Shown piece by piece: positions 1 through 64,000 of a stretch of 64,000 nt of DNA. The position numbers and the translations under genes were made by a program. The number at the start of each line of letters is the position of its first letter. The stretch's first letter is position 1. This DNA comes from a virus. Under the pieces are notes generated by a model. It had not been told where the DNA came from. It saw only the letters and a list, made by a program, of their open reading frames with translations, and did no database searches. The stretch lies in IMG/VR virus record IMGVR_UViG_3300046804_003780. One strand, given 5' to 3'.

Positions 1-9031: not shown

Positions 9032-9676
9032 ATGTCCCCAACAATAGCATTATTTCTACATCAACCAAAATGTTCGGTCCAAAGCGGGAACGGAATTATT
9101 AAAGCCCTAAGCCCATACTACCGTTTCAAAATATTTACCAAACATGAGCTTGAGGATGATTTTTTTGATGATGTGGATATAGTAGCAATTCCGGGAGGTA
9201 TAGGGGATAGCGATACATTTAGATACTTAATGCGAACTAACGGACAAAGAATTCGTAACTTTGTAGCATCAGGTGGTAAGTATTTGGGAATATGCATGGG
9301 TGCATATTGGGCAGATACGGATTATTTAGGTTTACTTAATAGCGTAAGAGTAGTACAATATATAAAACGGCCAAATACAGACACTAAACGACCACATGCT
9401 AAGAACATCTATGTAAACTGGTTAGGTCAAGAAATGGGTATGTATTTTTATGATGGTTGTTCTTACGAAGGTGATAGTAGCAAATTTGAAACTATTGCCG
9501 TATATAAAAACAACGACCCAATGGCGATTATACAGGATAATGTAGGATTAATTGGTTGTCATCCAGAAAGTGAGAAGCACTGGTATGATAGTTACACTTG
9601 GATGCGCAAACATTATCATGGTGATACACATGGGCAACTATTGTTAAATTTTGTAAACTACTTATATAGGAAATAA
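9032..9676 (+). CDS. class I glutamine amidotransferase-like protein (BPL_N-like)
   Basis: IPGG, GGKYLGICMGAY (nucleophile Cys) and CHPE (His-x-Glu) triad motifs. Confidence 0.8.
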   Translation: MSPTIALFLHQPKCSVQSGNGIIKALSPYYRFKIFTKHELEDDFFDDVDIVAIPGGIGDSDTFRYLMRTNGQRIRNFVASGGKYLGICMGAYWADTDYLGLLNSVRVVQYIKRPNTDTKRPHAKNIYVNWLGQEMGMYFYDGCSYEGDSSKFETIAVYKNNDPMAIIQDNVGLIGCHPESEKHWYDSYTWMRKHYHGDTHGQLLLNFVNYLYRK

Positions 9677-9677
9677 T

Positions 9678-9863
9678 ATGTGGGCATTATTAGTTGTAAG
9701 CATTTTTGTAAACAGTCCAATAGATACAAAAACTACAGGATCAATGGAATTAAGATTTCAAACAAGAGAAGAATGCATGGAGGCTAAGGGCAGATTTGAT
9801 AATTTGCAAAGTTTTAAAAACAATAGAATTAAGACCTCATGCAGTTACAGATCATACTTATAG
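9678..9863 (+). CDS. small exported protein with two Cys
   Basis: Hydrophobic N-terminus, F.T.EEC...C pattern. Confidence 0.6.
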   Translation: MWALLVVSIFVNSPIDTKTTGSMELRFQTREECMEAKGRFDNLQSFKNNRIKTSCSYRSYL

Positions 9864-9872
9864 GATATCAAA

Positions 9873-10124
9873 ATGGAAGATATTATCATTGATATGAACT
9901 CAACTTTAGATTATAAAACTGTAAAAACTATAATAACGAAATATATTGAAGAACAAACTGGTAAAACTATTTGTGAAATTGTTCCGATAATAGACAAAGA
10001 AAATTTATCAGGATTTAAAATAATTTATCAAAGCGAACATTCTAGTTATTATGTCGGTAGTAATGACAAAGTTAACAGACCTCATTTAGTAGATAAAACT
10101 TTTAAACCAATGGCTTTTTATTAG
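9873..10124 (+). CDS. hypothetical protein
   Basis: AGGA SD plus ATG; operon-like spacing. Confidence 0.6.
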   Translation: MEDIIIDMNSTLDYKTVKTIITKYIEEQTGKTICEIVPIIDKENLSGFKIIYQSEHSSYYVGSNDKVNRPHLVDKTFKPMAFY

Positions 10125-10133
10125 GAGATAATT

Positions 10134-10352
10134 ATGAAAGACATAGCTTTCCGTGTTTTTACTTATAGTTTGTTTTTTGGTTATTTACTGTTACTTGGTA
10201 CAGTACTGTCTGGATGTAGTAACCAATATGATAATTGCATTGAAAAAGAAAAAGAAGCCTATAGGCAAAAAAATCCAAAAGCAAGCTATGGACAGGTCGC
10301 TGCTAAACAACAAGAATTTGAAATGATGTGTTCAAGCTTTAAAGGGAAATAA
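10134..10352 (+). CDS. putative lipoprotein
   Basis: AGGAG SD; hydrophobic stretch ending in lipobox LSGC. Confidence 0.65.
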   Translation: MKDIAFRVFTYSLFFGYLLLLGTVLSGCSNQYDNCIEKEKEAYRQKNPKASYGQVAAKQQEFEMMCSSFKGK

Positions 10353-10353
10353 T

Positions 10354-11211
10354 TTAACCTAACAAATTTTCTAGCAATTGTTTGTTATTTTGTAATTCAA
10401 TGGCAAGGTTAATAAAACCACTTTTAATTTTCACATTTGCGAATTGATTGTCTCCCATATATCCAAGTAAATAAGTTGGATATATGTGATCAGATAGTGC
10501 AGCCAAAAATAAATCCATCAAAACTTGTATATTAATTTCGTGCTGTGAAACCTTAGGATCCGTTCTTGGCATATACATTATTGGTAAATTAAAGTCATAA
10601 AACTTATTTAAGGATTCATTAGTAATCAAGTGTTTAAAATTAAGTGTTTTTGCATATTCTTGCACTACGTGATTATCTGTAAATAAAAATAAAGGTATAG
10701 ATAAATTTAAAGAAGCAACATCATTCAATGCTTTTTTATAATCTGTGTTGTAATCTCTATGCCTTATCATAATTGCATGATAGTTTCCCAATTGTTGTTT
10801 TTTAAATTTTATTTTTTCTGAAATTTCTTTATTCAAAACAAAATAGTGTAAAGCGTGTAAAGAGCAATAGCCTCCACCAAAAGACCTGTGTAGTAAAAAC
10901 TTATGCGGTACATTTGATTGAAATGGAGCACAAACAGGATCTAAACAATCATTTGAACGTAACAGAAAATCCTGTGGAAATTCAGGATCAGAATAAAATT
11001 GTTCAATTTGTTGATTTGTTAAATCTAATTTAATATTTTTATACAAATTATTCACAGTAAAATACTTGGATAAATCTGTGTGTAAGTCGGAAAGTGTAGA
11101 ATCGATTATTAAAGTTCTATCATATTTTTCAGCATAAAATATACATTTGCCTATTTGACAAAACATATCATTAATGCCGCCTTTTGGTTGACAAATTAAA
11201 AATTTTTCCAT
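10354..11211 (-). CDS. NodZ/fucosyltransferase-like glycosyltransferase (GT-B type)
   Basis: N-terminal GGINDM, central AIMIRHRD (HxRxxD-like), LFLFTDN, DLFLAA motifs. Confidence 0.6.
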   Translation of the reverse strand: MEKFLICQPKGGINDMFCQIGKCIFYAEKYDRTLIIDSTLSDLHTDLSKYFTVNNLYKNIKLDLTNQQIEQFYSDPEFPQDFLLRSNDCLDPVCAPFQSNVPHKFLLHRSFGGGYCSLHALHYFVLNKEISEKIKFKKQQLGNYHAIMIRHRDYNTDYKKALNDVASLNLSIPLFLFTDNHVVQEYAKTLNFKHLITNESLNKFYDFNLPIMYMPRTDPKVSQHEINIQVLMDLFLAALSDHIYPTYLLGYMGDNQFANVKIKSGFINLAIELQNNKQLLENLLG

Positions 11212-11273
11212 TAATTTAAATTTTCATATTTTTTAATTTGATTAAACAAATACATTACTGATAAATGTAAATT

Positions 11274-11294
11274 AAAAGTGGCCCTAAGGCCACT
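11274..11294 (-). terminator. intrinsic terminator closing the tmRNA transcript
   Basis: Minus strand AGTGGCC-TTAG-GGCCACT followed by a T run. Confidence 0.8.
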
Positions 11295-11615
11295 AAACTA
11301 TTTTTGGTTACAAGGCATAGTTGCCCCGAAGATCATGCTGCTAGAGCAAAAACCTCATCGTTAGCTGCGTTTGCAGTTATAGTTTTGCTTGATTGACAGT
11401 CATCGCCTACTGTGTTGTCCATATCCTTACTAATTGCCCTGTCGAAACCAAATTCAGGCCCATCATAAGAGGATTATAGCAAATGCAATCACTATGGCTG
11501 CTAAACTATAAACAATTGTTTCGCCTACTTGATACATTCTAATCTCCTTATGGTGGACCTGCCCGGGGTCGAACCGGGGTCCAGAACACCTTTCATTCAA
11601 CTTCATACAACAATT
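11295..11615 (-). ncRNA. ssrA: circularly permuted (two-piece) tmRNA
   Basis: The acceptor piece (T-arm CCCGG-UUCGACC-CCGGG, then CAGGUCC-A-CCA ending at 11551) lies upstream of the coding piece starting GGGCCUGAAUUUGGUUUCGAC at 11461. GGGCCUG/CAGGUCC gives a 7-bp acceptor stem with G3.U70. P2 pairings are 11435-41/11582-88 and 11414-18/11607-11. Tag ORF 11374-11333 reads ANAANDEVFALAA*. Outer ends are approximate. Confidence 0.93.
11463..11537 (-). CDS. 24-aa hydrophobic peptide MYQVGETIVYSLAAIVIAFAIILL within the tmRNA intervening segment
   Basis: AAGGAG at 11549-11544, 6 nt before the ATG; ORF fills the 89-nt spacer; single TM-like helix. Confidence 0.6.
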   Translation of the reverse strand: MYQVGETIVYSLAAIVIAFAIILL

Positions 11616-11742
11616 CTTTAAGCTGTTGACAATATACTTGACATTGCCCACACCTATGATCCAGCTCAAAAATACGCTGAATTAATTCCTCTTTTGTCTT
11701 AAAATCTGATTCTTTAATATTTCTACAAACACAAATAATCAT
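11593..11742 (-). CDS. Bfd-like [2Fe-2S] ferredoxin (49 aa), not in the ORF track
   Basis: MIICVCRNIKESD...HRCGQC has the CxC...CGxC pattern of bacterioferritin-associated ferredoxins; starts 1 nt after the upstream stop. Confidence 0.65.
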   Translation of the reverse strand: MIICVCRNIKESDFKTKEELIQRIFELDHRCGQCQVYCQQLKELLYEVE

Positions 11743-11743
11743 A

Positions 11744-11881
11744 TTAGTCAAAAAGATTTTCATTAGTATCTTTAGGCTTTATCCACTCATGATACACAAG
11801 TAGCATTGCTATTGAGATGCAACCCATAAGCATAACGCCCAAAAGAAACCCGATGATAAAATATAATTGCTCAGTTCCCAT
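11744..11881 (-). CDS. small single-TM membrane protein (45 aa), not in the ORF track
   Basis: MGTEQLYFIIGFLLGVMLMGCISIAMLLVYHEW...; downstream of TAAATA at 11908-11903. Confidence 0.55.
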   Translation of the reverse strand: MGTEQLYFIIGFLLGVMLMGCISIAMLLVYHEWIKPKDTNENLFD

Positions 11882-11923
11882 TTTTTTATTATTCTAATCT
11901 AATATTTAGACTAAAACAATCAT

Positions 11924-14122
11924 TTAGGGTCTTATACTATTAAATTTTGTCTGTAACCATTCCCAATCATAAGTAAATTTAAGTTTATCAAAGTCACCAT
12001 TTACAGATTCATAATATTCGACTGCATGTTTGGCTCCTTTAATAGCATACTCTGCAAAGTCACCATAAGCAGTATTTAGCCAAATAGTTAATCTATCTTT
12101 GCTTATTTTGTCGTTTAGTGTTTCCACATTGTATTTTAACTTAATAACTTCTCTAAAAGCAGTTCTCCAAGTATCCCACTCACTAGTATTAAATACCCCA
12201 ATACCTGAATTTATGTCGATCACAGCATGGGGACTATCTAATGTAAAGTCCAGTCCTTTACCTGTAGTGTTTAAAGTTAATCTTTTATTATTTGCAACTA
12301 TTGCCATATGTCCGTATTCCAATCCATTTACAGGATTAGTGGCCCGAAATATGTAATGTCGTGCTGTACACATACGATCAGGTTGCCAGCTAAAATCAAA
12401 ATTAGGATTTACTCTGCATTTTCCGTTTATTAGAAAATACCACGGTGTTGATGCCATTTTTGCTGCTTCATGTTGACTAGCAACACGACCTTTAATATCT
12501 TTAAGTCCAATTATATTATTAGGTAAACCTTTAGCTAATGTTAAGAGATGTTCATAATTTTCTTCTGCCCCCTTTTCACCGTTACTCAAAAAAATTATGT
12601 CTAGCGGTTTGTTTTTATATCCTGCTGTGTGATATTTTATGTAAGGATAATCTTGTAATTTGTCATAAAGATAAGGTATAGCTTCTTTGGGCACAATTGC
12701 ATGAGTATTATCAATAATATGAATATTCGAATTAGAGTCTAGCTTAGGCATAAATTCTACATGATTTAATTCTCCTAATCCTAATTGAATGTAATCTGTT
12801 TCTGTTTTTGAATTTACAAGGGCATCAAATAAGCTATCCTCAACAGGAACTTCATCAAGCATCAATTTAACAATATCTACATCCATAAATTTATAATTGG
12901 TTGCACCTTTTACTTTATAGTGTACTGTAGGCATATCTTTGCTAGAAGACCATTGATTTCCAAATACGTAAATGTATGGTGGGTCGAAAGGATTAGGAAC
13001 CCAACTATAATCAATAATTAATTTTGGTTTTAAAAGTCGCCATGCTCTGTTTTCTTTATCAGGTAATAATTTTGCCTTAATGTTATTAATATATTTTTTT
13101 TCTGTTGCTCCTTTTACTTTGTAAATTAGAGTGGGCATTACCTCAGCATCATACCACTGATTACCAAATACATAGATATAGGGAGGTTCTGTTTCATCAG
13201 GATGCCAGCTATAGTCAAACTCAATATTATTTTTTAAAGGTCTAAAACATCTATTTTGCGGGTCCTGTAGTCTAGTAACTTTTTGAAAATTAACAAACTT
13301 TGTTCCTAACGGATTACCTTTTACAAACTTCGGTCCTCCTGTCTTTTGCCATTGAGTACCAAATTCATACTCCATTGGTGGTTCATGTGGATTAGGGCAC
13401 CAACTATAATCAAAATTACTATCATCAATATTTTTTGGAATAATCCAGTTTTCTTTGGATGGTAGTAATGTTGCTTTTATAATATTCACATATTTTTTTT
13501 CTGTTGCCCCTTTTACTCTATATTGAAATGTAGGCATTACCTCAGCATCATACCACTGATTACCAAACACGTGAATATACGGAGGGTCATATGGATTAGG
13601 TCTCCAACTTTTATCAATATTATCAATAGAAGCATTGAATATTAATTGTTTCCAACATTTATCATCTAGATTAGGTAACAGTGTTGCTTTATAATTATTT
13701 ACATATTTTTTTTCTGTGGCTCCTTTGACCCTATATTGAAATGTAGGCATTTCTTCAGCACCATACCATTGATTACCAAATATGTAAATGTAGGGAGGTT
13801 CTGTTTCATCCGGATGCCAACTGAAATCTATAGATGCGTCGGGCACTAAAGGTCTCCAACCTCTATCATTTTCATTTGATAATTTTATTGCGTTTTGAAA
13901 ACTATGATATTTTATTCCTTCATTTTCAGGTACTATAAAACGAGGTCCTCCCGTTTTTTGCCATTGTGTACCAAACTGATGAATATATGGTCTTTCGTAA
14001 ACGAATGGACGCCACGTAAAATCGAACGTACTTGTATCTAAATTATCAGGTATTTCCCAATAACCTAATTCATTAAGCTGTTTTCTTCTTTCTAAATCAT
14101 TTAAGTCAGTAATTTGTAACAT
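11924..14122 (-). CDS. repeat-containing protein with C-terminal glycosyltransferase-like domain
   Basis: Six W.P...(E/D)PPY(I/E)..FG(N/T)QW-type repeats. The C-terminal domain (DIIFLSNGE..A..N, NPVNGLEYG, WRTAFRE) is paralogous to 15540..16481. Confidence 0.7.
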   Translation of the reverse strand: MLQITDLNDLERRKQLNELGYWEIPDNLDTSTFDFTWRPFVYERPYIHQFGTQWQKTGGPRFIVPENEGIKYHSFQNAIKLSNENDRGWRPLVPDASIDFSWHPDETEPPYIYIFGNQWYGAEEMPTFQYRVKGATEKKYVNNYKATLLPNLDDKCWKQLIFNASIDNIDKSWRPNPYDPPYIHVFGNQWYDAEVMPTFQYRVKGATEKKYVNIIKATLLPSKENWIIPKNIDDSNFDYSWCPNPHEPPMEYEFGTQWQKTGGPKFVKGNPLGTKFVNFQKVTRLQDPQNRCFRPLKNNIEFDYSWHPDETEPPYIYVFGNQWYDAEVMPTLIYKVKGATEKKYINNIKAKLLPDKENRAWRLLKPKLIIDYSWVPNPFDPPYIYVFGNQWSSSKDMPTVHYKVKGATNYKFMDVDIVKLMLDEVPVEDSLFDALVNSKTETDYIQLGLGELNHVEFMPKLDSNSNIHIIDNTHAIVPKEAIPYLYDKLQDYPYIKYHTAGYKNKPLDIIFLSNGEKGAEENYEHLLTLAKGLPNNIIGLKDIKGRVASQHEAAKMASTPWYFLINGKCRVNPNFDFSWQPDRMCTARHYIFRATNPVNGLEYGHMAIVANNKRLTLNTTGKGLDFTLDSPHAVIDINSGIGVFNTSEWDTWRTAFREVIKLKYNVETLNDKISKDRLTIWLNTAYGDFAEYAIKGAKHAVEYYESVNGDFDKLKFTYDWEWLQTKFNSIRP

Positions 14123-15538
14123 TTACTTTATATTTTTCCAGTCATTATATAATTCAATAAATTCGGGAAATATTTGTAAAAAATTAGTTCCGCGTCTTTT
14201 ATCATGCTCATCTACAAACTTTATAAAGTCCTGTCTATTGATGCTTAAATTAGGATTTGGATTGTCAAGCTCGTGATTTACGATTGTTAAGACTCTTTTT
14301 AATTTATCAATTTCATGGTCATAGAATCCCATATAGGCCTGAGAAGGAATTCGTAAACCTATCTCTTTGTGGTCTTCCATAAACTTTACCTGTTCTTCAA
14401 TAAAATGTACATAATTTTTTGGTATTATAAATGCTGGTTGATGAGCAGGGAATCTTAAATAGGGTATATCAATAGAAAGTACCATTTTACGATTAGCAAC
14501 TGATATTTCTCTATACTTTTGTCTTATATCTAACACATCTTGTAAAAATGTTTTGAATGATGGTACACTTAAAATATTGTAGGTGCTAGTTACTGATAAA
14601 ACTACATTGGGTACTTCAGTAATAAGCCTTTCAATATTTTTAATCCAATCATTGTAATTTAAACCAAAGCGTGTATATTCTGCTTGTTTACCATGTGCCT
14701 CTGCACTTGTAAAAATACGCAGTTTCGATACACATTTATTTTCATCTATTATCTTTAATTTTTCAATAAGTTTATCAAACAATTCTTTTGGAGGATTTAA
14801 ATTAGAGTTAATACTGAAACATAATTTAGGATTAGGATTTTCAATGATATAATCTAAAACTTTAAATGTATCTTTACTTAATATAGGTTCTCCGCCTGTT
14901 ATTCTAAACTCTAAAAGTTCTTTATACATCTTAGGCCACCAGTCCCAAAACGCATCCATGTATGGATTATGCTGATTGTTTGGTATTGGTATTTGATTCT
15001 TTGTTTTAATCCATTCTAAACTGTTAAAATTTGAAGTAGTTGGATAAGGACCATGTCTTTCAATTTCTTCCATCCATTGACTACTTATGTGAGGCATACA
15101 ATAACTACACTTAAAATTACATACACTACTAAAACTCACCTCAACATAACTTGGATTAACATCATCGTCCCAAGGTTTGTCACTAATATCTTTAATAAAA
15201 GGATAACCCCACATAGGATCTGCGCTTTTATAAATTCTGTCACTATATTGGTTTCCTGCATCCTCTGCTCTCCAACAATAATCACATTCAGTTGGTCTTA
15301 TTCCAACTAACATTTGTTTTCTTAATTCTTTTTTGAATTTAGTATTGTGTAGGGCTGAAGGATTTACTGCAATTTCTTCTAATGGAACTAGGTGAGTTCC
15401 TGGGTGATGACAACTATGAGTGTGTCCATTATGTAAATGCATCGTAACTTGTTTCCACTTAGCAACACAAAAACTAGGACTCACTGCGTTAATTTCCTCA
15501 GCAGCCTTTGCTAAATGTTTTTGATAATTATCATTCAT
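14123..15538 (-). CDS. radical SAM protein with an additional Cys/His-rich N-terminal domain
   Basis: CNFKCSYC (CxxxCxxC), ITGGEP; N-terminal C..KW...HSCHH and CDYC. Confidence 0.88.
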   Translation of the reverse strand: MNDNYQKHLAKAAEEINAVSPSFCVAKWKQVTMHLHNGHTHSCHHPGTHLVPLEEIAVNPSALHNTKFKKELRKQMLVGIRPTECDYCWRAEDAGNQYSDRIYKSADPMWGYPFIKDISDKPWDDDVNPSYVEVSFSSVCNFKCSYCMPHISSQWMEEIERHGPYPTTSNFNSLEWIKTKNQIPIPNNQHNPYMDAFWDWWPKMYKELLEFRITGGEPILSKDTFKVLDYIIENPNPKLCFSINSNLNPPKELFDKLIEKLKIIDENKCVSKLRIFTSAEAHGKQAEYTRFGLNYNDWIKNIERLITEVPNVVLSVTSTYNILSVPSFKTFLQDVLDIRQKYREISVANRKMVLSIDIPYLRFPAHQPAFIIPKNYVHFIEEQVKFMEDHKEIGLRIPSQAYMGFYDHEIDKLKRVLTIVNHELDNPNPNLSINRQDFIKFVDEHDKRRGTNFLQIFPEFIELYNDWKNIK

Positions 15539-15539
15539 T

Positions 15540-16481
15540 CTACCAACCTTCTAATTTTCTTATTACGTCCATTTCTTTAACCAATGGCCCTAAATTATGT
15601 CTACTTGTGTTGTAGTGTCGTTTAAAAAATTTACTTTGTTCAGGTATGAACACAGATATTGGCAAACCAAGTTTACGTGTTAAACTTTCTGACATTTCAT
15701 TTAAGAATTTATCATTATATTTGTTGGCCATAAAATCCTCGTATATTTCAGGATAATTGTCAAACCAATGCACATTATTATGATCCCAATTAGTGAGCAT
15801 AGTCATGTAAGTGCCATACCGCGACCCGTATATAGCATATTCACCATTTTCAACATCTGTGCCTATATTATGCCATATTGTAAGATTGTCTAAATTTCTT
15901 GTGGCTACACTTTGTTTAAATTTGTCTATACTAGGTTTAATCCCGTTTACCAAACACATTTTTACACCTTCTCGAAATCCAGCACGCCAAGCTTGAAAAG
16001 GTGTATAGTTAGGATATGTTGTACTATAACAGTCATGCATACTCCAATAAGAGCCATTTAAATAATCTAAGCAAAAATCTACTGTTGATATTGCATTTCC
16101 ATCACTTGCTTCATGAGTACGCATGTTAAAAACATAATCTTTTGTCCAACAACTTATACCACCATTACCGTATGTTAATCCATTGATTATATTTTTTGCT
16201 TTCCATCTATATTGTGCTTTTTGGTAACTCTCATCTTTATCAGTAAAATTAAGTGTAAGATTAAAAAAATTAAAGTCAGGTAGATTGTCACCATCTATCA
16301 ATATAAAACGTTCAGTAAAACTTTCTTCTGCTGCAGCTTTATGAGCAGCATCACTTCCTTTAACTCCGTCAACTCTACGTGCCCAAGGCACCATATTTTT
16401 AATTTTAACCCAAAATTCTTCTTTTTGCGGTTCATCATAACTAAGATAAATGCAGTCTAAATCTGCAATTTCAACGTTCAT
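15540..16481 (-). CDS. GT-A-fold glycosyltransferase-like protein
   Basis: LSYDEP, GVKGSDAAH, FILIDGD (DxD), YGNGG, AWRAGFREGVKM. Confidence 0.65.
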   Translation of the reverse strand: MNVEIADLDCIYLSYDEPQKEEFWVKIKNMVPWARRVDGVKGSDAAHKAAAEESFTERFILIDGDNLPDFNFFNLTLNFTDKDESYQKAQYRWKAKNIINGLTYGNGGISCWTKDYVFNMRTHEASDGNAISTVDFCLDYLNGSYWSMHDCYSTTYPNYTPFQAWRAGFREGVKMCLVNGIKPSIDKFKQSVATRNLDNLTIWHNIGTDVENGEYAIYGSRYGTYMTMLTNWDHNNVHWFDNYPEIYEDFMANKYNDKFLNEMSESLTRKLGLPISVFIPEQSKFFKRHYNTSRHNLGPLVKEMDVIRKLEGW

Positions 16482-16758
16482 GTATTTTTAAACTCCATTT
16501 TTTTGATTTGCTTCCATCATATACTATACTAATATCACTATTATAGCAACTAATTCCTGTAACAGAAGGCATTAACTTTGCAATTAATTTTTTGTCATAT
16601 AAGGGTACTATTTTTTTATCTACAATTTTAATGTCAAATCTTGATTCAAAATAAGTTTGTGAATCAATGACAATAAAATTACCCTCAGGTTTATCGCAGG
16701 TATAAAATAATACGCTACCAGTTTCACTATAATAAAGTCTAAATTCAGGTAAGTTCAT
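16471..16758 (-). CDS. hypothetical protein
   Basis: Overlaps both neighbours in a tightly packed operon. Confidence 0.65.
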   Translation of the reverse strand: MNLPEFRLYYSETGSVLFYTCDKPEGNFIVIDSQTYFESRFDIKIVDKKIVPLYDKKLIAKLMPSVTGISCYNSDISIVYDGSKSKKWSLKIHER

Positions 16759-17545
16759 TCGATATTTTACACGAAAAGTTTTTAATATGATAATGAAATG
16801 GATATAATTGTGGGTATGTGTTTACTCGTAAACACTTTGGATTTATTTCATAAATTAATTCATTTGTCCAATCGTCGGACATTAACTCGTTTATATATTG
16901 TTTCATATGAATCATACTAAAGGATCTAAAGTTTGGTAATGTCGTGTTTTCTATCCCGTGAATTAAACATGCTATTGCATAAACCCAATCCGTAGTTGCT
17001 TCTTGATTTGGATCGCACTTTAACAAAGGTTTATAAAGTTCCCAATTTTCAAAGCAATGCCTAACCGTTTTAAAAAACTTTTCAGAAAAATTTGATTTGT
17101 TAAAATATGTTATTGCATTGTAGACATTAGGCAAATTATTATTGACTATAAAATTTCTATAAAATAAATTTTCTGATACATTATTTCTAAAATCTCTTAT
17201 AGTTGAACAAACAACCACATCTTTTTGTGTTAGTATTTCCCACCAAAACTCAATATTAGTAGGCATGTACATATCTGCCTCTAGTTTAATAGTGTGATCA
17301 TATGGGCTTGCTTCATATACTTGCCAGTCGTTTATTAGCTTCCAATCTGATTCTTTTGCTAAATCACCGTGTGGCAAAGCAACCGTATAATCAAAATATT
17401 TGCTGTTGTCTACGTCATCAGTAACTAAAGTTACACTAGCATTAGGCATTACATTTTTAATGCTATTAGCTAAGATTTCTGCACAATATATATAATCAAC
17501 ATTTTTAGTATTCTGTGCTATTACTACAAAACCTTTATTCATCAA
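16745..17545 (-). CDS. GT-A-fold glycosyltransferase-like protein
   Basis: GFVVIA..DY, SPYDHTIKLEAD, terminal FHYH; paralogue of 17535..18296. Confidence 0.65.
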   Translation of the reverse strand: MMNKGFVVIAQNTKNVDYIYCAEILANSIKNVMPNASVTLVTDDVDNSKYFDYTVALPHGDLAKESDWKLINDWQVYEASPYDHTIKLEADMYMPTNIEFWWEILTQKDVVVCSTIRDFRNNVSENLFYRNFIVNNNLPNVYNAITYFNKSNFSEKFFKTVRHCFENWELYKPLLKCDPNQEATTDWVYAIACLIHGIENTTLPNFRSFSMIHMKQYINELMSDDWTNELIYEINPKCLRVNTYPQLYPFHYHIKNFSCKISNELT

Positions 17546-18296
17546 AAATCTCTAAAAAATTGTCTTTATTAAGCATGTGAAAATCTGTATCTTTTACAAT
17601 AATATATTTGGACTTTTCTTGTTTTAAAACTATTTTATATTCAGTGTTAGAAATTTTTTGAACATAAGTATTCTCACCAATATGTAATAAATTCCAAGGT
17701 ATAAAATTATTTTTATTTTCTAAATGTCCGTTTAGTATACGATTAGCAATAGCAAACGCATGATCATTTCTAAATGTTTCAGACCACATGCCATGTAAAT
17801 CAATATAATGTTGATAATTATCTTGAACCATTTTTACACAATCAAATAACAATTTGATTCTGTCACTTTTTTTAAAAAATAGAACCGTTGCCCATAATGT
17901 ATTAAAACTAGCCTGACCTAATTTTTCCTGTGAGACATCAGGATACATTAGGTACTTACAGGAGTTATGTATACAGTAATCTTCATAAAAATCAAAAACT
18001 TTTAATAATTTGTTAGAATTAATTACATAGTCAACATCTAAGATTATGGTTTCATCATACGGAGTGAGCGAATAAGCATTATACCTACCTTTGTTGTACC
18101 ATACCTTTTCTTTTTTTGTATTTGATTTGTCACGCTCCAAATAAATTATATTATCAAAATTATAATTTGTTTGAGAATCAGTTATTAGTGTACAAGGCAA
18201 GTTTAAAAAGTGATTCACTTTTTTAGCCGTAAAATGAGCCATTTTAATATAATCGACTTCATCAGTATTAAACGCAAATAAAAGAACGCCCTTCAT
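17535..18296 (-). CDS. GT-A-fold glycosyltransferase-like protein
   Basis: GVLLFA..DY, TPYDETIILDVD (DxD), FRND, FHMLNK. Confidence 0.7.
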   Translation of the reverse strand: MKGVLLFAFNTDEVDYIKMAHFTAKKVNHFLNLPCTLITDSQTNYNFDNIIYLERDKSNTKKEKVWYNKGRYNAYSLTPYDETIILDVDYVINSNKLLKVFDFYEDYCIHNSCKYLMYPDVSQEKLGQASFNTLWATVLFFKKSDRIKLLFDCVKMVQDNYQHYIDLHGMWSETFRNDHAFAIANRILNGHLENKNNFIPWNLLHIGENTYVQKISNTEYKIVLKQEKSKYIIVKDTDFHMLNKDNFLEIFDE

Positions 18297-18598
18297 CTTT
18301 TATTTTGTAGAGAGGACCATTCTTCATACCATTCTATCATAACAGAATGATAAATTTGATACGCTGTTAAACTGAGTTGATCTTTGCTAACCTTAATTGG
18401 ATTATCATACAAATCTAAAATAACAGTTTCATTTAAGATGGATGTTGAAAGAAAACTTAAAAATTCAGGTGTGGCTTGCCATAATCCACCTTGATCTGCA
18501 AAAATAAGTTTTGCTGTATATTTTTCTTTTAAATAATGTTTAGCCAAATTGTGATCAAATTTGGCTTTAGATTCGGTTATCAAATTGTCTATATTCAT
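18293..18598 (-). CDS. hypothetical protein, first gene of the GT operon
   Basis: ATG 5 nt after TAAATA (18609-18604); overlaps the next gene by 4 nt. Confidence 0.7.
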   Translation of the reverse strand: MNIDNLITESKAKFDHNLAKHYLKEKYTAKLIFADQGGLWQATPEFLSFLSTSILNETVILDLYDNPIKVSKDQLSLTAYQIYHSVMIEWYEEWSSLQNKR

Positions 18599-18635
18599 TA
18601 AATTATTTAGAATATAGACAACTTAACCAAAAAAT

Positions 18636-19634
18636 TTAACTTCCCTGAACTGTGCTTGTTATGTTAACTGTACCCCAAGTAGGAGTTAAATATGATGAGC
18701 TTGGATTCCTTACAACACAAGTGGTTGTAGAGTTTGGACCTGTTCTGCCTAAGTTAGTATTGCCCCCGTTTGGTACTGAATCCCAAGTTGTTGTGATAGT
18801 AATTATACTACCCACATCCCCATTTGTTCCTTGTGTACCATTAGTTCTTACTGCAACATTTATAAAACTAGAAAGATATCCACTTGGTCCTACTGTAGCA
18901 GCCATTCTAAAAATAGTTGCGTCAGTACTTGTAAATGAATAGTAACCATTATTGGAAGCTATTGTAGTTGGGGTACCGCTTCCACCGGTTCTTGTTACAC
19001 CGTTAAATACTGTACCAGCAATTGTTTGAGTCCCGCTGTTAACTGCACTAATTGTGATTGTCCCACATGCAGCAGCTAATGTGTTCCATAAATTATTCAT
19101 ATTCGTGCCAGCAGGATGTGAGAAACTTAATGCAATTTGTCCTCCTGCATTAAAAAAATATCTTGCACTATCTCCTGATGAAAAAGTAATAGCATGAGTA
19201 AACGTTAGTGCATTATTCCAATCTGTTGGATATGATCGACTATCTGTTGAGCTAGAACCTTGTGCTGCTGCGTTATTACGATTTGTAAAAATTGTATTTA
19301 AATTATTAGCAAAAATAGAGGTCGCTGGCAAACTTGCAGTCATGTAGGCACTAATAAGTTGACCATCAGATGTTGTAGAAATAGGTGTTATAGTACTACC
19401 TTGATGTGATGCTGCATTTTGAATATTATTAATTAATAGATTCCATTGTTCATTCGTAATTTGAAACAGTGCATTATTAGCCTGAACTTGTGGTACTTGA
19501 GTTTGACCTAATCCTGATCTTCCATTTCCTGTTCCAATAACAGCATTTAACGTATTTGCAACCGTACTAGGACTGGCACCTACGTAAGAATTATAATCTG
19601 CGGCATCAATTTTACCATATTGTTGATATGTCAT
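18636..19634 (-). CDS. virion structural protein (Thr/Ser/Gly-rich)
   Basis: Composition, ARYFFNAGG motif, position in the baseplate/tail block. Confidence 0.65.
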   Translation of the reverse strand: MTYQQYGKIDAADYNSYVGASPSTVANTLNAVIGTGNGRSGLGQTQVPQVQANNALFQITNEQWNLLINNIQNAASHQGSTITPISTTSDGQLISAYMTASLPATSIFANNLNTIFTNRNNAAAQGSSSTDSRSYPTDWNNALTFTHAITFSSGDSARYFFNAGGQIALSFSHPAGTNMNNLWNTLAAACGTITISAVNSGTQTIAGTVFNGVTRTGGSGTPTTIASNNGYYSFTSTDATIFRMAATVGPSGYLSSFINVAVRTNGTQGTNGDVGSIITITTTWDSVPNGGNTNLGRTGPNSTTTCVVRNPSSSYLTPTWGTVNITSTVQGS

Positions 19635-19643
19635 ATATAATCC

Positions 19644-20837
19644 TTATTTTATTACTACGATTGCTGTTACTTCTCCTACGCCTTCAGTTGTTTTCGTTGT
19701 TAAACTTCTACCAATTACATTGAATGATCCGGCTTCTCCTTCTTTTGCTGCTCTTGCAAAACCTTTACCTGCGCTTACAAGACGATCACCTTTTTTCACT
19801 TTACCTCTCACCTTAACTGGCACACGACCACTGATAGCAACTGCAGGGTGTGTATTATCATCGCCTGCGGCACTATTCATCATATACGCTGCACTAGTAC
19901 TAATAACACCAAACACATTATTGCTTAATTCGTCTACAACTGCTGTAATTTCGGCAACGCCACCTAATTCAACCACTGTACCTGCATCATAAGGTTGATC
20001 AGATTCGAATCTTTCTGCTAAGTCAGCATATGTAGCTTGTAATCTTGCGCTAGGACTTAATTGCCAAATACCAGTTATGTTTCCGCCGCCGGCTAATTCT
20101 GTAGTTGTAACTTTGTTAGGAGCTATATTACCAGTAAACTGAGTAACTGCATTTGCTCCTGTCAAATAATCAAATACATTACCATTATTGTAAGTACCAG
20201 CTGGGTTAAATGTTGCTCCATTCGCATACATATACCTGTCACACTTTATACCAAATGCATTAGAAGTCCATGCAATATTACCATTTTGCATGGTCCAATT
20301 ACCTTGTGCCGACCATGCACCAACAATTGTACCAACTGTTGTGCCACTACCTGTAGTAATTGATGTTGTATTTGCTGATCCTATTAGTGCCGCAGTTAAG
20401 TTAGCGTTTGTTGCTGTTATATTACCTGTTATATTTGCTGTAACTACTGAAACTGAATTACCTATAAATGCACCATTAGATGAAAAATTATTTGCAATTA
20501 TATTTCCTGTCGCATTTACGTTTGACAGAGTAGCATTTCCTGCAGCAGTAGTTGAAGTTAATGTGATCCAGTTACTAGCAACTAAAGTTCCGTCAGCTGG
20601 GCATACACATAAGACATTTGTATTAGTGTTAAACCATAATTGACCTCGTAAAGGATTCGGAGGAGGTGAACTTGCGGCATAACTTTCTAATTGTCTGACA
20701 AAATTTGTGTCTAAAACTTGACCATAATTAGATTTGTTCCTTCCTGGAAGTCCTAATGAGGTGCTTTGTGTGTTGATAGTACCGTCTTGTATAGTTGTTA
20801 AAACAGTACCGTCGCTTCGTATAATTGTATATGCCAT
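19644..20837 (-). CDS. tail/baseplate fibre protein with C-terminal intramolecular-chaperone (peptidase G2/S74-like) domain
   Basis: N-terminal LGLPGRN..YG...P..GQLWFN; C-terminal YADLAERF...GTVV..GG...GRVPVKV..GDRLVS. Confidence 0.7.
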   Translation of the reverse strand: MAYTIIRSDGTVLTTIQDGTINTQSTSLGLPGRNKSNYGQVLDTNFVRQLESYAASSPPPNPLRGQLWFNTNTNVLCVCPADGTLVASNWITLTSTTAAGNATLSNVNATGNIIANNFSSNGAFIGNSVSVVTANITGNITATNANLTAALIGSANTTSITTGSGTTVGTIVGAWSAQGNWTMQNGNIAWTSNAFGIKCDRYMYANGATFNPAGTYNNGNVFDYLTGANAVTQFTGNIAPNKVTTTELAGGGNITGIWQLSPSARLQATYADLAERFESDQPYDAGTVVELGGVAEITAVVDELSNNVFGVISTSAAYMMNSAAGDDNTHPAVAISGRVPVKVRGKVKKGDRLVSAGKGFARAAKEGEAGSFNVIGRSLTTKTTEGVGEVTAIVVIK

Positions 20838-20874
20838 GTGTTTTTACTCCAATTTTTTAACTTTAGTATTTATC

Positions 20875-21495
20875 TTAGATGGAAACAAGGTTTGTTAAAC
20901 TTTGTATTCGCACCGTATAGTCTATTTGAATCTGTCTATTAAGACTTTTTTGTACCGGGTGAAATATCACATGGGTCAAAAGTCTCGTTGTTTCATTTCC
21001 AGCAGGGTCTGTACCATAATCTGCTAAAAGTCCAATTTCGTCAAACGTGTATGTTGATTCTAATTGTGTGCTATTGTCAAACGCTGACTGACCAGAAGGC
21101 TCACCGTAGTCAAGTAAGCATTGAACTACTATATCGCTATACACTTTTCCAATTATATGAGAAACAACCATTTTATTTCTAGCTGGGTCTGTATTTAATA
21201 CACTTGTGTCATCAACGATTTTCTCATAGGTTTGGTTATATAATGCTGCGTTTTGTCCTGTAGTATTTGGGGGTAGATATGTAATAATCCCTGTACTATC
21301 AATACTTGCCCCTCCGTTACCAAAAGCCATTTTAAATATGCCACCGTACCCTCTGCTACTAAGTGTATCCGCAATAGATTCTGACATATTCTCATAATGG
21401 ATTGCATTCTTTTTGTCTACTAAAATTTCTCCTGTGTTAGGGTCAGAAATTTTGACAAATCCCTCTATTTTTAATTGATAATTTATTGTAGACAT
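20875..21495 (-). CDS. virion/baseplate-associated protein
   Basis: FGNGG, FDEIGL, LLTHVIFHPVQKSLNR; ATG at 21495 coupled to the upstream stop (TGATG). Confidence 0.65.
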   Translation of the reverse strand: MSTINYQLKIEGFVKISDPNTGEILVDKKNAIHYENMSESIADTLSSRGYGGIFKMAFGNGGASIDSTGIITYLPPNTTGQNAALYNQTYEKIVDDTSVLNTDPARNKMVVSHIIGKVYSDIVVQCLLDYGEPSGQSAFDNSTQLESTYTFDEIGLLADYGTDPAGNETTRLLTHVIFHPVQKSLNRQIQIDYTVRIQSLTNLVSI

Positions 21496-21641
21496 CAATC
21501 ATCACCTCTTTTTTGAACAAGTATTTCTGACGTTTTTGGATCAAAAATCTTTATTGCCGAGCTTAAAATAAATCCAGCGTTCTCGTCAGGGTTTGGTTCT
21601 GATTTCTCTTTGGTTGTTTCTATTTGATCTTTTTCAGTCAT
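21495..21641 (-). CDS. small protein (48 aa), not in the ORF track
   Basis: ATG 6 nt after TAAATA (21653-21648); C-terminus IKIFDPKTSEILVQKR resembles VKISDPNTGEILVDKK of the next gene. Confidence 0.65.
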   Translation of the reverse strand: MTEKDQIETTKEKSEPNPDENAGFILSSAIKIFDPKTSEILVQKRGDD

Positions 21642-21663
21642 AATTTGTATTTATCTTCCAATT

Positions 21664-24600
21664 TTAGTCACTTTTTAAGAAATTTGCTGGTATAGTGTTG
21701 CTAATTTGCAGTGGATCACCATTAGCAGAATAATCATCACTATTCCAAATTTTGTTATAATAAAACGGATCTAGAATATCTTTTGTTGAAAAACTCAAAA
21801 CATATGAATATTTGTCCTGTGTTGGGAGAATCGCAGTTCCTTCTGCTCCCCTGACAAAATTAGTTATAGTGTTATCTTCAATATTAATATTTTTAAATCT
21901 AATTTTTTCGCCGTTTATTATTATTGTATTACCAAATCGCAATACAAATTCTAAAGCATCTCCGTCTGTTACACCTGAGGTGAAAATTACCTGAGTTGTA
22001 GAATTTACTGTATTAAGATAATATGAGGTTTTAGCTAACTCAAGTCCTGTTACTAAATTATTTACAGTTAACAAAACTATATCTACTATGTTGTAGTTTA
22101 AGTAGGAGTAAATCTTTTGCGTTGTTATGTCATAAGATGCATAAGAAACCGTTGATGTTATATCGACCAATTTAGTTACATCATCAACGTAGATTTTAGT
22201 ATCAGTAGGATAAATTGGTCTAACTAACCAAGTGCGATTTTCAATATTGCTGTTAGCAATCACCATTTCGTTATTTTTGTTTACTGTTAAAGTATACCAA
22301 AGTTCATTTGGAGTAGGAGAGGGCATATAACTAGTAACAATAATTGTATTGCCAAGTGCAATAGGAGACATTATACTTAATCTATTATTTGGCTGATTTA
22401 TACGCAAATTATTAGGTGTAACTCTAGTACCATTTATATGTACAAACAATCTATTTGTATCTATAATATCAAGTGTAGGTTGATTAATTGAAATTGTGTT
22501 TGTATATTTCCAAATAAAGCCGCCAGAACCTACTCCGTTAGAATAGAATGTTCCGTAAGTGTTACCTATTACAGGTACTGAAAGATTAAAATCACTATAA
22601 AGCTCATATCTATAATATGTAACTGCATTCTCAACATATGTTGGCAAAACTCTTACATAAAAAATATTATTATTAATTTCAGTAATATTTTGAACTCCAT
22701 CTATTAATACTTGATCTTGATTTACGAAAAAAGCATTTGTAGCTGTTGTAACTACAACAGGTGTAGCAGGAGTATTTATATAATAAATTGGAGTTACTCT
22801 TATAGATGTTGACGTTTGCGTTACGAAAAATTGATTTTGAGTATCGTTAAATGAAGTTACACTAACTATTGTATTAGCAGCAATTGATGGTATAACAGTT
22901 AATGTAGTTCCAACAATTGTGTAGTCAATAGTATTTCTTGCACGTATTCCATCAATTTCAACTACCGCATTGTTAGGATTGTTTCCTCCCATATTGTTAG
23001 TTAATGTAAAAGTTTTTGGTCCACTTACGTACTGAAAAACTTGAGTTTCAGGCATACAATATTGATATATTGTGTTTGCAGGGCCGTAAATTGCAAAACT
23101 AACATACTGAGTAGCTAAATTAATAATAGATGTAAAAACAATGGTAATTGCATTTGATTTATTTGGTTCTATTTTATAATCAACATTGTTTATTTTTTTA
23201 ACCCCATTAATATACACTACTGGAAATAAATATACTCCATCTTTATATGGATAATTTGTGTCTATGTAACTTACATTTTTCTTTGCATCAAACTTAACAG
23301 GAACATTATCAGATGTACCTTTAACTTCTTGATTTCCGCCTCCTAAACTATAGACTTCAAAATAAATTTTTTCTGTAGGACTTAATGGTGAAGTTAATGT
23401 TACAACCTTAAAAACCCAATCTATTGATTGTATTTTAACTAAACTTGTAGGGGTAGGCACTTGATTAACAGTGTAAATGCGTGTTGCTCTATTATTAGTA
23501 TTCGAAATTATATAAACTGCAATTTGTGTTGCGTATGGTGATAAATTAGCAAAACTAAATGCAGTAGAGTTACCTAAATCAAATATTCCGCTATTTACAT
23601 AAAATCCAAAATTTTCGTATACAGTAGGATCCCAAAGTGATCCAGGTGTAGTCTTTACTGTAAGCTGAAGATTATCTGTTATCAATGCTGGTACCATTTC
23701 TTCTGGTCCATATCCTGATAAGAATGTTTCTCCTTTTATGTTATATTCAGGTTCATTAGCAGTTAGGAAAGAAATATTTTCCCAATCTATTACATTGCTA
23801 CTACGTAAAATTGTTGAGTTTTCACCTACTGCAATTAAATAATTGCCATCAAATTCAATTTCATTTAAATTATTTGAACTTATTTGTGAGGTTTGACTCC
23901 ATGTTTCTCCGTCTGAGCTATAAAGTATGTAACCATTATTACAAATTACTATATAGGTGTTTAGAGCATAAATGCCGTGATTTATTTGTTGATTAAACGA
24001 TGGTCCTAATATGGTAGCTACATTCCAGTTGCTTGCGTTGGTTGACCAGTAAATTTTACCAAAATCACCTGCAGCTATAATTTTTGTATTTGAACCAAAT
24101 ACTGTGTTAAAATTTACATCAAATGTTTGATTAGTATTGGTCCAAGTTATGCCATCGTAACTTATTACGACTCTAGCTTGGTCAGCAAATACTGGTGAAG
24201 GAGTGTCTGGACCTTCTATAATAGATGTTCCATTTCCAACTGCGATAAATCCTTCGAAACTGGTTGCGTCAGCTCCTGGTATATATGCAACTGATTTTAA
24301 AACGTTTGGTAATCTACTGCCAAAACTATACCCTGTTCCCCAGCTTGTTGCATTAATACTACTCAAAACATTATTACCAACAGCTACGTAATTATTATTG
24401 TAGTACACAACATCGTATAGTTCATCATTAGGAGTTTCTACAGATAGGGTATCAAACCCTGCAACATCAAACGGAGCATCATCATAAACTGTGTATGAAC
24501 CTACACTTACCCAGTTAAATCCATCATAGCTTATGAGCAGAGGAGCACTAGCATTCAATGCACTAATTACGTAAAAAGAACCTGAGTAAATTATTCTAGT

Positions 24601-27600
24601 CACATTAATAGGTGTATCACTTATTTTTTTAAATGTCCAGTTTCTACCATCAATACTATATAAAACAGTTGCATTCGTAGCTGCATTACCAATTGCTACA
24701 TATTTGGCCCCGTCATATACTATACTTTTTATATCAATTTCTTTTGGATAAAACGGCTGTCCTTGTAAAATTACATCTAATTCAAAATCATCATTAAATT
24801 TATTACCTAAATTAGTACCATTAGGATATTCTAATCCTGTCATTAATAATGGTAAATGTTTACCAGGCATATTGATAGTTGGTTGGTAATAAGCAATAAT
24901 TCTGTCTAACGCATTTATAAATGGGTAATCACTTTGTAATAACTCCCATTTAGTAAAATCAAAAGTTGCGTCACTATTTGCCACAATGCACTTATACAAT
25001 TTATTATTATAAGTGACCAATGATGCTGCAGGAATAGTGAATGGTTCAGGATAAAAACCAATATCTCCTGCGGTAAATATGAATGGAGTAGCCCCTGTAT
25101 TTTTTACAGGATTAATTAACGTTGCATCGTAAAATAATCGGCATTTTGTTGCACTTATTGGTATCGTATAATATTCATCAAATGCATTGGAACATATACC
25201 ACTTAAACTATAAAAAACTATGGCTCCGGATAAAGCAAAAGTAACAGTAATTATTAAATCATTTGCCGGTGAAGAGCCTCCCAAAAGTGCTCCTGATATT
25301 GTTATAACGTCTCCGGTAGTGTAAATATTTCCAAAATCTTTTATGTCAATATCATACTCATTTGACACAGTTGTGCCATAGATTCTTGGGCTAGTAACCC
25401 AAATAATGGCACCACCAGAACCTGAATTATCATAGATATATGGAGTTGTAAGTCTGGCTACTTTATAGAAATAAAGTTTGGTCTTATTAAGATATCCAGC
25501 TGCTAGACTAGTATTTGTGTAATTAAATGTTACAATGACATTATTTGTACCAGATTCTGTTGTTACTGCTGATATTGGAACAGTGGCCCCTTGTAGGCTT
25601 GACAAGAATACAGGTTTAGCAACACCTTCAACAATAAATTGTGTTATTGATCCGGCTAAGGTTACGCTTACAACAGTTATTGTACAACTATTTGTAGGAG
25701 CAGTTCCTCCCAATAAATTACCTGGTATCGTAATTACATTTCCTGCTTGATAATTTAATCCTCCACTATTTAAAATTGCTGTGTACACACCAACGTTATT
25801 GGCAGTTGAATAAAAATCAGGTGGCTCGTCTTGGTTACCATAAATCCAAGCATATACATCAAATAAAGCTCCTGATCCTCCCGCAGGACTTACGTTTCCT
25901 GAAACAGATGGGAAAGGTATTGCAGTAGCAAGCTTACTTGCATAGCTTGCATCATTTCCTATGCTATTATAAGTTGAGATGTAAAATTGATTTGGCTCCC
26001 AAACAGTAACCTCAGGTCTATAACTAGTTCTGTCAAATTTTAATACAGGAGTAATTTGTCTTGTAGGAGCATTACTTGATATTGGAGCCAATCTAGCACC
26101 TAATGTTAACACATGATTATTACTTGGAGTTCTTCCTTGGACTAAAATTAATCTATGTGTATCAGTTAAAGCATTAATTTTTGAAATGTAAAATGCAATA
26201 GCAGTAGGTCTATTTTGATTTGCAATAGTAACTGCAGGTTTTTTAGTTCCATATTCAATTAATCTTATATAATAATATTGATTATCTATTAATCCCAAAA
26301 TAGTTGATAAATTGCTACCTTTACTGTATTTTAATAAATCTCCTGTTTCAAACAATTTAAATGGAACGTTTATAGTATAATTTGTATAGTTTATATCAGA
26401 GGTATTAAATTTATGTTCAATTGACGGTTCAATAATTAACTCAGGTAATACCTTATATCCTTCACCTGAATTTAAAACAGTAACAGCAACAACTTCTCCT
26501 GCTGACATTTGGGCCTTAAGGGACGCTTGTACTTTAGGAGCAGGAAAAACTTCTGTATTTACGTAACTTACAATATTTGGTGGTTCTGTGTATCCTCTAC
26601 CACCATATATAACACTTACGGCAGGCAAATCTATAAAGATTTTTGTTCCTGGAAAATGATCTACAACTTCAGTATCTAATGCACCTCTTGTTAATCCAGA
26701 TAATATTCCCAAATCTCTGTCAACTGTGTTATAACCTATATATTCATTATCAATTTTAATCACGCCTACTGTTGGATATCCAAATGCATTATCAACAACA
26801 ATTATTTTTGTTGCGACTGGGACATATTCACGCAGTAAACCAATAAAATAATTTTCTTTTCCTTGCAGTTTTACTCCGTAGTTATTAAACCATTGATTAT
26901 ACTGTGGTTCTTGCCATATTTTATCAGAAGAATTATATTGAGATTCTAGCAACGTGTCACTAAAAACTAGTTCAGGAGTAATAAAAGAATCAAGTGTTGC
27001 ATTCCATTGAGCAGGTAAATCAAAATCAGAAATATCTCCGTCATATAGATTTGTCTTTGTATATTTTAAACTAAATTCTTTAAGTTTTACTCTATATGGT
27101 TTAACCTCATTGATATATCCATAAAGAAAATCTTCATTGTCACGTTGGAAATTTTTAGTTTGCTCTAATTCTCTTAAAGTGTGTTCTACATCTAAAAATG
27201 AGGTTTTGTTTAACCAAGGTAAATAGTTACCAAATTCTTCTGTTTCGGTTATAATATATTGAAATAGTAAAATTAGTCCTTGATTTCTATAAATTAATAG
27301 GTCATCAGTGAAAACTTCTTCATTTAATCCACGTATGATATTGTAGGTTTCTACTGACGGGAAACTGTCATAAGGTGTGCTATCGTAAAAACTGTCCCCA
27401 AATCCTATTCCGTTAATGCTATAATCATAGAGAGATTTTTTGATTGCAATTGTCCCTAGCTCTAGTCCGATTCGGTTCCAATTATTATTTTGATATAAAT
27501 AAACTTCACGCTTACCGTTACTGTTAGCATTTACTCCAACTATCATATTCTCAAAAGCATTTAACTTTTCTAAATCGTAATATTTTGGAACGTCAATATC

Positions 27601-30600
27601 AGTTCTTGTTGAATCTGAATAACCTTCTGCCCACCAGTTTACATATTCCCAATAATTGTTTGTGTCAAAATCATCTCCGGAAAGTGTGAAAAACGCAGGA
27701 GCATTTAACCCTGTTGTAGCCACTCCTCCCAATGTAAGGAAGCTAGGATTTTTCAACTCAGTTATAGGAAACTTAATCATTACATTATTTGCAAACTGCA
27801 CATAATTTTCCAAAGCCCGTAATCTGTTATAGAAAAAACTTTGGCTTGGTCGCAAATTAGTGCCAGTTTGTAATAATCTAGGTAAAAATGGGTTAGGAAC
27901 AGATTGTCCTAACAAATCAACTCCTGAAAAACTATCTAATAATTTTTGATATAAACCATTAGGAGTGACTAGGTTATTATACAATGTGGGGAGTCCAGGT
28001 AGAAAATCTTCTGCATACCCATCACGTATCAATTTAAATTCTGTGTGAGCAACATCATTCCCACTATCTGTTTTATATCCTAAATGCAAACTTGTAAAAG
28101 TAGCACTAATATATTCAAACACATTATACAAAGCATACACATTTTGTTTTAATGGTGCTAAAAAAGCTATACCAGAAGTAATAGGATTAGAAATGTAGGA
28201 TGAAACTATATTATCCGCAAGTGTTTTTGCATTTGATAAAACGGTCCCAATATTTTTAACCCAATAATAATATCTTGTTACTATAGTACCACTTTCAACA
28301 ATTTCGTTTAATGTTGTGTAGGCATCAATATCGTAAACAGTACCAACACCAGTATAATCTATAGGTAAAACGTCACTTTCTATCCACGTGTAGACTGATA
28401 CTGTGCTGCCTGGAAACACTGTTCCCCAGTATCTACTATTATATAAAATGTTATTTTGATGATAATCAATAAATTTGGTTTCAGATGTGTCGAACCATAA
28501 TTTTCCAACGTATTCTTGTCCCCAAACAGATTTCCTTACATTGTTATTATTATATCCTGCAGGGTCTACGCTTGATATGTAATCTAAGTTTTGTGCGACA
28601 ACACCTAATAATTTTCCTTGTAAAGGATCAATATAATCTAAACTTACAATGTTTAAATTATTTAAATTGTTATATATTGAAACTCCATGTAGTTTGTTTA
28701 TGTCTACAGTATTGGTGGGGTTTCTATAAATATACCAATTAGGTTTTCCAGAAGTATTTCTAAAAATATTAACTCTACCATTTTGACTACCACTTAGATA
28801 TGTGGGAGATCCAATTATAATGTTGTAATTATTAAACGAAATATTAGTTCCATAATACGGGGCACTGCCTAAAGTTGTGGTTGTATCGTTGACTAATTGA
28901 CCAAGAACAAATTTTCCAATATTGTCTATACTTTCGTTGTACGCACCTAAATAGTCATATACATATGCTGATCCTGCATCTGCAACAACATCAGTAAACA
29001 CTGTAAAGTTATTATCAAAAATAGTGTCATTGCTATAATCTTCGTCATCAGTAAAATCAAATGTCGTTTGAGTATATCTATTACTTGTAGGAGCAGACAC
29101 AACAAAGGAATTTAATTCATTAAATTTTATTGATGTTCCGTATTGAGTATTATTTTGTATGTTAGGATCGTGTAAAGTTTGTGTTTTTTTATAGAAAGTT
29201 ATACCTAAACTTGCAAAATTTGCTTCTGCGAATACTGTTAAATTAAGTTTATCTTCCAAAACATTTAAACTTTGATTGATTAATTGTATTACAAGTTTAT
29301 TATCATTTGTTTTTGATGCTATTACATTTGGAATATTTGCCTCGTTTATTGCAATAACCGCATTATTAATTCCAGTTGCAGGTAAAGTCACCGCAAATCC
29401 ATTAATTAAAATGTTAATTTGACTTGATAAATTGTAAACACTAGAACCAGTGATTATGCCAAACTTTTTACCTGCATTAGTATATCTATAGACTGTACCT
29501 TCTGTTCCTGTTGCATCTACGATATCAAATGGAGAACCTACTAATAATTCATTACCTAAGTTATTATTACTTAATCCCTTACCATAAAGTATACCTACTC
29601 TTGGATTGGTAACTTCGCTGTGTCCTATGAGTGTTTGACTTAAAATAAAATCATTACCTTCAACCAATATTAAATCACCTGCTTTCAACACAATTTGTTC
29701 TTTAATTGTTAAAATATTTGTTGATAGTGTATAATTAGAACTTGATAAAATATTACCATTTAAAAATACACTTATAGAATTTGTAGGTGTCCATGCTAAG
29801 GCAAAACTAGTAGCAATTGTTTGAATGGGGGTAAATCTTGACTCAAATATTTGTTTAACTCTATTGTAAATGTATACAACTCCTGTATCCGTAACAGCAT
29901 TAAAGTCTTGATTAGGCGCACTTATGAAAAGTTGTGTTCCATTGTAATTTGTAGAAATGTTTGATCCAAAATTTGTTGCTGACCCTGCGCCGGTAATTGT
30001 TGCAACATTTGTATAGTCATAATAGGCTCTGTAAACTGTAGTGCCTATATTAGCTCCTGCAAAGAAATAACCTTCTATGGTAAAGGTTGTTAAATTACTA
30101 CCTGCGTCAAATTCTCCTGTGATGATTTTGTAGGTTGTTGATCCATTTACATTAGAGAAACTAACCATTTGTCCTTCTAATAATAATGATCTTCTATCTC
30201 CTGAAACTCTAAATTGATTACCGTTAACAGATATAGCAGAGGTTAATGGATATCCAATACTTGTAAAAGTTAAATTTGAATTTTTTCTATACACAAATAC
30301 TTGTCTTGTAGAACCTCTACCTACAAAAAAGTAATTACAATCGTCACTCATCACTACTTTATCTGCAGCGCCACTTCCGCTTATATTAAATGAATTTTGT
30401 AGGGCAACAGCTTCAATTTTTTCAGTCGAAACTAGTTCATAAATGTAAACTATGCTGGTTGTTGCAGATTTTAATATGGCTAAAAAGTTTTGTTTTTTAT
30501 CCATACTTGAACCAAACCCAGTTGGGCTTGATGGTATTGTAATTGTTTCGTCTAAATTCCAAAAGTTAATGTTTGATTCATATTTGTATCTATAAACATT

Positions 30601-33600
30601 TCCAGTGCCTGAATCTCCTAAGAAATAACCTAATTTAGCATCAAAAGCAACACTACTTCCAAAAGATGAAGTTGGCACTGGCTTGTTAAAACTTGATGAT
30701 AATTGATAGTTGATACCTTTTCTATAAACTGCCCATGTGCCATTAATGTTTTCATCCACCCATACTGTGCTTAGGACAAATTCAGTATCAATGAGATTTA
30801 AATTACTAATATCTTTTGGTGATGAAACTCTTTGATTTTGTAGTTTTGCAACTATTCCAGTTGACTCAATGTTTGATATAGATAATGGCAAACTTAAATC
30901 TATAACAACTGAGTTTGCATCACTAATTCTTACTATAATATAGAAACCATCTACAAAGCTTGAATAATTCAAAATCATTATCACAGTATTGACTGCTAAA
31001 TTATGCGGTTTATCAAAAAATACTGTGCAAGTATCATTTAAATTATTAACTACATTTATTATAGCAACTGGAATGTTTGCGTTAAGAGATGTTGTGGCGT
31101 AAATTCTCCAATCACCTTTGAAATCTGCTATCCAAATATATTCGTTTTTATAAATGTCGTAAATTGAAACTTCATTTTGATTTAAATTTGCAACTTTAAA
31201 TGAATATGTTTTAATATCTTCAAAATTCACATATCCAGCCGATGGTAATTGATTAAATGTACCAGAAGGTAAAAGTGGAAGTATATTGATATTATTTGGA
31301 ACACGTCCGTAATTACTTAAAGCATAAATTGGTATTTCTTGCATTGAACCTGGTTCATTAACATCTTTTATGATACTAACAATAGCAGGATTTCCATTTA
31401 ATTTTTGTTGATCCAGTTTAAATTCAATAAAATTTTGATCTAATACACCACCATAATTTCCTATATTGATTGCCCAATTTTCATAAGTTGTATAATTTAT
31501 ACCACCAGTTTGTAACGTAATGTTTTGAATTGCAGAAGTAGCTTGTTTACTTCCTTTTTCGACAATCATTGTCTTATAAAGATTTACTTGTGATATGTCA
31601 TCCAAATTTGCAGCAGCTAAATAATCTCTTGGTCTATATCCAATTAAAGAAAAAGATAATAAATCAGCGTCATTTTCTAAGTTTGCTTGGTACGAATTAT
31701 AATATAAAGTACTCTCATATGCCCTGCTACTTGCATTAGGTAATAATCCTTTTTGTATTAAATCATAGTCTACTTTTGTCCAAAGATTTTGTTGAAAGGA
31801 GGCTGCTGGCTGAATAATTTCATTTGAAGCATAATAATTATTTTTATATTTTACTATTACGCCTTTTGTATATTTGGTATTTGCCTGCCAATCTATAACA
31901 TTATCCTGATTTAAAATAAATCCTTTTGTATCTACCGTGCCGTCCCAAGTTGCAGTTTTTGCTCCTTTTAACAACATACGATATTGTCTTAAGCCAGTAT
32001 TTGGATCATAAATTAAATCATTAAACAATGTTACATTGTCAAAAACAATTGCGTGTTCGATATTACTTAAATTAGCATTAAAGTATGCAATAGTATCATC
32101 AACCTTTATAGGAATCGCAGAAAATTCAACTCCATTTCTAATAATTGACATATCCTTAATTTGTATTGGAATTAAATTTTGATTTAATACATAATTTTGA
32201 GCTTGTAGTGTTAGAGGTTGAACAATAGCATTTTCTTTATTAATTACAATTTTTTTAGCCAAAGGATTTATATTTAATATTGAACCTGTTTCCCAACCTG
32301 CTTGAATCCAAGCTAAAACCTCTTGAATCATTTGATTCCAATTAAGAATGAGGTTATTTTCAACCTGATTAAATTCGAGGCCTTGTGAACTTAAGTAATT
32401 ACCATAAGAATTAATAAATTCAGCAAGTGCCTGAGGTGTAGAAAACTCGGTGCTATATGGAACTATAACAACTTTACCGCTTGAATTTTTTGAAATTCTA
32501 ACTGACAATGAGCCAGATGTTATGGTTTCATACTTTCCATTTACCAATGGAGCAAATGTTTTAAAATAAATTTTATTTTGACTATTACCATATACTTGAT
32601 AACCAGTATCAGTTTTTTGAATTATAATTGAACTATAAACAATCGTGTCAAAAGGTTGATTTTCATGTAGTAGGACTTGATAACTTTCGTCTGGAATTAA
32701 TAAACTATTATTTCTGCTCGTTGGGGAACCTTTATCAACATAAAATTTTAACAACTCTTTGTCGCTAAATCCTGCCAATCGATAAACCAATCTTACATCT
32801 AAATTGTTAAGATATTCTGTTAAAATATCATATCCTGAATTTCCTGTACTCTGAACATAGTCCACTATCCAATTAATGTAACTATGCTGTGCTGTTCCGC
32901 TCCCGTATAATACAGATCCTGTAGTTTGAAATCTAAACTTGTTATTGACTAGATACTGATCAAATTCATCATTAAATTTATAGGTGTCTAAATTTTCTCC
33001 CAACGCATAAAATTTTGCAGGTTTACATAACGCTAAAATTTTTACCAAGTCGTAAGGCCAAGAACTGCTCTTTAAATAACTAAATTCAGCAGGACCCCAA
33101 TCACCAACTTTCCATTGTGTTTGGAACGTCAAGTTGTCATAGTTACCTATAACAGAATTTAATGGATCAACTAAATTCCCCAAATCGTCCACTGGTAAAA
33201 CTTTTAAGAGTCCTGGTCTTTTTCTTGATTCAATTATAATTGGATTTCCGTCATTATAATCATAACCATTTTCCATATCAGTCCATAATACTAAGTTATT
33301 TTTAGTATACGGCGGTAATCCATAATAACTATCCCACCATTTAGGCTTATTGGTGTACCCAATCATTTCCCAAGGAGTTAAGTTTGGAGTTACTGTGTCA
33401 AAAAACCAGTTATATAATCCTTTCCAATTGCCCCTTTTTACTAAAGTATTATCTAATCTATTTGTTGCTTGGTAATAGTTATATGTGTATGCATCTGTTG
33501 CACTGTAATATTGTGATTTATAATCAATTCTATTTTGACCTACCCAATTTAAAAAGGACATTGAGTACAATTGTAAAATTTCATCATAGTTATAGTCAGT

Positions 33601-36600
33601 ATTTCTAAATTGTCCAGGTAGAACCTCATCACTTGAAATTGGAATTTTAGAACTTACTTTTAAATTGTTATAAATTCGGCACTCAAATTCAAATATTACT
33701 TGGTCACGATAATCTGTTAGATATCCATTTTTATATTCACCGTATAATGTTGTTAACGAACCATCGTGACCTTTTATAAACCAAGTAGGATTTACATAAG
33801 AAGTATCATAAACAACTTCAGGTATTGTTGCTGGATAAAATCCTAATTTTGTAGGAGTATTTGGTACATAACTACCATATGTTTGATTGTATTCATTAAC
33901 AACAATTACGTCTCCAATTACCAAATCAGTATACACGTTGACTAAGGGTTGATCCGAACTAACTATATAATCTACGTCCCTAATTAATTGTCGCTGAACT
34001 AACACTCCATTTACATTTCTTAAAAGATAAAGTAATACAGAGTTATAATTTGCTGAAGTAAAATCATATATTTTGCTTAAAGAAAATTGCGATTGATTTA
34101 CATCGGCATTGAAAGAATACCTATTGGTTATATATGCTCCTTTACTAGGTAACATATCTGACCAAAAGAATGAATTGCTTTGTGTTTTGTATGAAGTTAT
34201 TTCATTGATAGCGTTATCTAATATAGTTGACGCTATTTGATAGCTTTCATATGGTGTTTTAGATACCACATCTATGAGTAGACTTTTATATTTAATATAT
34301 TCAACTGAATTAAAGTTAAGAGAATCAATTAAATTAAAGTTTGCATTTTTTAAGAATGCCCCAGTTAATGATAAAGGAGCACTATTTTGAATTATTTTTG
34401 TTCCATATCTTACTAGGTTTGGTAAATCTCTGTAATTATTTGCACCAAATATTTGACCAACAATACGTTTACTGTTTGTACAAATACTCAAATAATGATT
34501 TTTTATGTCTCCTAAATTAGGACTCACTATTTGCGCATTAAAGATATTGTTTTCTAAGTTTGTTGGTATCGTAAAATACCCCGTAGTGCTTACCTTATCA
34601 CTATAAATTAATATTTGTATAGGCGTTTCTAATATTGGAGTAGAATTTAAAGTTATTGTCGTTGTATTTCCTTGCACTGCAAAAGTAAATTCAGTATCAA
34701 ATAAAATATTATCTCTAACATAAACTTGCACTACCGGCCATGCAGTAGAATCTGTGGATTTAGCTGGTACATCGCAAATAAAAATTGGACTGCCCTTTGC
34801 TGGGTCATAATTAAAATTAAATGCTTGATATTGAATACTATTTGAAATTGCAGTTTGCCAGCCTAGTTCTCTCACATAATCGGTTTTAGACTGATAATTA
34901 TATATGTATCCTGTATTAACATCCTGTGTTGTTTGAATTCCATTTAACACATAATTAAATTTATCTGTGTTATATGAAACATTAAATTGAATATCACCTA
35001 TGTTGTTTACTGAACTATATTTTAAAGGAAATCCTAATATAGGATCATTGTTCCCAGTACCTGTCGCATATTGAAATAGTGAAGTTCCAATAAAACTACT
35101 ACTGTTGTAATAATCTGTGTCCCCAAAGCTTAATCCATTTGAATCAAAAATATCAAACAGCGGTGGTTGATTTACTGTTGTTTTTAACTGCCCTTGTATC
35201 CAAGTTGATCCATTAAACCAATATGTATATCCTTTTCTATCTTCACCTAACAATACTACGGTTTGATCAAAACTTTCAACATCTCCGTTAGCTATTTTTG
35301 TAAGTGTTATTACAGGTGGTGATTGAGTTATTACTACATTGCCGGTTGCATTATCTAATTGAATAAAATTAGACAAATTTGGATCTGTGCTTAAGCGCAG
35401 TGATGTAGAATTTGGTATATCATATACATAGTATTTTGTAAATGCTGTCAAATTGCCTATGTTTTGATTTAAAGAAACTAAACTTCCTACAACAAAACTT
35501 GTAGAATCTGTTACAGTAAGTCTGTCTGTAGAGGCGCTAGTAGAACTTATTACTGTCGATGTCTGTGTAGCAACCGACGTGGAAATATAATTTACTCTAT
35601 AAATTTTGTTTCTAACATTTACATCTGTGTCTGCACTGAATATAACCTTACAACCATCAAACAATCCAAAACTTAAGCCGTCTGGATAATACTGTAATTG
35701 ACTGGCTACTTGTGTAAATGCGTCGGTCGCAGTTATATCAAAATAATCAACCGGAGGTTTTGCTTGAATGCCTAAATTGAATAATTTTAAGTTAGGGTAA
35801 AATTCAATAATTGGTCTTTTAGCTCTAGCCTCATTACTATTAATAACATTAAGTAAATTTTTACTGTTAGTATGTTTAATAGTTTCTTGTATGACCTGTG
35901 AGTGGAACCATCTATTACCTCTAGTCCACGCATTTAAATTTTGGGCTGCTCTGTTAATAGTGATATAATCTTGTGTTATAGGTGATTCAACTATATCAGA
36001 ATATGGTGCAATATCATATGGTGCAGCATCATATGGATTGTAAACACTTTGTGAATACGATTCTGGTGTTACTAACGTAGAGGCTGAAATTAATTTAATA
36101 CCTGTTCCAACTCCTTCTACATAATATTGATCCGTTTTATATTTCTCAGGTACAACGTCACCAGAAAAACTTATTTTTAATCCATTAGTAAATTTAACGT
36201 TGTTTGGTGAGATGTAAGTTAGTTTGTTTAAAATATCAGTTTCAACATTTATATAATTGGCTTCATTACTATCTACTATTTTAATAACGCCAATCTTTTT
36301 AAGATTTTCACTGTCCTGATAATACAATGTATCTAAGGGTGCAGTGACTTCAGGTATTATTTGTATTTCTCCTGTTTGTAATCTTACAAATTTTTTAAAA
36401 ATATATTGATTTCCAATTAATACCGTAATATTTGTATTTGTTGGTATTACATTTAATGGGGTTAAATTAATTATTGGATCACCTGGCTCATCTGTTTCTT
36501 CATAGGTTATTTTGAAGAAATACTGACTTACATTTACAAAAGAAGCTGAATCGAACCCTACAGGGTTAGTGCTAACTGCGTCAAAACCTCCGTTGTCATA

Positions 36601-37518
36601 AAAGGTATCAACTGCTGTAATTTGTAATGGCGGAGCACCATAAAACATTAATGTCTTGTCTAATAAATTTGTAGCACCATCAATATTTCCAATTTGGCTA
36701 AGTCTTTGTCCGTGTATATTATAAAAAAATTGAGTTGTAACTAAATCGACATTAACATTTCCTGTATAGTTTTGAGATTGCTGGGCGTCTGCATATGGTA
36801 CATTAAAAATCATCACCCCTTCTGAGGTGCCATTATTTTCTAATCCAAAAATGTCTCTTGTACTTACATTAGGCCTATTTGGAAGCACGCCAGAAAGACC
36901 TGGAGCGGTCTGTATCCAAAATTTAGAATTTTGATCTACATTAAAATAATATGTTCCACCACGTAATAATGTTATTGTTGGGTTAAATTCTTCAATAGAA
37001 AAATTGTCTTGTATAAACAAAAACTCGTTAGTTTGACTTTTAACATCAAAAAAGGAAGTTAGATTGATAGGCAATGGTTCAATATTAATTACATCTGGTC
37101 CAAAAGGTAACCAATAATATTGACTATAGTTAGACAATTTATCCAAATCTGCAAAACTATCCCAACTGTAAAATTGATTATTAAATAACAAAGAATTATT
37201 TGTGACTGGCGCCCCTTGTAGTTTAAGGGCATCAATCATTTCAGGATAGGTAATAAAATCTAATGCTCTGTTTGTTTCATTTTTTTTAAAAATAACTGCA
37301 GGTTCTAATTGATAATCAGTTCTTGTTTTATTAATTTCAGGTATGTAATAAGAGTTTGGAGTCAACCCGTATTCAAATCTTCTGCCAATATAACCTTGAA
37401 GCTTTTCTAAATCTTGTTGTTGAACAAGTTGATCCAATGTGGCGGATAAAAAGTTTTCATTAGGAGTCGTTTTAAAAATTTCTGGAAGAAAATCAATTGT
37501 TCTAACTTGCGCTACCAT
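21664..37518 (-). CDS. giant (5284 aa) virion/baseplate-associated protein
   Basis: 15.9-kb uninterrupted ORF right after the baseplate wedge gene; beta-rich modules, FG-GAP-like and S.DG..W (BNR-like) propeller repeats. Confidence 0.85.
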   Translation of the reverse strand: MVAQVRTIDFLPEIFKTTPNENFLSATLDQLVQQQDLEKLQGYIGRRFEYGLTPNSYYIPEINKTRTDYQLEPAVIFKKNETNRALDFITYPEMIDALKLQGAPVTNNSLLFNNQFYSWDSFADLDKLSNYSQYYWLPFGPDVINIEPLPINLTSFFDVKSQTNEFLFIQDNFSIEEFNPTITLLRGGTYYFNVDQNSKFWIQTAPGLSGVLPNRPNVSTRDIFGLENNGTSEGVMIFNVPYADAQQSQNYTGNVNVDLVTTQFFYNIHGQRLSQIGNIDGATNLLDKTLMFYGAPPLQITAVDTFYDNGGFDAVSTNPVGFDSASFVNVSQYFFKITYEETDEPGDPIINLTPLNVIPTNTNITVLIGNQYIFKKFVRLQTGEIQIIPEVTAPLDTLYYQDSENLKKIGVIKIVDSNEANYINVETDILNKLTYISPNNVKFTNGLKISFSGDVVPEKYKTDQYYVEGVGTGIKLISASTLVTPESYSQSVYNPYDAAPYDIAPYSDIVESPITQDYITINRAAQNLNAWTRGNRWFHSQVIQETIKHTNSKNLLNVINSNEARAKRPIIEFYPNLKLFNLGIQAKPPVDYFDITATDAFTQVASQLQYYPDGLSFGLFDGCKVIFSADTDVNVRNKIYRVNYISTSVATQTSTVISSTSASTDRLTVTDSTSFVVGSLVSLNQNIGNLTAFTKYYVYDIPNSTSLRLSTDPNLSNFIQLDNATGNVVITQSPPVITLTKIANGDVESFDQTVVLLGEDRKGYTYWFNGSTWIQGQLKTTVNQPPLFDIFDSNGLSFGDTDYYNSSSFIGTSLFQYATGTGNNDPILGFPLKYSSVNNIGDIQFNVSYNTDKFNYVLNGIQTTQDVNTGYIYNYQSKTDYVRELGWQTAISNSIQYQAFNFNYDPAKGSPIFICDVPAKSTDSTAWPVVQVYVRDNILFDTEFTFAVQGNTTTITLNSTPILETPIQILIYSDKVSTTGYFTIPTNLENNIFNAQIVSPNLGDIKNHYLSICTNSKRIVGQIFGANNYRDLPNLVRYGTKIIQNSAPLSLTGAFLKNANFNLIDSLNFNSVEYIKYKSLLIDVVSKTPYESYQIASTILDNAINEITSYKTQSNSFFWSDMLPSKGAYITNRYSFNADVNQSQFSLSKIYDFTSANYNSVLLYLLRNVNGVLVQRQLIRDVDYIVSSDQPLVNVYTDLVIGDVIVVNEYNQTYGSYVPNTPTKLGFYPATIPEVVYDTSYVNPTWFIKGHDGSLTTLYGEYKNGYLTDYRDQVIFEFECRIYNNLKVSSKIPISSDEVLPGQFRNTDYNYDEILQLYSMSFLNWVGQNRIDYKSQYYSATDAYTYNYYQATNRLDNTLVKRGNWKGLYNWFFDTVTPNLTPWEMIGYTNKPKWWDSYYGLPPYTKNNLVLWTDMENGYDYNDGNPIIIESRKRPGLLKVLPVDDLGNLVDPLNSVIGNYDNLTFQTQWKVGDWGPAEFSYLKSSSWPYDLVKILALCKPAKFYALGENLDTYKFNDEFDQYLVNNKFRFQTTGSVLYGSGTAQHSYINWIVDYVQSTGNSGYDILTEYLNNLDVRLVYRLAGFSDKELLKFYVDKGSPTSRNNSLLIPDESYQVLLHENQPFDTIVYSSIIIQKTDTGYQVYGNSQNKIYFKTFAPLVNGKYETITSGSLSVRISKNSSGKVVIVPYSTEFSTPQALAEFINSYGNYLSSQGLEFNQVENNLILNWNQMIQEVLAWIQAGWETGSILNINPLAKKIVINKENAIVQPLTLQAQNYVLNQNLIPIQIKDMSIIRNGVEFSAIPIKVDDTIAYFNANLSNIEHAIVFDNVTLFNDLIYDPNTGLRQYRMLLKGAKTATWDGTVDTKGFILNQDNVIDWQANTKYTKGVIVKYKNNYYASNEIIQPAASFQQNLWTKVDYDLIQKGLLPNASSRAYESTLYYNSYQANLENDADLLSFSLIGYRPRDYLAAANLDDISQVNLYKTMIVEKGSKQATSAIQNITLQTGGINYTTYENWAINIGNYGGVLDQNFIEFKLDQQKLNGNPAIVSIIKDVNEPGSMQEIPIYALSNYGRVPNNINILPLLPSGTFNQLPSAGYVNFEDIKTYSFKVANLNQNEVSIYDIYKNEYIWIADFKGDWRIYATTSLNANIPVAIINVVNNLNDTCTVFFDKPHNLAVNTVIMILNYSSFVDGFYIIVRISDANSVVIDLSLPLSISNIESTGIVAKLQNQRVSSPKDISNLNLIDTEFVLSTVWVDENINGTWAVYRKGINYQLSSSFNKPVPTSSFGSSVAFDAKLGYFLGDSGTGNVYRYKYESNINFWNLDETITIPSSPTGFGSSMDKKQNFLAILKSATTSIVYIYELVSTEKIEAVALQNSFNISGSGAADKVVMSDDCNYFFVGRGSTRQVFVYRKNSNLTFTSIGYPLTSAISVNGNQFRVSGDRRSLLLEGQMVSFSNVNGSTTYKIITGEFDAGSNLTTFTIEGYFFAGANIGTTVYRAYYDYTNVATITGAGSATNFGSNISTNYNGTQLFISAPNQDFNAVTDTGVVYIYNRVKQIFESRFTPIQTIATSFALAWTPTNSISVFLNGNILSSSNYTLSTNILTIKEQIVLKAGDLILVEGNDFILSQTLIGHSEVTNPRVGILYGKGLSNNNLGNELLVGSPFDIVDATGTEGTVYRYTNAGKKFGIITGSSVYNLSSQINILINGFAVTLPATGINNAVIAINEANIPNVIASKTNDNKLVIQLINQSLNVLEDKLNLTVFAEANFASLGITFYKKTQTLHDPNIQNNTQYGTSIKFNELNSFVVSAPTSNRYTQTTFDFTDDEDYSNDTIFDNNFTVFTDVVADAGSAYVYDYLGAYNESIDNIGKFVLGQLVNDTTTTLGSAPYYGTNISFNNYNIIIGSPTYLSGSQNGRVNIFRNTSGKPNWYIYRNPTNTVDINKLHGVSIYNNLNNLNIVSLDYIDPLQGKLLGVVAQNLDYISSVDPAGYNNNNVRKSVWGQEYVGKLWFDTSETKFIDYHQNNILYNSRYWGTVFPGSTVSVYTWIESDVLPIDYTGVGTVYDIDAYTTLNEIVESGTIVTRYYYWVKNIGTVLSNAKTLADNIVSSYISNPITSGIAFLAPLKQNVYALYNVFEYISATFTSLHLGYKTDSGNDVAHTEFKLIRDGYAEDFLPGLPTLYNNLVTPNGLYQKLLDSFSGVDLLGQSVPNPFLPRLLQTGTNLRPSQSFFYNRLRALENYVQFANNVMIKFPITELKNPSFLTLGGVATTGLNAPAFFTLSGDDFDTNNYWEYVNWWAEGYSDSTRTDIDVPKYYDLEKLNAFENMIVGVNANSNGKREVYLYQNNNWNRIGLELGTIAIKKSLYDYSINGIGFGDSFYDSTPYDSFPSVETYNIIRGLNEEVFTDDLLIYRNQGLILLFQYIITETEEFGNYLPWLNKTSFLDVEHTLRELEQTKNFQRDNEDFLYGYINEVKPYRVKLKEFSLKYTKTNLYDGDISDFDLPAQWNATLDSFITPELVFSDTLLESQYNSSDKIWQEPQYNQWFNNYGVKLQGKENYFIGLLREYVPVATKIIVVDNAFGYPTVGVIKIDNEYIGYNTVDRDLGILSGLTRGALDTEVVDHFPGTKIFIDLPAVSVIYGGRGYTEPPNIVSYVNTEVFPAPKVQASLKAQMSAGEVVAVTVLNSGEGYKVLPELIIEPSIEHKFNTSDINYTNYTINVPFKLFETGDLLKYSKGSNLSTILGLIDNQYYYIRLIEYGTKKPAVTIANQNRPTAIAFYISKINALTDTHRLILVQGRTPSNNHVLTLGARLAPISSNAPTRQITPVLKFDRTSYRPEVTVWEPNQFYISTYNSIGNDASYASKLATAIPFPSVSGNVSPAGGSGALFDVYAWIYGNQDEPPDFYSTANNVGVYTAILNSGGLNYQAGNVITIPGNLLGGTAPTNSCTITVVSVTLAGSITQFIVEGVAKPVFLSSLQGATVPISAVTTESGTNNVIVTFNYTNTSLAAGYLNKTKLYFYKVARLTTPYIYDNSGSGGAIIWVTSPRIYGTTVSNEYDIDIKDFGNIYTTGDVITISGALLGGSSPANDLIITVTFALSGAIVFYSLSGICSNAFDEYYTIPISATKCRLFYDATLINPVKNTGATPFIFTAGDIGFYPEPFTIPAASLVTYNNKLYKCIVANSDATFDFTKWELLQSDYPFINALDRIIAYYQPTINMPGKHLPLLMTGLEYPNGTNLGNKFNDDFELDVILQGQPFYPKEIDIKSIVYDGAKYVAIGNAATNATVLYSIDGRNWTFKKISDTPINVTRIIYSGSFYVISALNASAPLLISYDGFNWVSVGSYTVYDDAPFDVAGFDTLSVETPNDELYDVVYYNNNYVAVGNNVLSSINATSWGTGYSFGSRLPNVLKSVAYIPGADATSFEGFIAVGNGTSIIEGPDTPSPVFADQARVVISYDGITWTNTNQTFDVNFNTVFGSNTKIIAAGDFGKIYWSTNASNWNVATILGPSFNQQINHGIYALNTYIVICNNGYILYSSDGETWSQTSQISSNNLNEIEFDGNYLIAVGENSTILRSSNVIDWENISFLTANEPEYNIKGETFLSGYGPEEMVPALITDNLQLTVKTTPGSLWDPTVYENFGFYVNSGIFDLGNSTAFSFANLSPYATQIAVYIISNTNNRATRIYTVNQVPTPTSLVKIQSIDWVFKVVTLTSPLSPTEKIYFEVYSLGGGNQEVKGTSDNVPVKFDAKKNVSYIDTNYPYKDGVYLFPVVYINGVKKINNVDYKIEPNKSNAITIVFTSIINLATQYVSFAIYGPANTIYQYCMPETQVFQYVSGPKTFTLTNNMGGNNPNNAVVEIDGIRARNTIDYTIVGTTLTVIPSIAANTIVSVTSFNDTQNQFFVTQTSTSIRVTPIYYINTPATPVVVTTATNAFFVNQDQVLIDGVQNITEINNNIFYVRVLPTYVENAVTYYRYELYSDFNLSVPVIGNTYGTFYSNGVGSGGFIWKYTNTISINQPTLDIIDTNRLFVHINGTRVTPNNLRINQPNNRLSIMSPIALGNTIIVTSYMPSPTPNELWYTLTVNKNNEMVIANSNIENRTWLVRPIYPTDTKIYVDDVTKLVDITSTVSYASYDITTQKIYSYLNYNIVDIVLLTVNNLVTGLELAKTSYYLNTVNSTTQVIFTSGVTDGDALEFVLRFGNTIIINGEKIRFKNINIEDNTITNFVRGAEGTAILPTQDKYSYVLSFSTKDILDPFYYNKIWNSDDYSANGDPLQISNTIPANFLKSD

Positions 37519-37530
37519 ATTTTTCTCATC

Positions 37531-40500
37531 TTAAGGTTGTAATTGTTCTGGTGTAATTGCTGCTATGATTACTATGTCATTTGACTGTGCGCCATTTACA
37601 AATATTTCATATGGGGCACATCTTACTTCATACAAATCACCAAATGTAAGTGAAGGGTCTTTTGGTACAATAATAGCTGAACTTATAAGTCCATTTAAAT
37701 TTGTATGTAAATATGCACTCAATTCACTAAAAAAGAATGTGTCTCCAAAATCCCAATTATCTATACTAAAATAATTATTCATCGCAGTTAACACAGCAGC
37801 ACGTATTTCGCTGTCACTTGCTGTTGTTAAACTTGATTTAATAACCTTTATTGTTGCCTGTAGTTGCGGTGCTGCTTTTACACCAAACAAAGGTTTAAAA
37901 GTTACACTGTTAAAAACAACCGTGTCGCTCATCATTTTATAGTCATTTACTTTACTATATTCTTGAGTTAATTGCTCTACTGTAGGTTTGGCTGGTTCTG
38001 AAACTGTACCAGTTGTATCTTTTAACCAGTTAGTGTAAGTGGTATAATAAGCTAACGTAACTATGTATAAATCAATTATATTAGTTGTTCCAGGATCAAT
38101 TCTCGTAGTATTATTACTTAAATGATTATATTGAAAAAATATACTTTGTCTTCCTGTTAGTGCTGTATAATTTGTTACTGCTACTAAATTTACAATGTTT
38201 TCTGCAGTTGAATCTGCAACACTTTGATAAAATTTGTTTTCACTATAGGCGTAAAAAATCTGTCCAATTGGATATTCATATTTTACTACTTCAACATCAT
38301 TTTTGTTAGGATAATTGTAATTAATTAATATTGGTTCTGTAATGCCGTTCTTAGTTAAATAATTTATATCTGTAAAAGTTTCTATAAAAACAAAATATGA
38401 TGTGTTTGTAGATCCAAAAGTGTATCCTGTAATTGTAGTAAAAAAATCTGGGTTATCAATCAAAGAAGAATTTTTTGCATCTAAACTACTAACCTCTATT
38501 GAATAATCATCTGGATATCCATCTGCTTCAACAGTTTGACCAACTACATTTAAGTTAAAGTTTTCACCTAATATAGATAAAGAATTAGGTGTGGTATTAG
38601 TTTTTAAAACATTGATCTTGTCATATGCTAATGTTCCTGATAACGGATCAAATATTATTTTTTCTGAATCAAAAGTAAATCTAGTATTTTTTACGCTACC
38701 AAAATAATATGTAATTGCTTTACTTGTAATTCTGTACGCCCCGCTACCTAAACTTTCAAATTTAATTAATGCGTCTGGTCTATTGTAATTACCTACAAAC
38801 CATCTATCGACATTTACTGGTAAATTGTTGACATAGTAAAGTGAAAAGCTTTGTAAATTTTCAAAGTAATCAAGTACCAACTGTAAAATGGGAGTTGGCA
38901 AAATATTATCAAAAACTGGAATTATAGTATCTAATATAGCTCCTGTAGATACAAACTTACTAAGGCTAACTGGACCTAATCCATTATATAAATTTCCTTC
39001 ACCGCCGTTAAATCCGTCTGCAACTACATTTAATACATTTACCCACATAAATGTATTGTTAATTGATGGTGGGGCTCCTGCTACTAGTCTTTCATTTTGA
39101 AAATAATAACCAGAAGGGGCAACAAACTTGATTAAGGCACCCGGAGTACAATACTTCAAATTATATGCGTTGAATACACCTGCTGCTACTGGTCCTCCGG
39201 CGTTTTTAAAATATCCAGTAACTACTGTCCCATCGTAGCTAGTTTGATTCCAAGTAGTTACGCCGTCACCAGATGCTAAATTTATTGGATAACGATTTGC
39301 ATTAACAACATAATATTGATATAAATTTCTATTTGATATGATTTCTAAAATTTGATTACTGAATAATCTATTTGCTGAACCTGACGCCTCGCTCGTATTA
39401 AAATCATAAAATTTATCGTTTGTATTTAAATATAAAGCGCCATCATCACCAAAACTAGTGGTGCTAGAATATTTTCCTGTAGGGTCTAATAAATCAAAAT
39501 TTCTTGAAATACCAATTGATGTTCTATTTAAAGCTTTTGTTTTAATAATTGAACTGTATAGAGTGTATGGGAAATTATTGTAATCTTCACCATTCACCAT
39601 TCTATTTTGAGAGTAAAAATAAACTGGTGCTCTAGCTTTTATGTCGGCAATAGATTCTCTAGTTTGTGCATTGTTAATTGGTTGTGTAAGTTCAACGGTC
39701 AATGTCAAAGTTTCAATTCGATTAAATTTACTGACATAACTAAAAGTTAAAGTTGTATTAGTAAGTTCAACTGGATCAATAACGTATTGTAATCCATTAC
39801 TTGATCTTACATACGCTCTAAACGAACCTACAGGAATTTCACTAAAAACTCCGTCACCAAATATATAATTTACCTGATCGTTAAATCTTGATGTTACTGA
39901 AAATACAGCTTTGCGTGAATTTTGTTCACGCAGATATGTATTTGCATACAAATTTTCAACCTGGACCCAATTTAAAAGTTGGTTAGTTGTTGGGTCAATT
40001 TTATATAACCACGTGTCAGTATTGTTTACCCCTTGAATTTCTCCAATAGGTACAACTTGATTTGAAATTTGTTGGTTTAAGGTAAAATCATAATTTACTA
40101 ATGATCCTTGTTTAAAATACAAAAAGAATCCTGAATTTGTACTACCGTATCCTAGTTTATCGTTACGATAGAGTATATTAAACGTTCCCTTTGGGTTAGG
40201 GGGAATTTCATAGACATATGTTTCATCAATTGACGTTGCGCTTACACATTCAAAATTCATGGTAACTCCGCCAACTGTAGCGTTGAAAGGAATAACAGGG
40301 AGTACGCTGGAAGGTATTTTCAGTGTATATTCTTCCGTTTTAATATTAGCTATCTCTTGTGTGTTCGCTGGTCTACCTATTCGCTGAGCATCTACTAATG
40401 CAGCGTTTATAACAGAGTTAAACTGTTCTAACCAATTTGGGTTTGCTGGATCATTCCAAAAAATAGGGATTCCAGCTAATCCCAACCCATTAATGTCTAT

Positions 40501-40887
40501 TACATTTTCAGACGTTGTAATGCTTGTTATCTTTAAAAAACCTTGGGCAGTATTGTTTCTTTTTGGATTGTAATTTACTAGATTGGCTAACTTAATAACA
40601 CTATCTCTGCGTTCTGCTGTATCGATAAAATTTTCACGTGTGTTTAAATCATCACGGAAAGATACAGCTTGACCCATAAAAGCTATTACATCAAGCAAGG
40701 CTATAAATTCACTGCTTTCAACGTAATCGTTGAAAGTTTCAGGATAATATAAACGAAGGTAATCTATAAAACTTTTACGTAAAGTTTCATAATCATAGCT
40801 TTGAAAATTAGCTTGACTATATGTTTTATAGACTGTTTTCCAGTCGTTTACACCAAAAATTGTAGCTTGTCTTGAACTTGTAGCCAT
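37531..40887 (-). CDS. baseplate wedge subunit (T4 gp6-like)
   Basis: FNDYVESSEFIALLD, ENFIDTAERRDSV, FGDG, ES..DIK.RAP...QNRMV..EDY. Confidence 0.85.
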   Translation of the reverse strand: MATSSRQATIFGVNDWKTVYKTYSQANFQSYDYETLRKSFIDYLRLYYPETFNDYVESSEFIALLDVIAFMGQAVSFRDDLNTRENFIDTAERRDSVIKLANLVNYNPKRNNTAQGFLKITSITTSENVIDINGLGLAGIPIFWNDPANPNWLEQFNSVINAALVDAQRIGRPANTQEIANIKTEEYTLKIPSSVLPVIPFNATVGGVTMNFECVSATSIDETYVYEIPPNPKGTFNILYRNDKLGYGSTNSGFFLYFKQGSLVNYDFTLNQQISNQVVPIGEIQGVNNTDTWLYKIDPTTNQLLNWVQVENLYANTYLREQNSRKAVFSVTSRFNDQVNYIFGDGVFSEIPVGSFRAYVRSSNGLQYVIDPVELTNTTLTFSYVSKFNRIETLTLTVELTQPINNAQTRESIADIKARAPVYFYSQNRMVNGEDYNNFPYTLYSSIIKTKALNRTSIGISRNFDLLDPTGKYSSTTSFGDDGALYLNTNDKFYDFNTSEASGSANRLFSNQILEIISNRNLYQYYVVNANRYPINLASGDGVTTWNQTSYDGTVVTGYFKNAGGPVAAGVFNAYNLKYCTPGALIKFVAPSGYYFQNERLVAGAPPSINNTFMWVNVLNVVADGFNGGEGNLYNGLGPVSLSKFVSTGAILDTIIPVFDNILPTPILQLVLDYFENLQSFSLYYVNNLPVNVDRWFVGNYNRPDALIKFESLGSGAYRITSKAITYYFGSVKNTRFTFDSEKIIFDPLSGTLAYDKINVLKTNTTPNSLSILGENFNLNVVGQTVEADGYPDDYSIEVSSLDAKNSSLIDNPDFFTTITGYTFGSTNTSYFVFIETFTDINYLTKNGITEPILINYNYPNKNDVEVVKYEYPIGQIFYAYSENKFYQSVADSTAENIVNLVAVTNYTALTGRQSIFFQYNHLSNNTTRIDPGTTNIIDLYIVTLAYYTTYTNWLKDTTGTVSEPAKPTVEQLTQEYSKVNDYKMMSDTVVFNSVTFKPLFGVKAAPQLQATIKVIKSSLTTASDSEIRAAVLTAMNNYFSIDNWDFGDTFFFSELSAYLHTNLNGLISSAIIVPKDPSLTFGDLYEVRCAPYEIFVNGAQSNDIVIIAAITPEQLQP

Positions 40888-40934
40888 ACTTTTATCTCTT
40901 TTTAATATTTATCAATTCTAAAATTCCACTATTT

Positions 40935-41390
40935 TCAACGGTTATTTAACGACACAAGACCGCTTCCTCTGTCAAAATTAAGTTGTAACAATTGGACTTG
41001 ATTTGTTGCAGATACAGCCATTTCAACTTCCGTTAGAAAACCATTCTCATACGGATAAGTTGTAATTGTTCCTAACACAATCCTAGGATCAAGTGCAGCT
41101 ATTCTACGTATTTCGTTATCTATTTGTATTTGCACTTCAGGGATATTTGGTTCAAATATATATGTCCAAATAGATGTGCCATAAGAAGGTTTGCCAACTT
41201 TTTGTCCTTGCGGAGTGTTCAATGCATTTAAAAAATCTACAATTACTAATTGATCGTCGTAAAGACTAAATTTTTTACTAGGAAACACTGGTGCAACGAC
41301 TGAACCTGGTCCTCCGCTTATACCAGGAGGTATAATAGAAGGTTTTTGAGCATTTGTAAAAAGTGTACTAAAGCCTTTATAAATTACCAT
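40935..41390 (-). CDS. baseplate wedge subunit (T4 gp25-like)
   Basis: LNTPQG...PSYGTSIW.YIFEP...DPRI pattern; size and position. Confidence 0.8.
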   Translation of the reverse strand: MVIYKGFSTLFTNAQKPSIIPPGISGGPGSVVAPVFPSKKFSLYDDQLVIVDFLNALNTPQGQKVGKPSYGTSIWTYIFEPNIPEVQIQIDNEIRRIAALDPRIVLGTITTYPYENGFLTEVEMAVSATNQVQLLQLNFDRGSGLVSLNNR

Positions 41391-41401
41391 AATTTTAATC
41401 C

Positions 41402-44287
41402 TTAACCATATAATTCTTTGTATGCTGATTCTACTGCTGTTTCTAAATTGTCAACCTCACGAATTGAATCTTTATAATCACGTAACGCATTGGTTGCCTG
41501 CAATGAATTACCTCCGTGTGTAGTTACTGCTTCTTTCCATTTTATTTTATTTTCTCGTCTTTGGTTTACTGCAACATCTAATTGCGCCCTTAAATCGTTA
41601 TATTGTTCAAGAACTTCGGCTTTTGGTGGTTTACTTTCTTCGCTGTCTGAGTAAGGTAAAGCAATTCTGCTGTCGTTGTATATTGCTGTGGTGCCTGATT
41701 TAATTGAACTTCTATCAACTGTTTTTGTTGCCGCTGTGGGCATTTTAATTGGGCTTGCTCCATTTGATGCTATAGCCTTACTAGCACTTTCTATTGTTGA
41801 TGAAGTGTCAGCAGGCGCAGATTCTAATGCTGCATTTACTAGTCCCGCTGATGCGACTTGAGAATTATTTAGAGTAGGAAATTGCTGTCCGGTATAAGAT
41901 GAACTAACATTATTACTAATAGCGTTGTCACCACCTTTTAATCCTCCAATTGCACCGCCTGAATTCTGAGTATTTTTACCATTTAAGGCAGCTAAATTTT
42001 GTGGTTTGCCTGCAGACAGTTTGGTATAACTATTTTTAATTGCATTAAAAACAGTAGCGGCACCGCCTAAAATTGCAGCACCAATAGCAGCACCTGAATT
42101 AATTACCGATCCTACCATCGACCCCACTGGACTTACATTTTTTTCTGCCATGTTCGCAGCATAATTTCCAGAAGATATTGATGCAGCAATTGCTCCGTTA
42201 TTACTCTGAGTTAGTGGAGTAATATTTGAACCTGAAACCCCGTTTACATATGAGGTAACTGGACCTATTCCATATGTAGCTGTACTGTTTACTAATCCTG
42301 CAATTTGTGTAGGACTCTCATTACCTCTAATAACTCCTGATCCTTGTAATTGATTATAGCTACTATTCATTAAATTTACTTGAGTAGCTGTCTGCGCTTT
42401 ACTACTTTTGTTGTAGTCATTAACATTTGTAATACCCTCTTTGCCTGTAAACAGATTAGGAGGCATTGCCTGATCTAAAGATTTATTATTTTGTATTAAA
42501 TTATTTGCAACTACACTTGAGCCAGGCTTAAGAACACCGGCATCTTCAAGTTGTTTTGGAGAATGACCTAACTTACCTAATACCGCCGACTTACTTCCAT
42601 TATTTGAGACAATACCTCCACCTGCTAATGATGCAGAACCTTTAATTGGATCTGTTCCTGCATTTACCGCTGCTTGTGACACAACCGCTGACGTAGTTGT
42701 TTTGTTAAAATTACCTTTTGCAGAAGTTGCGTTAGGAACTGTTGATGATATAGAAGGTGTTGTTGTTTTAACTGGAACACTTGATGTTGTTGTATTTGTT
42801 GTTTGTACTGATGCAGGTGGAGTAGATGGTAAATTACTTGACGCTGACTCATCTATTTTTACATCAACACCTTTATTAGCATCTGTCCATGGTGTGTGGG
42901 CAGGTACACGTGAATTAATGCTAGGCAACTTAGAGGGCGCAGGTACCCAACCTTGTGTAGAATCAAATAATGTATCGGTATGCTGTACAATTGGCAAAGG
43001 TTTTACATCTGCAGGAGTAGTTGGGGAACTTCCTGTATTCAAATTAATTTTACTTCCATTTATATATGTAACCGCGTCGCTTTTAAACGATGAATTACTT
43101 TTAGACAAAAAACTCATTGATTGATCAACTTTTACTGTGTGATTTTTCACTGTTTGTTGGCTAAAATTTTCACCAACTCTAACATTGGTATTTTTATCAC
43201 TGTTAACATTTATTTCTTCAGCATAAATGTTTAATTGTTTTTTTGCATTTATGTTGATATTGTTATCTGCATGTAAATTAAGATCACCTTTCGTTCTTAA
43301 ATTAAAACTATTGGTTGCGTAAATATCTATGGTACCCTCTTTACCAAACTCAATATAACTTTGTCCGTTACTGTGTATAATGAAAAGTGTTTGCCCATCA
43401 TCACTCATCGTAATTTGATGACCACCTGCACTACGTATTCTTACTAAATTATTCTGGCCAAACAAATCCCCATCGTCAAAAACTAATGTGTGTCCACCTT
43501 TACGTCCTACTAGTTTGGCTTGTTCAGTTGAAGATGAATCAACATTTTTAGCTAACTCAGTTTCACTACCACCTGACACTCCCTTGTATATTGGTCTACC
43601 AGGTGTTGATATTCCAAAAACTTGTGATGGACTTTCTCTAGTTGAACTGCTTGTAATTGTGCCTCGTATAGGATCTCGTATCAATCCCTGTTGCCAAAGT
43701 TGTGCTCCAACTATTTTATGAACAGGTTTAGCCTGATCGTAAAAGGTAGGAGTATTATATAGTTGGTTATTCTGAATATTCATTTCTACAGTTGGCAAGC
43801 TTGTGGCTCCACCAAACTTAGATGCTTCAGCCTCTTCCATTATGACATCATTGGTTGATCCTATTGCAGGGACCATTGTTGTCACGCCAGGTTGTGGTAT
43901 ACAGCCAATGTAATATCCAAAATCTTTTTTTCCGTATAAAAATAAACAAACCACCTCTGAACCAATATCAGGTGATGTGGCCCAAAAACCATATGAATGT
44001 GGATTTTCTAAAAAAGTACCGTATGAAGAATTATTTGTATTATTTGGAGAATAATCTCCTGGTAAAAAACCATAAAAAGGAGAGAGATAACTGACTGTCA
44101 CCCATGAACTTGAATCATTAGGATCAGTTGCTCCAAAATCTGCTATATAAACCTTAATTCTTCCTGTACGAATTGTGTCAACGTTTTGTTTTACTACCCC
44201 CTTAACAGCGAAGGGATAGGAGATCGATCCGCCTGCATTAGGTTTATATTGTTCAGTAGTACCAGACGTTTTAATTATATTATCCAT
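41402..44287 (-). CDS. baseplate hub/spike protein (gp5/VgrG-like) with long low-complexity C-terminal extension
   Basis: N-terminal OB-like D..RTGRIKV..., PDIGSEV; GHQITMSD and beta-helix region ending GSKINLN. Confidence 0.78.
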   Translation of the reverse strand: MDNIIKTSGTTEQYKPNAGGSISYPFAVKGVVKQNVDTIRTGRIKVYIADFGATDPNDSSSWVTVSYLSPFYGFLPGDYSPNNTNNSSYGTFLENPHSYGFWATSPDIGSEVVCLFLYGKKDFGYYIGCIPQPGVTTMVPAIGSTNDVIMEEAEASKFGGATSLPTVEMNIQNNQLYNTPTFYDQAKPVHKIVGAQLWQQGLIRDPIRGTITSSSTRESPSQVFGISTPGRPIYKGVSGGSETELAKNVDSSSTEQAKLVGRKGGHTLVFDDGDLFGQNNLVRIRSAGGHQITMSDDGQTLFIIHSNGQSYIEFGKEGTIDIYATNSFNLRTKGDLNLHADNNININAKKQLNIYAEEINVNSDKNTNVRVGENFSQQTVKNHTVKVDQSMSFLSKSNSSFKSDAVTYINGSKINLNTGSSPTTPADVKPLPIVQHTDTLFDSTQGWVPAPSKLPSINSRVPAHTPWTDANKGVDVKIDESASSNLPSTPPASVQTTNTTTSSVPVKTTTPSISSTVPNATSAKGNFNKTTTSAVVSQAAVNAGTDPIKGSASLAGGGIVSNNGSKSAVLGKLGHSPKQLEDAGVLKPGSSVVANNLIQNNKSLDQAMPPNLFTGKEGITNVNDYNKSSKAQTATQVNLMNSSYNQLQGSGVIRGNESPTQIAGLVNSTATYGIGPVTSYVNGVSGSNITPLTQSNNGAIAASISSGNYAANMAEKNVSPVGSMVGSVINSGAAIGAAILGGAATVFNAIKNSYTKLSAGKPQNLAALNGKNTQNSGGAIGGLKGGDNAISNNVSSSYTGQQFPTLNNSQVASAGLVNAALESAPADTSSTIESASKAIASNGASPIKMPTAATKTVDRSSIKSGTTAIYNDSRIALPYSDSEESKPPKAEVLEQYNDLRAQLDVAVNQRRENKIKWKEAVTTHGGNSLQATNALRDYKDSIREVDNLETAVESAYKELYG

Positions 44288-44296
44288 TTTATACCT

Positions 44297-46660
44297 TTAA
44301 ACTGCACGGCCCTCTTGATTTACTCGTATAAAGTCTCTTACTAACGTGTCAGATTGTATTGAATCATCATCTACTACACTACTATTATAGGCGGATAGAT
44401 TATCTAGTGCAACATTGTCTCCTACTGTTGAGGTAGCTGGGCTAGCACTTTCATTTGTTAACCTAGTACCAACTGACCGTTGAGTAGGTTGCCAGTATGT
44501 CGCAGGTGTTGACTGCTCTGATTGCAATGATTCATTAATCGGGAATGATTGATTACCAAAGCCAGATATGTTTGTACCTAAGCTTTCCGCTTGATTTTCG
44601 CTAGTTTCTCTTCCCTCACTATTTGTTGAAGATTTTGGTTTAATATTAGGATCGCTCCATAAAACTAAATCTAAGTCTTGTGTAAATCTACCTTTACTGA
44701 ATGAACTAACCACGCTTAATACCATATATACAAGACCTGTAACATTTTCTTTTTTTCTGTATGAATTTTGAGGTATTGAATCAGTATCATAAAAAGTAAT
44801 ATTTTTATTAATTGTCATCAAACCAGTATTAATATTGTAATCAACTCCTTCATAAAAATTGATTTCAATGAAAATTTGTCCGCCCATTGGGTTAATGGCT
44901 AAGTTATCACCATATGCTGCTTCACGCGGAGTACTTGCATTTTTAGCAGTACCGATTGATGTCATCAAATAATCAGGATCTCCCATTATTTGCAACTTAG
45001 CTTTTATTTGATCACCTGGACTGTATAAATTTGTTTTGATTGAACCAACAGGTATTCCTCCCTTTGATGCTTGTGTTTCCATAGAAACATTTTTAATTCC
45101 AGGAACAATTGGAGTATTACTCATCCCGTCGTTTTCTTGTTCCTTTTGATCATCAGAACCACCTGGTAAAAAATACAGAGAATTATAGCTTGTTTCAAAA
45201 TTTAAGACCTCTGTGTTCAATCCTGTAAAATAATAATTATAAATTTTATATGGCCCATAATAATCAGATTTATTTTGAGGATTTACAAAAACTGATTTTA
45301 CGTAGGGTATTCTATATGGAGCTACATAATAGGTTATATCAAACACATAATCATTTCTTTTTTTATCATATCCTTTAGGTTTTACTACTGGATTAATTGA
45401 ATACCAATCAAGTATTTTAGAACCTTGATTTCCTTCCTGAGGTTTATCTTCTAAAATTTCATCTTCAGTGTAAATTGTATCCAATGCTTTAACTACATAC
45501 TCACTCTGTAATATTACATTATCAATAAATTTTGTTAATGTCATTCCACCTGCTACTGCTAAAGTTCTAGTGTTAGGATTATATGTTAAATTTTTTCTAC
45601 TATCCTTTCCACTAATTTGACTACTAGTAGTAGGTGTTCCCATTACGGCTTTTTCTTTATCATATCTTTCTGAAGAAGTTAGCTTTGCAAATTTGATTCT
45701 ATCATCTATGACAATATTATATGTGTTAGTGTAATTAGCTTTTCCATTATTAAATAATTGTTGTTCACGCTCATTTAAAACCTGCACAATACCTTTAGCG
45801 TTTGGATTATCTGCTTCATCTTCATTACCAACTAAAACTTCGCCAACAGTTGTACCTGAAACTTCTCTATCTTCAGGAATCATATTTCTTTTTACACCAA
45901 TAGCTTCTTGTACTGATGTGACTGAAGCTTTAATAGTGTATGTTGTACTTTTACCGTCTAAGCGAAATGAAAAATCTGTAATGGTTAAAGGAAAGAAACT
46001 TGCATTACTACCTATCTTATTTGAAATAGCTCCTTGACCTGTACTTGAGTAGAGTCCAGTTTCACGTCCTGGTATAATTTCTTGTAATGGATTGCCTGCA
46101 TCATCATATCCTAAAAAACTAATAGAGAGAACAAAAAATTGTCTTACACTATCTTTATTATCCTGTATGCCAGGCAAGCTACTTTGTTGTCCTATTTCCA
46201 AAGCTCGTTGTTTTAATACGCTAGTAAAGCTGAAGCCTAAAGGCTCATATATCTTAAATTCAAAATTAATTGAATTTACTGGTGCTTCCATTGCTTTAGG
46301 ATTACAAAATGTCTTAAAAGTTAAATCGTCTATAAAATATTCTGCATTTTCATTTATCCTTGGAGCTTCACTCTGAGATGGGGTTCCACCTGATTCAGCA
46401 ACAGTGTAAAAACCTTCATTGTTTCCTATATTAGTCATACCAGATTCTATGAATCTTGTATAAGCTTCGGACGTTACCATATATAATGTTAACTTGTACG
46501 TGAAGCTAGCAAATTCAGTTAGTGGATTTTTAGGTCTGCCATCATAAAGTGCTAGTAGATAATCATTATCTGCCTGACCAGTGACTACAATAGGATTTTG
46601 TCCAACTGGTTCATCAGCTGGTGCATATCCATCATCCGATACTTGATTTTCATCTGCCAT
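44297..46660 (-). CDS. putative baseplate hub/tail protein
   Basis: Position between gp53-like and gp5-like genes; IMGDPDYL and FSKGRFTQDL motifs. Confidence 0.55.
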   Translation of the reverse strand: MADENQVSDDGYAPADEPVGQNPIVVTGQADNDYLLALYDGRPKNPLTEFASFTYKLTLYMVTSEAYTRFIESGMTNIGNNEGFYTVAESGGTPSQSEAPRINENAEYFIDDLTFKTFCNPKAMEAPVNSINFEFKIYEPLGFSFTSVLKQRALEIGQQSSLPGIQDNKDSVRQFFVLSISFLGYDDAGNPLQEIIPGRETGLYSSTGQGAISNKIGSNASFFPLTITDFSFRLDGKSTTYTIKASVTSVQEAIGVKRNMIPEDREVSGTTVGEVLVGNEDEADNPNAKGIVQVLNEREQQLFNNGKANYTNTYNIVIDDRIKFAKLTSSERYDKEKAVMGTPTTSSQISGKDSRKNLTYNPNTRTLAVAGGMTLTKFIDNVILQSEYVVKALDTIYTEDEILEDKPQEGNQGSKILDWYSINPVVKPKGYDKKRNDYVFDITYYVAPYRIPYVKSVFVNPQNKSDYYGPYKIYNYYFTGLNTEVLNFETSYNSLYFLPGGSDDQKEQENDGMSNTPIVPGIKNVSMETQASKGGIPVGSIKTNLYSPGDQIKAKLQIMGDPDYLMTSIGTAKNASTPREAAYGDNLAINPMGGQIFIEINFYEGVDYNINTGLMTINKNITFYDTDSIPQNSYRKKENVTGLVYMVLSVVSSFSKGRFTQDLDLVLWSDPNIKPKSSTNSEGRETSENQAESLGTNISGFGNQSFPINESLQSEQSTPATYWQPTQRSVGTRLTNESASPATSTVGDNVALDNLSAYNSSVVDDDSIQSDTLVRDFIRVNQEGRAV

Positions 46661-46661
46661 T

Positions 46662-46961
46662 TTATATACCGTAAACTGCTGTTAGTGTTTCTTGTTGTGG
46701 CAAATAAATTTTAACTCCAGTTACAAAATCAAAAAGTGGATCCTGTAATCTGTTTGGATTTCTTTGAGCAAACACCCACCACAATGATGGATTACCATAC
46801 AGATCATATGCTAATAAATCTGGACGTAGATTATAAGTAGGTGTAATTTCCCAAAATAGGTCGTCAGCTTTTTTAGGCAAAGGTCTATCTACCATTATAT
46901 CTAAAAATTGATTATTGACAATATCTGTTAAGTGATAAGGACTTGATGAAGGATAAAGCAT
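46662..46961 (-). CDS. baseplate wedge protein (gp53/LysM-like)
   Basis: RPDLLAYDLYG...LWWVFA..N motif; ATG at 46961 coupled by TAATG. Confidence 0.8.
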   Translation of the reverse strand: MLYPSSSPYHLTDIVNNQFLDIMVDRPLPKKADDLFWEITPTYNLRPDLLAYDLYGNPSLWWVFAQRNPNRLQDPLFDFVTGVKIYLPQQETLTAVYGI

Positions 46962-48328
46962 TACCAAATACCTCCTATATCTGATTTGTTGGAACCAACA
47001 CTCAATCTACCGGATGCATATTGTTTTAAGCTAAATGCATTTGCCATCGCAAATCTTGATATGATTGGTATACAACCTATTTGAATTTGTATTTTTGTAG
47101 GTACATAGGTTGGATTAGAGACCTCTCCCCTTTGGAACACTGGTCTAGACGATCTTGCACCTGGTGTTAAACCTGCATTTTTTAGTCTAAAAAATGAAGA
47201 TAGCAAAGTTCCAATTGATGAGCCTCCTAAAATATTTTTTGGCGTATTAGTTTGAGTTTCAATATTAGTGCCTCCCATATTTGCTATAACACCAGCCTTT
47301 ATATAATCAACATCACTAGGTAAACTGTAAGAAAAGGATGTTATTGCTACCGGATGATAGTTAAATTGATATTGACCAAAACCAGACAAATAGCATAATG
47401 GCGGTGGTGTTCCACGTATTGGGTTTTCATCACCTCCGTAAAACATTTTTGTAACAGACTTAAAAAAATGTATAACTGCTAAAAGATAATTTGCCTCAAA
47501 AGTGTCTTGAGCAGTAAATTCTCCAGATATACTAATTTCGCCTACATTACTATTTTTATACTGATAAATTCTGTAATTGGTATGGGCTACATCAGTTGGT
47601 TCATAGTTGGCATTATATGAAACTGAAACTTGTGGGACATAAGGAAATATAACTCCTTGTGTCGTATTTAAAGGATTTAAAATATGTGATGCACTACGTG
47701 CTTCAGGGTCATTGTATAGGTATGTAGAACCTGGTGCTAAACTTATCCTAAATCTCCAATCCTGTTGAGCTAAAAATTGAGCCTGTTCTCGTTGAACTGA
47801 TTGCTCTTGTGTAGAAATTAATCCACCTAAATTAACTCCCGACGCCGGATCCTCAAGGTTGGCTTGTTTAAAATTAGTTTGTCGGTAGTAATCACTAGTA
47901 ATTGTTGTGCCCTGTGGTTCCACTGAAGGATTTACAGGATTGGCAAAAACATTAAGTTTTTGATCTTCCACCGTAGTAAGTCCTGCTGTTCTTCTAGTTG
48001 GATCGTATACTCCTTCAGGAATCCTAAATCCATTATCTGCTGCTGGTACATAAGGTTGTGTATTGGTTGGACTAGATAAAGTCTGCGGAATTTGAAAATT
48101 AGCTGCAGTTACAAGTGTTCCAGAGGGAGCAAAAATTGTCGTGTTTACATTAGTTGGAGTAGGATTTTCAACCAAATACCCGATAGGTGAGGATCTATAA
48201 TATCCTGCTTCAGTGCTTGAAATACCAGCCTGATTTAATAATTCAGTATTATTTAAATTGGGACTAGATTGACGTAATTCGTTGTACGCCTGTGCTTTAT
48301 CTGGATCATACCCATTGACAAATGCCAT
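46961..48328 (-). CDS. putative baseplate/tail-tube initiator protein
   Basis: GVIFPYVP, GTPPPLCYLSGFG, VAITSFSYSLP..VDY, VPTKI motifs of tube-like baseplate proteins. Confidence 0.55.
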   Translation of the reverse strand: MAFVNGYDPDKAQAYNELRQSSPNLNNTELLNQAGISSTEAGYYRSSPIGYLVENPTPTNVNTTIFAPSGTLVTAANFQIPQTLSSPTNTQPYVPAADNGFRIPEGVYDPTRRTAGLTTVEDQKLNVFANPVNPSVEPQGTTITSDYYRQTNFKQANLEDPASGVNLGGLISTQEQSVQREQAQFLAQQDWRFRISLAPGSTYLYNDPEARSASHILNPLNTTQGVIFPYVPQVSVSYNANYEPTDVAHTNYRIYQYKNSNVGEISISGEFTAQDTFEANYLLAVIHFFKSVTKMFYGGDENPIRGTPPPLCYLSGFGQYQFNYHPVAITSFSYSLPSDVDYIKAGVIANMGGTNIETQTNTPKNILGGSSIGTLLSSFFRLKNAGLTPGARSSRPVFQRGEVSNPTYVPTKIQIQIGCIPIISRFAMANAFSLKQYASGRLSVGSNKSDIGGIW

Positions 48329-48349
48329 ATATTTTTCCTCTTATTTTAA

Positions 48350-48365
48350 TATTTATCGCTAAATA
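48350..48365. promoter_or_regulatory. back-to-back TAAATA late-promoter motifs
   Basis: TAAATA on minus (48355-48350) toward the baseplate block and on plus (48360-48365) toward the gp55-like gene. Confidence 0.6.
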
Positions 48366-48399
48366 ATATGACGTTTTTTACCTTTTCTCGTAAAAAGCC

Positions 48400-48429
48400 T
48401 TGCAAAATCATCAACTTCTCTGTTAAAAT
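48400..48429 (+). promoter_or_regulatory. sigma70-type promoter for the late sigma gene
   Basis: TTGCAA-N18-TAAAAT with extended -10 TG. Confidence 0.6.
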
Positions 48430-48453
48430 AATAACAACTAACTCATAAAAGAC

Positions 48454-49350
48454 ATGACCATTACACCCAAAAAACCTATAAATTACTTAAACAACAAAGA
48501 TATTTTAAAAGAAATACACGCCAGCAAAAACTCATATTGTACATATTTGGATAAACTAAATGATCACAAATACGACTTTATTGTGGATATGCCGCATGCT
48601 AGTATTGAAGAAAGTCTAAAATATGCGGCGAAGCCTAAAATAATAAAAGAAGCAAAAGAAAATAGAGCAGCTAGACTAAGCATAGAAACAGGAACTACAG
48701 TTAATCCTAAGAAAATTTCGAATTCTGATTTGGTGTTTAGAGTCATGACCTGGGATCATATTCCTGTTGCACCTAAGCAACCAAGAAAGGTTGAAAAGAA
48801 AAAATCAGCAAAAGATATATTTGAATTTGAAGATACTACTGAAGATATATTTGTTGATTTGGACGACCCTACTACCAAAGATGAAGTTGATGACATGGTT
48901 CATGTACGTGTCAACTTCCCACCATTTCAACATTTTCGTATGGACGAAAATAAAACCTTTCACTGTATAGGCAAAAGTCATTGGTCGGGTGATATAAAAA
49001 ATGGAGTTTTTAATAAAGATCACGGAAACATCACAGACAAATTAGCAAGAATGTATATCATGTTATGCGAAAAATACGCTATGAAATTCAACTGGCGTGG
49101 GTATACGTACAACGATGAAATGCGTAACAGTGCTATCCTACAACTTACGTATGTTGGATTGAGATTTAACGAAGCAAAATCTCAAAACCCATTTGCATAC
49201 TACACAGCCGCTATCACAAATAGTTTTTGTAGGGTATTAAATTCTGAAAAACGAAATCAAAATATACGTGATGATATACTTGAAATAAACGGATTGAACC
49301 CAAGTTGGAGTCGCCAAAGCAGCGAGGGCTTTTCTACTTATGAGGAATAG
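48454..49350 (+). CDS. late-transcription sigma factor (T4 gp55-like)
   Basis: NYLNNKDIL and NWRGYTYNDEM...FNEAKSQNPFAYYT..I.NSF; T4-like synteny with gp47/gp46. Confidence 0.88.
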   Translation: MTITPKKPINYLNNKDILKEIHASKNSYCTYLDKLNDHKYDFIVDMPHASIEESLKYAAKPKIIKEAKENRAARLSIETGTTVNPKKISNSDLVFRVMTWDHIPVAPKQPRKVEKKKSAKDIFEFEDTTEDIFVDLDDPTTKDEVDDMVHVRVNFPPFQHFRMDENKTFHCIGKSHWSGDIKNGVFNKDHGNITDKLARMYIMLCEKYAMKFNWRGYTYNDEMRNSAILQLTYVGLRFNEAKSQNPFAYYTAAITNSFCRVLNSEKRNQNIRDDILEINGLNPSWSRQSSEGFSTYEE

Positions 49351-49359
49351 CCAATCAGT

Positions 49360-49388
49360 TTGCTTTACTGTTTTAAAATTGTTATCAT
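49360..49388 (+). promoter_or_regulatory. sigma70-type promoter, apparently leaderless
   Basis: TTGCTT-N17-TATCAT with extended TG; ATG only 6 nt downstream. Confidence 0.55.
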
Positions 49389-49394
49389 ACCCGT

Positions 49395-50411
49395 ATGGCA
49401 AATTTATTTAATAAAGCAGCAGTATTCACTGATATACATTTTGGATTAAAATCTAACAGTTTACAACACAATCAAGATTGCGAAAAATTTGTAGATTGGT
49501 TTGTATCTGAAGCAAAAAGTAAAGGGTGCGAGACTTGTTTCTTTTTAGGAGACTACAATCACCATCGTGCTAGCATCAACATTCATACTATGCAGTTTGG
49601 ATTGAGGGCTTTGGAGAAATTAAATGATAATTTTGATCAAGTATATTTTATACCAGGCAATCACGATCTTTATTATCGTGACCGTCGGGACATTCATAGT
49701 ATTGAGTGGGCTAGACATTTACCGAAAGTTAAAATAATAAATGATTGGTATATAACACAAGACGTAGTAATTGCTCCATGGCTCGTACAAGAAGATTGGA
49801 AAAAGTTACAAAAACTAAGTGGAAAATATCTATTTGGTCATTTTGAATTACCAAACTATTTTATGAATGCTATGGTAGAAATGCCTGATCATGGTGAGTT
49901 AAACGATGCTCACATGGTAGGATTTGAAAAAGTTTTTACAGGACATTTTCATAAACGTCAATCAAGACGTAATGTTTGGTATATAGGTAACGCATTTCCA
50001 CACAATTATGCAGATGCAGGAGACGATGCCCGTGGCATGATGATTCTTGAATATGGCGGCGAACCTGAATTTCATAGCTGGCCAAATCAACCTAAATATC
50101 GTGTTTATAAACTAAGTGAAATATTAGAAAACCCCGAAGGACTGTTACTGAAAGATAGTCATGTAAGAGTTCATTTAGACATAGATATAAGTTATGAAGA
50201 AGCAAATTTTATTCGTGAAACATTAATACCACAACATAATTTACGTGAAATGGCATTGATACCAATGAAACTTGATCAACTTTCTAATGATGTTGCTATT
50301 GGTGATTTAAAATTTGAAAGTGTTGATCAAATTGTATTAGACCAAATAGGTGCTATTGAAAGTGACTTTTATGATAAAAAGTTATTGTTAGACATTTACA
50401 GAAATATATGA
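49395..50411 (+). CDS. recombination nuclease subunit (gp47/Mre11/SbcD-like)
   Basis: TDIHFG, LGD, GNHD, FGHFE, GHFH motifs. Confidence 0.93.
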   Translation: MANLFNKAAVFTDIHFGLKSNSLQHNQDCEKFVDWFVSEAKSKGCETCFFLGDYNHHRASINIHTMQFGLRALEKLNDNFDQVYFIPGNHDLYYRDRRDIHSIEWARHLPKVKIINDWYITQDVVIAPWLVQEDWKKLQKLSGKYLFGHFELPNYFMNAMVEMPDHGELNDAHMVGFEKVFTGHFHKRQSRRNVWYIGNAFPHNYADAGDDARGMMILEYGGEPEFHSWPNQPKYRVYKLSEILENPEGLLLKDSHVRVHLDIDISYEEANFIRETLIPQHNLREMALIPMKLDQLSNDVAIGDLKFESVDQIVLDQIGAIESDFYDKKLLLDIYRNI

Positions 50412-59496: not shown

Positions 59497-61272
59497 ATGT
59501 CTTATAAAAAACGTTTTTCAACTATCAATACCACTGGTCAATTAAGTCCTATATCAGGGAATAATAGTAATAGTGGTGCTTGGAATGGACCCGGCTTTAA
59601 TAACGAACAAACCGGGGGCTGGAACAATGACGCTTTTGGTTATAAAAACTATATGAGCAGATTACCTGAGGTTTACACAGGGCACCCAAATCGTATAGAA
59701 CGTTATAATCAATACGAAATGATGGATGTTGATGCCGAAATCAATGCATGTTTAGACATAATTGCTGAGTTTAGTACACAGAGGAATGAACATAATAATA
59801 CACCTTTTAGCTTAGAATTTAAAGAAGATCCGACTCCTCATGAAGTAGAATTATTAAAAAAACAACTGCAGCAATGGTGTAAACTCAATGATTTTGATAA
59901 CCGTATTTTTAAAATTTTTCGTAATACAATAAAATACGGTGATCAATTCTTTATACGTGATCCAGAAAATTTTAAATTATATTGGGTAGATGCAACTAAA
60001 GTTGGCAAAGTTATTGTAAACGAAAGCGAAGGTAAGTTGCCAGAACAATATGTTGTAAAAGATATTAACGTTAATTTACAAAATTTAACGGTAGCAGCAA
60101 AGACTACAACAGACTTTCAAGCACAGCCTCCAACTGCAGGATACAGCGCACCGTACAGTTATACTGTACCAAATGAGCCGTATGGCACAACAGGAAGTAG
60201 ATTTAGTTTAGGACAAAACGAAGCAGCAATAGATGCTAAACACGTGGTTCATCTAAGTTTAACTGAAGGATTGGATAGATATTGGCCTTTTGGGCAAAGC
60301 ATTTTAGAGAGTATTTTTAAAGTATATAAACAAAAAGAATTACTTGAGGATGCGATATTAATATACCGTGTTAGTCGAGCCCCAGAACGTAGAGTATTTA
60401 AAATTGACGTAGGTAACATGCCTAGTCATATGGCAATGGCGTTCGTTGATAGAGTAAAGAATGAGATTCACCAACGCAGAATACCAACTAGTCAGGGTGG
60501 GTCTAGTGTATTAGATGCTACATATAATCCATTAAGTATTAACGAAGATTATTTCTTTCCGACCACTGCAGACGGCAGGGGAAGTACTGTAGAAATGTTG
60601 CAGGGCGGACAAAACTTAGGCGAAATTGACGATTTAAAATATTTCAACAACAGATTAGCACGTGGTTTACGTGTACCAAGTAGTTATTTACCAACTGGAC
60701 CTGACGATGGACAAGTCCCATTAAATGATGGCCGAGTTGGTACTGCTATGATACAAGAGTTTAGATTTAATCAGTATTGTGAAAGATTACAAAACTACAT
60801 AGCTCAAAAATTAGATGATGAGTTTAAATTGTTTATTCGCTGGAGAGGGTTTAATATTGATAGTGGATTATTCGATATTAAGTTTAATGCGCCGCAAAAT
60901 TTTGCTGCATATCGTCAAAGCGAATTGGATAAAGATCGTGTAGCCACATTCAGCACAATGGAAGCTTTTCCATATATAAGTAAACGGTTTGCCCTACAAA
61001 GATTCTTAGGATTAAGTGAAGAAGAAATTACAGAAAATGAACGTTTATGGGAAGAAGAACGTGAATCAGAGGTTACCGATGATGCTAAGGGTAGTGATTT
61101 ACGAAGTATAGGTATTAGTGCAGGGGATATTGATACAGATTTAGAAACTGCAGACGGTATGGAGGATTCGGAACAAATGCCTCCGCCTGAAGTAGCCCCA
61201 GGTGTAGCCGGTCCTCAAGCAATGCCAGGCGGGGGAGTTCCTGCAGCAGCGGCTCCGGCTCCGTCTATTTAA
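59497..61272 (+). CDS. portal protein (T4 gp20-like)
   Basis: LLEDAILIYRVSRAPERRVFKIDVGNMP, EDYFFP, GGQNLGEIDD..YF, LRVPSS. Confidence 0.96.
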   Translation: MSYKKRFSTINTTGQLSPISGNNSNSGAWNGPGFNNEQTGGWNNDAFGYKNYMSRLPEVYTGHPNRIERYNQYEMMDVDAEINACLDIIAEFSTQRNEHNNTPFSLEFKEDPTPHEVELLKKQLQQWCKLNDFDNRIFKIFRNTIKYGDQFFIRDPENFKLYWVDATKVGKVIVNESEGKLPEQYVVKDINVNLQNLTVAAKTTTDFQAQPPTAGYSAPYSYTVPNEPYGTTGSRFSLGQNEAAIDAKHVVHLSLTEGLDRYWPFGQSILESIFKVYKQKELLEDAILIYRVSRAPERRVFKIDVGNMPSHMAMAFVDRVKNEIHQRRIPTSQGGSSVLDATYNPLSINEDYFFPTTADGRGSTVEMLQGGQNLGEIDDLKYFNNRLARGLRVPSSYLPTGPDDGQVPLNDGRVGTAMIQEFRFNQYCERLQNYIAQKLDDEFKLFIRWRGFNIDSGLFDIKFNAPQNFAAYRQSELDKDRVATFSTMEAFPYISKRFALQRFLGLSEEEITENERLWEEERESEVTDDAKGSDLRSIGISAGDIDTDLETADGMEDSEQMPPPEVAPGVAGPQAMPGGGVPAAAAPAPSI

Positions 61273-61882
61273 CTATTACCCAATTTTTAGTAGAGTGATA
61301 TTTACCTGATACTAACTTGCTTACATTGCCTTGATCCAAATCATATTTAATTTTAAAATCATATTGAGTGCAGATTACAATTTCACCACTGATTTTATTA
61401 AAAAATTTATACTTTATAAAGTCTGCATTAGGATTGGTCAACCCTAAATAAAGTCCCCTTTTTGCTTCCCGCATTCTTTCTTTAGTAATGTTTGATTTGG
61501 GAACACCTAACATTATTGACGATTGGTTTTGTTTTTGGTGTTGTGATTGTGGTTTACCGAACATAGGATTTCTATTTCCTATTCTATCGATTGATGATGG
61601 CCCTTCTCCTCCTTCTGTTTTGTTTCTTAAGATTCCAGTTTTTAAATCCTTTCTGCCGTACCATCTGATATATCTTCTCTCAAGGGCTAAAGCACCTATA
61701 TTAGTCAAATTAGATTCAAGGATTACTATTCTTTTACTATTTTTCGGAATGCATACACAATGATTTTTGTCCCATGCTCTTTTATGTTTCCCTTTACCAA
61801 TGTAATATGGACTCCCATCATTTCTCAGATATGCGTATACATAATATCCAAAAGGGTAATTATGTTTTGAATAAATATTCAT
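61265..61882 (-). mobile_element. free-standing GIY-YIG (Seg-like) homing endonuclease gene with NUMOD3-like DNA-binding region
   Basis: YVYAY...YYIGKG..R, E..YI..YG, LRNKTEGGEG, NPMFGK; inverted relative to the head operon; own SD (AAGGAG) and TAAATA (61946-61941). Confidence 0.85.
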
Positions 61883-61981
61883 GCTGATGCTCCTTTAAAG
61901 CGTTAGAGTAGTTGGGTCTGCCAACCGCGAACTACAACTATATTTATGCATATTTTCATAAATAATAGATGAGGTATCCAA

Positions 61982-62200
61982 ATGAAGCTTTTTGAAATGT
62001 TTAATCCTGCAGTGCCTGGTTATCAAGATACAGCAAGTGATAACAGTAAACCTCGTTGGAAAGAAACTCGTAAAACAAAACTAACATTACGCCAAATACG
62101 AAAACTAAGAAAAATGTTAGATGTAAGAAATTTTGAAAAATCAAAAAATTTAGAAAAAGTTAGAAAACAATATAAACCTCCAGCCCAACCACCTGCATAA
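61982..62200 (+). CDS. small basic head-region protein
   Basis: GAGG SD, TAAATA at 61959-61964; TRKTKLTLRQIRKLRKM. Confidence 0.7.
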   Translation: MKLFEMFNPAVPGYQDTASDNSKPRWKETRKTKLTLRQIRKLRKMLDVRNFEKSKNLEKVRKQYKPPAQPPA

Positions 62201-62304
62201 GTATATTCTTACAAAAAACGCAAAAAAATAGCACATTTTGTGCTATTTTTACATATACCCAATAAATAAGTATTACAAAGCCATTTCTAAAGGAGAATTC
62301 AATA

Positions 62305-63165
62305 ATGGATAACAGAAAATTTGAACAACTCATTGAGTTGATTATCAATGAGAATGAAGAACAAGCACGTGCATTATTTCACGATATAGTAGTCGAAAAA
62401 TCCAGAGAGATTTACGAAGAAATAATGGATGAAGAATCAATGGCAGAAGATATGTCAGGTGGATTATTAGATGAAATCGAAGCAGACGTAGAATCTGATG
62501 AAGAAGGTATGTCAGAAGAAGATGATGAGTTTGCTGACATTGAAATCGATGACGAAGATGGCATGGGCGACGAAGGTATGGAAGACGACCTAGAAGATCG
62601 TGTTGTTGATTTAGAAGATAAATTAGATCAATTAATGGCAGAATTCGAAGAAATTATGGGTCATGACGATGACATGGGTGACATGGATGACGACATGGGC
62701 GATGAAGATTTTGGTGATGAAGATATGATGGAATCTGCTGATGATGAAGAGGAAGATGACGAAGAAGATGTATCAGAGTCAAGAGAAGAGGACGATGAAG
62801 AAGAAAGCCTCGAAGAATCTGTACAACTAACAAAAGTGTCTGGTTTGTATGACAGTAAGATTGGCGGCGACGATGGATCACAAACAAAGAGCCCAACGTT
62901 AACAAAGCCAAAAGTTACACAAACAGGTGCTAAGCCAGTTAACTTCAGCGGCGAAAGCTCAACAGGCGGCACAAAAGGCGGTTTATTAAGTCCAGATACA
63001 AAAGATGTTAAAGATGCAAATAACTGGAAAAATCGTGCAGCACAAAAAGGAATGAATCTAGAAAAAGCACCTAAGCCACAACATGGTAAGGGTAGTGAAG
63101 GCCAAAACAATCAAAGTGTTGTAGCCGAATCTAGGAAGTCCGTTAAGAAAATCATTAAGAAATAA
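62305..63165 (+). CDS. highly acidic prohead core-like protein
   Basis: AAGGAG SD; D/E/M-rich centre; lies between portal and protease. Confidence 0.65.
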   Translation: MDNRKFEQLIELIINENEEQARALFHDIVVEKSREIYEEIMDEESMAEDMSGGLLDEIEADVESDEEGMSEEDDEFADIEIDDEDGMGDEGMEDDLEDRVVDLEDKLDQLMAEFEEIMGHDDDMGDMDDDMGDEDFGDEDMMESADDEEEDDEEDVSESREEDDEEESLEESVQLTKVSGLYDSKIGGDDGSQTKSPTLTKPKVTQTGAKPVNFSGESSTGGTKGGLLSPDTKDVKDANNWKNRAAQKGMNLEKAPKPQHGKGSEGQNNQSVVAESRKSVKKIIKK

Positions 63166-63180
63166 GGAACTCTAAAGCAA

Positions 63181-63816
63181 ATGGCTTTGTATCTTAGAGA
63201 AAACTTAACATTCGACCGTGCTAACATGGTCGTTGAAAGTATTAGTGATGGAGAAAATAAAAAATCTCTTTACATGAAGGGTATTTTCATTCAAGGTGGG
63301 GTAAAGAACGCTAATGAGCGTGTTTACCCTGTCGATCAAATTGAGTCTGCAGTAGAACAACTCAATGAACAAATTATGGAAGGCAACAGTGTTTTAGGCG
63401 AAGTTGACCATCCTGACGATTTAAAAATCAATTTAGACCGTGTAAGTCACATGATAACAAATATGTGGATGGACGGTCCTAATGGTTTCGGAAAATTAAA
63501 AATATTACCTACTCCAATGGGAGAACTTGTATCAACCATGCTACAGAGTGGTGTAAAACTGGGTGTTAGTAGTAGAGGAAGCGGAAACGTTGATGATGCT
63601 ACTGGTAAGGTTAGTGACTTTGAAATAGTCACTGTGGATATTGTCGCACAGCCTAGTGCACCAAATGCTTATCCAAAAGCAATTTATGAAGGTATGATGA
63701 ACATGCGTCATGGTCATAAATTATTAGAGATAGCAAAAGATGCACGAAATGACAGTAAAGTACAGAGATACCTGAAAGACGAAGTGGTTCGTCTTATCAA
63801 GGACCTCAAGTTATAA
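63181..63816 (+). CDS. prohead protease (T4 gp21-like)
   Basis: GIFIQ..VKNANERVYP, GEVDHP, VSH, LGVSSRGSG, DIVAQPSAPNAYP. Confidence 0.95.
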   Translation: MALYLRENLTFDRANMVVESISDGENKKSLYMKGIFIQGGVKNANERVYPVDQIESAVEQLNEQIMEGNSVLGEVDHPDDLKINLDRVSHMITNMWMDGPNGFGKLKILPTPMGELVSTMLQSGVKLGVSSRGSGNVDDATGKVSDFEIVTVDIVAQPSAPNAYPKAIYEGMMNMRHGHKLLEIAKDARNDSKVQRYLKDEVVRLIKDLKL

Positions 63817-63830
63817 TAGGGGAATACAGC

Positions 63831-64000
63831 ATGTTTGATGCTATTAAGCCATTACTTGAGAGCGGAATTATTAATGAAGAAACCAGCCAAGCAATTAATG
63901 AGGCATGGGAATCTAAATTAAATGAGGCTCGTGAGCAAGTACGTGCAGAATTACACGAAGAATTTGCACAAAGATATGAGCATGACAAGAATGTAATGGT
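63831..64000 (+). CDS. prohead scaffolding protein (T4 gp22-like), 3'-truncated
   Basis: ATG at 63831, MFDAIKPLLESGIINEETSQAINEAWESKLNEAREQVRAEL...; position after the protease. Confidence 0.8.
   Translation, partial: MFDAIKPLLESGIINEETSQAINEAWESKLNEAREQVRAELHEEFAQRYEHDKNVM

Follow-up and report, generated by a model that had tools for sequence, protein, structure and literature searches.

The spacer between the two mature pieces of a circularly permuted tmRNA gene in a T4-like phage appears to carry a protein gene of its own. We propose, with a probability of about 0.72, that this spacer is a small, horizontally exchangeable gene cassette encoding a 24-residue single-helix membrane peptide. 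The DNA analysed, referred to here as the window, is a whole 64-kb viral contig from IMG/VR, estimated to be 16% complete. PHROGs matches identified the carrier as a T4-like myophage (baseplate wedge, 3e-245; portal, 2e-109; a baseplate hub/tail lysozyme; a gp46-like nuclease). The coordinates of the features discussed below are collected in Table 1.

The tmRNA gene matched the Rfam covariance model RF04321 with 129 bits (cut-off 47) and the betaproteobacterial two-piece model RF01850 with 122.7 bits (cut-off 84), and both models were covered end to end. ARAGORN called the gene 'Permuted', with the 3' tRNA domain preceding the 5' tRNA domain, and the domain ends it returned coincide exactly with the CCA end at 11551 and the mature 5' G at 11461, leaving a spacer of 89 nt between them. 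The acceptor stem, GGGCCUG/CAGGUCC, forms seven pairs that include the G3:U70 alanine identity pair, and compensatory changes were seen in relatives (GGGCCAG/CTGGTCC, GGGCCGG/CCGGTCC and GGGGATG/CATCTCC), each of which pairs at 7/7 positions. The tag, ANAANDEVFALAA, has a resume alanine codon and ends with the C-terminal ALAA degron followed by a stop codon. The full-length Rfam match, the G3:U70 pair and the compensatory acceptor changes make the tmRNA of the window look functional. A pseudogenised tmRNA was ruled out by the full-length model match and the compensatory acceptor pairs. A group I intron was rejected as well, because Rfam gave no intron family in the window and the insert follows the CCA and precedes the 5' end, whereas such an intron would interrupt the T-loop.

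Table 1. Features of the permuted tmRNA locus and its spacer in the window.
Feature	Position	Strand	Basis
Circularly permuted (two-piece) tmRNA gene, beta type, tag ANAANDEVFALAA	11273..11663	-	Rfam, ARAGORN
Acceptor piece: P2 5' strand, T-arm, acceptor 3' strand CAGGTCC, discriminator A, encoded CCA	11551..11612	-	sequence, Rfam, ARAGORN
Intervening segment (spacer), 89 nt	11462..11550	-	ARAGORN and acceptor-pairing rule
Shine-Dalgarno (SD) UAAGGAG, 6 nt ahead of AUG; doubles as closing-stem 5' strand	11544..11550	-	sequence
Closing stem, 5' strand UAAGGAGAUUA	11540..11550	-	predicted folds, family pairing
24-codon ORF and UGA, peptide MYQVGETIVYSLAAIVIAFAIILL	11463..11537	-	sequence and homologues in five loci
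Closing stem, 3' strand UAAUCCUCUUA, also codons for C-terminal I-L-L	11466..11476	-	predicted folds, family pairing
UGAU junction opposite ACCA, provides stop codon	11462..11465	-	sequence, census
Coding piece start: acceptor 5' strand GGGCCUG to tag reading frame (tag 11374-11333)	11333..11461	-	Rfam, ARAGORN
Terminator-like hairpin and U tract, tmRNA 3' end	11277..11294	-	also RF01850 terminal helix
CxC...CxxC small ORF, 49-56 aa by start choice; stop inside tmRNA 5' (P2) region	11593..11763	-	conserved neighbour
Upstream 45-aa membrane-type ORF, probably same transcript	11744..11881	-	tblastn

A preliminary description of this DNA had read the spacer as UAAGGAG directly behind the CCA end, 6 nt, AUG, 24 codons and a UGA next to the mature 5' G, and this anatomy proved exact to the base. 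On the minus strand, the gap between SD and start codon is ATTAGA (11543-11538), the ATG lies at 11537-11535 and the TGA at 11465-11463, and a single T (11462) separates the stop codon from the mature 5' G. The same description held that the spacer ends are partly complementary, so that they extend the acceptor stem and bury the SD. Our analysis agrees: UAAGGAGAUUA and UAAUCCUCUUA pair at 10 of 11 positions, one of them as G-U, and in both the MFE and the centroid fold the SD and the AUG are paired in a hairpin that prolongs the acceptor stem. The predicted fold energy of the spacer was unexceptional when compared with shuffles (z -1.1 to -1.7), so that thermodynamic support for the hairpin is weak and the evidence for the stem rests on comparative pairing.

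The window peptide has five distinct relatives, all of which are encoded within tmRNA spacers. Two of them (L095 and L308) are identical to it in amino acid sequence and differ at the nucleotide level only synonymously; the other three are MYQVGETLVYSLAAIVIAFAVILL (L317), MYQVGQTIVYGLVAIVVTFAIVLL (L296) and MYKVGETIYYSLVAIFIVALILSL (L321). In this window-type set, pN/pS was 0.36 in frame versus 0.80 and 1.00 off-frame. Among the four closest sequences, 5 of the 8 variable sites are synonymous third positions and the others are I-to-L and I-to-V changes, and comparison of the window with L296 revealed 16 nucleotide differences but only 6 changed residues, all of them conservative (simulation P=0.004). 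With 6 sequences, the window-type subfamily is small, and no more than 2-6 sites separate the three closest of them. A sister group with more members, the MND/MDD type, shares the leader, the length and the FA(I/L)(I/V)LL end with the window and belongs to tmRNAs with quite different tags. There, the MND-type set gave a pN/pS of 0.30 in frame versus 0.83 and 5.05 off-frame, and 13 nucleotide differences between L084 and L153 (MND/MDD type) change a single residue. Among 20 unique spacers belonging to this superfamily, ORF length is 22-25 codons, and the stop is the junction UGA (position -1) in every case. The preliminary description had regarded missing ORFs or frame-breaking indels in homologous spacers as evidence against coding; all homologous spacers keep SD, ATG and ORF, their length changes are frame-preserving without exception, and they show a synonymous bias. 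These substitution patterns indicate purifying selection on the protein sequence that the ORF encodes. The hydrophobic codon pattern, rich in U at second positions, could inflate a coding signal, although the off-frame controls argue otherwise. Among 50,697 phage records, we found no match for the window tmRNA by blastn or for its peptide by tblastn, a search in which the low-complexity filter may suppress a hydrophobic query.

We also asked how often such spacers carry ORFs. Permuted tmRNA genes were collected with anchors that lie outside the spacer, namely a coding-piece 5' motif (viral contigs) and a degenerate back-translation of the tag (viral and metagenome contigs). The sample comprised at least 194 permuted genes, 147 of them unique, with boundaries taken from ARAGORN; because it was drawn among the matches listed, the frequencies given here are sample estimates. 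A spacer was counted as coding if an SD-like tetramer stood 4-10 nt ahead of an ATG located within the first 32 nt, and an ORF was counted as slot-filling if it reached to within 20 nt of the spacer end or past it. The SD-anchored pattern TCCACCATAAGGAG returned mostly loci without a permuted tmRNA spacer by the T-arm/acceptor-pairing rule, and the handful recovered was kept out of the unbiased census.

Among the matches listed, SD and ATG were present in 45 of 147 unique spacers, and the ORF was slot-filling in 45/45. Shuffling the spacer interior while preserving the stem (500 trials) produced slot-filling ORFs with SD and ATG in a mean of 2.7 of 147 spacers (about 2%) and in 9 at most; of the SD+ATG cases that arose by chance, only 24% were slot-filling. 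Without the SD-anchored sample the rate was 33/132, and in the tag-defined clade of the window it was 18/57, again among the matches listed. The same SD with the same spacing as in the window recurred in 21 of the 45 coding spacers. The census is conservative, because at least 2 further spacers start with GTG. The window ORF is more than a product of chance. The slot ORFs have 22-73 codons, with up to 84 codons in a separate extraction from the tag clade, and they make up about 20 mutually unrelated sequence families, with soluble-looking and cysteine-rich proteins among the ORFs of relatives. One of them (L100, 73 aa) scored above the curated Pfam cut-off for PGDYG and matched phrog_419 at 1e-11, demonstrating that genuine protein genes do occupy the tmRNA spacer slot. 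The stop codon is the junction TGA in 27 of 45 cases (binomial 2e-4 against one frame in three with relatedness ignored, a value that is indicative only because the sequences are phylogenetically non-independent), and in some other relatives it lies inside the mature tmRNA.

Despite their differing sequences, the 24 short slot peptides are all built alike: a short head, polar and mostly acidic, precedes a strongly hydrophobic helix reaching the C-terminus. In the window peptide, the best 15-residue Kyte-Doolittle window is 2.84, and the C-terminus is a hydrophobic IILL without basic residues. The preliminary description had likened this peptide to type I toxins and holins, and one could imagine a membrane-damaging product of the type I toxin or holin/antiholin kind whose SD is silenced by 5'-3' pairing, as in hok-type messages, and activated by processing of the precursor. 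The small hydrophobic peptide and the SD occluded by the predicted fold are indeed features shared with type I toxins, the peptide is very short and encoded in a phage, and the predicted sequestration involves long-range pairing of the message ends. However, the charged C-terminal tail is absent, as are adjacent lysis genes, since the only endolysin-like match in the window (56920-59481) lies more than 45 kb away. The excised spacer is predicted to refold with its SD paired, so that processing would silence translation instead of activating it, and the soluble-looking and cysteine-rich proteins in the slot of relatives argue for a general cargo site. The toxin- or holin-like guess found no specific support in these data, and we consider this explanation improbable. 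A holin was rejected, as the peptide ends in IILL without a charged tail and has no lysis neighbourhood.

The ends of the spacer are also constrained at the level of RNA. If the first ten bases are set against those just ahead of the final four, 9.2 of 10 positions pair in coding and 9.3 in non-coding spacers, versus 7.3 when the strands are re-partnered. A terminal TGAT is shared by 112 of the 147 unique spacers among the matches listed, most of the 112 being non-coding. Because the closing stem and the UGAU are found in non-coding spacers too, they are RNA constraints, so that the AAGG strand and the UGA are ancestral features of the RNA which the ORFs adopted as SD and stop. Cellular beta-type spacers in sampled bacterial genomes are about 29 nt long, have the form CAAGGAC...GUCCUUG and contain no ORF. 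Where an ORF stops at -1, its last residues (LL, FF, SL, FL or IL) follow from the strand that faces the SD. RNA constraints can also account for the SD, the stop and the C-terminal codons of the window ORF.

It could therefore be argued that the ORF is untranslated and the spacer is a structured processing element by which RNase P and the 3' processing enzymes gain access to the acceptor ends, with the look of an SD and an ORF arising as a by-product of the AAGG strand, the UGAU and AU-richness. That non-coding spacers have the closing stem and the UGAU end equally, that cellular beta-type spacers already begin with CAAGGAC, that the SD is paired in the predicted fold, and that non-coding spacers are likewise conserved and exchanged would all fit such an element. 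A by-product would not be expected, however, to fill the slot in 45/45 SD+ATG spacers with ORFs of 22 to 73 codons when shuffles do so in 24%, nor to show a synonymous bias that off-frame controls lack together with exclusively frame-preserving indels. The slot ORF that falls into a Pfam family and the polar head and hydrophobic helix shared by the 24 short peptides speak against it as well, and we regard the processing element alone as a quite improbable account of the window spacer.

The spacer and the tmRNA around it have different histories. The nearest tmRNA relatives of the window (L327, L280 and L343) have coding pieces 94-96% identical to its own, and the tRNA-like domain of L327 is almost identical, whereas their spacers are non-coding and unrelated to that of the window (about 33% identity). 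Conversely, the spacers of L095 and L308 are 96-97% identical to the window spacer, but the flanks are only 59-82% identical, and the block of high identity extends from right after CCACCA to the boundary between UGAU and GGG. The phage closest to the window by its neighbouring proteins (L316) combines a near-identical tag half with a different tRNA-like domain, and its spacer is non-coding. Among the matches listed, the backbone was at least 90% identical and the spacer less than 50% identical in 209 of 309 gene pairs, and the spacer was at least 80% identical and the backbone less than 80% in 28 of 71 pairs (15 coding, 13 non-coding). Fisher values for the exchange pattern were 8e-8 and 2e-25, which are indicative only for the reason of non-independence given above. 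Synonymous sites are conserved in the shared spacers too, so that recent recombination, rather than extreme selection, is the simplest reading. Taken together, these comparisons indicate horizontal exchange of the spacer as a cassette, the breakpoints coinciding with the CCA and the mature 5' G. Since the nearest tmRNA relatives have spacers without an ORF, the peptide is dispensable for tmRNA function.

Upstream of the tmRNA, on the same strand, are a gene for a 732-aa protein and two small ORFs. The CxC...CxxC ORF, which overlaps the 5' end of the tmRNA, is conserved in this position at 10 of the 11 loci with a match (66-81% amino acid identity overall), and the 45-aa ORF gave 42 tblastn matches upstream of tmRNA genes in related loci. 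Neither small ORF had a match in Pfam or PHROGs, and a Bfd-like identity for the CxC...CxxC ORF is thus unsupported. No sigma-70-like promoter was predicted directly upstream of the window tmRNA. In the wider family, TAAATA accompanies 62 of 144 genes, compared with 4 of 144 for a control window; it mostly lies 13-14 nt ahead of the gene start, and a TTGACA often precedes it. At the locus studied here, the CxC...CxxC ORF occupies the TAAATA position, and the sole such motif, CTAAATA (11909-11903), lies 22 nt before the ATG of the 45-aa ORF. Neither TATAAATA nor CTAAATA was enriched within the window, so that CTAAATA cannot be called a promoter on statistics. The upstream small ORFs, the terminator and the lack of a direct promoter point to one polycistronic precursor, which would consist of the two small ORFs, the acceptor piece, the peptide ORF, the coding piece and the terminator, in this order.

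For the peptide-coding cassette that we favour, the following scheme can be drawn. A single precursor, probably read through from the two small upstream ORFs, would end at the terminator behind the tmRNA. During its synthesis the SD would emerge about 75 nt before the complementary strand, so that a ribosome could load co-transcriptionally, translate the peptide and terminate at the UGA, the last base of which is 1 nt from the RNase P site. The translating ribosome would hold the closing stem and the acceptor stem open. Once the ribosome is gone, the stem would close and block initiation, and the tRNA-processing enzymes would free the two tmRNA pieces while the spacer is discarded. On this scheme little peptide would be made, and its production would be linked to the synthesis of the tmRNA.

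The preliminary description had proposed a dual-function precursor in which tmRNA folding and processing compete with, or release, translation of a small membrane peptide. The first part of this proposal is tenable: a selected hydrophobic-peptide ORF whose SD is occluded by the closing stem makes the precursor plausibly both a tmRNA precursor and an mRNA, translation being a step that we infer. Release by processing, on the other hand, is unlikely. The excised 89-mer, with its SD paired in the predicted fold, would have its translation silenced by processing, and a co-transcriptional window of translation fits better.

Elsewhere the slot is occupied by unrelated genes, which makes it likelier that the membrane peptide is a moron-like accessory than a component of trans-translation. 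That the peptide or its translation is coupled to trans-translation, with the terminating ribosome gating RNase P cleavage or the peptide modulating a membrane protease or the quality control of tagged proteins, is very improbable: the stop 1 nt from the processing site in 27/45 (binomial 2e-4, relatedness ignored), the stops inside the mature tmRNA of other relatives, where processing would make the message non-stop, and the confinement of peptide homologues to tmRNA spacers are what one would expect of it, but closely related tmRNAs work with non-coding spacers, the slot ORFs are mutually unrelated, and the UGAU is there anyway, so that its use as a stop may be mere convenience.

A wider conjecture, which we think unlikely as a whole, is that the processing gap of phage tmRNAs is a dedicated mobile expression slot, with cassettes exchanged at the RNase P and CCA sites and with translation and maturation mechanistically coupled on one molecule. 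A ribosome that terminates 1 nt from the cleavage site would then license or delay processing, and a stop inside the mature tmRNA would create a non-stop message for the released tmRNA. Were slot and coupling both real, they would represent a new gene organisation, in which the segment that a stable RNA discards houses a protein gene, whose regulation depends on the biogenesis of that RNA. If the peptide is made, one transcript would yield both a stable RNA machine and a protein, with a built-in timer, since formation of the closing stem or processing would put an end to translation. Apart from this, recombination defines the spacer as a cassette site in T4-like phages that are abundant in aquatic habitats, and accessory micro-genes are traded there. 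The system could shed light on the competition between ribosomes and tRNA-processing enzymes for nascent RNA. Annotation pipelines mask the spacers together with the RNA gene, so that peptide genes with 22-80 codons located there are systematically missed.

For the cellular forms of two-piece tmRNA, it is established that the precursor is cleaved in two and the intervening segment removed (PMC11915505, PMC9004378), and phage-encoded two-piece tmRNAs are already known, for example in the Methylophilales phage Melnitz and in pelagimyophages (PMC9004378; PMC11915505). The intervening sequence has been treated as a part missing from the mature tmRNA (PMC9004378; PMC11915505), and the sole elements that a 2025 tmRNA database paper places within such sequences are a tRNA gene and a repeat element, with ORFs left unmentioned (PMC11915505). 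Our literature search found no description of protein-coding spacers in permuted tmRNAs, and the SD-led ORF that appears to be selected in a phage tmRNA spacer would be what is novel here. In other respects the window conforms to known permuted beta-type tmRNAs: the order of acceptor piece, intervening sequence and coding piece, the encoded CCA, the acceptor stem formed in trans with G3:U70, the tag ending in ALAA, the closing stem that starts with AAGG after the CCA, and an aquatic T4-like myophage as carrier. It is the SD-led, apparently selected ORF that distinguishes its spacer from the cellular beta-type spacers, which are non-coding and about 29 nt long.

An ORF in a removed segment of a stable RNA has a counterpart in 23S rRNA. 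The 23S rRNA intervening sequence of Coxiella burnetii is 428 nt long and contains an S23p ORF, the protein of which is reported to be apparently not made in vivo (PMC4990558). Much as we propose for the window spacer, such sequences are bounded by a stem within a stable-RNA precursor, are removed without re-ligation, bear an ORF and behave as mobile or selfish elements (PMC4990558). They differ in residing in an rRNA (helix 45) and in having one conserved ORF family, whereas the tmRNA slot hosts many unrelated families with canonical SDs and clear selection. The window spacer is best described as an analogue of the 23S rRNA intervening sequence/S23p class, without a sequence relationship to it and not as a member; its peptide, a hydrophobic helix of 24 aa, matched no family.

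SgrS/SgrT, RNAIII/hld and hok/sok are cases in which one transcript serves as a functional RNA and as the message for a very small, often hydrophobic peptide, and translation of hok-type mRNAs is limited by long-range pairing that hides the SD. Compared by anatomy alone, these dual-function and hok-type RNAs hold the RNA function and the ORF in one mature molecule, whereas the ORF here would be in the part that is discarded. The spacer also resembles phage morons and the ORF-bearing group I introns of tRNA or tmRNA genes, in that a small accessory gene with its own translation signals sits in an essential or highly expressed locus and is exchanged horizontally. A group I intron form of tmRNA has been described (PMC11915505). 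The window spacer differs from such introns in having no intron match, splicing, ligation or homing endonuclease, and it is inserted where a permuted RNA gene naturally has its processing gap.

In about a quarter of the coding spacers, those with an ATG-led ORF behind a Shine-Dalgarno (SD) sequence, the ORF is out of frame with the UGA at the junction to the mature tmRNA and skips it; this arrangement was found in L059, L078, L086, L173, L275, L210, L240, L185, L147, L012 and L332 of the related loci that we collected with permuted tmRNA genes. These ORFs terminate 27-81 nt within the mature tmRNA, and RNase P cleavage would then turn such a spacer message into a non-stop mRNA. The spacer ORF of L100 encodes a member of the Pfam PGDYG family and phrog_419.

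Four pairs of non-coding spacers (L258/L289, L243/L245, L105/L090 and L031/L051) were 97-100% identical on tmRNA backbones that, spacer excluded, were only 70-79% identical, which implies that non-coding cassettes, like coding ones, are exchanged or conserved and might themselves be functional. The permuted tmRNAs of L316 and L244 were recognised by Rfam but went undetected by ARAGORN because their T-arm is unusual. Their tag half is nearly identical to that of the window tmRNA, which indicates that recombination has occurred inside the tmRNA gene itself.

We also compared the spacers of cellular beta-type two-piece tmRNAs from three bacterial genomes (L362, L385 and L472; e.g. Azonexus). These spacers are about 29 nt long, lack an ORF, and in two of the three take the form CAAGGAC...GTCCTTG, so that the AAGG used as the SD in the phage spacers looks like an ancestral stem element.

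Table. Coordinates of the features in the window and in related loci
Feature	Location	Strand	Remarks
Giant ORF, 5,284 aa	window, 21664-37518	-	adjoins baseplate genes
Small ORF with CxC...CxxC motif	window, 11593-11763	-	stop codon within the tmRNA 5' (P2) region
Membrane-type ORF, 45 aa	window, 11744-11881	-	upstream of tmRNA; kept in about 40 related loci
Permuted tmRNA	L316:3143-3429	+	Rfam, 120 bits
Permuted tmRNA	L244:6399-6685	+	Rfam, 120 bits
Spacer ORF, 73 aa	L100:329-547	+	PGDYG, 27.8 bits (cut-off 27); phrog_419, 1e-11

TAAATA was present upstream of the tmRNA in many loci, L338, L342, L354 and L102 among them: it occurred within 60 nt in 62 of 144 genes, while a control window yielded 4 of 144, and lay 13-14 nt ahead of the tmRNA start in 28 genes. 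Since TTGACA often precedes it at about 17 nt, it looks like a dedicated promoter; the window lacks it. With the membrane-type ORF upstream, the window tmRNA is thus probably the last member of a small-ORF operon, beside the gene for a 732-aa protein that has many overlapping repeat-like matches in relatives. Eleven related loci gave a match to the CxC...CxxC ORF, with an overall amino acid identity of 66-81%, and 10 of them keep its overlap with the tmRNA 5' region. A Bfd-like identity for this ORF is unsupported, because searches of Pfam and PHROGs returned no match. The giant ORF presumably codes for a fibre protein or another structural component of this T4-like phage.
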